Assembly (NCBI GenBank): GCA_964616855.1
Contig: CAZTUJ010000006.1
Location: 1-52,626, forward strand
Direction of reading: 5' to 3'
Length of the DNA stretch: 52,626 bases
DNA from: an uncultured Gammaproteobacteria bacterium
GTDB lineage: Bacteria; Patescibacteriota; Patescibacteriia; Patescibacteriales; UBA12465
The position numbers and the translations under genes were made by a program. Shown here piece by piece: positions 1 to 52,626 of this stretch (the stretch's first letter is position 1; each line of letters begins with the position of its first letter). The notes below the pieces were generated by a model. The model saw only the letters and a program-made list of their open reading frames with translations. It ran no database searches and had not been told where the DNA came from.

Positions 1-63
1 GTTGGTTAGAGCGCTGCCCTGTCACGGCAGAGGTCGCGGGTTCGAGTCCCGTCCGGTCCGCCA
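1..63 (+). tRNA. tRNA-Asp(GTC), 5' end truncated by the window
   Basis: Anticodon arm CTGCC-CTGTCAC-GGCAG, T-loop GGTTCGAGTCC, encoded CCA at 61-63. Confidence 0.95.
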
Positions 64-66
64 ATT

Positions 67-97
67 AAAAATAGCCCTTAAATAGGGCTATTTTTTT
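67..97 (+). terminator. Intrinsic terminator after tRNA-Asp
   Basis: AAAAATAGCCCT-TAAAT-AGGGCTATTTTT inverted repeat with T tract. Confidence 0.8.
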
Positions 98-155
98 ATA
101 GAGGGCTTACTACTTTAGAATTGCTTGTGTTATAATATTAATATAATAGACCAAT

Positions 156-1427
156 ATGAATTTTAGTAATGACCAATATTTTTTAACTCTTCGCCATAAG
201 GCGGCAAATCCTGATGTTGAGAGTGAAAAAGAGCTAACAAAAGAAGAAGTTTTAAATTCTAACGATGTCGAGCTTGTTGTTAAATATGCCAAGGAAAATC
301 GCAGCCAAGAGGCCATCGATAAAGCCAGAGAACTTTTAGAATTAGCCCGAAAGATGGGAGAAGAACTTGTCCAAAATTTTCTCAACGCCTTTAAAGAATG
401 TGAAGCTCAAAAAATAAATTACTTAAATTTTGAAAATACGGCCAGTGGCCGGCTAGCTTTAAGCTCTTTAGAGAGAATGCCAGAACCATTTAAAACCACA
501 GCCGATAAAAAGTTAGCAGACTATAAGGAGGAATTGGCCTATAATACGGAATTATTGGAAAAACATAAAAATAATCAGGAAGAAATCTGGAAAGAGGTTT
601 TTGGTTTTGATTATTATAAGGTGCCAGATTTTAAGGAAAGATTTAAAACTTTTCTTTTTAAAGATATAAAGGGTATATCGCCTAAATATTATAAAAAAAA
701 TAGCTTAGAATTAGTGCAAGACCCTTTTGCTCTTAATTTTTTTGTTGAAGATCCAGAGAACTTTAATAAAGCCTATAATGAAGGAGCCAAAGACGCTGAT
801 GATAAATTTGGTGGATTTTCTAAACAACAAAACAAAACAACGGTTAATGTGATTAATGTAGGCACCCCCTCTCCGGAAGATGATATTCGTCGTAAGAAAG
901 ATGAGATTATTACCCATGAAGCCGAGCATGCTATTCATAGAAAAACCAATCCAATTAACGCGGTTCTATTAGAAGCGGATGTTTTAGAGTCCTGGATGGA
1001 TTTTAATTATGCTAAAGATCGCTTAAACCATGCAATAAAATTTGACTTCGAAGAAAGATTAAAAAAAGCTAAAGATGAGATTTTCGCCTATTTTAAAGGA
1101 GGCGCTGAAAAAGAAGAAGTGGAACAAATTTTACTTGATAAGGGTGCAGATGCTTCCTATGATTACAATAAAGAAACGAGAGGTCTTAACAGTGAGAGTA
1201 TTAATAGCAACCAACATTATTCCGAAGCGGAAAAACAAAAACTAAAAGATGCTATAAATTTTCTACAATCAGAATATGATAAAGTGCTTAATAATATGGT
1301 TGATGTGATTTATGAAAAGAATCAATCAGTAGAATTTTTTAGAAATGTCCCTATTAATGAATTATGGAAGTATTCAAACGGAAAGTATGATCGATTGGAT
1401 TTTTTAATTAGAGAATTTAAATTTTAG
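156..1427 (+). CDS. Hypothetical protein with zincin-like HExxH motif
   Basis: 423-aa ORF; THEAEHAIH plus downstream KDEIFAY (possible third ligand); extended -10 TGTTATAAT upstream. Confidence 0.6.
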   Translation: MNFSNDQYFLTLRHKAANPDVESEKELTKEEVLNSNDVELVVKYAKENRSQEAIDKARELLELARKMGEELVQNFLNAFKECEAQKINYLNFENTASGRLALSSLERMPEPFKTTADKKLADYKEELAYNTELLEKHKNNQEEIWKEVFGFDYYKVPDFKERFKTFLFKDIKGISPKYYKKNSLELVQDPFALNFFVEDPENFNKAYNEGAKDADDKFGGFSKQQNKTTVNVINVGTPSPEDDIRRKKDEIITHEAEHAIHRKTNPINAVLLEADVLESWMDFNYAKDRLNHAIKFDFEERLKKAKDEIFAYFKGGAEKEEVEQILLDKGADASYDYNKETRGLNSESINSNQHYSEAEKQKLKDAINFLQSEYDKVLNNMVDVIYEKNQSVEFFRNVPINELWKYSNGKYDRLDFLIREFKF

Positions 1428-1442
1428 ATTACCCCTTTACCT

Positions 1443-1484
1443 TCTCCGCCGATTAAAAATAGCTCTAGCTCAGGGCTATTTTTT
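1443..1484 (+). repeat. tRNA-3'-end-like remnant plus copy of the post-tRNA terminator
   Basis: TCTCCGCCGATTAAAAATAGCTCT...AGGGCTATTTTTT resembles 57-97 and 3686-3730. Confidence 0.65.
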
Positions 1485-1521
1485 ATATAAAGGACTTAAT
1501 AAAGATATAATCAATAGCAAT

Positions 1522-1550
1522 TTGACAAAAATATAGCTAAATAGTATATT
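1522..1550 (+). promoter_or_regulatory. Sigma70-type promoter
   Basis: TTGACA-17 nt-TATATT upstream of ORF 1593. Confidence 0.6.
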
Positions 1551-1592
1551 TTTTTGTTACCTTAACAATCATAAATACAGGAGAACCAAGTA

Positions 1593-2075
1593 ATGGAAAA
1601 ATTAACAAAAACACAGGGGATAAAAATGTTTCCCCACATTTGGACCATCTTTTTGTTCAAAGATGATGATTTCTTTGCGGAACCTTTTTCCGGCAGATCC
1701 TTGCGACATCGCTGCTATTTTGAGAAATCAAAAGGCATAAACGAAAGGCTCACCGTCTATTTTCATTTGAGCGAAGACGAAAGATTTGATGATTTAGTGC
1801 CTCTCCCGGAATCTATTTATTTCTACGGTGCCTTTAACGAGGTAACGGTTTACCAGATAAGGAGTCTGGGGAATATCAGGAAGATGACCAAAAGAGAAAG
1901 GACTAAATTCATTAAAATAATCACCGACAGGTTAAATGGAAAAAACGTGGGTGACAAGTTATGGATTAAACCCACAGACCGGGAGATCGAAAAAGCTCTA
2001 TCAAAACTCACCTCCGGAGAATTCTATTGCTTCGAACCTCTTGAGTATGCCTATCACATATACGAAAGAGGATAG
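1593..2075 (+). CDS. Hypothetical protein
   Basis: 160-aa ORF with its own promoter, AGGAGA upstream and a terminator at 2102-2127. Confidence 0.6.
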   Translation: MEKLTKTQGIKMFPHIWTIFLFKDDDFFAEPFSGRSLRHRCYFEKSKGINERLTVYFHLSEDERFDDLVPLPESIYFYGAFNEVTVYQIRSLGNIRKMTKRERTKFIKIITDRLNGKNVGDKLWIKPTDREIEKALSKLTSGEFYCFEPLEYAYHIYERG

Positions 2076-2101
2076 AACCCTAAAGTTACTCCAGTCCCTA
2101 C

Positions 2102-2127
2102 AAAAGCCGCCCCCAAGCGGCTTTTTT
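2102..2127 (+). terminator. Intrinsic terminator
   Basis: AAAAGCCGC/GCGGCTTTT hairpin plus T tract. Confidence 0.7.
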
Positions 2128-2248
2128 ATATAAATTAACCACTCTGTAACCTTTGCAAAAAATAAGCGGCTACATATACGCAAAGATAATTTCAATGTAT
2201 ACTAAATATAGAGATAACTTAATAAAAACCGTAAATAATCATAAATTT

Positions 2249-2740
2249 ATGAAAATAATGTTACTAATATTTGCCAGCTCAATTTTCCTGCTCAGTGGCT
2301 GTACGGCCACTGACAAGGTAATTGATAATAATGTAAAGATAGACGAGATTCCGGTGCTTGAATTAAAGGAAAAACTAGATTTAAGTAACCAACAATTAGA
2401 CAAACTGCCTGCTAACGTCTTTGAACAAACCAATCTAGAGGGACTTAACATCTCTGGCAATGCCCTCAGCGGCTCTATCCAGGCAGAGATTCGCCAGCTC
2501 AGCAAGCTCAAGGTCCTCAACGCCAGCAATAACCTCATGACCGGCGTACCGGCAGAAATTGGCCAGTTAGAAAACTTGGAAGTATTAGATTTATCCAATA
2601 ATCAATTAACCGGCCTTCCCTATGAATTGGGTAATCTGAAGAATTTAAAAACATTAAATATCTCCGGGAATAATTATTCAGAAGCGGACTTAAAAATCAT
2701 AACCGACAAACTTCCTCAAGGTGTTAATATTATTAAGTAA
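2249..2740 (+). CDS. Leucine-rich repeat lipoprotein
   Basis: Start moved to ATG 2249 (MKIMLLIFASSIFLLSGC, lipobox LSGC); about 5 LxxLxLSxNxLxxxP repeats. Confidence 0.85.
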   Translation: MKIMLLIFASSIFLLSGCTATDKVIDNNVKIDEIPVLELKEKLDLSNQQLDKLPANVFEQTNLEGLNISGNALSGSIQAEIRQLSKLKVLNASNNLMTGVPAEIGQLENLEVLDLSNNQLTGLPYELGNLKNLKTLNISGNNYSEADLKIITDKLPQGVNIIK

Positions 2741-2743
2741 TAT

Positions 2744-3490
2744 ATGATGCTCAAAATAATTGGCAGTGGTACCTGCGTACCCTCAATCAAAAGAAGTTCT
2801 CCCGCTAACTATATCAAGACTAAAAATAAGCAGATTTTAGTAGATTGTGGAGCAGGAACATTAATTCAATTGGAGAAGAATGGGGTAAGCTACAAGGAGA
2901 TTGATATTGTCTGTTTTTCCCACTACCATACCGATCATATCTCTGACTTAAACGCTTTAATCCAAGCCCTTAACTGGACGCCCAAATTTGATCGAAAGAA
3001 AGATTTAGTTTTAATCGGCTATCCTGGCTTTAAAAAGTTCTTCCAAACCTATATCGAACCGCGGGGCGGCAAAGCTAGACCCAAGACCTACAAGATAATC
3101 ATTAAGGAGATAAAGGGAGATCTGAAATTCGGTAATCTCGCCATCTTTTCCTATAAAACCAAACATGCCCCGGAAAGCATTGCCTATCGCTTTAGTGAAG
3201 GCGGTAAATCGCTAGTCATTTCTGGAGACACTGACTTTGACCCAGGCTTAGGTGAGTTCTCAAAAAATGTAGATTTACTAGTTCTGGAATGCGCCTTTGC
3301 TAATAAAGATAAGGAAATCGGACACTTGATTCCTAAAGAATGCGGGGAGATAGCCAAAATAGCTAATCCTAAGAAACTGGTCCTTACCCATATCTATCCC
3401 TTATCATCAGGGGAGAAAAGACTACAAGAGACTAAGAAATTGTTTAAAAATACCATTCTCGCTCAAGATGGCATGAATTTCAAAATATAA
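2744..3490 (+). CDS. MBL-fold metallohydrolase, RNase Z/ElaC-like
   Basis: IGSGT, LVDCG, HYHTDH, SGDT, LEC and LTH motifs. Confidence 0.85.
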   Translation: MMLKIIGSGTCVPSIKRSSPANYIKTKNKQILVDCGAGTLIQLEKNGVSYKEIDIVCFSHYHTDHISDLNALIQALNWTPKFDRKKDLVLIGYPGFKKFFQTYIEPRGGKARPKTYKIIIKEIKGDLKFGNLAIFSYKTKHAPESIAYRFSEGGKSLVISGDTDFDPGLGEFSKNVDLLVLECAFANKDKEIGHLIPKECGEIAKIANPKKLVLTHIYPLSSGEKRLQETKKLFKNTILAQDGMNFKI

Positions 3491-3509
3491 TCATTAATCT
3501 ATAGACCCT

Positions 3510-3534
3510 AAAAAACACCCGAAAGGGTGTTTTT
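3510..3534 (+). terminator. Intrinsic terminator
   Basis: AAAAACACCC-GAAA-GGGTGTTTTT. Confidence 0.8.
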
Positions 3535-3605
3535 GTTTAGTTACTAGGGATAAAATTTGCCTTTTTCAAAAAAATCAGTAAAAATGAAGCTATAAACACC
3601 TAAAA

Positions 3606-3692
3606 GGAGAGGTGCCAGAGTGGTCTAATGGAACGGTCTTGAAAACCGTCGCTGGTGAAAGCCGGCCCAGGGTTCGAATCCCTGCCTCTCCG
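3606..3692 (+). tRNA. tRNA-Ser(TGA)
   Basis: Acceptor GGAGAGG/CCTCTCC, anticodon loop CTTGAAA, long variable arm, GGTTCGAATCC; CCA not encoded. Confidence 0.95.
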
Positions 3693-3698
3693 CACACT

Positions 3699-3730
3699 AA
3701 AAATAGTCCTAAAATTAGGGCTATTTTTTT
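3699..3730 (+). terminator. Terminator after tRNA-Ser (same family as 67-97)
   Basis: AAAAATAGTCCT...AGGGCTATTTTT. Confidence 0.75.
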
Positions 3731-3798
3731 GATAGGGAGTTTATCGCTTTGGAACGTTATGATATAATTTAATAGTAATTTAATTAATTTTTAGCAAT

Positions 3799-4347
3799 AT
3801 GAAAAAATCCAAAAAATATTTTTTAATTTCCATCATATTATTTTTGACAGCAGTGATTATTTTGGTAATTACAAATAGGAGCTTAGTAGATAGAGTTTTT
3901 ACAAAAAAATGTGAAATGAAAAAAGTTTCCTATGCGCTGGAGACAGATTGTGTTTATTTATATAGTAAAGGGGAAAAGATAGAAAATAGTAACTATCAAT
4001 CATTTAAAAATCTTGAGGTTCCATATCATTATTCTCATTCTTCCCTAGAGACTGAAACATTATTTTTTGTAGACAAAAGTAATATTTATATAACCACCTC
4101 TGGCGATGACCTCAACATGTCCCCTGAGTCGCTATTAGTCAGACCAAACGATCTTCACGCACCATCTTTAGAATTTTTAGAATATATGTATGCTAAAGAT
4201 AAAAATCATGTTTATTATAACTTTGATATTATAGAGAGAGCAGACACTAAAACATTTATGGTCGAAACTGGTAAATTACCCTCGAACGCCACTTATATGG
4301 CGAAAGATAAAAATTTATATTTTTGGAGAGGAAGTATTGTTTATTAG
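3799..4347 (+). CDS. DKNYY-family membrane-anchored protein
   Basis: N-terminal TM; repeats VDKSNIY, YAKDKNHVYY, MAKDKNLYF. Confidence 0.75.
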   Translation: MKKSKKYFLISIILFLTAVIILVITNRSLVDRVFTKKCEMKKVSYALETDCVYLYSKGEKIENSNYQSFKNLEVPYHYSHSSLETETLFFVDKSNIYITTSGDDLNMSPESLLVRPNDLHAPSLEFLEYMYAKDKNHVYYNFDIIERADTKTFMVETGKLPSNATYMAKDKNLYFWRGSIVY

Positions 4348-4487
4348 GGCAGGATTAATTGTCCGGGCCCAGTATTATATAAAATCAGTTTATTCGAGGC
4401 AAGAGTTTATTGATTGTGCTAATTGATAATTATGGCAGAAATTTATAAATGTTTTCGGTAATTTTATAAAATAAAAGTTCCAACTAC

Positions 4488-4547
4488 ATCCCACTCTCTC
4501 CGCAGAACAGGACGAAGTGAGTCTAAAATCTCATTTTGTCCTTTTTT
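4488..4547 (+). repeat. tRNA-Ser-like 3' end remnant plus terminator
   Basis: ATCCCACTCTCTCCGCA versus tRNA-Ser end ATCCCTGCCTCTCCGCA, followed by hairpin AGGACGAAGTGAG/CTCATTTTGTCCT and T tract. Confidence 0.65.
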
Positions 4548-4638
4548 ATAGGAGTTGTTGAAAGTTCGAACTTAGCAATTTTGACAATTGCAGTTTTATT
4601 ACTTGACAATAATATAAATTTACTTTACAATAATTAAT

Positions 4639-5661
4639 ATGAACAATAAATCAACTAAAATTAGGGAATTTATAATAAGTATGCTACCGGAGCATTCCGG
4701 TGACATTGTGGCTTTGACGGCGGCAGAATTTGGAATTACTCGTCAAGCAGTTCATTTGCATATAAATAAAGAGATAAAATATGGCAATATAGTTAAAATT
4801 GGTTTAACAAAATCAGCTAGATATTTTTTGATTGGCGGTAATAAAATTGAATTTAGCCACAAAATAAAAGATGGAATAGAAGAGGATAGAGTTTGGTCTA
4901 AATATGTAAAGCCGATGATGTTGAAATATTCCGATAATATTCAAGGGGTAATCTCTTATGGCTTTACGGAAATTTATAATAACGCTATAGATCATTCCAG
5001 TGGGACATCAATATATACTCAAATTGAGGTTAAGGATGGAAATATAGAAATAATAATAATGGATAATGGAATAGGAATATTTAAAAAAATTCAAGAGTCA
5101 TTGAAACTTGATTCGGTAAGAGAATCACTGCTACATTTATCAAAAGGTAAATTTACTACCGATCCAAAGAGACACACAGGGGAGGGAATATTTTTTACTT
5201 CTAGGATCTTTGATCAATTTTCTATATTATCAAGTGATTTATACTATAGCTTCACAAACCAAGATTGGCTTCTTTCAAGTGAGAAAAATGAGAATTTTGG
5301 CAAAGGAACATTAATAAAAATGGTTATATCTATTAATTCCACCAAGACGCCAAAAGAAATCATGGATAAATATACCGATAAAAATTTTGGTTTCTCTAAA
5401 ACGATAGTTGCCGTGGCTTTGAGTGCTGATCCTAACGATCCGCATGTTTCAAGGTCTCAAGCAAAACGTTTAATGATGGGCCTGGATAAATTTAAAACAA
5501 TAGTTTTAAATTTTGAGGGGGTCTCTTCGGTTGGTCAAGCATTTGTTGATGAAATATTTAGAGTTTTTAAGAATGAACATCCTAACATCGAAATACAATA
5601 TATTAATGCAAATAATGCTGTGGATGGCATGATTAAGACAGGCACCCCAAAAATTCAATAA
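4639..5661 (+). CDS. HTH + HATPase + STAS-like (DUF4325) protein
   Basis: GITRQAVHLH (HTH); EIYNNAIDHS, DNGIGI, GEGIFF (GHKL boxes); C-terminal SRSQAKR...FVDEIFRVF. Confidence 0.85.
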   Translation: MNNKSTKIREFIISMLPEHSGDIVALTAAEFGITRQAVHLHINKEIKYGNIVKIGLTKSARYFLIGGNKIEFSHKIKDGIEEDRVWSKYVKPMMLKYSDNIQGVISYGFTEIYNNAIDHSSGTSIYTQIEVKDGNIEIIIMDNGIGIFKKIQESLKLDSVRESLLHLSKGKFTTDPKRHTGEGIFFTSRIFDQFSILSSDLYYSFTNQDWLLSSEKNENFGKGTLIKMVISINSTKTPKEIMDKYTDKNFGFSKTIVAVALSADPNDPHVSRSQAKRLMMGLDKFKTIVLNFEGVSSVGQAFVDEIFRVFKNEHPNIEIQYINANNAVDGMIKTGTPKIQ

Positions 5662-5768
5662 ATATTTTTCAACATCAAAATCAGCTAATACTAATGACGA
5701 TCTATTAAAAAAGTTAGAATATTATCCCCCGCCGCCAAGACAATTTAACATCAAATAGCCTCGTATAT

Positions 5769-6119
5769 ATGAAATTAAGATATATCGTAATTAAGGTTAA
5801 AAACATTGAAAGAGCTAAGGATTTTTATTCTCGCCTTTTAAGTATGGAGCCGACAAAAATAGAGCGAGACAGAATGGTGGTCTTTGATCTACAAAATATA
5901 AAAATAGGATTATATAATCCAATTGCGGATGGAGATTCTTTATCTGATTCTGATTTTGGACGTAATTGCTACGCGTGTTTTGGAGTAGATGATGTTGAAC
6001 TTGAACTAAAACGAGTTTCTGAATTTGCTAAAATTATATGTCATAAAAAGGTTGACTATCACGATTGGTTTGAATTTAAAGATTCAGAAGGAAATCTTTT
6101 AGAGGTACATAAAATATAA
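5769..6119 (+). CDS. VOC/glyoxalase family protein
   Basis: VKNIERAKDFYSRLL and FKDSEGNLLE motifs. Confidence 0.85.
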   Translation: MKLRYIVIKVKNIERAKDFYSRLLSMEPTKIERDRMVVFDLQNIKIGLYNPIADGDSLSDSDFGRNCYACFGVDDVELELKRVSEFAKIICHKKVDYHDWFEFKDSEGNLLEVHKI

Positions 6120-6664
6120 TGAACTTATTCTCCAAAACAATTGAATATGTAGATGAAGCCTTCGGGGGCAAAAAACCTCATTTTGAGAGAACGGTGTTTT
6201 GGCTAGAGAAATTCCTGCCCGAAGCCACCGAAGCGCATAAAATTGCCGCCTATAGCCACGACATAGAGAGGGCTTTTAGAGAAAAAGGTAAATCAATCCC
6301 GGAAAATTATCTTGACCAAAAGTTTTTAATAAATCATCAAGAAAAAGGAGCGGAAATAATGGCGACCTTTCTTAACCATCAAGGCGCCCCCAAAGATCTA
6401 ATTGAAACCGTCACTTCCCTTATTACCGGCCACGAAACTGGCGGCAATAAGGAACAGACTGCGCTGATGGATGCTGATTCGGTTAGCTTTTTTGAAACTA
6501 ACGCCAAAATGTTTGTAAATCAGAAGGCTCCGATAGAAGGCTATAAAAATGTTAAAGAAAAACTTGATTGGATGTTTAATCGTATAAGCTCTGAAGAACA
6601 TAAGAAATTTGCCGAAGAAAATTATAAAAAGTGGTCAGAAGCTCTGGAAGCTTATAATAAATAA
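6119..6664 (+). CDS. HD-domain protein (DUF4202-like)
   Basis: H...SHDIER...H...HE...DADS pattern. Confidence 0.75.
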   Translation: MNLFSKTIEYVDEAFGGKKPHFERTVFWLEKFLPEATEAHKIAAYSHDIERAFREKGKSIPENYLDQKFLINHQEKGAEIMATFLNHQGAPKDLIETVTSLITGHETGGNKEQTALMDADSVSFFETNAKMFVNQKAPIEGYKNVKEKLDWMFNRISSEEHKKFAEENYKKWSEALEAYNK

Positions 6665-6676
6665 TTACATCTCTCC

Positions 6677-6705
6677 CAAAAAACCTCAGCCCCTGAGGTT
6701 TTTTG
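6677..6705 (+). terminator. Intrinsic terminator
   Basis: CAAAAAACCTCAG-CCC-CTGAGGTTTTTTG. Confidence 0.75.
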
Positions 6706-6764
6706 TTAAAATCTATCCTTTTATCTTCTCCGTGATATAATATATCTATAATAATCCCAATCAT

Positions 6765-7970
6765 ATGATTGAAAACAGCATTGTTTATCGAGATTTTAAA
6801 GGTAAATATGAATACTTCCCGTTGGCAAAAGCGGAAGGCTCTTTAATTTGGAACCGTCAGGGCCAGAGATATATCGACTTTTCTTCGGCCTGGAATGTCA
6901 CCAATCTGGGTTGGAATCATCCGGAAATAAGTGCAGCGATTATTGAACAGACTAAGAAGAATACCCAAAGTCTTCTCTGGGGCTCTGATGTTATTCAAGA
7001 AGAATATGCGCAAGCCCTGACCGCTGCTCTCCCCACAGAACTAAATGCCTGTATTAAAGAAACTAGCGGTACCGAATCAGTAGAAGTGGCGATTAAAGTG
7101 GCCCGCGTCTATACAGAAAGAAAAAAGATTATTGGTTTCAACGCTCACTACCACGGACAACTCTTTGCGGCCCTAGCCCTGGGCTATCCTCAAAATTCCC
7201 ATCCCAAATTAGATCCCTTAGTCCCGGAAATTACTCCTTTTGCTTTTCCGCATAATAAAATTAGTGAAGCAGAGTGGCAAAAGTTTCTCTCAGACTTTGA
7301 AGAAACTCTTTCTAAAAGAGACATCGCCGCAGTGGTCACTGAACCGGGCATTATCACCGGCTGGGGTTCAACTCTCCTTGCTCATCCCGGATATTTAAGC
7401 AAACTGCGTGAACTCACCACTAAATATGGCACCCTGCTGATAGTTGACGAAGTGGGCTCAGGCTTTTCCCGCACCGGCAAACTCTTTGCGATTGAACATG
7501 AAGGAATCGTGCCTGATATGATTGCCCTAGCTAAAGGCATCTCTAACGGAACAGCGGCTATTGGTGCGGTCGTGGGAAAATCGGAAATATTTGAAAAAGC
7601 TTTTGCCGAATCAATTTTAGTTTCCACCTTTGGCTGGACGCCGATTGCCTGTGCGGCCGCCTTAAAAACCCTGCAAATCCATGTACGCGACAAGACTTGG
7701 GAAATGGCCGAACAAAAAGGAAATTATATCAAAGAAAAACTACAGGCCCAGATAGGTGAAAACTTGATTGGGGTAAGGGGTATGGGCTTAGAGATTGGCG
7801 CTCAGTTTAAAGACGCGGAAACCTGCGCTAGAGTCCAAAAAGCCTGCTTTGAAGACGGTCTACACGTCATTGTCGGCAGCGGCAGTAATATGCAGATTAT
7901 GCCCCCGCTCACTATTTCCCAGGAATTACTAGATGAAGGCTTGGATATTTTGATAAAAAACTTAAAATAG
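6765..7970 (+). CDS. Class III PLP-dependent aminotransferase
   Basis: SGTESVE, YHG, LLIVDEVGSGFSRTG, PDMIALAKG (PLP lysine), STFG. Confidence 0.9.
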   Translation: MIENSIVYRDFKGKYEYFPLAKAEGSLIWNRQGQRYIDFSSAWNVTNLGWNHPEISAAIIEQTKKNTQSLLWGSDVIQEEYAQALTAALPTELNACIKETSGTESVEVAIKVARVYTERKKIIGFNAHYHGQLFAALALGYPQNSHPKLDPLVPEITPFAFPHNKISEAEWQKFLSDFEETLSKRDIAAVVTEPGIITGWGSTLLAHPGYLSKLRELTTKYGTLLIVDEVGSGFSRTGKLFAIEHEGIVPDMIALAKGISNGTAAIGAVVGKSEIFEKAFAESILVSTFGWTPIACAAALKTLQIHVRDKTWEMAEQKGNYIKEKLQAQIGENLIGVRGMGLEIGAQFKDAETCARVQKACFEDGLHVIVGSGSNMQIMPPLTISQELLDEGLDILIKNLK

Positions 7971-7984
7971 CTAAGCTTAGATCT

Positions 7985-8923
7985 ATGAAAACACTATCAG
8001 GAAAACCACTCTCGCCCATTGGTATCGGTAGCTATGGTATCGGCGGCCGCGGCCACCGAGACATGGAAATTACCGAGAAGCTGGAAGATGAAAAATATAT
8101 CAACGCTTTAGTTTATATTTTAAATAAAGGCCTTAATTTTACCGAGATTGCCGTCGGCTATGGGCAAGGTCAAGCCCTTGCTCTCTTTAAGAAAGCTTTG
8201 GATATAAGTACTGTGGCCCGAGAGGATGTATTTATAACCCATTCGCTCTACCCCCGGGACTTAATGACAATAAAAGAAGCGGAGACAGATGCAGCCAGTT
8301 TTTATAAGACTATGGCCACCGATTATGCCGACTCAACTCTTGTTACTCAATCTTTCATTAATAAATTTGGAGTAGAGGCGAGCTACTCTTTTCTACACAA
8401 TCTTCTGGAATCAGGAAAAACCAGATTTGTTAGTCTTTCCAACGCCAATTTAGAAGGTATTAAGAGTTTTAAACAAGAATTTGCGGATAAATTCTACGCC
8501 CACGAAGGACATTTGAGTTTTGAAATTAGAGCCCTGCAAAACGAGGGGATTTTTAAGGCTTGTGATGAATTGGGTGTTAAAAATATTATTTGGCGTCCGC
8601 TTCGCCGCAACCAGACTCTCTTACATAATTGGGAACTTTTAGTGAAACTGGCAGAAAAATACCAAAAAACACAGAATCAAATTATATTGAACTGGATATG
8701 TAATTTAGGTTACAGCCCGATGGTGATGTCTGCTGATAAAAAACACATAGATGAAAATACTGAGGCTACTAATTTCTCCCTGTCGCCCGAGGATTATCAA
8801 CTAATTAATAACTTTAGACCGCCAACCCTAAACTATAATCCTCCCAAAATTAACTGGAACACCCCTAACGAAGGCGACTCTATTGTGACTTTAGTTAATG
8901 ACTTTGAGAAACATTATAAATAA
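7985..8923 (+). CDS. Aldo/keto reductase-fold protein (divergent)
   Basis: SPIGIGSYG, REDVFIT, GKTRFVSLSN, HIDEN...FSLSPED. Confidence 0.75.
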   Translation: MKTLSGKPLSPIGIGSYGIGGRGHRDMEITEKLEDEKYINALVYILNKGLNFTEIAVGYGQGQALALFKKALDISTVAREDVFITHSLYPRDLMTIKEAETDAASFYKTMATDYADSTLVTQSFINKFGVEASYSFLHNLLESGKTRFVSLSNANLEGIKSFKQEFADKFYAHEGHLSFEIRALQNEGIFKACDELGVKNIIWRPLRRNQTLLHNWELLVKLAEKYQKTQNQIILNWICNLGYSPMVMSADKKHIDENTEATNFSLSPEDYQLINNFRPPTLNYNPPKINWNTPNEGDSIVTLVNDFEKHYK

Positions 8924-8939
8924 AATTAAATTATCAAGT

Positions 8940-9173
8940 ATGATTAATCCAGAAAATTTAGCGAAAAGCAAAAAATTAAAAAGAAAAGCAATTATACTAA
9001 TTCTAGGTTTAATTGTATTATTTTTTACCCTCACCTATTTTATAGGCAAATACGCCTCCGAAGAATTGAAAAATATGATTGAAGAGCCGCTAGCTTTAGT
9101 GGGGGCGATCATTATTGTCACTATCACCTTAAAGTTAAATAAAAAAATAGAGAAATTAAAAAATAACCTCTAA
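8940..9173 (+). CDS. Small two-TM membrane protein
   Basis: Two hydrophobic segments; ATG 8940 avoids overlap with the upstream gene. Confidence 0.55.
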   Translation: MINPENLAKSKKLKRKAIILILGLIVLFFTLTYFIGKYASEELKNMIEEPLALVGAIIIVTITLKLNKKIEKLKNNL

Positions 9174-9202
9174 ATTCTATAACCACTAGCTTGAATAAAT
9201 AT

Positions 9203-9228
9203 AAAACCTCGCCTCTGCGAGGTTTTTT
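9203..9228 (+). terminator. Intrinsic terminator
   Basis: AAAACCTCGC-CTCT-GCGAGGTTTTTT. Confidence 0.75.
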
Positions 9229-9309
9229 GATAAATCCCTACCCCCAAAGCCATAACCTAGAATTGTTTAAATTATGATATAATATAAAATACCAATATAA
9301 TCTAAATTT

Positions 9310-9645
9310 ATGCCAGAAATTACCCTAAAAGAAGCTCAGGAACAGGTGGACCAATGGATTAAAACCGTTGGCGTCCGCTACTTTTCCGAGCTAACTAATC
9401 TCGGACAACTCACGGAAGAGGTGGGTGAGGTCGCCCGTATCATCACCCGGACCTATGGTGAGCAAAGTTTTAAAGAATCTGATAAGAACCATAACCTAGG
9501 TGATGAATTAGCTGATGTGCTCTTTGTTTTAATCTGCTTAGCCAACCAAACCGGGGTAGATCTAACCGAAGCCCTGCAGAAAAACCTAGATAAAAAGACC
9601 AAACGAGATATTAATAGGCATAAAAATAATGAAAAGCTAGCATAA
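9310..9645 (+). CDS. MazG-like nucleotide pyrophosphohydrolase (YpjD type)
   Basis: LTEEVGEVAR...ELADVLFVLICLANQ. Confidence 0.9.
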   Translation: MPEITLKEAQEQVDQWIKTVGVRYFSELTNLGQLTEEVGEVARIITRTYGEQSFKESDKNHNLGDELADVLFVLICLANQTGVDLTEALQKNLDKKTKRDINRHKNNEKLA

Positions 9646-9667
9646 AAACTTATATAATGCCCAAACC

Positions 9668-11506
9668 ATGAAAATATCTAGAAAAACCAAAAGAAATATT
9701 TCTATCTACAGCCCCCTCCTTATTCTGTTGGTCCTTTCTGGTATCTGGCTGTGGTATCAAGCCCAAAAAGAAGAAAGAGCCTATTTCTGTGATGATAAAA
9801 CCATAATTTGTGACTTAAGCGAGGCTCCCTATCATAACCCCACTCTAGCGGTAGAAGAAAGGGTGGAAAATTTGCTGAGCTACATGACTTTAGATGAAAA
9901 AATTGGTCAGCTGGCCTTAGTGGAAAGAAGTAAATTGACTGATAAAAATGATATTATTACCTACGGCTTAGGAGGATTACTCAGCGGGGGCGGCTCTCAC
10001 CCCGAAAACAACACCGCTCTGGGCTGGCAAGAAATGACGGCTGATTATCAAGCCTATACGGAAAAGACCCGTCTGCAGATACCTCTCCTCTACGGCGCTG
10101 ATGCTGTTCATGGTAACGCTAATGTCCCCGGGGCTACGGTCTTTCCCCACCAAATTGGACTAGGAGCAGCTAATGACCCTGACCTGGTAAGAAGAGTGAA
10201 TGAAGCCACCGCTAAAGAACTGGCGGCCATAGGCATCTATTGGGACTATGCTCCATCTTTAGATGTCGTGAAAGATGCTCGTTGGGGCCGCACTTATGAA
10301 AGCTTCGGTTCAAGCGGAAAACGGGTGGAAGAATTAACTGCCGCTGCCGTTATTGGCCTCCAGGGAGAAAATCCCAGCACCCCGCTAGTCATGGCCACCG
10401 CTAAACACTATCTCGGTGCTGGAGCAATGGCCTGGGGAAGCTCGGTTAATGAAAGTTATAAAATGGACCAAGGTGAAGTCAAATTAAGTGAGAAGGAACT
10501 AAGAGCCGAACATCTACCCCCTTTTAAAAAAGCCGTAGAAGCCGGAGTCTGGACTGTGATGGCCGGCCTTAACAACTGGCAGGGACTAAAACTATCAGCC
10601 AATAAATATCTTCTCACCGATGTTTTAAAGGGTGAGATTGGTTTTCAAGGCTTTGTTGTCAGCGACTGGTATGGGGTCTATGAAATCCCGGGAAACAATT
10701 ACCAAAATACCATTACCGCTCTTAATGCCGGGGTGGACATGATTATGTTACCCTTTGACTATGCAAAATTTACCGCTGACTTACGCCAATCCGCTGAAAA
10801 TGGCCGCGTGCCCGCCAGTCGTCTTGATGATGCAGTCCGCCGGATTTTAAGAGCTAAGTTTTCTCTAGGTTTATTTGACCGCTACGCTCCTACCGTTGAA
10901 GACTTAACAATTATCGGCTCTCCGGAACATCGGGCTTTAGCGCGGGAAGCAGTCCGCAAATCTTTAGTTTTGTTAAAAGACAAAAATCAAAGCCTGCCTC
11001 TAGATAAAAATCTGAAGACAATAATTGTGGCTGGATCAGCCGCTGATAATATCGGACGTCAATGCGGCGGTTGGACCGTGGAATGGCAAGGAATTGATGG
11101 CAATTGGTTGCCAGGCGCCACTTCTATTTTAAAAGGTATTAAAGAAACAGTCTCCACGGACACCAAACTTATCTTTGAAGAAACAGGGAATTTTAATCTT
11201 CCCGCTAAAGCTAACGTAGGAATCGCCGTGGTTGGTGAAAAGCCTTATTCTGAAGGAGTGGGCGACGAAGCAAAGCCACAATTATCCGCAGAAGATTTAG
11301 CCACCATTGAAAAAGTAAGAAAATCTAGCCAGCACTTAGTAGTAATTATCGTCTCTGGCCGGCCTTTGAATATTAAGTTGCCCGCCCGCAACTGGGATAC
11401 AATTATAGCCGCTTGGCTACCTGGTTCCGAGGGCCAGGGCATAGCTGACGTTTTATTTGGCGATTATCCCTTTAGCGGCACCCTGCCGATAGCTTGGGAA
11501 TTATGA
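9668..11506 (+). CDS. Glycoside hydrolase family 3 (beta-glucosidase), N-terminal anchor
   Basis: MTLDEKIGQ, DAVHG, RWGRTYES, KHY, VVSDW nucleophile, AWLPGSEG. Confidence 0.93.
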   Translation: MKISRKTKRNISIYSPLLILLVLSGIWLWYQAQKEERAYFCDDKTIICDLSEAPYHNPTLAVEERVENLLSYMTLDEKIGQLALVERSKLTDKNDIITYGLGGLLSGGGSHPENNTALGWQEMTADYQAYTEKTRLQIPLLYGADAVHGNANVPGATVFPHQIGLGAANDPDLVRRVNEATAKELAAIGIYWDYAPSLDVVKDARWGRTYESFGSSGKRVEELTAAAVIGLQGENPSTPLVMATAKHYLGAGAMAWGSSVNESYKMDQGEVKLSEKELRAEHLPPFKKAVEAGVWTVMAGLNNWQGLKLSANKYLLTDVLKGEIGFQGFVVSDWYGVYEIPGNNYQNTITALNAGVDMIMLPFDYAKFTADLRQSAENGRVPASRLDDAVRRILRAKFSLGLFDRYAPTVEDLTIIGSPEHRALAREAVRKSLVLLKDKNQSLPLDKNLKTIIVAGSAADNIGRQCGGWTVEWQGIDGNWLPGATSILKGIKETVSTDTKLIFEETGNFNLPAKANVGIAVVGEKPYSEGVGDEAKPQLSAEDLATIEKVRKSSQHLVVIIVSGRPLNIKLPARNWDTIIAAWLPGSEGQGIADVLFGDYPFSGTLPIAWEL

Positions 11507-11528
11507 AGGTAAACAATAATTTCTAAAT

Positions 11529-12755
11529 ATGATTAATTTCAAAGCAAAAGATATTTATCGTTTTGCTCCCCTGATTTTTCTTCTCTCGCTCTTACTTTCC
11601 CTACTTTTTGCCAATAATATTTGGGGGGGTTTTTATGTGGAAAATCAACAATTTTCGGAATTAGCTAATTCGTTTTTACACGCTAAGCTATACTTTTTAG
11701 AGGGGTCGCCCTGTAATAATTATCGGACTGATAACGCTATATTTAATAATCATTATTTTTGGCCGCTCGGCCCTCTACCCGCCCTCATTTTAATGCCCTT
11801 TGTCGGATTATTTCAATTTTTTGAATTATATTTTCGCCAAGGATACTTAAACTTTTTTCTAGTTTTATCAATTTTTTATCTAATCTCTAAAATAGCTCGC
11901 CAGCTTAAATTTTCAGCGATTGATTCCGTATATTTAGCAATTGCTTTTGTTTTTGGCTCAATGTTCGCCGGAGTGATAATAAATAGCGCGAGCTCTTATT
12001 TTGCCCATACTATTACCGTCCTCCTCCTATTCCTCGCTTTACAGGAATATTTTGGCCGTAAACGCTATCTATTAATCGGCTTGATCTTCGGCCTAATTTT
12101 ATTAACTCGCGTCACCGCTTTTCTAGCAATAGTCTTTTTTGTTTTAGATTTTTTAATGGAAAAAGATATTAAATGGAAAACAAAGGTTAAAAATATCATT
12201 AAAATTTCTCTAATTCCGACTTTCTGTTTAATTTTATTATTTGCTTACAACTATGCTCGCTTTAGCGACCCCCTTGATCAAGGGTATAATTCACAAGTTT
12301 TACCCAAGGTCTTAATGGAGGATAGGGATAACTATGGCTTATTTAACTTAAAATACTTACCGAGAAATGCTTACTATTCTCTAATAAATTTGCCTAAACC
12401 TGTTTATAATACCGACAGCCGCTTATTAAATTACCCTTATGTAAAAGCGGAGCGCTGGGGTCTGAGTATTTTCATGACTTCTCCCTATTTGCTTTATTTA
12501 TTCTTTGCAAAAATAAAAAACAAAAAAACCCAGCTACTTTTAGCTACCTCCACTTTTGTCTGGCTGGTAATCGCTAGTTCCTTCTTTATCGGCTATGTCC
12601 AATTTGGTTTTCGCTATGCTTTAGATTTTATGCCCCTGCTTTTCACCGCTTTTATGATTACCTATCAAGAAAATAGAGAAAAAATGAGCATCGGTCTAAA
12701 GACTGTAATAATGCTTTCGACGATTATTAATATTTACCTTTTACTTAATCTTTAA
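11529..12755 (+). CDS. Polytopic membrane protein, GT-C glycosyltransferase-like
   Basis: About 10 TM; periplasmic loop with YFWPLGPLPA; LTR, YNYARF and GFRYALD motifs. Confidence 0.6.
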   Translation: MINFKAKDIYRFAPLIFLLSLLLSLLFANNIWGGFYVENQQFSELANSFLHAKLYFLEGSPCNNYRTDNAIFNNHYFWPLGPLPALILMPFVGLFQFFELYFRQGYLNFFLVLSIFYLISKIARQLKFSAIDSVYLAIAFVFGSMFAGVIINSASSYFAHTITVLLLFLALQEYFGRKRYLLIGLIFGLILLTRVTAFLAIVFFVLDFLMEKDIKWKTKVKNIIKISLIPTFCLILLFAYNYARFSDPLDQGYNSQVLPKVLMEDRDNYGLFNLKYLPRNAYYSLINLPKPVYNTDSRLLNYPYVKAERWGLSIFMTSPYLLYLFFAKIKNKKTQLLLATSTFVWLVIASSFFIGYVQFGFRYALDFMPLLFTAFMITYQENREKMSIGLKTVIMLSTIINIYLLLNL

Positions 12756-12761
12756 TTTCCT

Positions 12762-14309
12762 ATGAAAAAGGTTGTTATTATTGGTGCTGGCCCGGCCGGT
12801 CTTTCCGCTGCCTATGAATTAATTAAAAAATCAGACATAAAACCTGTAATTATTGAGTGTGACGGCCAAGTGGGCGGGATATCAAAAACCGTAGAATATC
12901 AGGGTAATAAAATGGACATTGGTGGTCATCGCTTTTTTTCTAAATCAAAAACGGTAAATGATTTATGGCAAGCAATTTTACCGATTGCAGCCCCAGACAA
13001 TGATTTAGGACCGAATCCAGAAAAAACTGATGAAGTAATGTTAAAACGTAACCGGCTCTCCCGAATTTTTTTCTTAAGAAAATTTTTTAGCTATCCCGTA
13101 TCCCTGAGCAAAGAAACGGTGATTAATTTAGGAGCAATCAGAATAATTAAAATTTTCTTCAGCTATTTAAAAATAAAAATAAAGCCAATTAAAGAAGAAA
13201 AATCACTAGAAGATTTCTTTATTAACCGTTTTGGTAAAGAGTTGTATTTAACTTTTTTTAAAGACTACACGGAAAAACTCTGGGGAGTTACTTGTTCAAA
13301 AATCAAGCCAGAATGGGGAGCTCAGCGTATTAAAGGTCTATCTATTACTAAAGCGATAGGGCATATTTTAAAACAAAGCTTTATTTTTAAATTATTTTTT
13401 AAAGAAAGTCGGACAGAAACAAGTTTGATTGATAGCTTCCTATACCCTAAATTCGGGCCCGGACAAATGTATGAAAAGATGGCCAAGATTATCCAAGATG
13501 GTGGTGGCGAAATTTATTTAAACCAAAAAGTTATCAATTTAAAAAGCGAGGGAAAAAATATTATTGAAATCACCACCCAAGACCAGGTAAGCGGAGAAAA
13601 TCTGGTAAGACCGGCTGATTATGTTATTTCCAGCATGCCTGTTAAAGATTTAATTCAAAATTTAACGCCTCCCGCTCCTGCAGAAGTCCTAAGAGTCGCC
13701 CAAGGTTTGTGCTATCGTGATTTTATTACCGTCGGTTTATTGCTTAATAAGTTAAAAATTGAAAACCAGACCAAGGTAAAAACATTGAATAACCTGATAC
13801 CAGATAATTGGATTTATATCCAAGAAAGAGATGTTAAAATCGGTCGTCTCCAAATCTTTAACAATTGGAGCCCTTATTTGGTGAAGGATCCGCAAACGGT
13901 CTGGCTAGGACTCGAGTATTTTGGGGATTTCAGTGATGAATTATTTAGTAAAAATGACGCTGACTTTAAAAAATTTGCCATTGAAGAGTTGGTAAAAATT
14001 GATATTATAAAAGCAGAAGATGTACTGGATAGTTGTATTATTAGGACTCCTAAAGCCTATCCCGCCTATTTCGGTACTTATGATGAATTTAATAAAATCA
14101 GAAAATTTAGCGACACTTTTGCCAATCTATTTTTAATCGGTCGCAACGGCATGCATCGTTATAATAATATGGATCATTCCATTCTCGCTGGCTTAAGCGC
14201 CGCCAATAATATTCTCAATAACATTAGTGATAAGAGTAATTTATGGGAAATAAACACCGAAAGCGAATATCATGAAAAAAGTGCTCAATCTGCTGAAAAA
14301 ACATCATAA
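12762..14309 (+). CDS. FAD-dependent oxidoreductase (UDP-galactopyranose mutase/protoporphyrinogen oxidase-like)
   Basis: [38 protein letters not shown]. Confidence 0.85.
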
Positions 14310-14336
14310 GATTAACAAAAGTAAAATAATCTTTTT

Positions 14337-14966
14337 ATGATAAAAAATGCATTAGAATCTCCAAGCAGCAACCAAGAAGTTGTCGGCAAAGACGTCTGGC
14401 AAGAAAAATTAAGATTAGCCCAAGAAGAAAAAGCTGCTATCTTAGAACAAGCTCCCGACTTCTATGATGATAGCTTAAGGCAGATATATATCGACAGCGC
14501 CTTACAGTTTGGCGCTAACTCGGAAATATTTAAAAAATTGGGATATAACGGTTATAGCTATGAAGAATTATTGGACAACTACGAAAAATCCGAATCCTTC
14601 CGCCAAGAACAGTTGGGCCCGATTGAGCGAAAACTTCAAGAGATAAACAGTGAGTTAACAAAAATAAGGCGGCAAGAACAGCAGGAACAAGCAGAGAAAA
14701 AAGAGCAAGAACGAGAAATACAATTTCAGACCAGAAAAAAAGAGTTAAGTAGCCGCCTCTATGATAAGTTAGACGCTATTTACGCTCAAATCCCGCCCGA
14801 GGCCGCCGAAGCGGGCATGAAAATAGAAATGGCGATGGCAGAATATAAACCCGAGCTAAGTGGTAGCGCAAGAATGATTGAAGAATTTATTGAAAGAATA
14901 GAAGAGGCCATGATTCCTTATGACCTAGATAACATCGAAAGAGAAATGAAAGACTGGAAACTTTAA
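14337..14966 (+). CDS. Hypothetical charged coiled-coil protein
   Basis: 209-aa E/Q/K-rich ORF. Confidence 0.6.
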   Translation: MIKNALESPSSNQEVVGKDVWQEKLRLAQEEKAAILEQAPDFYDDSLRQIYIDSALQFGANSEIFKKLGYNGYSYEELLDNYEKSESFRQEQLGPIERKLQEINSELTKIRRQEQQEQAEKKEQEREIQFQTRKKELSSRLYDKLDAIYAQIPPEAAEAGMKIEMAMAEYKPELSGSARMIEEFIERIEEAMIPYDLDNIEREMKDWKL

Positions 14967-14991
14967 AATAAATAATAACACTATAAATAAT

Positions 14992-17900
14992 ATGATCAAA
15001 AAAGAAAAACTTTTACTTTTACTAATAATCATCGGAGCTACATTACTATATTCTCTTAACACCACTAAAACAGCGCTGGCCAAAGATTGTGGCGGAGCCA
15101 TTGACTGTGACTGCGGTGATACGGTAATTGAAAATTATACGCTGCCATATGGACTAGGCTGCAGTAAAAATGAGGCCGCCCTGATAGTTGGTGCTAATAA
15201 TATAATCATTGACGGGGCTGGCAATGGTATGAATGGAGCAACGGGTAGAAACAGCTCAGGAATACTTAACAATGGCTATGATAATATTGTAATTAGAAAT
15301 TTTTCTACTATAACCAATTTTGATTTTGGCATAAATTTTAGCGATACCGCGAGCAGCTCGATTATTAATACAGAACTTACCGCTAATAATGTCGGCGTAA
15401 CCATCTCTACTTCATCAATTGTCTTACTAGAAGGAAACACCATCAACTCCAATATTACAGACGGGATATACATTGCGAGTTCAACCTCTGTTACTTTGAA
15501 TAATAATGAAATTAACTTGAACAACACAGGAGTAAAATTATCAACCGCTAGTGCCAATACCATATCTAATAATACCATCAACTCCAATATTACAGACGGG
15601 ATATACATTGCGAGTTCAACCTCTGTTACTTTGAATAATAATGAAATTAACTTGAACAACACAGGAGTAAAATTATCAACCGCTAATGCTAATACCATAT
15701 CTAATAATACCATCAACTCGAATTTATTCTCTGGAGTAACACTCTTATCCTCGTCGCTTAACAACATTGAGAACAATACCCTTAACTCTAACAGTAACCG
15801 TGGTATTTATTTGACAAACTCTGATGAAAACGACCTTGATTATAATACCATGGATCAAGGTGTCTATGGTATTTATTTTGATAATTCAGATTCTAACGTT
15901 TTAAGCAATAATAATATTAGAGAGACGGTCAATACTGGAATCATGACAGCATACTCTAGTTTCAATACGATAGATAATAATATTCTAACATTGAATAATC
16001 AGTTTGGAATTAACATAATCACCGGATCGGAAAATGTTATTTCTAATAATACCATTAGGAGTAATGCTTCTGGAATTAGTATACTTAGCAGTTTAAATAA
16101 TGATCTAATTAAAAATGATATTAATTATAATGCGGAAATAGGCATTACTTTGAGCGATAGCGACGGTAATTCACTAACTGAAAATACGTTAGCATATAAT
16201 AATTTAGATATTGTAAATGACAGTGTAAATACATTTTCTAATAATCTTTTTTTACATAATGTTAATAGCAAAATGTTCTCATTTACAGATGCAAACAGAA
16301 TATTTAATATTGGTGATTATATTTCTCTAAACTCTTCCGTTTTCGGACTTGACGGCAGTCCCTGCCCAGAATGCTTAGTAAATATTTCTAGCAGTCCTGC
16401 TGAAAATATTAATATTAATAAATCAGACAATACTTTAAATAGTGCCTTTACCGCGTCTAGAGCAGGCACATATTCGCTGCTATTTAATATTAATGATACA
16501 AACGGCAATATCACCAAAAGAAAACTAAATTTTCTAATTGGCAGCGGAGAACAAATAGCCACAACAACCACCTCCACCTATATGAGAGGCGTCTCGCCTA
16601 CTAACGGCCAAAGACGAGGTGCTATCAGCGACGTAGGGTCGTTAAACTCGTTTATTCCAACAGAAACAGAGTCTTGGACTTGTGGAGCTTGGATTCAAAA
16701 CTATTTGGACGAAATTAACAATTTCCCTCTAGCCGTAATATCGCGAATAGAAATAAATAGTTGGTATAAATGGAACGGCCCCTATCTAGGCTCTGGCTAT
16801 GTAGCAGCCCAGAAAAATGGCACCTACGGAATGAATGTCGATGCTACCAGCACTGTACCAGAATCCGTAGATTTTTCATGGTTTAGTAGTAGCTTAAATA
16901 ATTTAGACTGGGCAATTGATTACCCTTCCAATTGGTACTTACTATCCTTAAAATTTATGGGGAATAATCCCTTTTGGCAAACCACCCCCTCTCAACCAAG
17001 TTACACTGATTTTATTTACAAACACACGACCACCCCGGCTATTCGCACAATTTCTAACTTGAGCGTTAATATTCTCTCTGCTACCTCACAGGCAAATAAT
17101 CCTGATAATGCTCAGATAGTTTTAGAAAATCCGTTATCGCTAGGGACTACGACAGAAATAACTTTAGATGAATTCAAGAGACCTTTTTTAGGGGCATCGA
17201 ACACGATTAATGCCGATGGTACCACTGTCATTCAAGCGGAATTAAATGGTAATACTAACTCTACCTTAAATGCAGTGCCTCTTGATATTACTATAGCTAC
17301 GGGCTCAATTATAGTTAATATAGATACCTGGAATACAAATGGCAATTATTATAAGAAATGGACTGAAAATGGATCAGCCCATGATATTAATTCAAATCAT
17401 GTCATTGGCGATCTTAGGCCTAATGCTTCATATTCCATAAAAGTAGACGGCAATATTTATAATACCTACACCGCCAATTCTGCTGGTAAGATAAACTTTA
17501 CTTATAGCGGAGGCTATTCTGTAAAAACTTTTGAAATTGAAGAAAAAATAACAAGCGGTGGTAGCGGTGGTGGCTCTATAATTAATAATTGCAACCAAGT
17601 TGAATATAGCGTCTGGGGTAATTGCGTTAATAGCCTTCAAACAAGAAGCGTTCTTTCTAAAATGCCATTAACTTGTAATTTAAGTACTCAGCAACAAATC
17701 GGTTTAACACGTTCCTGCTTACAAGAATCTCTACCAGAAGATAGTGTTAATGTAAATAATGAAGAGACGGAAGATATCCTCAGTCAAAAAAATATTTTTG
17801 ATGATATTGTAAAACAAGCTAAACAAAATTTTAGCGGAATTAATCGCCAGATAGTCAGCCGCATTAAAGGGCGCGTCTTACTGCAGGTGGAAAGCAGGGG

Positions 17901-18408
17901 TGAGGCTTGGTATGTTAACCCAAAAGATGAAAAGAAATATTATTTAGGCCTCCCTGAACAAGCTTTTAAAATTATGAGAAATCTTAGTGTGGGAATAAAC
18001 AACTCCGACTTATGGAAAATTCCTGTGGGTTTAATTAAAGACTCCTTAAATTTAGACACAGACAGCGATGGTGATGGCTTATCAGACAGGCTAGAGAAAG
18101 GATTAATGACCAATTTAAAAAAGACTGATAGTGATGATGATGGTTATTCTGATTATCAAGAAATAGAAACCAATAATAATCCTAACGGCAAAAATAAATT
18201 AACCATAGACAAAAAATTAATCAACAAACTAAAAGGCCAGATATTACTACAAGTTGAAAATAATGGCGAAGCTTGGTATTTAAACCCTTTAGATCAAAAA
18301 AGATATTATCTAGGTAGACCGGAAGAAGTTTTTCATATTATGAGCAAATTAGGCCTCGGCGCTTCTAACGATGATTTAAATAAAATACCAGTTGGAGAAA
18401 ATAAGTAA
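14992..18408 (+). CDS. Large surface protein: parallel beta-helix (NosD/CASH-like) repeats, TSP1-like motif, Ca-binding DxDxDG repeat, two GRxLLQVExxGEAWY modules
   Basis: Signal peptide; N-rich GI-x-L...NNTI repeats; WGNCVNSLQTR; DTDSDGDGLSD...DSDDDGYSD; duplicated C-terminal module. Confidence 0.8.
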   Translation: MIKKEKLLLLLIIIGATLLYSLNTTKTALAKDCGGAIDCDCGDTVIENYTLPYGLGCSKNEAALIVGANNIIIDGAGNGMNGATGRNSSGILNNGYDNIVIRNFSTITNFDFGINFSDTASSSIINTELTANNVGVTISTSSIVLLEGNTINSNITDGIYIASSTSVTLNNNEINLNNTGVKLSTASANTISNNTINSNITDGIYIASSTSVTLNNNEINLNNTGVKLSTANANTISNNTINSNLFSGVTLLSSSLNNIENNTLNSNSNRGIYLTNSDENDLDYNTMDQGVYGIYFDNSDSNVLSNNNIRETVNTGIMTAYSSFNTIDNNILTLNNQFGINIITGSENVISNNTIRSNASGISILSSLNNDLIKNDINYNAEIGITLSDSDGNSLTENTLAYNNLDIVNDSVNTFSNNLFLHNVNSKMFSFTDANRIFNIGDYISLNSSVFGLDGSPCPECLVNISSSPAENININKSDNTLNSAFTASRAGTYSLLFNINDTNGNITKRKLNFLIGSGEQIATTTTSTYMRGVSPTNGQRRGAISDVGSLNSFIPTETESWTCGAWIQNYLDEINNFPLAVISRIEINSWYKWNGPYLGSGYVAAQKNGTYGMNVDATSTVPESVDFSWFSSSLNNLDWAIDYPSNWYLLSLKFMGNNPFWQTTPSQPSYTDFIYKHTTTPAIRTISNLSVNILSATSQANNPDNAQIVLENPLSLGTTTEITLDEFKRPFLGASNTINADGTTVIQAELNGNTNSTLNAVPLDITIATGSIIVNIDTWNTNGNYYKKWTENGSAHDINSNHVIGDLRPNASYSIKVDGNIYNTYTANSAGKINFTYSGGYSVKTFEIEEKITSGGSGGGSIINNCNQVEYSVWGNCVNSLQTRSVLSKMPLTCNLSTQQQIGLTRSCLQESLPEDSVNVNNEETEDILSQKNIFDDIVKQAKQNFSGINRQIVSRIKGRVLLQVESRGEAWYVNPKDEKKYYLGLPEQAFKIMRNLSVGINNSDLWKIPVGLIKDSLNLDTDSDGDGLSDRLEKGLMTNLKKTDSDDDGYSDYQEIETNNNPNGKNKLTIDKKLINKLKGQILLQVENNGEAWYLNPLDQKRYYLGRPEEVFHIMSKLGLGASNDDLNKIPVGENK
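15439..15719 (+). repeat. 135-bp in-frame tandem duplication (2 copies plus 11 bp)
   Basis: Units start at 15439, 15574 and 15709; only 2 mismatches (GTGCC vs ATGCT). Confidence 0.95.
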
Positions 18409-18427
18409 GAAAAAAAATAATGCACAC

Positions 18428-19027
18428 ATGAAGGCAATTTATTCACAAATTCTCAACCTCGCCCGACCCTATTATGAAAAAGGGCGTATTTATGATTTAG
18501 ACCAAATTGATTGGATGATTAAAAAAGCAAAATCACTAGCCAATAAATTAAATCTGGACCAAGATATTCTCATGCCTCTCATCATCTTACATGATGTCGG
18601 CTATGCTTTCGTCGATGAAAAGAATCCTCACATCAAAAGCCAAGAAATAAAAAGAATTCATTTACGGGAAGGAACTAAAATAGCTAAAGAAATTTTGGAA
18701 AGTGTTAAGTATCCCCCGCAATTGTCTGAACAAATTGTGCATTTAGTTTCCGTCCACGACAATTGGGTCTTCGGTGATGATGAACCCTATAAAAAATCCC
18801 GGCTTCTCTCCTTTTTTAACGATCTAGACTTCCTCTACGCTCAAGCCAGCTACGAATCCTTCCAACATCACGGAGCCTCCATGGGCATACCAGTCGAGTC
18901 GATGTATGACTTCTGGCTAAATGATGAAAAATTAATAAGACGGCCCTTTTGCTGCCCAGAAACAGCATTGATGTTTCAAAAACTAATGGCAGAACGAAAA
19001 AAAGAGCTGGATGAGCTTAAAAAATAA
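18428..19027 (+). CDS. HD-domain protein
   Basis: ILHDVG...HLREG...HD...DLD; ATG 18428 preferred over the overlapping TTG start. Confidence 0.75.
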   Translation: MKAIYSQILNLARPYYEKGRIYDLDQIDWMIKKAKSLANKLNLDQDILMPLIILHDVGYAFVDEKNPHIKSQEIKRIHLREGTKIAKEILESVKYPPQLSEQIVHLVSVHDNWVFGDDEPYKKSRLLSFFNDLDFLYAQASYESFQHHGASMGIPVESMYDFWLNDEKLIRRPFCCPETALMFQKLMAERKKELDELKK

Positions 19028-19040
19028 TTATTAAAATTTT

Positions 19041-19358
19041 ATGAAAAACTCTACTCTTATCCGCTGGGGTATAACCCATGCCGTCGGTGTCCTTATTTAC
19101 GTTATCCTGCTAGCCACTTTCTTTAATCAAGCCAACGGCTGGTTCGGAGAAGAAGATAAAGATATTATCACGCCGGTAGCGGCCATCATGCTCTTTATCT
19201 TTTCCGCCCTCTTAACGGGAGGCTTAGTCCTAGCTAAACCAATCATGCTCTACATTGACGGCCAAAAGAAGGATGGATTTAAACTCTTGCTATTTACCGG
19301 TATCAGCATGTTTGTCCTGACTATATTAGCCTTTAGTGTCTTGTTAATAGTGAAATAA
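19041..19358 (+). CDS. Three-TM membrane protein
   Basis: Three hydrophobic helices. Confidence 0.65.
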   Translation: MKNSTLIRWGITHAVGVLIYVILLATFFNQANGWFGEEDKDIITPVAAIMLFIFSALLTGGLVLAKPIMLYIDGQKKDGFKLLLFTGISMFVLTILAFSVLLIVK

Positions 19359-19360
19359 AT

Positions 19361-20035
19361 ATGAAACTGACGAACCGTAATATTTGGTTTGGAATCTCCG
19401 AAAAAAAAGATGGTCCGATTAAATACTCGGAAGAAAATCGTCTTTTATTTTTTAAAAACAACAACTTAGCCCAGAAAGTTATTATCTCCGCGGGTTTAGT
19501 CGATGGCAATCAAATAACCATTGTTGATGGCCTTAGAGACAGCCAAATCATTCCCAACTGCGATGCCTTAATTAGTAGCCAAGAAGAGCAGCTCCTGACA
19601 ATTACCGTGGCCGACTGTCTGCCTATATATTTTTATGATGCTCAGAAAAAGGTAGTTGCCTTAGCGCATGCCGGCTGGCGCGGCGTTCTTTCCCTGATAG
19701 CGCCCCAGGTGATTGAGAAAATGAAAGAACACTATCATTCTCAAGCTGACGACATTATAGTAATTATTGGTCCCCATATCCAAGCCTGCCATTTTGAAGT
19801 AAAAAACGATGTAGCCAGACAATTTAAAGATAAAAATTTGACTATTAAAGATGGAAAAACTTTCATTAATCTCGCCCAAGTTGTTAGTGACCAGTTAATC
19901 CAGGCCCAAGTGCCAATAGCTAACATTAAAGTCAGTTCAGAATGCACCTATTGCCTATCTGACAAATATTTTTCCTATCGCCGCGACCGAAAACCAGAAC
20001 TAGAAACAATGATTGCCTATATTGGATTAAAATAA
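19361..20035 (+). CDS. pgeF: YfiH/PgeF family protein (laccase domain, purine nucleoside phosphorylase)
   Basis: TVADCLPI, AHAGWRG, IGPHI, CT...FSYRR. Confidence 0.88.
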   Translation: MKLTNRNIWFGISEKKDGPIKYSEENRLLFFKNNNLAQKVIISAGLVDGNQITIVDGLRDSQIIPNCDALISSQEEQLLTITVADCLPIYFYDAQKKVVALAHAGWRGVLSLIAPQVIEKMKEHYHSQADDIIVIIGPHIQACHFEVKNDVARQFKDKNLTIKDGKTFINLAQVVSDQLIQAQVPIANIKVSSECTYCLSDKYFSYRRDRKPELETMIAYIGLK

Positions 20036-20065
20036 ACGCCTAAATATATTATTAAATAAATCACT

Positions 20066-21508
20066 ATGATTAATCAGCAACTGTCAGACTACATTAAAGA
20101 ACTCCTTGCCCAAGGAACGGCCAAAGAAAAAATTTCTGAATCCCTGCTAGCCGCCGGCTGGGACAAAAAGGATGTCGAGGAGGCCTTAAAAAGCTTTTCC
20201 GAAGAAAAAGCTCTGATTGCCCCCGAAGCTCTCCCCCTCTTGGCTACGACTAAAACTTCAAAATCCCCCGTTAAAATGAAGGCAATTATTATCATGGTGC
20301 TCCTTGGCGTTCTTGTCTTGGGCGGCGGCGCTTTTGCCTATTACCGCTTTCTCTGGATGACTCCAAAAAAAGTGATGGCAAAAATGATGCAAAACCTGGA
20401 AACGGTTAAAACTTTTGAATATTCCGGCCAAGCAGATATTTCCTTTATTCCCGAATCAAAGGCGGTAGAATTTCCTGCTGTTAACGCTATCACCGCCAGC
20501 GTCTATCAAAATACCGATGAAGTCAAAGTAAAAATAGATTTTAGCGGGATAAATGATGCCAGTAATTCTGCTGAACAAAAAGGAAAGTTCTCAATAAAAA
20601 TAAATTCTGAGCAAAAAGGAGAAAAAATTTCCTTAGGCCTAGAAACAATTAGTTTAGAAAAAATTGTCTATCTTAAAATCACTGAACTACCGGACTTAGG
20701 ATTAATTAACCTTGATTCCCTCCAAAAAGAGTGGATAAAAATAGACATAGAAGCGTTAAAAAAGGAAAATAGTCTGATAGACATGGAAATTGCGTCTTCT
20801 TCTGTCTTGGAAGCAAAAAAAGAAAAGCTAACAGCACTGCTTAACAGTAAAGATTTTTTCCAGATCGGCGAAGAGTTTGATGATGAAGTAATTGATGGTA
20901 ACGATAGCTATCATTATCGTCTAGATATCAGCCAGGAAAACCAATACAATTTTACTGTCGCTTTATTGGATATAATATATGAAGATGGAGTTGATGATGG
21001 CTCTAAGGCTGACATAAGAGAATCTTTAAACAAAAAAAACTTTCCAGGCATACATTTGTGGGTTAGTAAAAAAGATTACCTGCCCACAAAAATATCTTTT
21101 GCCAACACCACCAAAGATGACGCCGGGAAAATAATCGGCAAAATTGATTTATCTTTATTTTTTAAAAACTATAATCAAACAGTCAAGGTGGAGGCGCCCG
21201 AGTCCTCAAAAAGCTTCCAAGAAATATTTTCCGAAATTTTTGGCAGTCTAATGGCCGAAGAGGCTGACCAGGTTTATTGGCAAGATGACGAAATGTTTAC
21301 CGAAGAGACCGGTCAGGAAGACTCAATAGATGCCATGTTTAGCGACACAGATTCTGATGGTGACGGTTTAAGCGACCAAGAAGAAATGTTCTTAGGGACC
21401 GACATTAATAAAGCCGATACTGATGACGATGGCTACCCGGACGGAGCAGAAATTGAAGCCGGCTATAACCCCCTAGGAGAAGGAAAGTTCATGATGCCTA
21501 CGGAATAA
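20066..21508 (+). CDS. Single-pass membrane protein with C-terminal DxDxDG Ca-binding repeat
   Basis: N-terminal YIK...LLAAGW helical domain, TM, beta-rich ectodomain, DTDSDGDGLSD...DTDDDGYPD. Confidence 0.7.
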   Translation: MINQQLSDYIKELLAQGTAKEKISESLLAAGWDKKDVEEALKSFSEEKALIAPEALPLLATTKTSKSPVKMKAIIIMVLLGVLVLGGGAFAYYRFLWMTPKKVMAKMMQNLETVKTFEYSGQADISFIPESKAVEFPAVNAITASVYQNTDEVKVKIDFSGINDASNSAEQKGKFSIKINSEQKGEKISLGLETISLEKIVYLKITELPDLGLINLDSLQKEWIKIDIEALKKENSLIDMEIASSSVLEAKKEKLTALLNSKDFFQIGEEFDDEVIDGNDSYHYRLDISQENQYNFTVALLDIIYEDGVDDGSKADIRESLNKKNFPGIHLWVSKKDYLPTKISFANTTKDDAGKIIGKIDLSLFFKNYNQTVKVEAPESSKSFQEIFSEIFGSLMAEEADQVYWQDDEMFTEETGQEDSIDAMFSDTDSDGDGLSDQEEMFLGTDINKADTDDDGYPDGAEIEAGYNPLGEGKFMMPTE

Positions 21509-21524
21509 CAATAACCAAATATTC

Positions 21525-21555
21525 CAAAAAATAGAGCCTAAGGCTCTATTTTTTG
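21525..21555 (+). terminator. Intrinsic terminator
   Basis: CAAAAAATAGAGCCT/AGGCTCTATTTTTTG inverted repeat. Confidence 0.75.
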
Positions 21556-21606
21556 TAGTTGCTCTCTATTGCCAGCTATCGCCCCCTCTTGTTATCATTA
21601 AAGCAT

Positions 21607-22533
21607 ATGAAAACCACCCTAGTTACCTGCTATGTTAATCCTGACCTCGACGGCGTCGCTGGGGCCATTGGCTATGCCGAATTCTTAACCAAAAGCGGCC
21701 AGGTCGCCCAAGTCGGCATTATTGGCGATATCCACGAAGAAGCCCGCTATGTCTTTGACCGCTTTCATTTCCCCCATCCATCGACTTTAGCCTCAAGTGA
21801 AGGTTATGAACAGATAATTTTGGTTGATGCCAGCGACTTAAACGGCCTAGAAGGCAAAATTGACCCCCAAAAGGTCATTGAAGTTATTGATCATCGCCAA
21901 GTACATGAAGCCGATAAGTTTCCTCAAGCAAAAATTCAGATAGAACTAGTGGGTGCAGCCGCCACCTTGATTGCCGAAAAATTTATGCAAGCCAAGCTGC
22001 CTATTTCCCAAGAAGCCGCCACCTTAATTTACAGCGCCATCATCTCCAATACTTTAAACTTCAAAGCCCCGGTAACTACCGACCGTGACCGTCAAGCTGC
22101 CACCTGGTTAAATCAGACAGCCAAACTTGGTGATAACTTCTGGAAAGAACTATTTATCGCCAAATCTGATTTGAGCGGAGAAAAGTTAGAAGAAAGAATT
22201 CGCGGCGACTTTGCTTGGTTTGAATTCAGTGGCAAAAAACTAGGGATTGCTCAAATTGAGATAATTGGCGCCACTACTTTAATAGCGCAGAGAGAAGCAG
22301 AGATTATAGACATACTAAAACAATTAAAAAAAGAATTGGGGTTAGATTTCATCTTTCAAAATACTATTGAGCTGGAAGAGGGAAAAAATTTTTTAGTGAC
22401 GGCCGATGAAGACAGTAAAAAGCTCTTAATAGCTACACTCAATCTTGAATTTAAGGGCCAAACCGCTATCCGCCCCGAATTAATTATGCGCAAACAAATT
22501 GTACCAATAATTAAAGCCTATTTAGAAAAATAA
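21607..22533 (+). CDS. ppaC: Family II (DHH) Mn-dependent inorganic pyrophosphatase
   Basis: NPDLDG, ILVD, VIDHR, VGAAAT, C-terminal MRKQIVP; ATG 21607. Confidence 0.8.
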   Translation: MKTTLVTCYVNPDLDGVAGAIGYAEFLTKSGQVAQVGIIGDIHEEARYVFDRFHFPHPSTLASSEGYEQIILVDASDLNGLEGKIDPQKVIEVIDHRQVHEADKFPQAKIQIELVGAAATLIAEKFMQAKLPISQEAATLIYSAIISNTLNFKAPVTTDRDRQAATWLNQTAKLGDNFWKELFIAKSDLSGEKLEERIRGDFAWFEFSGKKLGIAQIEIIGATTLIAQREAEIIDILKQLKKELGLDFIFQNTIELEEGKNFLVTADEDSKKLLIATLNLEFKGQTAIRPELIMRKQIVPIIKAYLEK

Positions 22534-22534
22534 T

Positions 22535-23128
22535 ATGACCAAATATATTTTAAATTCCGGCGGACTAAAAGATAAGACAGAAAAAGCTAAAATATTTAAT
22601 CTCGAGATTATTAAAGGCTTAGGACATAAACCCCGAATACTCTTCTGTCATTTTGCCCAGCCCCGAGAATCTTGGGAAGAAAAGTTTCAACTCTATTCCC
22701 AACGCTTCTTAGACTCCATGCCCGGCGATATCCAGGCGGAGGTAGCCTTAGCTTTCCCCGATAAATTTGTCGACCAAGTCCAAAACAGCGATGCTATCAT
22801 TATTCATGGTGGTGATGACGACTTATTACTCGCCCGCCTTAAACAATATAATCTTCCCGCTCTCTGGGAAGGAAAAGTGGTGGCCGGTAGCTCTGCTGGC
22901 TCCGATGCCTTGGTAAAATATTTCTGGACCTGCGACTGGCGCCAAGTAAAAGAGGGTTTAGGAATATTACCTCTCAAATTCATCCCTCACTACCAGTCAA
23001 ACTATGGAATTGATAGCCCCCGAGGACCGATTGACTGGAAAAAAGCCTATCAGGAATTGGATAATTACGGAGAAAAACTGCCAATCCATACACCGCCGGA
23101 AGGTGACTATATTATTATTGAACAATAG
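22535..23128 (+). CDS. Peptidase S51 (dipeptidase E-like) protein
   Basis: HGGD, GSSAG nucleophile elbow, PHY. Confidence 0.75.
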   Translation: MTKYILNSGGLKDKTEKAKIFNLEIIKGLGHKPRILFCHFAQPRESWEEKFQLYSQRFLDSMPGDIQAEVALAFPDKFVDQVQNSDAIIIHGGDDDLLLARLKQYNLPALWEGKVVAGSSAGSDALVKYFWTCDWRQVKEGLGILPLKFIPHYQSNYGIDSPRGPIDWKKAYQELDNYGEKLPIHTPPEGDYIIIEQ

Positions 23129-23196
23129 ATTAAAAAAGACGCGCCTTTAAAGCCCTTGTTTCTCGTGGTATAATTAAGGAAACTAACTATAAAACT

Positions 23197-23877
23197 ATGA
23201 AAAAACATCAACTTTATTTAGTCACCGGCTTTTTGGGTCTTGCTCTACTTCTAACAGGCTGCGGCCAAAAAGGGACGAAGGAGGAAACTTCGGAAATAAA
23301 AACCGAGAACAAGGCTCAAGAGGAATCATATTTCTCTGAAAAAGTGGCCGACATGTTTAAAAAAGGACAGCCCTTAGAATGCCGCACAGAAATGGAAAAT
23401 GAAGAAGGCACGGTAACGGCTGTCTATTACTTCGACAATAGCAATGAACGTCTGCGAGCTGATATGAAAATGGTGAATAAAGAAAACGGCATGACTATTA
23501 ATACTGTCAGCATCACTAAAGACGGCTGGGACTATTTCTGGGACGACTTAATGAATAAAGACGGTATTAAATTAAAAATTGAGGGCACGGAAGCGGAGGC
23601 AAAAGCCGAAGCTAATGCCGAAGCTCCCATCGATAGAGAAGAAAAATTTGAATTCCGTTGCCGCCCTTGGCAAGTTGATGCCAGTAAATTTGAATTGCCA
23701 GCGGACAAGAGTTTCCAAGATATTTCCAACTTAGGACAAATTAATAGCGCCATTCCAACTGCCACTGGTAATAATAACTCAGTAGAAATGTCTGGCAGCA
23801 TCCCTGATGTCTGCTCCTTTTGCGGCATGTTACCAGAAGGACCCGAAAAAGAAGAATGTCTGAGCTCTTGCCAATAA
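23197..23877 (+). CDS. Lipoprotein with C-terminal Cys-rich tail
   Basis: Lipobox LTGC; CSFC...CLSSC tail; TGGTATAAT upstream. Confidence 0.75.
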   Translation: MKKHQLYLVTGFLGLALLLTGCGQKGTKEETSEIKTENKAQEESYFSEKVADMFKKGQPLECRTEMENEEGTVTAVYYFDNSNERLRADMKMVNKENGMTINTVSITKDGWDYFWDDLMNKDGIKLKIEGTEAEAKAEANAEAPIDREEKFEFRCRPWQVDASKFELPADKSFQDISNLGQINSAIPTATGNNNSVEMSGSIPDVCSFCGMLPEGPEKEECLSSCQ

Positions 23878-23891
23878 TTATAGCTAAGAAT

Positions 23892-23928
23892 AACAAACGC
23901 GCTTAATTAATAAAAAGGCGCGTTTGTT
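23892..23928 (+). terminator. Hairpin/terminator
   Basis: AACAAACGCGC/GCGCGTTTGTT. Confidence 0.6.
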
Positions 23929-23942
23929 CTAAATATAAAATT

Positions 23943-24338
23943 ATGAAAACTATCCTAGTCGATGCCGTTAATACCTTAATCATCGAAGGTCAAGGAGTAT
24001 TTGCGGAAATGCACAAACTTTTAGAGACTTTTCCTAATCAGAAAATTATTCTCACTAACGCTAACGATGAACAAATGATTCAATTTGGCTTAGATAAAGC
24101 CCCTTATCAAGTTTTCAGTTTGAAACACAATCCAGATAAAACTGACCCCAAATATTACGAGATAATGTTGGAAACTTTAAATTTAAACAAAGAAGAAGTA
24201 ATTTATTTTGAACATAACACCCAAGCCGTAGCTAGTGCCCGCTCTCAAGGTATTAACACCTATCACTACGACCCTGAGAAAAAAGATTTAGTAGCCTTAG
24301 CTGAGTTCTTGCAAGAAAATTCGGGGGATAAAAATTAA
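23943..24338 (+). CDS. Capless HAD-like hydrolase (divergent)
   Basis: ILVDAVNT, ILTN, K-x-DP, IYFEH. Confidence 0.65.
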   Translation: MKTILVDAVNTLIIEGQGVFAEMHKLLETFPNQKIILTNANDEQMIQFGLDKAPYQVFSLKHNPDKTDPKYYEIMLETLNLNKEEVIYFEHNTQAVASARSQGINTYHYDPEKKDLVALAEFLQENSGDKN

Positions 24339-24347
24339 ACTAATAAT

Positions 24348-24920
24348 ATGGAAACAAAAAAAGCCTACATCATCCACGGCTGGGAAGGCAATTCCCAGGG
24401 AGGTTTTCTGCCTTGGTTAAAAAAAGAATTAGAAAACAAAGGCTACCAAGTGTCAGTCCCAGACATGCCGGATACCAATACCCCTCAAATTAGTGCTTGG
24501 CTTGGAAAAATGCAGGAATTAATCGGCGCCCCCGACAAAAACACCATCCTTATCGGCCACAGTCTGGGCGGCCTCGCCATTTTACTATATTTACAATCAC
24601 TACCGCCGCAAAGTCGCGTCGGTCAAGCCGTGCTGGTGGCTAGCGTTATTGAGGAGATTAAAGACCTATCTCCTGAAGGAGCTATAATTATTAACTCCTG
24701 GCTAGAACAAGGAAAAAACTTAAACGCTAATAAGATTAAAGAAGTCTGCCCACAAATTAATGCCTTCTTCTCTGACGATGACCCCTTCATTCCCTTATCA
24801 AGCGAACAAATCGCCCGCGAGCAATTAGTGGCAATCACCGTGATTGAACACCAAAAAGGCCACTTTAACCAAGAAACTAATATTTACGAAGTGCCTGAAG
24901 TCCTGGCTATAATTATTTAG
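24348..24920 (+). CDS. RBBP9/YdeN family alpha/beta hydrolase
   Basis: IIHGW, GHSLG, SDDDP, GHF. Confidence 0.88.
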   Translation: METKKAYIIHGWEGNSQGGFLPWLKKELENKGYQVSVPDMPDTNTPQISAWLGKMQELIGAPDKNTILIGHSLGGLAILLYLQSLPPQSRVGQAVLVASVIEEIKDLSPEGAIIINSWLEQGKNLNANKIKEVCPQINAFFSDDDPFIPLSSEQIAREQLVAITVIEHQKGHFNQETNIYEVPEVLAIII

Positions 24921-24925
24921 TTTTT

Positions 24926-25546
24926 ATGAAAATAATTTTTGGCACCCAAAATCCAGCCAAGCTCCAGCAGCTGCAAAGCACACTTGCACCTCTGAATGTC
25001 GCCGTTACCGGCCTGCCTGAAGGCAATTGGCCAGAAATAGCGGAGATAGGTAAGACTGCCCTGGAAAATGCTAAAAACAAAGCCAAAAACTACGCCAATC
25101 TCCTTCATCTGCCCGTAATTTCCATGGACAATGCTCTCTATTTTGACCAACTGGCAGCTGAACAACAACCCGGTCTCCAGGTTCGGCGCCTACCGCACCA
25201 AGAAACAAGAGCTACTGATCAAGAATTAATCGCTTACTACTCTCAAATAATTGCGCCCCTAGGAAAAGAAGCGAGTGGCTACTGGGAATATGCTCTTAGT
25301 GCCTGTCATCCTGACGGCCAAGAGTATAACCTCGTGTTTCGTTCTCCTCGACGCTTCAGCGCCACTCCTTGCTCAACTATTATGGAAGGCTACCCCCTTG
25401 AATCTTTGCAACTAGAAAAAGAAACTGGTAAATATATTGCCGAAATGACGGAAATTGAAAAAGAACAATTCTGGCAAAAAAATATTGGCCAAGAAGTACA
25501 GGGCTTCATTAAATCTCTACCAAATTCTTTTTTCTTAAATAATTAA
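24926..25546 (+). CDS. Ham1/ITPase-fold non-canonical NTP pyrophosphatase (divergent)
   Basis: GTQNPAK, ENAKNKA, PGLQVRR. Confidence 0.75.
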   Translation: MKIIFGTQNPAKLQQLQSTLAPLNVAVTGLPEGNWPEIAEIGKTALENAKNKAKNYANLLHLPVISMDNALYFDQLAAEQQPGLQVRRLPHQETRATDQELIAYYSQIIAPLGKEASGYWEYALSACHPDGQEYNLVFRSPRRFSATPCSTIMEGYPLESLQLEKETGKYIAEMTEIEKEQFWQKNIGQEVQGFIKSLPNSFFLNN

Positions 25547-25550
25547 AAAT

Positions 25551-26231
25551 ATGAATAAAATAGGACTACGCCCCCAAGGTGAAGATTTTCCCCGTATCCC
25601 TCAAGATTTACAGCCGGAAATTAAAGAAGGTCGTGATCGTAAATACTCACCCGCTCAGGAAAAAATGGAAAAAACAGAAGATGAACAGCAAGCAGACATA
25701 AATAATCCCCGCCATCGCTTTAAAACCGAAGACGACCTTGTTGATGAATCATACATTAGTTATGGTGAAAAAACGGAAGAGTCGGTAGAAATCCCTGAAG
25801 ATAACGAGGAGGTAGGAGAAAATATAATGCCAGAGTCGCTTTCTTCCGGCGCTGATTATAATATCAAAGAAATTAATCCTGAAAACGAGGGCCTAATTGG
25901 AGCCGCTTCTATTTCTGGGACTGAAAAAACTATTTTAATTAACCGCGAAGCCGGAGAAATAAAATCTGAGTCAAATATCATAGATGTTAAAGAAGAAGAA
26001 AATCTGATTCGACAAGCCTTATCAGAAAAATATGAAAATCCGGAAGATGAAATTATGCCGTCTTCAAAGATAAGAGCCGCTTCTTATAAAGACTACGGCT
26101 TTGATAGTAAAATTGAACTACGTAGGAACGCCTATGGCGAAAGCCATAAGGGAGACAATCTAGCAACGATGCCAGATAAGAAAAAGCAAAAAAGTTTTAG
26201 AGGTCTGCTCCGTAACTTGATTAAAGGCTAA
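25551..26231 (+). CDS. Hypothetical acidic, probably disordered protein
   Basis: 226-aa E/D-rich ORF with a basic amphipathic C-terminus. Confidence 0.55.
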   Translation: MNKIGLRPQGEDFPRIPQDLQPEIKEGRDRKYSPAQEKMEKTEDEQQADINNPRHRFKTEDDLVDESYISYGEKTEESVEIPEDNEEVGENIMPESLSSGADYNIKEINPENEGLIGAASISGTEKTILINREAGEIKSESNIIDVKEEENLIRQALSEKYENPEDEIMPSSKIRAASYKDYGFDSKIELRRNAYGESHKGDNLATMPDKKKQKSFRGLLRNLIKG

Positions 26232-26340
26232 ATAATCTCTAAAACTAGCAAAATCTTGCCAAAACTTATATTTTTGCTATAATTATAAAAAAGGAACCGA
26301 GGAGGTTTTGTTTTAATTTTACTAAGAATGAATTAAGAAT

Positions 26341-26724
26341 ATGGACAACAAATTAGACCCGAAAATCATCGCCGAAATCAAAAAGGAATTATTGGCCAAC
26401 AAAAAAGAGATTTTAGACAATCTTGAAGATATTTCTCACAAAGATCCGCATGAAGCGGATAATTTAGGTTCTAAATTTCCAGAATATGGCGATAAACCTG
26501 ATGAGAATGCCCAAGAAATTAGCGACTATACAGCTAATTCCGCCGCGGAAAAAGTTTTAGAAAAAACTTTAGCCGATATTGAAGGCGCCCTGAAACGGAT
26601 TGAAAATGGCACCTATGGCATCTGTAAATATTGCGGGCAAGTAATCGCTCCCAAGCGTCTCCAGGCCAGACCGGTAGCCAGCGCTTGTATTGCCTGCAAG
26701 ACGGAGCTGCAAGAAAATGAATAA
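26341..26724 (+). CDS. TraR/DksA C4-type zinc-finger protein
   Basis: ALKRIENGTYGICKYCG...RLQARP...CIAC. Confidence 0.92.
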   Translation: MDNKLDPKIIAEIKKELLANKKEILDNLEDISHKDPHEADNLGSKFPEYGDKPDENAQEISDYTANSAAEKVLEKTLADIEGALKRIENGTYGICKYCGQVIAPKRLQARPVASACIACKTELQENE

Positions 26725-27259
26725 ACTTTCAACTAATAATAAAGAATGGCAAAACATAGCTGGGCTGATAGTCATAGCTATGTTTTTTATAGGCGACCGC
26801 CTCTTAAAACAACTAGCGCTGGAACAAGGCTATGGGCAAAATACCGCTATCTTGGGCGATTGGTTGCAATTTCGCCTCGTGTTTAACCCCAATATCGCCT
26901 TTTCGCTACCCTTGAGCGGTAATTTCCTCTTATCAATAGCCACCCTGATGGTAATGGGCCTATTTTTTGGCATCATTTACCTAATAATAAATAAAAAGTA
27001 CAGAAATGGCCTAATCCTACCCTTGACATTTATTTTATTTGGTGCTATAAGTAATCTACTGGACCGTTACTTATACGGCGCTGTTGTCGACTATTTCGAC
27101 TTTCGTTACTTTACAATTCTCAACCTCGCCGACACCATGATTAGTATCGGCGTCATCATAATATTCATTCAAAATATCGCAAACTCCAAAACAAACAGAT
27201 ATGAACGCTCTGGTTACAACTCTCACGAACGAAGCGAAAAAAACACCACAAATTATTGA
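26717..27259 (+). CDS. lspA: Lipoprotein signal peptidase II
   Basis: NPNIAFS, GAISNLLDR, VVDYF, NLAD; ATG 26717 coupled to the upstream stop. Confidence 0.9.
   Translation: MNKLSTNNKEWQNIAGLIVIAMFFIGDRLLKQLALEQGYGQNTAILGDWLQFRLVFNPNIAFSLPLSGNFLLSIATLMVMGLFFGIIYLIINKKYRNGLILPLTFILFGAISNLLDRYLYGAVVDYFDFRYFTILNLADTMISIGVIIIFIQNIANSKTNRYERSGYNSHERSEKNTTNY
27023..27051 (+). promoter_or_regulatory. Near-consensus promoter inside lspA
   Basis: TTGACA-17 nt-TATAAG with TG extension. Confidence 0.5.
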
Positions 27260-27509
27260 ATCTGCCCAAGCGGTGGCTAATTGCTTGTTTAAAATAACGA
27301 GCGATATAATTTTCGCAAGAGAAAGCCCGGCCAGCGCCGACGATATGACACGGCTTATAAATGAAAGCCGAAACATTATCGCTCAGAGCGCCTTAGACCC
27401 GGAAGTAAAAAAACTTCTGGAAAAAAAGTCGGACATCGATCTTCAGCGGACGTTCCGCGATGTCTACCTCAGCTTTCTGAGAATGGACAAAGGCCCAACA
27501 AGGGTCTAA
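27201..27509 (+). CDS. Hypothetical protein
   Basis: 102-aa ORF overlapping the lspA end by 59 nt, followed by a terminator. Confidence 0.55.
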   Translation: MNALVTTLTNEAKKTPQIIESAQAVANCLFKITSDIIFARESPASADDMTRLINESRNIIAQSALDPEVKKLLEKKSDIDLQRTFRDVYLSFLRMDKGPTRV

Positions 27510-27528
27510 CAATGGATATTTCGAAACC

Positions 27529-27565
27529 AAAAGCCCCCGCAGTAAACTGCGAGGGCTTGTTTTTT
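27529..27565. terminator. Bidirectional terminator
   Basis: AAGCCC-CCGCAG-TAAA-CTGCG-AGGGCTT between convergent genes. Confidence 0.7.
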
Positions 27566-27575
27566 AATCTATAAT

Positions 27576-28367
27576 TTAATCATTTTTTTCAGTTTCCAGC
27601 GGTCGCCGAGAAGAAGATTGAATAGCGGTGAGATCGTCATAAATCTTCATTCCCCAAGCGGCAATATATTTACGCTCAGCGTAAGGATCACGTGGCACCT
27701 CTTGAAAATTAATGAAACCGCCGGCGGCATGGGGAAATTGATAATATTCGTGCTTAGCTAACGCTTCTTTTAATTGTGTCACGCTCATTCCTTTGCGCAC
27801 TGGGAATTTAGCTTCTTCTTGTAAACGTAAATCTTCAGGATAGTCACGGTTGAAACTGACATTAATCAAGCGGGCAGCAATTTTAATATCACTAATTAAT
27901 TTATTATGATAACGCTTGCGGCTAACTTCAGCTTCAATTTGTTTTTCCAAAAATTTGTCAGCATCAACCTCCTCAGTCTTCCGCATTTTCATCATATAAC
28001 TAATCCCGCTAAGGTAATTACTGACGTCATCTAAAACATTACTCAGCATACCTATAACAGCCGCTTTTCTCTCCTCTAAAACTTTAGTCTCCACCTCGTC
28101 AGTAGCAAATTCTGGTTTAAGACTAACGTTGCGGACTAAATCAACCGTCTCTTTAAAAGCCTTACCGGTCGGAGAGGTAATTTCTAATTTATTTTCACGA
28201 TTCTCAGGCTTAGGCACTTCTTCTCCATTTTTAATTTTTTCCTGTCGTTCCATTTCGTCCTCAGCCAGCATTTCTTCAATTTCTTTTTTTTCAGAAAAAC
28301 CGCCGCCGTAAAGATCGGGGTTTTTATACTGATCACGAAACATTTTTAAAGGGGATTCATAGTCCAT
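27576..28367 (-). CDS. Hypothetical protein
   Basis: 263-aa charged helical ORF directly downstream of tsaE. Confidence 0.65.
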   Translation of the reverse strand: MDYESPLKMFRDQYKNPDLYGGGFSEKKEIEEMLAEDEMERQEKIKNGEEVPKPENRENKLEITSPTGKAFKETVDLVRNVSLKPEFATDEVETKVLEERKAAVIGMLSNVLDDVSNYLSGISYMMKMRKTEEVDADKFLEKQIEAEVSRKRYHNKLISDIKIAARLINVSFNRDYPEDLRLQEEAKFPVRKGMSVTQLKEALAKHEYYQFPHAAGGFINFQEVPRDPYAERKYIAAWGMKIYDDLTAIQSSSRRPLETEKND

Positions 28368-28371
28368 ATAA

Positions 28372-28806
28372 TTAGATAATAATTATTTCTCTATCGGTAG
28401 CCGACAAGGCTTTTAAATAAATATGCATACACTCACTCTCTGCAAGTGTTTCTACCTTCTCCGCCCATTCCACCGCGCTCACCGTATCTACCGCGCCGAG
28501 ATAATCACCGGCGCCAATCTCTAATAGCTCTTTGCCTTGAGAAAGGCGATAGGCGTCGATATGGCACAAACGCTTAATCTGGCCCTTCTTAACCGGATAA
28601 AGCTTCATGATGGTAAAAGTAGGGCTGTTGACTGTCGCTTTAATGCCTAAGCCTGCAGCAATGCCCTGGACTAAGGCGGTCTTACCGGCTCCTAAATCAC
28701 CATACAAAGCTAAAATTTCGCCTCCACGCAAAGACTGGCCTAATTCCTGCCCTAAGGAAAAGGTCTCTTCGGGGCTATGACTGATATAGGTTTTTTTAGC
28801 AGACAT
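28372..28806 (-). CDS. tsaE: tRNA threonylcarbamoyladenosine biosynthesis ATPase
   Basis: GDLGAGKT, SPTF, HIDAYRL, VEWA. Confidence 0.95.
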   Translation of the reverse strand: MSAKKTYISHSPEETFSLGQELGQSLRGGEILALYGDLGAGKTALVQGIAAGLGIKATVNSPTFTIMKLYPVKKGQIKRLCHIDAYRLSQGKELLEIGAGDYLGAVDTVSAVEWAEKVETLAESECMHIYLKALSATDREIIII

Positions 28807-28850
28807 ATTAACATTCTAAAGGATAACGGCGGGAAAATAAAGAGCCTCTA

Positions 28851-28894
28851 TTGACAAGGAAATGACTTTGCGATATAATTAGATATATATCTAA
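28851..28894 (+). promoter_or_regulatory. Consensus promoter plus palindromic operator
   Basis: TTGACA-17 nt-TATAAT (28851-28879) overlapping perfect palindrome TTAGATATATATCTAA (28879-28894). Confidence 0.8.
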
Positions 28895-28904
28895 ATATCT
28901 AAAT

Positions 28905-29189
28905 ATGTTTTTCAATCGCTCTTTTGCCGCTTTAGCGGATCCCAACCGCCAAGCCATCCTCCAAACTTTAAAAAAAGGTGAGTGCCCCGTATCCACAATT
29001 GCGGCCACGCTCGATATTACCCTGGCCACCCTCTCCCATCATCTGGACATCTTAAAACGAGCCGACCTCATTAGTGCCCGGCGCTCCGGCCGCCAAATCT
29101 TCTACAGCTTGAATATGAGCGTCTTTGAAGAAATCAGTGAAGCTTTACTTAAATTTATCGGCCCGAAACAGCCGAAAAAAATAAAATAA
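28905..29189 (+). CDS. ArsR/SmtB family repressor, SdpR-like
   Basis: FAALADPNRQAIL...LSHHLDILK...GRQIFYSLN; adjacent to an SdpI-like gene. Confidence 0.9.
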   Translation: MFFNRSFAALADPNRQAILQTLKKGECPVSTIAATLDITLATLSHHLDILKRADLISARRSGRQIFYSLNMSVFEEISEALLKFIGPKQPKKIK

Positions 29190-29193
29190 AAAT

Positions 29194-29856
29194 ATGGAAA
29201 AAATTACACTCAAAACTGAGTATCGCGCCCTCTTAATTTTGCTCGCCACCATTGGCTTAAGCCTCTGGGCCTATCCTCAACTGCCTCTTCGCGTCGCCTC
29301 GCACTGGGGATTTAATGGTGAAGTCAATGGCTGGATGAGCCGCGACTTTCATTCCATCCTTTTCCCGGCGCTAATGATTGGCATGTATATTATGTTTCTG
29401 GCCGTGCCTTATTTTGATCCTAAAAAAGAACGCTACCTGGAGTTCGCTAAGGTATATCGCCTAATGCGCGATGCCATTCTTTTCATGCTCTTAGGCGTCT
29501 ATGCCACCGCTTCTTTCTATAATCTCAACTACAATATCAATGTCGGTATTATTGTGGCCACTCTTCTCGGTATTTTAATGATTGTTCTCGGCAACTACTT
29601 TGGTAAGCTGAAACGTAATTGGTTTATTGGCCTGCGCAGTCCTTGGGCTCTTTCTTCAGAGAATGTTTGGAACAAAACTCATCGTCTTGGTGGTCGCCTC
29701 TTTATGATTTGGGGAATACTAATAATTATTGCCCCTTGGTTAAACTTTCAAGCAGCTATGGCTATTCTCTTAGGCGGGATTGCCTTAATCATCATCAGCG
29801 TTAACGTCTATGCCTATCAGCTCTATCGCCAAGAGAAAAAACAGAAGATAAGTTAA
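29194..29856 (+). CDS. SdpI family (DUF1648) membrane immunity protein
   Basis: LPLRVASHWG, GNY, NWFIGLRSPW, WNKTHRLGG. Confidence 0.9.
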   Translation: MEKITLKTEYRALLILLATIGLSLWAYPQLPLRVASHWGFNGEVNGWMSRDFHSILFPALMIGMYIMFLAVPYFDPKKERYLEFAKVYRLMRDAILFMLLGVYATASFYNLNYNINVGIIVATLLGILMIVLGNYFGKLKRNWFIGLRSPWALSSENVWNKTHRLGGRLFMIWGILIIIAPWLNFQAAMAILLGGIALIIISVNVYAYQLYRQEKKQKIS

Positions 29857-29871
29857 ATAAATTGAAGCTTT

Positions 29872-29904
29872 AAAAAAACCCGTTCACACTTGAACGGGTT
29901 TTTT
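29872..29904. terminator. Bidirectional terminator
   Basis: AAAAAACCCGTTCA/TGAACGGGTTTTTT. Confidence 0.8.
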
Positions 29905-29911
29905 ATTAACC

Positions 29912-30175
29912 TTATTTTTGAGAATTCTGCCACAGACGCTTAAATAAAGGCAGAGTGAGGGTAGATAAAAGAAAACCAATGGTTGGTACCACAGCATTGA
30001 GATAGGCTTGTTCAATATTAATAGCTAAGAAATATAAGAAGATGGCAAGATAAGTAAAAAGCATTAAGAGAACGCGACGAGCCCAACTCCCCTCCCACTT
30101 CTTATCCAATTCTACCCGCTTATTTCTTTCTTCAATAACCTGTAAACGATGATTTATGTTTAAAATCTCATCCAT
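29912..30175 (-). CDS. Small membrane protein
   Basis: IEERNKRVELDKKWE followed by 2 TM. Confidence 0.7.
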   Translation of the reverse strand: MDEILNINHRLQVIEERNKRVELDKKWEGSWARRVLLMLFTYLAIFLYFLAINIEQAYLNAVVPTIGFLLSTLTLPLFKRLWQNSQK

Positions 30176-30181
30176 AAATAA

Positions 30182-30661
30182 CTAAATAATAATATTACTA
30201 TATTTTGAATAATCAATTGGATCCACAAAAATACCAAACCTAGAGCCTAATAACTTTGATTTATTGCCGAATAAATCATGTCCGGGGTCGATATCTCCTA
30301 CCGGAAATTGAAAAACTGTTTTTCGGCCGCTATTTTGATCAATAAAATAAGCTAAAACAACATATTTTTTCCCATCAGGAGAAAGATAAGATGCAACCCC
30401 GTCAATAGTAACTATTATTTTAACACTATTACTACGATTTAAACCTAAAAAATCCTCCAGTTTCATTCCGCTCTTTTCATATTCATAAAACCATGGCTTA
30501 CCCTTACCTAAGTCTAAATATTTAAAATCAGCAACAGAACTTTCCGCAACCGAATGTTTGGAAGTTAAAATATAAAAAAGCAAAACACCGGCAATGGCTA
30601 ATAAAAATAAAAATAAAAAAGCTAAATTTTCAAAATTAAGCGATTGATAAGAAAACAACAT
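30182..30661 (-). CDS. Hypothetical membrane-anchored protein
   Basis: N-terminal TM; ATG 30661 (ORF track starts at TTG 30670). Confidence 0.55.
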   Translation of the reverse strand: MLFSYQSLNFENLAFLFLFLLAIAGVLLFYILTSKHSVAESSVADFKYLDLGKGKPWFYEYEKSGMKLEDFLGLNRSNSVKIIVTIDGVASYLSPDGKKYVVLAYFIDQNSGRKTVFQFPVGDIDPGHDLFGNKSKLLGSRFGIFVDPIDYSKYSNIII

Positions 30662-30691
30662 AGACCTCAATAAATAATATTTATAAAAATT

Positions 30692-31192
30692 TTATTTTAC
30701 TACACAATGAGGCAAAGCTAAACAACCAGAATCACCACAACTTTGATATTCACAGATCAATGAAGGCTCACAAATAGCTTTATTAGCGGCGCGGCTACTA
30801 CAAACATCACTAATAGAGTATGGGGAGAAGGCTTGCAGATAAAGCTCTCTGCCGAATCTTACCATATAAGGAAGTGCACAAATCAACAAAACAGACGCGA
30901 GATAATAAATTGATATAATAAAACTCTTATCAGCACTTATATTAAAATATTTTCTAAAAAGGAAAAAACCAACCAACAAGCCAAGCAATGCAGGAATAAT
31001 AATTACTAAATAACCATCAGTATTAATTATCGCCAAGATAGATAATAAAATAATGGTCTTAATAACCACAGAAGAAAGTAAAGATTTTTTATAAGTAACC
31101 TCAAGTAAGCCCTTATTTTTAATAATGAATTTAAGAGTAAAAGCATCCACCAAGGAACAAATTAATAGGATAAATAATAAAATAAAAATCAT
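30692..31192 (-). CDS. Membrane protein with C-terminal six-Cys domain
   Basis: 4 TM then CSSRAANKAICEPSLICEYQSCGDSGCLALPHC. Confidence 0.65.
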   Translation of the reverse strand: MIFILLFILLICSLVDAFTLKFIIKNKGLLEVTYKKSLLSSVVIKTIILLSILAIINTDGYLVIIIPALLGLLVGFFLFRKYFNISADKSFIISIYYLASVLLICALPYMVRFGRELYLQAFSPYSISDVCSSRAANKAICEPSLICEYQSCGDSGCLALPHCVVK

Positions 31193-31210
31193 AATTTGTA
31201 TAATTAAATA

Positions 31211-31452
31211 TTATTGCTTAAATATTGAAACACATTCTTCCCTGGGCTCAACATCTGGGCAGGAAATCTCCCCATTATCAAAATGACTACATGGGTATGG
31301 AACTTCTATTTTTTTACAGTCCCAACGATCACAAGCATCTAAATCTGAGCAATTGGAATAATAATTATTCTGGTAAATATAAAATAGATAGAAAAAAGTT
31401 AGTAAAAAAATGCTATCACCACTGCAATTCTAAGAAATTTTTTACGAATCAT
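31211..31452 (-). pseudogene. Frameshifted gene for an 80-aa TM + six-Cys protein
   Basis: ATG at 31452; frame breaks in T7 tract (plus-strand A7, 31404-31410); one added T restores an ORF to TAA at 31211. Confidence 0.7.
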
Positions 31453-31501
31453 ATTAATTTTTAGAGTATACAAATATAGAAGCTGAGTTGGTAAAATTTC
31501 T

Positions 31502-31993
31502 TTATTTTTGAGACTTACCTTTGGATACAAACTGACTCTGGCTAAAAGATTTAAGCTTAGTATTTTCGTCTATAACTTCATTGCTTTGATCAAAAATATC
31601 ACATTCATGTTGCCAATCTTGGATAGAGTAAAGCTGATCTTGACCAAGATTAGATTCTGCAATAGCCTTAGAGATAGCGGCTCGATAATTAGCTTCTAAC
31701 TCAACAAAAATACCATCAACAAATATTTCAAGACTAAAGTTCGGAGCACCAACGACTTCCCGCTCACTCTCTAAAACTATTTTTATAAAATCACGAATGC
31801 GAAAATGGTCATTTGGATTATATTTAGAAACCGGGTCAAATTCGCCTATTGAGTTGATTTTCTTGGTAACATCCATCAATTTATTTGCCAATTCCTCGGC
31901 CAACAATCGGCGAATATCAAACTCAGTTATAACTTTTTCTGTCCCTGGCCGTTCAACGACTTTAAATTGATAAATTTCACTCATATTATTCAT
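31502..31993 (-). CDS. Hypothetical protein
   Basis: 163-aa ORF; TGATATAAT on the minus strand at 32011-32019. Confidence 0.6.
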   Translation of the reverse strand: MNNMSEIYQFKVVERPGTEKVITEFDIRRLLAEELANKLMDVTKKINSIGEFDPVSKYNPNDHFRIRDFIKIVLESEREVVGAPNFSLEIFVDGIFVELEANYRAAISKAIAESNLGQDQLYSIQDWQHECDIFDQSNEVIDENTKLKSFSQSQFVSKGKSQK

Positions 31994-32109
31994 ATTATAA
32001 ATATATTTATATTATATCATATCTATAAGTCGGGATAAACTAAGCAAAATGATTGTTAAAAAAAATAAATAAAACCTTGAATAACAACTCCTAGACTAGC
32101 CAAAAATAT

Positions 32110-32135
32110 AAAAAACACCCCGTTGGGTGTTTTTT
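32110..32135 (-). terminator. Terminator after tRNA-Val
   Basis: AAAAAACACCC/GGGTGTTTTTT. Confidence 0.75.
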
Positions 32136-32139
32136 AATG

Positions 32140-32213
32140 TGGGCGCACAAGGATTCGAACCCTGGACCCCTTCGGTGTAAACGAAGTGCTCTAACCAGCT
32201 GAGCTATGCGCCC
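32140..32213 (-). tRNA. tRNA-Val(TAC)
   Basis: GGGCGCA acceptor, anticodon arm CTTCG-TTTACAC-CGAAG, GGTTCGAATCC; no CCA. Confidence 0.95.
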
Positions 32214-32223
32214 TCATAAGGGG

Positions 32224-32307
32224 TGGGCGAAAGAGGATTTGAACCTCCACGGCCTTGCGGCCACAAGCCCCTCAAGCTTGCGTGTCTACCAATTTCACCA
32301 TCCGCCC
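32224..32307 (-). tRNA. tRNA-Leu(GAG)
   Basis: Anticodon arm CAAGC-TTGAGGG-GCTTG, variable arm GGCCGCAAGGCC, GGTTCAAATCC. Confidence 0.93.
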
Positions 32308-32362
32308 TTCGATAAAGGGGCAACAACGCCCCTTTATATAAATCGATTGTAAATAATATTAA

Positions 32363-32722
32363 TTAACGTACAACTTTCTCCGTCAATTTCTTCTTATAAC
32401 CTCTCTTTAGGAAATAAAGCTTAGCGCGACGTACTTCCGCGATCTTCTTCACTTCAATCTTGGTGATGGTCGGTAAATTCAAAGGGAAAATTTTCTCCAC
32501 GCCAACACCGTCAGAAACTTTTCGGACCGTGATGGTGCCGCCTTTTTCCTTGTTATGTTTGCGGGCGATAATCATGCCTTCAAAATATTGAATGCGTTCT
32601 TTTTCTTCACCTTTAGAATTTAATTCTTTAATTTTCTGATGAACACGGACAGTCATCCCTGGTTTTAACTCCAGCTCGACAGTCTTCTGTTCCTCTTTAG
32701 ATTCAGTTTTTTTCTCGGACAT
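32363..32722 (-). CDS. rplS: 50S ribosomal protein L19
   Basis: PGMTVRVH...ERIQYFEG...VRK...GVGVEKIFP...VRRAKLYFL. Confidence 0.97.
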
Positions 32723-32808
32723 ATAAATTTGGCAAAAACCAGAAACGAGATGCTAGCCACCTCGTTCGGTCTAAATTACTTAAGTCTTGTCTAATATTAT
32801 AATCAAAA

Positions 32809-33372
32809 TTAAGACTTGTCAAGGCGAGAGCGCACAAAGGCGTAAACTTGCTCAAAGGACTCTTCTGGGCTTAGATTAGTCGTATTTAAATAAAAATCGT
32901 AATGGGCCTGGTCATAGACTTCAATGCCATAATATTTCTGATAACGCAAATTATCACTGGCTAATCTCTGTCTTAAACTCGCCTTCACCGCCTCTACGCT
33001 TTCCAGACCATCGCCCTCATTTCTTTCATTTTTTTCCTGTAAATGGCCAAAAATACGCTCAGCTCCCTCATCTTCATCAACGTCTAGGTAGATTTTTAGA
33101 GAGTGGGGGATAAAATACCAAGAGGTGCGCCCCTCAATAATGAAGTTATCTTGCGTCAAACCTAGATTCTTCTGATATTCATCCACCTCTTGATCGGTGG
33201 CGGCATCCTTTTCCCCTAAAAGATTGTATTCGGTTAAAGATAAACCGCGGCGAGCGGCCGCCTCGCGACGTAAGCCCCCCATATAGTAACGCGGCCAAGA
33301 CAAGGCGTCGGCTAGCTTCTGGGCAATAGTTGATTTACCGGAACCATGAGCTCCGCTGAGAGAAATAATCAT
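32809..33372 (-). CDS. cmk: Cytidylate kinase (archaeal-type family)
   Basis: SGAHGSGKST, IIEGRTS, RYQKYYGI, YD...NT. Confidence 0.85.
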   Translation of the reverse strand: MIISLSGAHGSGKSTIAQKLADALSWPRYYMGGLRREAAARRGLSLTEYNLLGEKDAATDQEVDEYQKNLGLTQDNFIIEGRTSWYFIPHSLKIYLDVDEDEGAERIFGHLQEKNERNEGDGLESVEAVKASLRQRLASDNLRYQKYYGIEVYDQAHYDFYLNTTNLSPEESFEQVYAFVRSRLDKS

Positions 33373-33541
33373 AAAAAAATAAAAAGCGCGGAATAAGCAC
33401 GCCGATTACACGCTTTGGCCTTTAAAAATCCTGATTTTACTTTTACCCGGAAATTATACTATAATAATACCATATTTAAGAGAAGGAGCAAGTCGCTAAA
33501 ACAGCGAAAATGCTATTAATCACGCGCCTACGCGCTTTTTT

Positions 33542-36500
33542 ATGTATTTAGAAAAACTAGAAATCCAAGGATTTAAATCTTTTGCGAATAAGAATAAGCT
33601 GATTTTTTCCAGCAAAATCGACCAAAATGGTCGCCGCGGTCTCACCGCCGTGGTCGGCCCCAACGGTTCCGGCAAATCTAATATTGCTGATGCTGTCCGC
33701 TGGGTTTTGGGCGAACAAAGTCTCAAAACTCTGCGTGGTAAAAAAAGCGAAGACGTCATCTTTTCTGGCTCTGATCAAAAAAGCCAATTAAGCATGGCCG
33801 AAGTATCGCTCTATCTCAATAATGCTGACCACCAAATAATGCCGGTAGTGACTAATCCTTTATCAGAAACAGAAGCTGGTCCCGAGACCGACGCCTCCGG
33901 CCGCTCCTTATCGCCTTTAGACTACGATGAAATTGTCATTACCCGCCGCCTTTTCCGCAACGGCGACAGCGAATATCTACTCAATAACAATCGCGTGCGC
34001 TTAGCCGATATTCAAATTCTCTTAGCCAAAGCTAACGTCGGTCAAAAGACCTACAGCGTCATCGGCCAGGGGATGGTGGAAAATTTTCTCAACACCGGCG
34101 CCGCTGAACGTAAAGATTTTTTTGACGAAGCAACGGGTGTTAAACAATTTCAAATTAAGCGTGACAGCGCTTTAAATAAATTAGAGAGCAGCTACGAAAA
34201 TCTCCGCCAAGTAGAAATGTTGCTAAGCGAAATTCGGCCCCGCCTAAAAATGCTCACCCGCCAAGTAGATAAATTAAAAAAGCGCGGACAGCTAGAAGAA
34301 GAATTAACTGCTCGTCAACACCGCTACTATTTCCGTCTCTGGCAGGATATTAATGAAAAATTCAATCGAGCTAATACCGAGCTCTTAGTGTTAGAAAAAA
34401 GTAAACGGGAAAAAGAAGGACGCTTAGAGAAAATAAATTTAGAGCTTAATGAAATTAAAAGCAGCGATGACGCCGCCCTAATTTCCACCTTGCAGGAAAA
34501 TATTAGAAAGGCCCAAAACGAACGGACTGACATCGTAAAAGATATTGCTCGTCTCAATGCGGAACTAGAATTACAACTAGAGTCTCAGGGGCAGTTTGAT
34601 GTTGCCTGGCTCAATAACAAACACGAAGAACTAAAAACTGAACAAAAACGCCTGCAAGAAGAAATCGCTTTATTAGACGGCCGCCCCCAGGAAGCTAAGG
34701 AGCTTGAATTGCGCACCCGCTTACAGAAAATTGGAGAAGAAATCAGCCAGCGCGAAAATATTAAACGCCAAAACGAACGTAAAGAAGAAGAAAAACAGCA
34801 GCTTTTCAAACAATTATCCCGCTTAGACGCAGTCTTAGAAGCCAATTTGGAAGCTCAAGGGCAGTTTGATGTTGCTTGGCTCAATAACAAACATGAAGAA
34901 CTAAAACGGGCAGTCGATACTTTAGCTAAGGAAATTGGTGCGATTAATTTAGAAGAAGCGCGCGGCCTCATTAAAGGCTTAGAAGAACAGCGCTCCCAGC
35001 TCGACAGTCTCATCGCTCGTGGCAACAATGAATTACAAAGCATTAACCGGGAATTAAAAGCGAGCGGCAAACCCGCCGCCGGCCGGGAAGAAATCAACCG
35101 TAGCATTGATGAATTTCTTAAACGCTTAGACGATATTAAAGTCGAACAAGACTTAAATAAAATTAAAAGCTTAATTGAAGAAGCCAAACAAGAATTCCAA
35201 AAACAAATTCGCTCTCTGATTGATGGTGAAAATGCCTCTAAACTTGAAAAAGCTAAAACTCTTCAAGAAGAAATCATCGGCTACAGCGAAAAACGCCAAG
35301 CCCTGATGGCAGAAATCAACGAATTGCGCCTTGACCTTTCCACCCGCCAAGAACGCAAACGGCTCCTAGAAGCCCAGCAGGGACAAACGGAACGAGAGAT
35401 TAAAGATATCCAGGAAAAAATTGCTAAGAGCCAGGTTAAATTTGACGCTGAAAAAATTAATCAAGAAAAACAAGAACTGAACCAGCGCCTCCAGGCTCTG
35501 GAAATAGAAATAAAAACAGCTACTACCGCTGGCGATATTAGTGCTCTTCTCGCTGACCGCCAAGCTTTAGTGAATGAATTAAACGAATGTCGCCTCAGCG
35601 GTGCCTCCCAGCAAGATAAACTAAAGCTCTACGAAGAGCAAAAAAGACAAAACGAAAAAGAGATTAAAGATATCCAGGAAAAAATTGCTAAGAGCCAGGT
35701 TAAATTTGATGCCGCTAAACTTGAAAGCGAAAAAAAGTCTCTAGAACAAACTCTTAAATCCCTAGACACTCAACTCAATGGCTGGCAAGAAGAAACCCGG
35801 ATATATAATACCGGTCGCGAAGAGGAAAAAAGACAAATGTTTGCCTATCAAAGTCAGATTCAGGGACTGCAAACGGAAATCAATCAGCTCTCGGAGCAGA
35901 TTAATAATCTCAAGATTGAATCTGCCCGCCAAGAAACCCGTTTAGAAGACTTGGAAAACAATATCCGCGATGACAGTTTAGAAATGAGTGCCATTAAACA
36001 ATACCAAGAAACTAGCGGTGAAGAAATCGATGATGAACGACTGCGCAAACGCATCAATGAATTAAAAAGTCAGCTGGAAATGATTGGTGGTATTGATCCA
36101 GAAACTGAAAAAGAATTTAACGAAACGGATCAGCGCTATCAATTCTTAGATAAACAAACAATTGATTTAGACAACGCCATCCAATCGCTAGAAAAAGTAA
36201 TTGCGGAACTTGATTTAAATATCAAGGAAAAATTCGAACAAGAATTCAAGATTATCTCAGAAAAATTTAGCGAATATTTCAAGATATTATTCAATGGTGG
36301 GGCCGCTAAAATCTTTAAATTGGAAAGTCTCGAAGCTAACGAAGAAAACGGGACCAGTCCTGATAATAACGGTCTAGCCCCCGAAGACGATCGCAGTAAG
36401 CGCCTGAAACAGTTACGGAAGCGCAACGCTCTCGGCTTAGCGGGCATCGAAATTCAAGCTACTCCTCCTGGTAAAAAAATTCAAACCATCTCTATGCTTT

Positions 36501-36793
36501 CCGGTGGCGAAAGAGCTTTAACGGCGATTGCTCTAATCTGTGCAATTATTAGTGCCAACCCCTCTCCTTTTGTGATTTTAGATGAAGTGGACGCGGCCTT
36601 AGATGAAGCTAATTCCGAGCGCCTAGCCCAAATTCTAGACGATCTCTCAGAAAAGACGCAGTTTGTCACTATTACCCATAATCGCGCCTCCATGAAGCGG
36701 GCTAGCATTATTTACGGGGTCACCATGAAAGCTGATGGTGTCAGCCAATTACTCAGCATCCGTTTAGATGATATTGCCGCTTTTAAGAACTAA
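33542..36793 (+). CDS. smc: SMC family chromosome segregation ATPase, atypical (no recognisable hinge)
   Basis: GFKSF, GPNGSGKSN (Walker A), IGQG (Q-loop), LSGGE, ILDEVDAALD, ITH. Confidence 0.92.
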   Translation: MYLEKLEIQGFKSFANKNKLIFSSKIDQNGRRGLTAVVGPNGSGKSNIADAVRWVLGEQSLKTLRGKKSEDVIFSGSDQKSQLSMAEVSLYLNNADHQIMPVVTNPLSETEAGPETDASGRSLSPLDYDEIVITRRLFRNGDSEYLLNNNRVRLADIQILLAKANVGQKTYSVIGQGMVENFLNTGAAERKDFFDEATGVKQFQIKRDSALNKLESSYENLRQVEMLLSEIRPRLKMLTRQVDKLKKRGQLEEELTARQHRYYFRLWQDINEKFNRANTELLVLEKSKREKEGRLEKINLELNEIKSSDDAALISTLQENIRKAQNERTDIVKDIARLNAELELQLESQGQFDVAWLNNKHEELKTEQKRLQEEIALLDGRPQEAKELELRTRLQKIGEEISQRENIKRQNERKEEEKQQLFKQLSRLDAVLEANLEAQGQFDVAWLNNKHEELKRAVDTLAKEIGAINLEEARGLIKGLEEQRSQLDSLIARGNNELQSINRELKASGKPAAGREEINRSIDEFLKRLDDIKVEQDLNKIKSLIEEAKQEFQKQIRSLIDGENASKLEKAKTLQEEIIGYSEKRQALMAEINELRLDLSTRQERKRLLEAQQGQTEREIKDIQEKIAKSQVKFDAEKINQEKQELNQRLQALEIEIKTATTAGDISALLADRQALVNELNECRLSGASQQDKLKLYEEQKRQNEKEIKDIQEKIAKSQVKFDAAKLESEKKSLEQTLKSLDTQLNGWQEETRIYNTGREEEKRQMFAYQSQIQGLQTEINQLSEQINNLKIESARQETRLEDLENNIRDDSLEMSAIKQYQETSGEEIDDERLRKRINELKSQLEMIGGIDPETEKEFNETDQRYQFLDKQTIDLDNAIQSLEKVIAELDLNIKEKFEQEFKIISEKFSEYFKILFNGGAAKIFKLESLEANEENGTSPDNNGLAPEDDRSKRLKQLRKRNALGLAGIEIQATPPGKKIQTISMLSGGERALTAIALICAIISANPSPFVILDEVDAALDEANSERLAQILDDLSEKTQFVTITHNRASMKRASIIYGVTMKADGVSQLLSIRLDDIAAFKN
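34589..34906 (+). repeat. Direct repeat in SMC N-terminal arm (48 bp, 270-bp period)
   Basis: 34589-34636 and 34859-34906, 2 mismatches; both encode GQFDVAWLNNKHEELK. Confidence 0.93.
35395..35709 (+). repeat. Direct repeat in SMC C-terminal arm (51 bp, 264-bp period)
   Basis: 35395-35445 and 35659-35709 identical; both encode EIKDIQEKIAKSQVKFD. Confidence 0.93.
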
Positions 36794-36813
36794 AAAATGA
36801 AATTAGGAAAGAA

Positions 36814-36845
36814 AATAAAACCGCCTAGCCAAAGGCGGTTTTATT
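36814..36845 (+). terminator. Intrinsic terminator
   Basis: AATAAAACCGCCT/AGGCGGTTTTATT. Confidence 0.75.
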
Positions 36846-36941
36846 AAAGAGGGCGAATTTACTTTATCCATATTTTTCTGTTATAATAACAATAATCGCC
36901 CTCATCTTGAAAGGGGCGCCTGAATTTTAGAAAATTATCTT

Positions 36942-38312
36942 ATGTCTAAGAAAATTATCGCTCTCGCCTTAATTGGCGTCTTTATTCTCAGCTCCGGTTT
37001 TGGCTGCAAAACAGTAGATAAAAAAACTCAGGAAGCCATGCAGCCCATTACTCTAACATACTGGCGCGTCTTTGATGGTCCCGATGCTTTTCAAGAAATA
37101 ATCGGTAAGTACAACGCTATCCATTCTAACGTCACTATCAACTACCGCAAGCTGCGCTATGAAGAATATGAAACTGAGTTGTTAAACGCCTTAGCCGAGG
37201 ACCGAGGCCCAGATATTTTATCCATTCACAACACGTGGTTACGTAAATATCAAAATAAATTAGTACCCATGCCCGCCAGTATTACTATGGCCTATCCGGT
37301 GGAGAAGGGCACAATCCAAAAAGAAATTGTTCCGGAACTACGCACCATCAAAAGTCCGACCCTCAGAGAACTAAAAGATAAATTTGTGGACGTTGTCTAC
37401 AGTGATGTGGTTTTAGATGATAGTCAGGTTTACGGACTACCTTTATCAGTTGACACTTTAGCTCTATACTACAACCGCGATCTCCTTAATAACGCCGGTA
37501 TCACTGATGCCCCCCGCTATTGGAATAAAGAGTTTCAACAAAACGTCAAAAAATTAACCAAGCAAGATCCGGTCACCGGTATCGTCCAATCTGGCATCGC
37601 TTTAGGCGGAAGCAGTAACATTGAAAGATACAGCGACATTCTGGCCGTGCTAATGCTCCAAAATGGCGCCGTCATGATGGATGGTAAACAAGTATTATTT
37701 AATACCATTCCCGCTGCCACTAAAGATAGAAAATATAACCCTGGTCTTGAAGCTTTACGTTTCTATATTGATTTTTCCAACCCCGGTAAGGAAGTTTATT
37801 CTTGGAATGAAACACTGCCTAATTCTTTAGAACTCTTTGCTAACGGCAAATTAGCCCTGATGTTTGGTTATTCTTACCATCTAGCTACTATTAAGGCCCA
37901 GTCACCAAAATTAAACTTTTCCGTCAGCCCTCTACCCCAGATTGAAGGTAGCCAGTATGAAGTCAATTTTGCTAACTACTGGGTAGAGACGGTCTCGAAA
38001 AAAAGTAAATATCCAAACGAGGCCTGGGATTTCATTATTTTTGCCACTAAAGAAGAACAGGTGCAATCATATCTTACTAAAACTAAGCGACCAACGGCCT
38101 TACGCGCCTTAGTAAAAACTCAAAGTGAAGACAATGAAATTGGCATCTTTGCCTCACAACTACTGACCGCCAAGAGCTGGTATCGTGGTAAAGATGTGAC
38201 TTCGGCAGAAACAGCTATCGGTGAAATGATTAACAATGCCCGCCAAAATACCGAAAGGATTTTAGAAGTTATCAATACCGGCGCCGCGAAAGTGCAGCAA
38301 ACGGTAAATTAA
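36942..38312 (+). CDS. Extracellular solute-binding lipoprotein (sugar ABC family 1-like)
   Basis: Lipobox-like GFGC; GPDI, YGLPLSVDTLALYYNRDLL, FANGKLALMFG, AWDFI. Confidence 0.88.
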   Translation: MSKKIIALALIGVFILSSGFGCKTVDKKTQEAMQPITLTYWRVFDGPDAFQEIIGKYNAIHSNVTINYRKLRYEEYETELLNALAEDRGPDILSIHNTWLRKYQNKLVPMPASITMAYPVEKGTIQKEIVPELRTIKSPTLRELKDKFVDVVYSDVVLDDSQVYGLPLSVDTLALYYNRDLLNNAGITDAPRYWNKEFQQNVKKLTKQDPVTGIVQSGIALGGSSNIERYSDILAVLMLQNGAVMMDGKQVLFNTIPAATKDRKYNPGLEALRFYIDFSNPGKEVYSWNETLPNSLELFANGKLALMFGYSYHLATIKAQSPKLNFSVSPLPQIEGSQYEVNFANYWVETVSKKSKYPNEAWDFIIFATKEEQVQSYLTKTKRPTALRALVKTQSEDNEIGIFASQLLTAKSWYRGKDVTSAETAIGEMINNARQNTERILEVINTGAAKVQQTVN

Positions 38313-38316
38313 ATTT

Positions 38317-38736
38317 ATGCTTAAAAAATTAATCATCAGCGTCGCCGTCGTCTTCAGCTTATTTTTCGTTATAGCCCCTAATTTGGTGGCAGCCGAATCA
38401 ATTGTTGATAACACCTCGGTAAAATACGACAAGGGAAACTACAATCTCAATGACATGGTCCTAGTGGCTGTCGGCGCCTCGCGCTGGATTTTAGGAATTG
38501 TGGGCTCTCTCGCTTTATTAATGTTTATCTACGGTGGTCTGATGTTTTTAATCTCAGCTGGTAGCAGTGATCGCGTTAGTAAGGCTAAACTAATTCTCAT
38601 CGCCGCTGTAGCCGGGCTAGCCATTGTCTTTGCTAGCTATCTCATTATTAAATTTGTTCTCGGCACTATGGGAATTAACTGGGACGGCAGTAATGCGGAA
38701 GTAGTTTTACAAAGCAGTACCGCAAAGTTCTTATAA
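38317..38736 (+). CDS. TrbC/VirB2-like pilin
   Basis: Signal peptide; YGGLMFLISAGSSDRVSKAK...GLAIVFASY. Confidence 0.8.
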   Translation: MLKKLIISVAVVFSLFFVIAPNLVAAESIVDNTSVKYDKGNYNLNDMVLVAVGASRWILGIVGSLALLMFIYGGLMFLISAGSSDRVSKAKLILIAAVAGLAIVFASYLIIKFVLGTMGINWDGSNAEVVLQSSTAKFL

Positions 38737-38743
38737 CACCCAC

Positions 38744-39421
38744 ATGAACGGCTTCACCTTAAAAACCTTAGCAATTGAAGAAAGGGTAGGAGAAAAGTTG
38801 CGTTCAGCGCGTCAAAATCAAAACGTTCCTCTAGAAATAATTGCCAAAAAACTACGTATCCGCCCCGAATATCTCCTGGCTCTAGAAAATGAGGAATACG
38901 ACAAGCTGCCCTCTGGTTTATACGGTCGACAATTTCTTAAAGAATATTGCCAGTATCTAAAGTTGGATATTAAAAAAATCCTTCCTCTTAGCCCCTTTGC
39001 TGAAAATCAAGCCGGGAATGACCCCTTTTCCCAAAAGATTCTCCGCCGACACAAATTCTTAGTCTTCCCTAAATTAATCCGTAACCTGCTTTTCATCTTC
39101 TTATTTCTTATCTGCCTACTCTATCTATTTATCTACTTCCGCCGCCTAGTTTCCCCGCCCTCGTTATCCCTGGAATACCCCGACCGTAACTTAGTGAGCA
39201 CGGAGTCAAAAATAGAAGTGAAAGGGCAAAGCGACCCTGAGACTGAAATTACCATCAATAACACGAGCATCATGAGCGCCCAAGACGGATCCTTCTCGCA
39301 AGAGGTAAAGCTAAAAAAAGGTTTGAATAATCTCACCATCAGTGCTAAAAAAAAATACGGCCGGGAAAGCGTGATTGAACGCCAAATCCTAGTCGAAGAC
39401 AATTATGAGCAGTCCCAATAA
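38744..39421 (+). CDS. RodZ-like HTH + TM + Ig-like protein
   Basis: GEKLRSAR...YLLALE...LP...FLKEYC; TM; GSF...LKKGLN. Confidence 0.8.
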   Translation: MNGFTLKTLAIEERVGEKLRSARQNQNVPLEIIAKKLRIRPEYLLALENEEYDKLPSGLYGRQFLKEYCQYLKLDIKKILPLSPFAENQAGNDPFSQKILRRHKFLVFPKLIRNLLFIFLFLICLLYLFIYFRRLVSPPSLSLEYPDRNLVSTESKIEVKGQSDPETEITINNTSIMSAQDGSFSQEVKLKKGLNNLTISAKKKYGRESVIERQILVEDNYEQSQ

Positions 39422-39956
39422 AACCTTACTATTTGACATAAATTTTATTTTAAATAAAATAGCAATTGGAGAGGGACAGAAGGTGGCCGAGCTCGGTTGC
39501 GGTAATTTCGGCTATTTTGTCTTTCCGGTCGCCAAGCTGATAGGACCAAGAGGTCACCTCTTCGCGGTTGATATCCTCAAAAATACCTTAGAAGACATTA
39601 AAAAAAGGGCTTTGCAGGAAAATCTTCAACAAATTGAAACCGTTTGGAGTAATCTCGAGATCTTTAAAGGAGCGAAAATTGAAAGCGCCATCCTCGACCA
39701 AGCCCTACTAATCAACATCCTGCACCAATCAGAAAAAAGAGTAGAAATTCTCCGCGAAGCCATCAGAATGCTGAAAACTGGAGGAAAATTACTGGTAGTA
39801 GAGTGGAAAAATATTGCCAGTCCCTTAGGGCCAAAAACGGAACAGCGGGTTAATAAAGAGACGCTGAAAGAGGCGGCTCCGAAACTAGGCCTATCTTTAG
39901 CCGCTGAATTTGAAGCAGGCCCTTATCATTACGGATTAATATTTCATAAATCATAA
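39405..39956 (+). CDS. Class I SAM-dependent methyltransferase
   Basis: VAELGCGNFG, AVD, LKTGGKLLVVEW. Confidence 0.85.
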   Translation: MSSPNKTLLFDINFILNKIAIGEGQKVAELGCGNFGYFVFPVAKLIGPRGHLFAVDILKNTLEDIKKRALQENLQQIETVWSNLEIFKGAKIESAILDQALLINILHQSEKRVEILREAIRMLKTGGKLLVVEWKNIASPLGPKTEQRVNKETLKEAAPKLGLSLAAEFEAGPYHYGLIFHKS

Positions 39957-39961
39957 AAACT

Positions 39962-40345
39962 ATGCAAAATTTACTGACCTGGCGCTTTTGGTTCAATCTG
40001 CGCCCCGAATCCCTGTTGCCCTTATTTACTAACTTGTTCTTAGGTTTGCTCGCCCTTTTACTAATAGCCACTATTTTTACTGCCTTAAAACAACGACGCA
40101 AAAGCTTATATAAAAACTTCTGGAAACGTTCATATGGCTTTAGTTTGGGCAATCTGCTCATCGGAGCCGTTCTCTTCTTCTTCAATTACGAAAGAGCCGC
40201 TTTTCTCTCTGCTCGCTTCTGGCTCGCTCTCTGGGTAATAGTCATGATTGCTTGGCTAATCCCCATTATTAAAAGCTACCGCCGCGTCCCCCTGCAAAAG
40301 AAGAAAATAGAAAAAGAACAAGAATTTAAAAAATATATTCCCTAA
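39962..40345 (+). CDS. Three-TM membrane protein
   Basis: Three TM, FLSARFW, C-terminal KKYIP. Confidence 0.7.
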   Translation: MQNLLTWRFWFNLRPESLLPLFTNLFLGLLALLLIATIFTALKQRRKSLYKNFWKRSYGFSLGNLLIGAVLFFFNYERAAFLSARFWLALWVIVMIAWLIPIIKSYRRVPLQKKKIEKEQEFKKYIP

Positions 40346-40347
40346 AC

Positions 40348-40377
40348 AAAAAACCCTCCGCTAACGGAGGGTTTTTT
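40348..40377. terminator. Bidirectional terminator
   Basis: AAAAAACCCTCCG-CTAA-CGGAGGGTTTTTT. Confidence 0.8.
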
Positions 40378-40386
40378 AATAATATC

Positions 40387-41760
40387 CTAAGAACGGAGGC
40401 GCCACACCGTAATGGGACCTTCAAAGAAAATAGCGTCATAATTTTCTTTAATAAATCTATCAACCGGATTATCTTGATTGTGCCGAAAGCGCTCTAAAGA
40501 ATTAGGGTAGGCAGTTACAGCACAACCTGGGGTTTCCGCCTCCAGTTGCGCGCGTGCCTGATTAAATTGCACCTCCGTCTGATGGCCAGTAATTAAGATA
40601 TCAAAAGAAGTAGCGCTCAGCTTACCAGTCTCTAAATAAACATTGGGGAAAAAGGGGCCGGCATGCAAAGATTTATCTGGGCATTCCTGCCTAATTACCT
40701 CTAAGAACGGGTATTCTTTATCGTTATAATTATTAAAAATTAAAAGATAAAAAAACATACTTACCGGAAAAAGCCAAATCCAAGCTAAACCAGGGATGGC
40801 TAAATATGATAGGAACTTAGGCTGGTGCTCAGCACTAAAGATAAGGGGCAACAAGGGAAGCATTAAACTTAAAGCAAGATTTAAATGATAGTAATCAGGT
40901 AAAGGATAACAAGAAAGTAAAAAACCAGCACTTAACAAAAGCACAAAATTGATAGAGCGGGAGCGTCTCCGCCAAGAGATGGTAATTAACCCTAGTGAAA
41001 AAAAAGCTAAATACAACAAGAGATAAGAAATACGATTTGATTCAATATAATGAAATAAAGGAAAAGAAATTAAATTCTCCCATAAGAGCGCTGGTGGCCA
41101 AAATAAAAATAAGACGGCTAAAGGCAGGGCGGTTGCCAAACTATAAAGTAAAAAGGAATGAAGACGCTCCCGCAGTGATCGGTCGGCAAAGGGCCAGAGC
41201 AAAAATAAAGCACTGACGCCAGCCACCACCAAACCCTTCTGCTGGAGCAAAAGAATGCTTAAGCCCATCGTCAAACCGGCAAAAAATAACCATAAATAAC
41301 GCCGTGAATGCAAATAACCCAGATAAAAATACAGGGACCAGATAATAAAGACGAGATTATAAAAATTATGATTAATAATCCAGAGCCAAGAAGAACTAAG
41401 AACAAAAAAGAAGGGGACAAATAAATTAAAGGGCGATGGCTTCAGTTTCTCAGCTGCTTTATAAAGGCCAAGGGCTCCCAACATTAATAAAAAAATGGAA
41501 AAAATCTTAGCGGACCAGAAACTGGCGCCGACCAGCTGCCAAAGCCAATATAAAAGATAAAAGCTCAGGGGCGGCAAGAAGGAAAAAAAATCAAAATAAA
41601 GGCGGCGGCCATTATAAAGATTCCAAGCTCCGTTTAAAGTTACGCCTTCATCACCATTTAAAAGATGATTAAAATGAAAAAATACGGCTAAGGCGATTAA
41701 AAAAAGCGAATATAAAAATAGCCAAATTTTCCGATGCTTTAAATTACTGGACTCTTTCAT
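40387..41760 (-). CDS. GT-C (ArnT/PMT-like) membrane glycosyltransferase
   Basis: DEG motif after TM1, LYFDFF...PP, about 11 TM, soluble C-terminal domain. Confidence 0.7.
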   Translation of the reverse strand: MKESSNLKHRKIWLFLYSLFLIALAVFFHFNHLLNGDEGVTLNGAWNLYNGRRLYFDFFSFLPPLSFYLLYWLWQLVGASFWSAKIFSIFLLMLGALGLYKAAEKLKPSPFNLFVPFFFVLSSSWLWIINHNFYNLVFIIWSLYFYLGYLHSRRYLWLFFAGLTMGLSILLLQQKGLVVAGVSALFLLWPFADRSLRERLHSFLLYSLATALPLAVLFLFWPPALLWENLISFPLFHYIESNRISYLLLYLAFFSLGLITISWRRRSRSINFVLLLSAGFLLSCYPLPDYYHLNLALSLMLPLLPLIFSAEHQPKFLSYLAIPGLAWIWLFPVSMFFYLLIFNNYNDKEYPFLEVIRQECPDKSLHAGPFFPNVYLETGKLSATSFDILITGHQTEVQFNQARAQLEAETPGCAVTAYPNSLERFRHNQDNPVDRFIKENYDAIFFEGPITVWRLRS

Positions 41761-43342
41761 AAATGATGCTTAAATTATCACTAAAAACTACTCGCCAATC
41801 AGGGGATTGGCTTAAATAAGAGTATAAAGGATTATCCACAGTCAACTCCTGTTCCGTTACTTGAAAAAATAATTTTTCACTTTCCCGCAAACTTAGGGGT
41901 GGACGAATTTGTTTAATTAAAACCAAACGAATATCATAATCAGAAAGCAAAAAAGTAAAATCGCTATCAGGACTTCTAAAAGCTAAATATTCTTCTAAAA
42001 TCGTCCGACCACGATATGGGGCCTGAGGCATCCGTCCATCAATAAATAGCTCTTTTTCGGGATAAGCAAAAAGCAGAAAACCACCCCAGTTATATTCATT
42101 AAATAAGCGCCAAGAGCTTGTCTCGGGACGAGATTGTAAATAAGAGACAGCGGCACAAGGATATTTTTTCCCACAAAAATCTCTGATACCATCCTGCTGC
42201 CAAGGCAAAGAAAAACTCGACCAAAGAGCGTAAGCACCAATAATTAATAAACTAGCAACACCCAGGCGAAGGAGCCAAATTTTTTTAAAAGGCCAAGAAA
42301 AATTATTAATAAATTCCTGGACTACCGCCGACATCAGAGGTAAAGAAGCGATTACAAAAATGGGGAAATGCCGACGGGACCGGAAAGCCATAATAAAAAA
42401 TAAAATAGCTAAAGCCCAATCCCAAAGAGAAAAACTAAGGCGCTTGCCAAAACTCCATAAATATAGAAAAAAAGCAGCGGCCAAAGCAAGGTAATATAAT
42501 TGGGGATAATATAGAGGCAGAATAAACTGACTTTGCCACTCATGGATATAAGTCATGTAGAGAGTGTTGGAGTAAGAGCCTAGAAAAGAATATAGGCCCA
42601 AACCATAGGGATTAACCAGGGTCGCTAGCAAAGAAAAAATAAAAATTAAGCCTAAAAATAAACAGTCTTTTTTAGAAAAAGCGGAAATTGCAAATTTTCT
42701 AAAAATAGGCCAATTTTTTATCAACCCCGCCAAACAAGCATAAAGACAATAGGCAAATAATAAAGACAGGCCCAACAAAAAACTGCCATGCAGATTGGCC
42801 CACAGCATGAATATTAAAGGCAGGCTTAAAAACCAGAGGCGATAACGAGAAAAATGGGAGAACAAAAAAAATAAAATAGAAAGAAACAGCAAGCCAATTT
42901 CCTGGACTCTTAAGCCAAGATGGGGGCGGCTAGCAAATAAACCTAAGGCCAAACAAGCAAAAATACCAATCAACAAAGCCGGATCACTCTTAAAAAAAAG
43001 ACTAAAATTAAAAATGCGGCGCCAAACAAAAAAAATGGTTACTGCCATAATAAATAAGAAAAAGAGATGGAGGCCCAAAAACGAAGTCTGACTGAAAATC
43101 AAAGCCAATCCGTAGTTTAACAGCCATTCATGATCAACCCAGCCCTGACCTGATAAAGTATAATTATAATGATCGGTAGTCGGGGCCTGCCCAGTCGCCG
43201 CAATCTCGGCTCCCACCCGTAAATGCCAGCCTAAATCGCTATCCGAATAAGAAAAAGAATTTCGCAATAAAAAAATGGCCAAAACAAAAAACAAAACCCA
43301 GGGCAAGAGAACTATTGACAATTTATAAATTTTATTAGTCAT
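41744..43342 (-). CDS. GT-C-like polytopic membrane protein
   Basis: DSDLGWHLRVG, WVDHEWL, WANLHG, NPYG, EW, R, YNWGG...FIDGR. Confidence 0.7.
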   Translation of the reverse strand: MTNKIYKLSIVLLPWVLFFVLAIFLLRNSFSYSDSDLGWHLRVGAEIAATGQAPTTDHYNYTLSGQGWVDHEWLLNYGLALIFSQTSFLGLHLFFLFIMAVTIFFVWRRIFNFSLFFKSDPALLIGIFACLALGLFASRPHLGLRVQEIGLLFLSILFFLFSHFSRYRLWFLSLPLIFMLWANLHGSFLLGLSLLFAYCLYACLAGLIKNWPIFRKFAISAFSKKDCLFLGLIFIFSLLATLVNPYGLGLYSFLGSYSNTLYMTYIHEWQSQFILPLYYPQLYYLALAAAFFLYLWSFGKRLSFSLWDWALAILFFIMAFRSRRHFPIFVIASLPLMSAVVQEFINNFSWPFKKIWLLRLGVASLLIIGAYALWSSFSLPWQQDGIRDFCGKKYPCAAVSYLQSRPETSSWRLFNEYNWGGFLLFAYPEKELFIDGRMPQAPYRGRTILEEYLAFRSPDSDFTFLLSDYDIRLVLIKQIRPPLSLRESEKLFFQVTEQELTVDNPLYSYLSQSPDWRVVFSDNLSIIYERVQ

Positions 43343-43443
43343 AAGAATATTTTAACATATCCCCAATTGTTTGTCTTCCGTGCTATATTATGGTAAAATA
43401 GAAACATCATTTAAATTATCAACAACTAGAAAGGTGGTGAATT

Positions 43444-43827
43444 ATGAGTAAAAAAATAGTAAAAAATTTATTAGCCTTAGCGATGTTATCCTTCCTCGCA
43501 TTGCCTTTAGTGACCTTTGCACAGGGTAATATGGATGTGGGTCTGAATGAAATCGAAAATGGCTTTGCTGACAATGGTCTCGGTAATACTGATCCGAGAA
43601 CAACTGTTGCGAGATTAATTAACGTCGCTATGCTCTTCTTGGGTATTATCGCGGTTGTTATCGTCTTGCTTGGCGGTTTCAAATGGATGACCGCAGCTGG
43701 TAACGAGGACAAGGTAGGCGAAGCGAAGAAATTAATGGGCGCTGGTGTCGTCGGTTTAGTAATCGTGCTGTCTGCTTGGGGTGTTGCCAACTTCATCTTA
43801 AGCAAGTTGATCACAGCCACCAACTAG
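43444..43827 (+). CDS. TrbC/VirB2-like pilin 1 (candidate major subunit)
   Basis: Signal peptide (TFA-Q); GGFKWMTAAGNEDKVGEAK; AAAGGTGGTGA upstream. Confidence 0.85.
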   Translation: MSKKIVKNLLALAMLSFLALPLVTFAQGNMDVGLNEIENGFADNGLGNTDPRTTVARLINVAMLFLGIIAVVIVLLGGFKWMTAAGNEDKVGEAKKLMGAGVVGLVIVLSAWGVANFILSKLITATN

Positions 43828-43843
43828 TAATTTCTAGAATCGA

Positions 43844-43923
43844 TTTTGGAAAAGAGTGGTCCTTGCCTAGCAGGGGCCACCGCCCTGGATATCAGTTTTG
43901 CTGGTTTCCAGAGCGGTGCCAAA
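43844..43923 (+). other. GC-rich structured intergenic element
   Basis: Hairpins 43856-43880 and 43880-43916; possible closing stem TTTGG/CCAAA; no U tract. Confidence 0.55.
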
Positions 43924-43944
43924 CCAAGACAAAAAAATAACTCT

Positions 43945-44337
43945 ATGCTTTGCTCAAAATTCGTCAGAAGCGTATCTCTCTTTATTATAACCAGCTTTTT
44001 AATGGCCGGTTTTTTTAGTGCTTTCCCCGTATTAGCCGAAGACTACGGCCTTAATACAAGCGCGGGCCAAGTCACTGCCTATCAAGATCAAATAAGTAAT
44101 CCAGACGACAACTTTTTAAGCACTAAACTAGGCACCATTATCGGCATCGTACTCTCCTTTGTCGGTGTAATCTTCCTAATCTTAATGATTTTTGCCGGCT
44201 TAACCTGGATGACGGCTCAAGGCAATCAAGAAAAGGTGGGAAAAGCTAAAGATTTAATGATTAACGCTATTATCGGCTTAATTATTGTAATGGCCGCCTA
44301 CGCCATCACCGCTTTTGTCGGCGATCGCCTTATTTAA
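43945..44337 (+). CDS. TrbC/VirB2-like pilin 2
   Basis: ATG 43945; AGLTWMTAQGNQEKVGKAK...IIGLIIVMAAYAI. Confidence 0.85.
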   Translation: MLCSKFVRSVSLFIITSFLMAGFFSAFPVLAEDYGLNTSAGQVTAYQDQISNPDDNFLSTKLGTIIGIVLSFVGVIFLILMIFAGLTWMTAQGNQEKVGKAKDLMINAIIGLIIVMAAYAITAFVGDRLI

Positions 44338-44343
44338 TAAGTT

Positions 44344-44748
44344 ATGTTTAATTTTCAGACTCGCCTTTTATTTCTCATGCTCACTATCTTTGGCAGTATT
44401 TTAATGGTAAGCAGCGTTAGTGCTCAAGGTTCTTATAATTTTGCCAGTTCCAGCGGTCTGACTCACACCAGCCAGCAAGCGGGCTATGATATTAGCGACC
44501 AAAGCCAGACGCCAGAAGCCTATATCTCTAGAATAATTGAGATTATTCTTTCAATCTTAGGGGTTATTTTTCTAGGACTAACCATCTATGGCGGTATTGT
44601 TTGGATGACCGCCCAGGGTAATGAAGAGAAAGTTAGTAAAGCTAAAGAATTAATAACTGAAGCTATTATCGGCTTAATTATCGTTATTGCCGCCTACGCC
44701 ATCACTTACTTTGTTTTAAAACTTACCAGCGGCTCCTTACTCCAGTAA
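44344..44748 (+). CDS. TrbC/VirB2-like pilin 3
   Basis: GGIVWMTAQGNEEKVSKAK...IIGLIIVIAAYAI. Confidence 0.85.
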   Translation: MFNFQTRLLFLMLTIFGSILMVSSVSAQGSYNFASSSGLTHTSQQAGYDISDQSQTPEAYISRIIEIILSILGVIFLGLTIYGGIVWMTAQGNEEKVSKAKELITEAIIGLIIVIAAYAITYFVLKLTSGSLLQ

Positions 44749-44752
44749 CATC

Positions 44753-45154
44753 ATGAAAAAAGTAATTAAAATTTATTTTAGTCTTTTTACCATCAGTCTT
44801 TTTTTATTACCATTAGCCATCAATGCTCAAAATGAGAAACCAAATCTAAAGGACGCCTTTGGTAAAGCTACTGACAGTCCCTTGCAAACAGTGGCGGGAT
44901 CACAAGGAGCTGGTTATCTTGCTAGTGTCGGAATCGAGACTTTAGCTGGACAGGTAATTACCGCCCTTACTTCATTGTTAGGGGTAATTTTTGTCCTTCT
45001 AACCATTTATGGCGGCTTTCTCTATATGAACGCCCGCGGCAATGAAGAACAGACCAAAAAAGCCAAAGCTATTATTACTCAGGCCTTAATCGGCTTAGTA
45101 ATTATCTTGGCCGCTTACGCCATTTCTTACTTTATTCTCAAATTTTTAATCTAA
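44753..45154 (+). CDS. TrbC/VirB2-like pilin 4
   Basis: GGFLYMNARGNEEQTKKAK...LIGLVIILAAYAI. Confidence 0.85.
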   Translation: MKKVIKIYFSLFTISLFLLPLAINAQNEKPNLKDAFGKATDSPLQTVAGSQGAGYLASVGIETLAGQVITALTSLLGVIFVLLTIYGGFLYMNARGNEEQTKKAKAIITQALIGLVIILAAYAISYFILKFLI

Positions 45155-45164
45155 ACACCCTCGT

Positions 45165-45593
45165 ATGAAGCCAAAGAACATCAAGCCAATTATCACCTTA
45201 TTACTATTAACGGCCATCATGGTCCTGCCCTATCTAGTGTTTGCCCAGGGAACTAATACCATTAAGCCCGAATCAAGTGCTAATCCCCTCACCATGCTGA
45301 GAAACATTGCCGCTGGTGAAGCTGGCCCCTATGATGATGCCACTGATCAAGACTCCCTCCCCATTATTCTCGGCTTTGTAATTAACGGCGCTCTTAGTCT
45401 ACTCGGTGTTATTTTTATCATCCTAATGGTCTTAGCCGGCTATAACTGGATGACGGCCTCTGGTAATGAACAGAGAATTGACGAGGCTAAGGATACCATT
45501 AAACGCGCCATTATTGGCTTAGTCATTACTCTTGGCTCTTGGGCAATTTGGAATTTCTTGGTCGCCAATCTAATTAATAAACTTTCAGCTTAA
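45165..45593 (+). CDS. TrbC/VirB2-like pilin 5
   Basis: AGYNWMTASGNEQRIDEAK...IIGLVITLGSWAI. Confidence 0.85.
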   Translation: MKPKNIKPIITLLLLTAIMVLPYLVFAQGTNTIKPESSANPLTMLRNIAAGEAGPYDDATDQDSLPIILGFVINGALSLLGVIFIILMVLAGYNWMTASGNEQRIDEAKDTIKRAIIGLVITLGSWAIWNFLVANLINKLSA

Positions 45594-45596
45594 TAT

Positions 45597-46052
45597 ATGA
45601 ACACTCTTAAAAAGATATTATTCAGTGTTCTCGTCTCTTGCTTATTAGCTATTCCAACTCTATCGGCTCAGGCCACCACCAGCAGCAGCACGCTTAATAA
45701 CACTATTACTGGGCCTGCCGATATTATGCTGGCTAATAGTGGTTTAAGTAGCTTCTCTTTAGGCTCAGTTATCGCTTTTGTTATCCAGGCTGCTCTTAGT
45801 CTTCTCGGCATCATCTTCTTAGTTATTATCGTCTTCGCTGGCTACCGCTGGATGACTGCTGCTGGCAATGAAGAGGCTATTAAAAAATCACAGGAAGCCA
45901 TCAAACGGGCGATTATCGGTCTCATTATTGTCCTTATGGCCTACGCCATCACTTATTTCGTCTTTAAACAACTACCTTTTACTGGTGGTACAGGCGGGAG
46001 CAATAATAACCAGGGCGGAGGAGCGCTGCCGCCGGTAGGAAATGAGCTTTAA
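45597..46052 (+). CDS. TrbC/VirB2-like pilin 6
   Basis: AGYRWMTAAGNEEAIKKS...IIGLIIVLMAYAI; Gly/Asn tail. Confidence 0.85.
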   Translation: MNTLKKILFSVLVSCLLAIPTLSAQATTSSSTLNNTITGPADIMLANSGLSSFSLGSVIAFVIQAALSLLGIIFLVIIVFAGYRWMTAAGNEEAIKKSQEAIKRAIIGLIIVLMAYAITYFVFKQLPFTGGTGGSNNNQGGGALPPVGNEL

Positions 46053-46067
46053 TAAAAAAATATATAG

Positions 46068-46104
46068 AAAAAGGGACCGGTCATAATTAGATCGGTCCCT
46101 TTTT
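46068..46104. terminator. Bidirectional terminator
   Basis: AAAAAGGGACCGGTC/GATCGGTCCCTTTTT. Confidence 0.8.
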
Positions 46105-46125
46105 AAAAGAGCTGCTTGTTGTGTG

Positions 46126-46986
46126 CTATTGGCGAGGTTTGTAAACATCCGTACTCTGCCAAGAACACCAATGGAGGGTTTCGCCGTAATAATCTACGGT
46201 TTCAACGCCAACTTTAAAGGTGTATGAACCTTTAGGGATACTTCCCCAAGCATATACCTGGCAGGTATATTCGCCTGGTAATAAATACCAACTGGCACTA
46301 CCTTGTGGTCCCACAACGAAAGATTTTGTTTCTGTTCCTTTAATGATAAAGGTATACTCGGTGCTTCTTGATTTATTAAACACCTTTCCAAAATATCCAT
46401 TAACGGGGTTGGCAATAATAGGTGCCGCCTGAAGTTTGTCGAGAGCCATTTGTTTGGCCTCAATTTGGATTTCCTGTCTTTCCACCACATTTGAGTTGGT
46501 GCGTAGTCTAGTCTCTTTGTTGGTTAACTCCTGAGGGAGCGTTTGAATGATTGCCTCGGAAATGGAGACATCCATGATAGCGTTGCGATCAGCTTCCAGT
46601 TTTTGGATTCTTTTGCTGAGAGCATCGCGCTTAGGTGTTAGACCAGCTACAAGCTGATTTTGGCTACTAGCCTCTACTTTCATGTCGGCTAACCTTCTTT
46701 GGACGCTAGTCCTTTGTTTATTCCAAGCATCCATTGTTGGTAAAGAGGCATTGCCCTGTGCTATCAGGGAGTCCAAACGGACGCGCTCATTGTGCCACAT
46801 AGTGGAATCCGGAATAATAGACTCACGAGCAATTTGCCCGTTTAAGGAAGCAAGCTGTCCCCGTAGCTGCGAGATTTCTCTTTCGATTTTCTGGGCAGCC
46901 TTTAGCTGTTGTTTCGTTTGGGCGTTAGCGCCGATTGTTACTGCCATAAAAATGGCGAAAATTACGAAAAAAATCTGTGTTTTCAT
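46126..46986 (-). CDS. Secreted coiled-coil protein with C-terminal beta-sandwich
   Basis: Signal peptide (ANA-Q), long coiled coil, LLPGEYT motif; promoter TTGACA-17-TATACT at 47095-47067. Confidence 0.65.
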   Translation of the reverse strand: MKTQIFFVIFAIFMAVTIGANAQTKQQLKAAQKIEREISQLRGQLASLNGQIARESIIPDSTMWHNERVRLDSLIAQGNASLPTMDAWNKQRTSVQRRLADMKVEASSQNQLVAGLTPKRDALSKRIQKLEADRNAIMDVSISEAIIQTLPQELTNKETRLRTNSNVVERQEIQIEAKQMALDKLQAAPIIANPVNGYFGKVFNKSRSTEYTFIIKGTETKSFVVGPQGSASWYLLPGEYTCQVYAWGSIPKGSYTFKVGVETVDYYGETLHWCSWQSTDVYKPRQ

Positions 46987-47117
46987 GGTTTTTATGTTTA
47001 GATTGTGAATGTACTTATTTGCCTATTCTTCGCTAAGATTTTTATAAGCTTAGTTTAGAACTCTCTAGTATAGCATTTTTTTATATATATGTCAATAACT
47101 TATCCCCAGCTTATCCC

Positions 47118-47146
47118 TTGACGAGAAAAGCCAGACATGATATAAA
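47118..47146 (+). promoter_or_regulatory. Sigma70-type promoter
   Basis: TTGACG-17 nt-TATAAA with TG extension. Confidence 0.65.
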
Positions 47147-47225
47147 GGTAGGTCGCAAAAATCCCTGCTTGTCATTCCATTAATACTGTAGGGATTTTTT
47201 GTTTGAGCAAATAAACCACGCTAAT

Positions 47226-47852
47226 ATGAAAAAAATCAAAATCAGCGAGGACCTTGTGCCTCTTAGTAGTCGGCAGCGTATGGTCTTAAGTTTGATCATC
47301 GCTTGCATCTTTCAATTTGTCTTTTTTTTCACTCCCGTCCTCGCCGCCGAAGCAGTCGCTCAGGATCAAGGTGCTATTAAAATGGGGCCTACTAGCAAAA
47401 GTCAGGCCGATCCTGTGGTAGCTGTCTTAATCGAGCAGGCTCAAGCCAAGACAGAGACTAGCGCTTTAAAAGCAAGCTCCACTCTGGCAACTGTGGCCGA
47501 AGAAACACCTGCAAGCGAGACCACTCCGCAAGTAAAGGTGGTGCGTACCAGCACCCATACCATGACAGCCTATAATTCTGATCCCGCCCAAACCGATAGC
47601 ACTCCCTGTATTACTGCCAATGGTTTTGATGTCTGTGCTCATGGTGAAGAAGATACTATTGCTGCCAACTTCCTTAAATTCGGCACTAAAGTCAGAATTC
47701 CGGAACTATACGGCGACCGCATTTTCGTGGTTCGCGACCGGATGAACAAACGCTACAGTGACCGTGTTGATATCTGGATGAAAGAAAAAACTGATGCCCG
47801 TAAATTCGGTGTCAAAGTGGCCAAGATTGAAGTCGTTGAGGTAATTGAATAA
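47226..47852 (+). CDS. 3D-domain (MltA-like) cell-wall protein
   Basis: TAYNS...QTD...TANG, IAAN, FGTKV, VRDRM, VDIWM. Confidence 0.85.
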   Translation: MKKIKISEDLVPLSSRQRMVLSLIIACIFQFVFFFTPVLAAEAVAQDQGAIKMGPTSKSQADPVVAVLIEQAQAKTETSALKASSTLATVAEETPASETTPQVKVVRTSTHTMTAYNSDPAQTDSTPCITANGFDVCAHGEEDTIAANFLKFGTKVRIPELYGDRIFVVRDRMNKRYSDRVDIWMKEKTDARKFGVKVAKIEVVEVIE

Positions 47853-47871
47853 GATAATTTTCAAAGAATAT

Positions 47872-47908
47872 AAAAACACCCGCCCTGATTTCTCAGGACG
47901 GGTGTTTT
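47872..47908. terminator. Bidirectional terminator
   Basis: AAAACACCCGCCCTGA/TCAGGACGGGTGTTTT. Confidence 0.75.
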
Positions 47909-47925
47909 GTTTTCTAAAAAGTAAT

Positions 47926-50334
47926 TTAGAAGAGGAAGGACAGAAAACCACGGCGACGCAATGATTTCTCTTTTTTCTTAAGATTAATCGTAGTTGGAAT
48001 AACGGTATCGGGGATTAAAGAAATACTATCAATCCCTTGAGCCATTAAGAATTCAGCAAATTCCGGGAAATCGCTGGGGCCTTGGCCGCAAATGCCAACC
48101 TTGCGCTTGCGCTTCTTAGCGATGGCTATTAAATTTTTAATCATTATCTTTACCGCCTCATTTTTTTCATTGGAAACACCTTCAATTTTCAAGCTCCCGC
48201 CAGCATCACGATCAATTCCTAAAACTAGCTGAGTTAAATCATTGGAGCCGATAGAAAAACCGTCGAAAATATCACAGAATTTATCCGCTAAAATAATATT
48301 AGCTGGAATTTCGGCCATCACATAAATCTGGAGGCCGTTAACACCCCGCTTGAGGCCGTTTTTAGCCATGATTTCTTGAACTTTTTTACCTTCTTCGACA
48401 GTGCGGCAGAAGGGTACCATAATTTTAAGGTTGCTTAAACCATAGTCATCACGCACACGCTTCATTGCTTTGCACTCCAAATTAAAAGCCGGCACAAATT
48501 GCTTAGCATAATAGCGACTGGCTCCGCGCCAGCCAATCATGGGGTTAGATTCAACTGGTTCAAACTCGCGACCACCAATTAAATTAGCATATTCATTGGT
48601 CTTAAAATCGGATAAACGGACAATCACATCCTTAGGATGAAAAGCGGCGGCAATAATGGCAATCCCTTGGGCTAAGCGGTCCACAAAATACTGCGCCTTA
48701 TCATCATAACCGACCGTTAATTCTTCAATTTTTTTCTTAGCTTCCTTGTCCTGCAAGTTCGGGTAATTAATTAAAGCTAAGGGATGAATCTTAATGTAAT
48801 TATTAATGATAAATTCCAAACGAGCCAAGCCAACGCCATCATTAGGAATGAATGATTGAGCAAAAGCCATCTCTGGCTCACCCACATTCATCATGATTTT
48901 AGTCTTAGGGCGTTTTAAGTCTTTAATATCAGTACTGAGAACCTTAAAAGGAATTTTACCTTCATAAACAAAGCCTTCTTCACCTTCCGCACAACTAACG
49001 GTCACGCTAGGGCCGGTCTTTAAAACCGAAGAGCCAATATTAGTGCCAACTAAGCAAGGAATACCGAGCTCACGGGAAACAATGGCGGCATGACAAGTAC
49101 GTCCGCCCTTATCAGTCACGATAGCGGAGGCAATTTTCATAATCGGCTCCCAATCCGGATCAGTCATATCGGTTACTAACACTTCACCCGGTTTAAAGCT
49201 GTGGATTTCTTTAAGTTCCATAATCCGCCGCACCTTGCCGCTACCAATCTTATTACCAACACTCTGCCCTTTGACTAAAACTTTACCTCGCTTCTGCAAA
49301 CGATATTCTTCAATCACATTAAGATTGCGGACACTCTGAACAGTTTCTGGGCGGGCTTGGATAATATAAAGCTGCTGGTTACGGCCATCTAGAGCCCATT
49401 CAATATCCATCGCCCGGCCATAGTGCTCTTCAATTGCCATCCCCCATTTTGCCAACTGTTTGACTTGAGCATCAGTAATTGAGGCTTTATGTCTCTCGGT
49501 ATTAGATACCGGAATATTCTTCACTGGTGACTTGCCGCCCTTATTATAAATCATCTTTTCCGCTTTCTTGCCAATAGAACGAGAAATGATAGCTAAGGTT
49601 GGCTTGAAGACATAGAATTCGTCCGGATTAACCCGTCCTTGAACGATGTTCTCGCCTAAACCATAGATAGAATTGATTAAAACTGTGTTGCGGAAACCTG
49701 ATTCTGTATCAATGGTAAACATTACACCAGAAGAACCGAGATCAGAGCGAACCATTTTTTGAACACCCACAGATAAAGCAATGGAAAAATGATCAAAACC
49801 TTTATCTTCGCGATAAGAGATAGCGCGATCAGTAAATAAGGAAGCAATACATTTCTTCACGGCTAATAATAATTCTTTTTCACCAACAATATTTAAAAAA
49901 GTTTCTTGCTGACCTGCAAAAGAAGCATCCGGCAAGTCTTCAGCCGTGGCACTAGAACGAACAGCAACATCTAAAGCCTTACTATTATTCTCGGCCGACA
50001 AACGTTTATAGGCCGTCGCGATTTCTTTCTTTAAATCAGTCGGTAACTGAACCGCTAAAATTTCCGCTCTGACTTTTTTGCCATGAGCCATTAAGTTGCG
50101 AGTATCACTAGTATCTAAGTCTTTGAGAATTTCCTTAATTCTCTTCTTAAGGCCAGTGCTTTCTAAGAAATAATTGTAAGCTTCGGCCGTGGTCGCGAAA
50201 CCATTAGGAACTTTAATTCCTTGGTCCTTGAGCTTGCGGTACATTTCGCCCAAAGAGGCGTTTTTTCCTCCAACTGAAGGCACGTCTTTAATGGCGAGCT
50301 CTTCAAAAAAACGAACAAAAACGGGCTTAGTCAT
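47926..50334 (-). CDS. ppsA: Phosphoenolpyruvate synthase
   Basis: GGKNASLGEM, AVRSSATAEDLPDASFAGQQET, GGRTCHAAIVSRE, FSIGSNDLTQ. Confidence 0.97.
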   Translation of the reverse strand: MTKPVFVRFFEELAIKDVPSVGGKNASLGEMYRKLKDQGIKVPNGFATTAEAYNYFLESTGLKKRIKEILKDLDTSDTRNLMAHGKKVRAEILAVQLPTDLKKEIATAYKRLSAENNSKALDVAVRSSATAEDLPDASFAGQQETFLNIVGEKELLLAVKKCIASLFTDRAISYREDKGFDHFSIALSVGVQKMVRSDLGSSGVMFTIDTESGFRNTVLINSIYGLGENIVQGRVNPDEFYVFKPTLAIISRSIGKKAEKMIYNKGGKSPVKNIPVSNTERHKASITDAQVKQLAKWGMAIEEHYGRAMDIEWALDGRNQQLYIIQARPETVQSVRNLNVIEEYRLQKRGKVLVKGQSVGNKIGSGKVRRIMELKEIHSFKPGEVLVTDMTDPDWEPIMKIASAIVTDKGGRTCHAAIVSRELGIPCLVGTNIGSSVLKTGPSVTVSCAEGEEGFVYEGKIPFKVLSTDIKDLKRPKTKIMMNVGEPEMAFAQSFIPNDGVGLARLEFIINNYIKIHPLALINYPNLQDKEAKKKIEELTVGYDDKAQYFVDRLAQGIAIIAAAFHPKDVIVRLSDFKTNEYANLIGGREFEPVESNPMIGWRGASRYYAKQFVPAFNLECKAMKRVRDDYGLSNLKIMVPFCRTVEEGKKVQEIMAKNGLKRGVNGLQIYVMAEIPANIILADKFCDIFDGFSIGSNDLTQLVLGIDRDAGGSLKIEGVSNEKNEAVKIMIKNLIAIAKKRKRKVGICGQGPSDFPEFAEFLMAQGIDSISLIPDTVIPTTINLKKKEKSLRRRGFLSFLF

Positions 50335-50437
50335 AAATAGAATTTTATTTTAAATTTTTTATTGAATCTTATTTTTATTATAGCACATTCTTTACTTTAT
50401 CATAATAATGCCATAATATAATAAAGAATGCTTTATT

Positions 50438-50519
50438 GCGGGCGTGGCGGAATTGGTAGACGCACTTGGTTTAGGACCAAGCGGGGAAACTCTTGAGAGT
50501 TCGAGTCTCTCCGCCCGCA
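50438..50519 (+). tRNA. tRNA-Leu(TAG)
   Basis: GCGGGCG/CGCCCGC acceptor, CTTGG-TTTAGGA-CCAAG, GTTCGAGTC. Confidence 0.95.
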
Positions 50520-50536
50520 CTTTCATTTTTTCAGGC

Positions 50537-51337
50537 ATGATTAACTTTTTACATTCTTTTTTGCCTCAAGCAGTGCTTTTCTCAATGGGTCCGCTCACTA
50601 TTTATTGGTACGGTCTCTTTTTGGTATTAGCTATGACCGCCAGTATTATCGTGGCGCAAAGCTTAGCGAAATGGCACCAAATCAAAACTGAAAAAATAAT
50701 TGACTTATCGCTATGGTTAATAATTGCCGGGATACTTGGTGCTAGGGTTTACGAGATTTTTTTAGAGCTACCTTATTATTACCAACACCCCTTAAATATC
50801 TTAAAAATCTGGGAAGGCGGCCTTGCCATCCACGGCGGGATTATTGCCGGAGCCATTACTCTTTACCTCTTTTCTCGACGCCACCACCTTTCTTCCTTAA
50901 AACTGGCCGCAATCATTGTCCCGGCCTTAGCTCTTGGACAGGCCATTGGTCGCTGGGGAAACTGGTTTAATCAAGAATTATTCGGCCGACCCACTAATTT
51001 ACCCTGGGGTATACCGATAGCGATAGAGAACCGGCCCTGGCTATATCTATTTAACGATTTTTTCCACCCCACCTTCCTTTACGAAAGCTTTGGCTGCTTT
51101 TTAATCTTTATTACTCTCGTCTATTTAAGTTACCGCTGGCGGGCAAACTTAAACACACGTCGAAATATCATCATCATTAATATCTATCTCCTGGCTTACG
51201 GCAGCCTACGTCTGGCTTTAGAGTTTATTAAAGTAGATGTTACCCCGATGTTAGGAATTTGGCGCTGGCCTCAAATTATTAGTGCTCTAATTATTATTTT
51301 TAGCATTACTTGGTTAATAAAAACCTTTAAAAAATAA
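50537..51337 (+). CDS. lgt: Prolipoprotein diacylglyceryl transferase
   Basis: WYG, IWEGGLAIHGG, QAIGRWGNWFNQELFG, HPTFLYES; true start ATG 50537. Confidence 0.95.
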   Translation: MINFLHSFLPQAVLFSMGPLTIYWYGLFLVLAMTASIIVAQSLAKWHQIKTEKIIDLSLWLIIAGILGARVYEIFLELPYYYQHPLNILKIWEGGLAIHGGIIAGAITLYLFSRRHHLSSLKLAAIIVPALALGQAIGRWGNWFNQELFGRPTNLPWGIPIAIENRPWLYLFNDFFHPTFLYESFGCFLIFITLVYLSYRWRANLNTRRNIIIINIYLLAYGSLRLALEFIKVDVTPMLGIWRWPQIISALIIIFSITWLIKTFKK

Positions 51338-51342
51338 GCTCT

Positions 51343-52524
51343 ATGTTTTTCGGTCTCTATAAACGTGTAAACAAAAAACAGAATCTCCTTATCCTTTATT
51401 TTTTAGGAACAATTCTAGCAATTGCTAACGCCCTACCCACCTACATCCAATCTAATTTTCTTGGTAATTTTCTTTCCTTATCTTGGGTAAGCATCTTTTT
51501 TGCGGCTGCCAATTTTATTACTGTTTTTGCCATTATTTTTTTCCCTAAGCTAATAAGAAAAATAGGCAATATCGCCGCCACCGAAATTGTGCTCTTTCTT
51601 TTCATCTTTTCTTTACTGGGAATGAGTATTGCTAACCAACCGGCCACGGTTTTTTTAGCCTTCATCCTACTGAGCGTGGCCAGTAATCTGATTTGGATTA
51701 ACATGGATATTTTGGTAGAGAGCTTCTCTGATAATGCCTCCACCGGCTTAACTAGAAGCATCTATTTCACTGCCATTAATCTAGGTTGGATTGTGGCTCC
51801 GACAATGTCGAGCTACTTAATACAAAAAGGAGACTACTATTGGGTTTTTATTGCCGCCGCCATTTGTTTAGTGCCTTTCTTGGTAATTTTAATAAAAAGC
51901 CGTTGTCAGCTAGATAATAAAAAACATTATCCCGATAAAGCTATCCCTGACACTGCTAAAAAAATCTGGAAAAATCCTAATTTACGTGGCATTTTTATGA
52001 TTGCCCTATTGTTAAATTTATTTTTCAGCAGTGCGGTTATTTACATCCCCGTTTATCTCCATCAATATCTTGGCTTTGACTGGTCAGTTCTAGGTTTAAT
52101 GTTTTCCGTCATGCTTATCCCCTTTGTTCTCTTTGAAATTCCCGCTGGCTGGCTGGCTGATAAATATTGGGGTGAAAAAGAAATTCTAAGCGTTGGTATT
52201 GGTATTATTGCTCTCGCTCTCTTCCTATTTTTTGCTATAAAAACACCGAACCCCTGGATTTGGGGTGGCCTTCTGTTCTTAAGCCGCGTCGGGGCCGCCT
52301 TAGTAGAAGCCATGCGTGAATCCTATTTCTTCAAAATTGTCAGTGCTAAAGATGTTCACTATATTAATTTCTTCCGCGCCACCGCCCCCCTAGGCTATCT
52401 ACTAGGTACGACCTTGGCCGGAGTAATTATTCTTTTTTACCCCATCGAATATCTCTTTTTGTTTGTCTCTATTATCATGACCACCGGTTTCCTCTTTATT
52501 TATTCAATTAAAGACAGTCGCTAA
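51343..52524 (+). CDS. MFS transporter
   Basis: About 12 TM; PAGWLADKYWGEK motif A. Confidence 0.85.
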   Translation: MFFGLYKRVNKKQNLLILYFLGTILAIANALPTYIQSNFLGNFLSLSWVSIFFAAANFITVFAIIFFPKLIRKIGNIAATEIVLFLFIFSLLGMSIANQPATVFLAFILLSVASNLIWINMDILVESFSDNASTGLTRSIYFTAINLGWIVAPTMSSYLIQKGDYYWVFIAAAICLVPFLVILIKSRCQLDNKKHYPDKAIPDTAKKIWKNPNLRGIFMIALLLNLFFSSAVIYIPVYLHQYLGFDWSVLGLMFSVMLIPFVLFEIPAGWLADKYWGEKEILSVGIGIIALALFLFFAIKTPNPWIWGGLLFLSRVGAALVEAMRESYFFKIVSAKDVHYINFFRATAPLGYLLGTTLAGVIILFYPIEYLFLFVSIIMTTGFLFIYSIKDSR

Positions 52525-52529
52525 GGGGT

Positions 52530-52558
52530 TTGACGTCTCCGAAAAAATCTCTTATTAT
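52530..52558 (+). promoter_or_regulatory. tRNA promoter
   Basis: TTGACG-17 nt-TATTAT. Confidence 0.6.
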
Positions 52559-52573
52559 AAGTCCAGGATTAAG

Positions 52574-52626
52574 GCGGGTATCGTATAGTGGTTATTATGT
52601 CAGCCTTCCAAGCTGAAGATGGCGGT
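52574..52626 (+). tRNA. tRNA-Gly(TCC), 3' end truncated by the window
   Basis: GCGGGTA 5' end, anticodon arm TCAGC-CTTCCAA-GCTGA. Confidence 0.9.

Follow-up and report, generated by a model that had tools for sequence, protein, structure and literature searches.

Six adjacent open reading frames lie on the forward strand at positions 43444-46052 of the window, by which we mean the whole stretch of DNA analysed (52,626 nt), equal to contig C6 of an uncultured member of the Patescibacteria. They are separated by gaps of 117, 6, 4, 10 and 3 nt. The genes and the elements that accompany them are as follows:

38317..38736, + strand: seventh, divergent pilin-like paralogue, 139 aa; PF18895 23.9 bits, just below threshold
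43371..43399, + strand: promoter-like site upstream of pilin 1; its -10 is of the extended type (TG-n-TAAAAT); consensus scan, 9/12 matches with the TG
43444..43827, + strand: pilin 1, 127 aa; PF18895 40.7 bits
43831..43918, + strand: conserved three-hairpin RNA element (H1 43831-43852, H2 43859-43877, H3 43878-43918)
43945..44337, + strand: pilin 2, 130 aa from ATG; PF18895 35.0 bits; positional orthologues in 7/7 genomes
44344..44748, + strand: pilin 3, 134 aa; PF18895 41.9 bits; position on the orthologue tree
44753..45154, + strand: pilin 4, 133 aa; PF18895 41.3 bits; position on the orthologue tree
45165..45593, + strand: pilin 5, 142 aa; PF18895 36.4 bits; TrbC (PF04956) 19.4 bits, below threshold
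45597..46052, + strand: pilin 6, 151 aa, C-terminal tail rich in Gly and Asn; PF18895 35.7 bits; orthologue group support 99/77
46068..46104, + strand: intrinsic terminator at the end of the array: stem of 15 bp, then a U run; z -5.03

Pilin 2 can also be read as a longer frame (43846-44337, 163 aa from TTG). This TTG is part of a hairpin of the conserved RNA, and the alignment of the orthologues starts at the ATG (43945).

An earlier note, made from the letters of the sequence, had described six neighbouring genes whose products combine a signal peptide with a polar segment of variable sequence and a conserved hydrophobic hairpin, and this description was confirmed. Every array protein begins with an N-terminal hydrophobic segment that has a small-x-small site at its end, mostly A|Q as read by eye, followed by a polar stretch (23-37 residues) and then a pair of long hydrophobic helices. 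Identity between paralogues averages 44% in the hairpin (34-58%) and 13% in the polar segment (4-26%), and pairwise identity among the array pilins is 27-45%. The hairpin motif G-x2-[WY]-M-[TN]-A-x-G-N-[EQ]-x5-AK is present in five of the six genes. Its spacer counts five residues rather than the four first read, and SQ replaces AK in pilin 6. The two profiles named in the earlier note gave different results: all six genes passed T4SS_pilin (PF18895), at 35.0-41.9 bits against a gathering score of 26.6, whereas none reached the threshold of TrbC/VirB2 (PF04956, 27.9 bits), for which the best scores were 19.4 bits in pilin 5 and 14.2 bits in pilin 2. PF18895 was also found in all of the closest database relatives listed (at least 120), several of which are named 'pilin'.

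A reading of these proteins as type IV pilins was rejected, as the earlier note had anticipated, because a regular-expression search of the six proteins and the seventh paralogue found no class III prepilin motif (G|F-x3-E) ahead of the hydrophobic stretch. The single G-x4-E match, in pilin 1, sits past the core of the signal peptide. In the AlphaFold2 model of pilin 1, helices were placed at residues 3-27, 51-83 and 88-126, the last two forming a hairpin with pLDDT 87-92. The best match of the pilin model in a Foldseek search of the PDB had an E-value of 1.1, and the Agrobacterium T-pilus (8fai) ranked 26th (E 4.2). The top VIA-align matches were generic hairpins with Z scores of 9-10 (at most 10.1), under the noise level of the tool for helical models, and a profile search of PDB sequences returned no solved pilin, its one match (E 0.13) being irrelevant. 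Because a two-helix hairpin cannot discriminate between folds, the two structure searches are uninformative for or against a VirB2 fold. [quoted passage not shown]

Orthology and chromosomal setting of the array

Comparison of array size, which the earlier note had proposed between strains, showed that 7/7 genomes from three genera keep exactly six array pilins in the same order. On a tree of 48 pilins, grouping by position required 6 changes, the minimum possible, and 0/200 shuffles gave a number as low. The six genes are old positional orthologues common to three genera, not recent copies, and no sign of recent duplication was seen among them. Within the genus, the variable segments are 31-53% identical, compared with 66-86% for the hairpins, and position-specific motifs of the variable segments are kept between species. 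The repertoire of this family is conserved: each of the 31 related genomes (31/31) contains 7-16 PF18895 matches.

The array had been proposed to be chromosomal and not mobile. This proposal is supported by gene order, which is conserved together with the housekeeping flanks in seven genomes of three genera, and by a search of the genome, scored 100% complete, with three relaxase families (PF03432, PF01076 and PF03389), which gave no match. There is no GC shift across the array, and the nearest tRNA genes, at 32139-32307 and 50438-50520, are several genes away.

Pilin 1 and the RNA element that follows it

Several features set pilin 1 apart from the other five genes. It is the most conserved position of the array (within the genus, its hairpin is 86% and its variable segment 53% identical) and it has the shortest branches on the pilin tree. 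The -10 region and the entire 5' leader of the gene are conserved in the seven genomes compared (7/7). The only Shine-Dalgarno (SD) sequence of the array precedes this gene and is conserved in seven genomes; a 5-mer SD core occurs at only 12 of the 583 long ORFs of the genome, pilin 1 among them. Since the absence of an SD sequence is the norm in this genome, its absence at pilins 2-6 is no evidence of low translation. RNA-library contigs of one study that are 100% identical to the locus span pilin 1, from 43417-43450 to 43838-43859, in 4/4 runs, although the depth of such contigs cannot rank genes and DNA was possibly present. The gene is covered whole in libraries X2 and X3, without its first 6 bases in X1, and in X4 by two pieces that leave 19 bases between them uncovered. 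Positions 43860-43969, which take in H2, H3 and the first part of pilin 2, are uncovered in these contigs, as is pilin 4, but missing cover is no evidence here. Pilin 1 is also 51-52% identical to the N-terminal modules of two giant Ig-domain proteins encoded on contig C5, compared with 27-34% to its own array neighbours, and the pilin module recurs in two mid-sized proteins on contig C1. Pilin 1 is the likely major subunit, and the proposal of the earlier note that one major and several minor subunits are encoded here fits its conservation, short branches, RNA contigs, SD sequence and leader.

The 117-nt gap after pilin 1 contains the three-hairpin RNA element, which has a minimum free energy of -46.5 kcal/mol and a z-score of -5.05. 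In the seven-genome alignment, compensatory changes are seen at 17 of its 35 pairs, and pairing is kept in 93.4% of cells, compared with 40-54% in slid controls, with 0/500 shuffles reaching a value as high; with 23 rows, double changes were found at 31/35 pairs. H1 is near-invariant, and no U run follows the element. A covariance model (R1) built on the element had matches in 48/121 genomes of the order, and in 19/19 loci checked the element lies directly 3' of a pilin-1-type gene. Gene and element have been duplicated together in at least one genome, G061, and paired matches about 500 nt apart occur in G079 and G047. The H1 sequence occurs only at 43831-43853 when the genome is searched with up to 4 mismatches. 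A search of Rfam with E-values up to 1 gave no family for the element, returning only a sub-threshold Thr_leader match, which is the terminator at 46068-46104 after pilin 6, and a chance match to a microRNA. Our literature search found no paper on an intergenic stem-loop associated with pilin genes in Patescibacteria, and the element does not seem to have been reported. Its most likely effect would be to stabilise a separate transcript of pilin 1 or to bring that transcript to its end.

Intercistronic stem-loops set the ratio of major to minor subunits in operons for fimbriae, for example that of the pap pilus, and in others. The element described here resembles them in being a stable structured RNA placed directly after the first, putatively major, subunit gene of a multi-subunit operon. 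It differs from them in its three hairpins, its near-invariant H1, the lack of a U run and the lack of an Rfam family.

Secretion machinery and a possible assembly of the pilins

The earlier note had stated that no T4SS lies nearby. This is correct for the window, which contains no match to VirB4, VirD4 or the three relaxase families. The implied stand-alone system without a T4SS was not upheld, as the genome carries a T4SS core on contig C1 (C1:111012-114040), with genes for PrgI/VirB3, a TrsD-like protein and VirB4, and also two VirD4-type ATPases. PrgI scored 30.9 bits against a cut-off of 27. VirB4 scored 100.5 bits with P-loop_TraG (PF19044) and 357 bits with NF045971 (cut-off 325), and the VirB4 N-domain family PF03135 had no match in the genome. 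The 227-aa gene between PrgI and VirB4 gave matches to TrsD (31.2 bits) and to the N-terminal part of VirB4, both below threshold. The earlier note had suggested looking for VirB4- and VirB6-like genes elsewhere; the former was located on C1, whereas TrbL/VirB6 gave only a 15.8-bit match to an 874-aa protein left without a name by both Pfam and NCBIfam. The array and virB4 are about 172 kb apart in genome G006 and about 708 kb apart along the contig in G017, and here they are on different contigs. As the array lies far from virB4, the functional link between the two is by family only.

VirB2-like pilin arrays are a published kind of locus in Patescibacteria (PMC12102498, Quinonero-Coronel et al. 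2025; PMC10633639, Wang et al. 2023). The first of these accounts reports 441 arrays, each with 2-11 genes, among 383 assemblies of Patescibacteria, with a mean identity within arrays of 25% and a maximum of 54%, and a pilin near virB4 in only 1135 of 1948 assemblies (PMC12102498). The array described here is like these in its PF18895 matches, its tandem arrangement, its chromosomal position, its low identity and the presence of a VirB4/TrsD/PrgI core in the genome; the three relaxase families searched had no match in this genome. Southlakia epibionticum ML1 has an essential series of pilins inside its T4SS cluster (PMC10633639), six according to a review (PMC12857230), and it is the one case in which such pilins are known to be required for epibiotic growth. 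Our array shares the number of six with Southlakia but, unlike in that species, it lies far from virB4, on another contig. No Patescibacterial T4SS is known to have been seen with a filament, and the review literature goes no further than a 'potential' pilus (PMC12857230). The function of this T4SS, essential in the one species tested, is called 'completely unknown' in PMC11665869. Novelty in function, as claimed in the earlier note, does not apply, because the same reading, including the analogy with Bartonella and Anaplasma, is already put forward in PMC12102498. Four features of this locus, namely the orthology by position, the distinct standing of pilin 1, the RNA element and the giant fusions of the pilin-1 type, do not appear in the passages of PMC12102498 and PMC10633639 that were consulted.

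The array proteins share with VirB2, TrbC and TraA, the pilins of the T-pilus and F-pilus type, a signal peptide, a two-helix hydrophobic hairpin and a short charged loop, and probably also a dependence on a VirB4-type machine. They differ from them in the sub-threshold TrbC profile, the absence of a sequence match to solved pilins and of a discriminating fold match, the monoderm host, the multiple divergent copies and the location of the genes away from those of the machine. Tandem pilin genes whose products vary in their surface-exposed regions are described for the Trw system of Bartonella and the T4SS of Anaplasma (as presented in PMC12102498). The expansion of that style suggested by the earlier note does not fit, because the six genes are stable, ancient, position-specific orthologue groups and not lineage-specific amplifications. 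Judging by how members of the phylum live, the host here is presumably a bacterium rather than the animal cell that Bartonella and Anaplasma meet.

We regard it as somewhat better than an even chance that the six genes encode VirB2-like subunits of a chromosomal, non-conjugative T4SS whose core is located elsewhere, with pilin 1 as major and pilins 2-6 as minor subunits. Each pilin would be exported by Sec and its signal peptide cut, mostly before Gln. The hairpin would then sit in the membrane, its short charged loop facing the cytoplasm and its two ends exposed on the outer side, as judged from the topology of VirB2 and TraA, from where the VirB4 machine would extract the subunits into a pilus-like or short surface fibre with the variable N-terminal segments facing outward. 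Pilin 1, with its own promoter-like site, rare SD sequence, slowest evolution and an RNA after its stop codon, would provide the major subunit, and the three-hairpin RNA, by acting on a separate pilin-1 transcript, would most likely fix how much pilin 1 is made relative to pilins 2-6. The latter would be five old, non-redundant minor subunits, encoded in the operon of pilin 1, which runs to a single terminator. The two giant proteins, which combine a pilin-1-type module with Ig-like domains, could join the structure as adhesins in contact with the host.

A different fate of the hairpins, doubtful but deserving attention, is that they stay in the membrane as parts of a T4SS channel or envelope scaffold or as anchors, with no extended pilus, the giants then being hairpin-anchored surface proteins. 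The pilin fold is a plain hydrophobic hairpin, the pilin module of the giants and of the two mid-sized C1 proteins resembles an anchor for large outer domains, and MPF-FATA systems, kin of the Patescibacterial VirB4, are normally free of pili according to PMC12102498. However, six conserved small paralogues and a specially expressed, highly conserved pilin 1 exceed the needs of anchoring, and the family profile PF18895 places the array proteins with T4SS pilins. It is improbable that the six genes are instead interchangeable variants that switch or broaden host range, as proposed for Bartonella Trw or Anaplasma and put forward in PMC12102498. The low identity of the outward-facing N-terminal segments between paralogues, and their faster evolution than the hairpins within the genus, would be expected of such variants, but each position holds a stable orthologue group in three genera, number and order are fixed, all six genes form a single operon with one terminator, recent duplication has left no sign, and the motifs specific to each position persist in the variable segments between species.

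That an integrated conjugative element carries the array as its cargo, an outcome that the earlier note had named as counting against its proposal, is hardly credible. The array proteins do share a family with pilin-like proteins that mycoplasma ICEs encode (NF045849), scoring 32-39 bits, below the cut-off of 40. The synteny with the same housekeeping flanks in 7/7 genomes contradicts such an origin, and the even GC content, the distance to the nearest tRNA genes and the lack of a match to the three relaxase families in a genome scored 100% complete also stand against it.

Within the preferred reading of a heteromeric T4SS fibre, a more specific proposal is tentative: the unit formed by the major pilin and its RNA may set the subunit ratios of the fibre, and the pilin-1-type module may also recruit the giant Ig-domain adhesins. 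If true, the RNA would represent a new class of cis-acting element, and the locus would supply a concrete architecture, the first such, for the as yet unseen T4SS pilus of monoderm Patescibacteria: one major subunit with five fixed minor ones and fused adhesins. The locus is no new kind of system, but it gives a testable framework for the question of what the Patescibacterial T4SS does. Pilin 1 is a candidate major subunit for labelling or proteome searches, the five fixed minor subunits argue against simple antigenic variation, and the giants are candidate adhesins that share the module of the major subunit. Across this order, whose members are uncultured, the RNA element can serve to mark the gene of the putative major pilin.

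Neighbouring genes

The earlier note had included a pair of neighbouring GT-C membrane glycosyltransferases (PMT_2, 26.8 bits) in the system. The locus has neither gene in genomes G010 and G007 and a single one of the two in G006 and G016, so the pair has no fixed association with the array. Glycosylation of the Ser/Thr-rich pilin segments by these enzymes as an obligatory link was therefore rejected. The divergent paralogue at 38317 forms an orthologue group with 100/100 support and directly follows a solute-binding protein (SBP) gene in 6/6 genomes that have the region.

An array of ancient pilin paralogues

The genome assembly (952 kb, seven contigs, completeness score of 100%) includes the window as its entire contig C6. 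ORF listing of the window gave six neighbouring + strand ORFs at 43444-46052 (pilin 1 to pilin 6) and one further small ORF at 38317-38736 (pilin 0). By profile search, the six array proteins match PF18895 (T4SS_pilin) with 35.0-41.9 bits, against a gathering score of 26.6; pilin 0, counted in the earlier note as a seventh paralogue, stays below that score at 23.9 bits. All six are also under the cut-off of NF045849, the NCBIfam family of mycoplasma-ICE pilin-like proteins (32.4-38.9 versus 40). Alignment of the array proteins bore out the order that had been read from the sequence, a signal peptide, a polar segment and a conserved hairpin, with a mean identity among paralogues of 44% in the hairpin and 13% in the polar segment. 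The class III prepilin motif was not found in them, in agreement with the earlier note, which had assigned four spacer residues to the loop motif; five were counted, and the motif is present in five of the six genes. For pilin 2, the most likely start codon is the ATG at 43945. Pilin 1 and pilin 2 are separated by 117 nt and the remaining array gaps measure 3-10 nt.

Database relatives of pilin 1 comprise 1,495 proteins at E ≤0.001 among 2,239 candidates, and all of the best 120 listed carry PF18895. Close relatives, some of them from Falkowbacteria, already bear the name 'pilin [Patescibacteria group bacterium]'. VirB2-like pilins have been reported in 1,948 Patescibacteria assemblies, close to virB4 in 1,135, together with 441 pilin arrays of 2-11 genes each in 383 assemblies, their members averaging 25% identity (Quinonero-Coronel et al., 2025; PMC12102498). 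The analogy with Bartonella and Anaplasma made in the earlier note is already drawn in that paper. The array is a real, well-conserved member of an already published class.

PF18895 matches number 7-16 per genome in 31 of 31 relatives from the genus, family and order. Six relatives share the gene order around the array: SMC, solute-binding protein, pilin 0, HTH protein, methyltransferase and 127-aa membrane protein, followed by the six pilins, a fast-evolving secreted protein on the opposite strand, a 217-aa protein and an 802-aa enzyme. The tandem pilins are exactly six in 7/7 genomes. In a maximum-likelihood tree of all 48 pilins, grouping by position requires six changes, the minimum possible, and none of 200 shuffles needed so few. 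Support is 100/100 for positions 0 and 1, and positions 3 and 5 do not each form a single branch. The six genes are therefore ancient paralogues kept separately. This positional orthology speaks against recent amplification and simple interchangeable variants, and weakens the variable expansion that had been proposed. Within the genus, identity is 66-86% for the pilin hairpins and 31-53% for the variable segments, compared with 92-93% for VirB4 and 84-91% for the neighbouring 802-aa enzyme.

Two large polytopic membrane proteins are encoded at 40387-43342 (-), one PMT_2/GT-C-like (26.8 bits) and one without a family. The earlier note had included this pair in the system, a view that does not hold because these genes, flanked by the 127-aa gene and the array, vary in presence: the present genome (G000) and its relatives G004 and G017 have both, G006 and G016 have a single one, and G010 and G007 lack the pair. 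At 36942-38736 (+), the divergent pilin 0 begins 4 nt behind a gene for a solute-binding protein (SBP_bac_1, 108.9 bits). The two are kept together in 6/6 relatives having the region, and no ABC permease or ATPase gene was seen beside them in the ORF list. Downstream of the array, 46126-46986 (-) encodes a 286-aa secreted, coiled-coil-like protein without a family, whose position is constant in all relatives; its identity to them is about 26-30% in full-length matches and 45% over 42 residues in G004, with no match in G016. By contrast, the gene for the 802-aa enzyme, the second one beyond it, shows 72-91% identity across relatives. The conserved 217-aa secreted protein (47199-47852, +) has a weak match to the C-terminal part of EntA, a cell wall-binding protein (26.6 bits), and, speculatively, may be a wall-remodelling helper.

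A three-hairpin RNA behind pilin 1

When folded, the spacer between pilin 1 and pilin 2 forms three hairpins (-46.5 kcal/mol, z -5.05):

43831-43918, + strand: three-hairpin RNA with strong covariation, directly 3' of the pilin 1 stop codon

Across the seven genomes, 17 of the 35 pairs show compensatory changes and 93.4% of the cells pair, versus 40-54% with slid partners; none of 500 shuffles was as high. A covariance model trained on these seven sequences matched 48 of 121 sampled genomes of the order, representing 27/70 genera and 13/26 families, mostly with one copy per matching genome. Inspection of 19 loci placed the element in every case on the pilin strand, directly behind a pilin-1-type gene and ahead of the next pilin; 16 of these loci, from seven families, belong to genomes that had not contributed to the model. 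One genome of the order, G061, has two successive pilin-1-like genes, each with its own RNA copy behind. Among 23 aligned matches, 31/35 pairs show double changes, in an alignment fitted to the model and including two antisense rows. Since the third hairpin is not followed by a U run, the RNA is not a standard terminator; a true terminator is located 3' of pilin 6. The element matched no Rfam family, and no literature was found on an intergenic stem-loop beside Patescibacteria pilin genes. It appears to be the sole element here that is undescribed.

Part of the array is held in four freshwater metatranscriptome runs from one study. Contigs 100% identical to pilin 1 cover it from 43417-43450 to 43838-43859 in 4/4 runs (in two pieces in run X4), at a word depth of 3.2-26.2; pilins 2, 3, 5 and 6 are found in contigs of 151-245 nt at a depth of 2-3. 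Such contigs can neither rank genes nor mark transcript ends and DNA may be present in the libraries, so the evidence for a separate, abundant pilin 1 transcript with its end close to the first hairpin is no more than a weak hint.

Secretion genes far from the array

The framing of the earlier note, an array with no T4SS nearby, fails at the scale of the genome. Although a genome-wide profile search gave no match to the canonical VirB4 N-domain, PF19044 matched a 631-aa ATPase at C1:112145-114040, on another contig, which NCBIfam places in the CD1110 family of VirB4-like proteins (357 bits versus a cut-off of 325). Immediately 5' of it are encoded a PrgI/VirB3 protein (30.9 bits versus a cut-off of 27) and a 227-aa protein with sub-threshold matches to TrsD and the N-terminal part of VirB4, together the PrgI-TrsD-VirB4 core described in PMC12102498. 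Of the VirB4- and VirB6-like genes to be sought elsewhere, VirB4 was thus located, and a putative VirB6 scores only 15.8 bits. Searches of the genome with three relaxase families (PF03432, PF01076, PF03389) gave no match. The separation of array and virB4 is real and no assembly artefact, because both lie on one contig, about 172 kb apart in G006 and about 708 kb apart in G017.

Genes resembling radA and recG by eye lie 3' of the VirB4 cluster (C1:114654-119110), an arrangement like that of the ABY1 T4SS loci in PMC12102498. Two VirD4/TraG-type coupling-protein-like ATPases, at C1:478196-480760 and C5:52408-53436, are both distant from virB4. One of them starts with a long membrane region at its N-terminus, and the other is truncated by the contig end.

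Pilin 1, its giant relatives and a possible fibre

Pilin 1 is the most conserved array position, with the shortest branches on the tree, and alone among the array genes has a Shine-Dalgarno (SD) sequence. Its leader, which includes an extended -10 and the SD, is kept in 7/7 genomes. The 5-mer SD core precedes 12 of 583 long ORFs (2%) versus 6% of random 17-mers, counts for which every ORF was given its first start codon, a choice that may make the figure less sharp; the organism seems to be largely without SD-led initiation. A 4-mer SD-like core is likewise rarer before long ORFs (8%) than in random 17-mers (19%). The pilin 1 module recurs in two giant proteins on contig C5:

C5:24001-26676 (locus L020): 891-aa giant secreted protein, pilin-1-type module, then Big_5
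C5:26770-32634 (locus L020): 1954-aa giant secreted protein, pilin-1-type module, then TIG/IPT, Big_5 and weak fn3-like domains

Identity of pilin 1 to their N-termini is 52% over 126 residues in the 1,954-aa protein and 51% over 109 residues in the 891-aa protein, above its 27-34% to array neighbours. The relatives likewise have open frames that contain the module and measure about 890 and about 1,950 aa. A third giant of 1012 aa, with no Pfam match, follows the two.

An AlphaFold2 model of pilin 1, from a 42-sequence alignment, predicts a confident hairpin (pLDDT 87-92, residues 51-126). Because countless helical hairpins match this shape and no solved pilin was found by sequence search, the relationship to VirB2 rests on the Pfam family and not on a fold test. 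In Southlakia, the pilins of the T4SS cluster are essential (Wang et al., 2023; PMC10633639), and a 2025 review (PMC12857230) credits this T4SS with six divergent VirB2-like pilins and terms the pilus only potential. The most likely reading of the array is a VirB4-dependent surface fibre, a hypothetical filament in which pilin 1 would be the major subunit, accompanied by five fixed minor subunits and by giant adhesins of the pilin-1 type. A serious rival is that the pilins reside in the membrane instead of forming a fibre.

T4SS_pilin modules also occur in two proteins of locus L022 (C1:67474-70674):

454-aa protein: PF18895 at 21.5 bits
321-aa protein: PF18895 at 29.5 bits

In the former, the module lies mid-protein (residues 204-263). 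A TPP-enzyme gene lies between the two, and oxidoreductase subunit genes adjoin.
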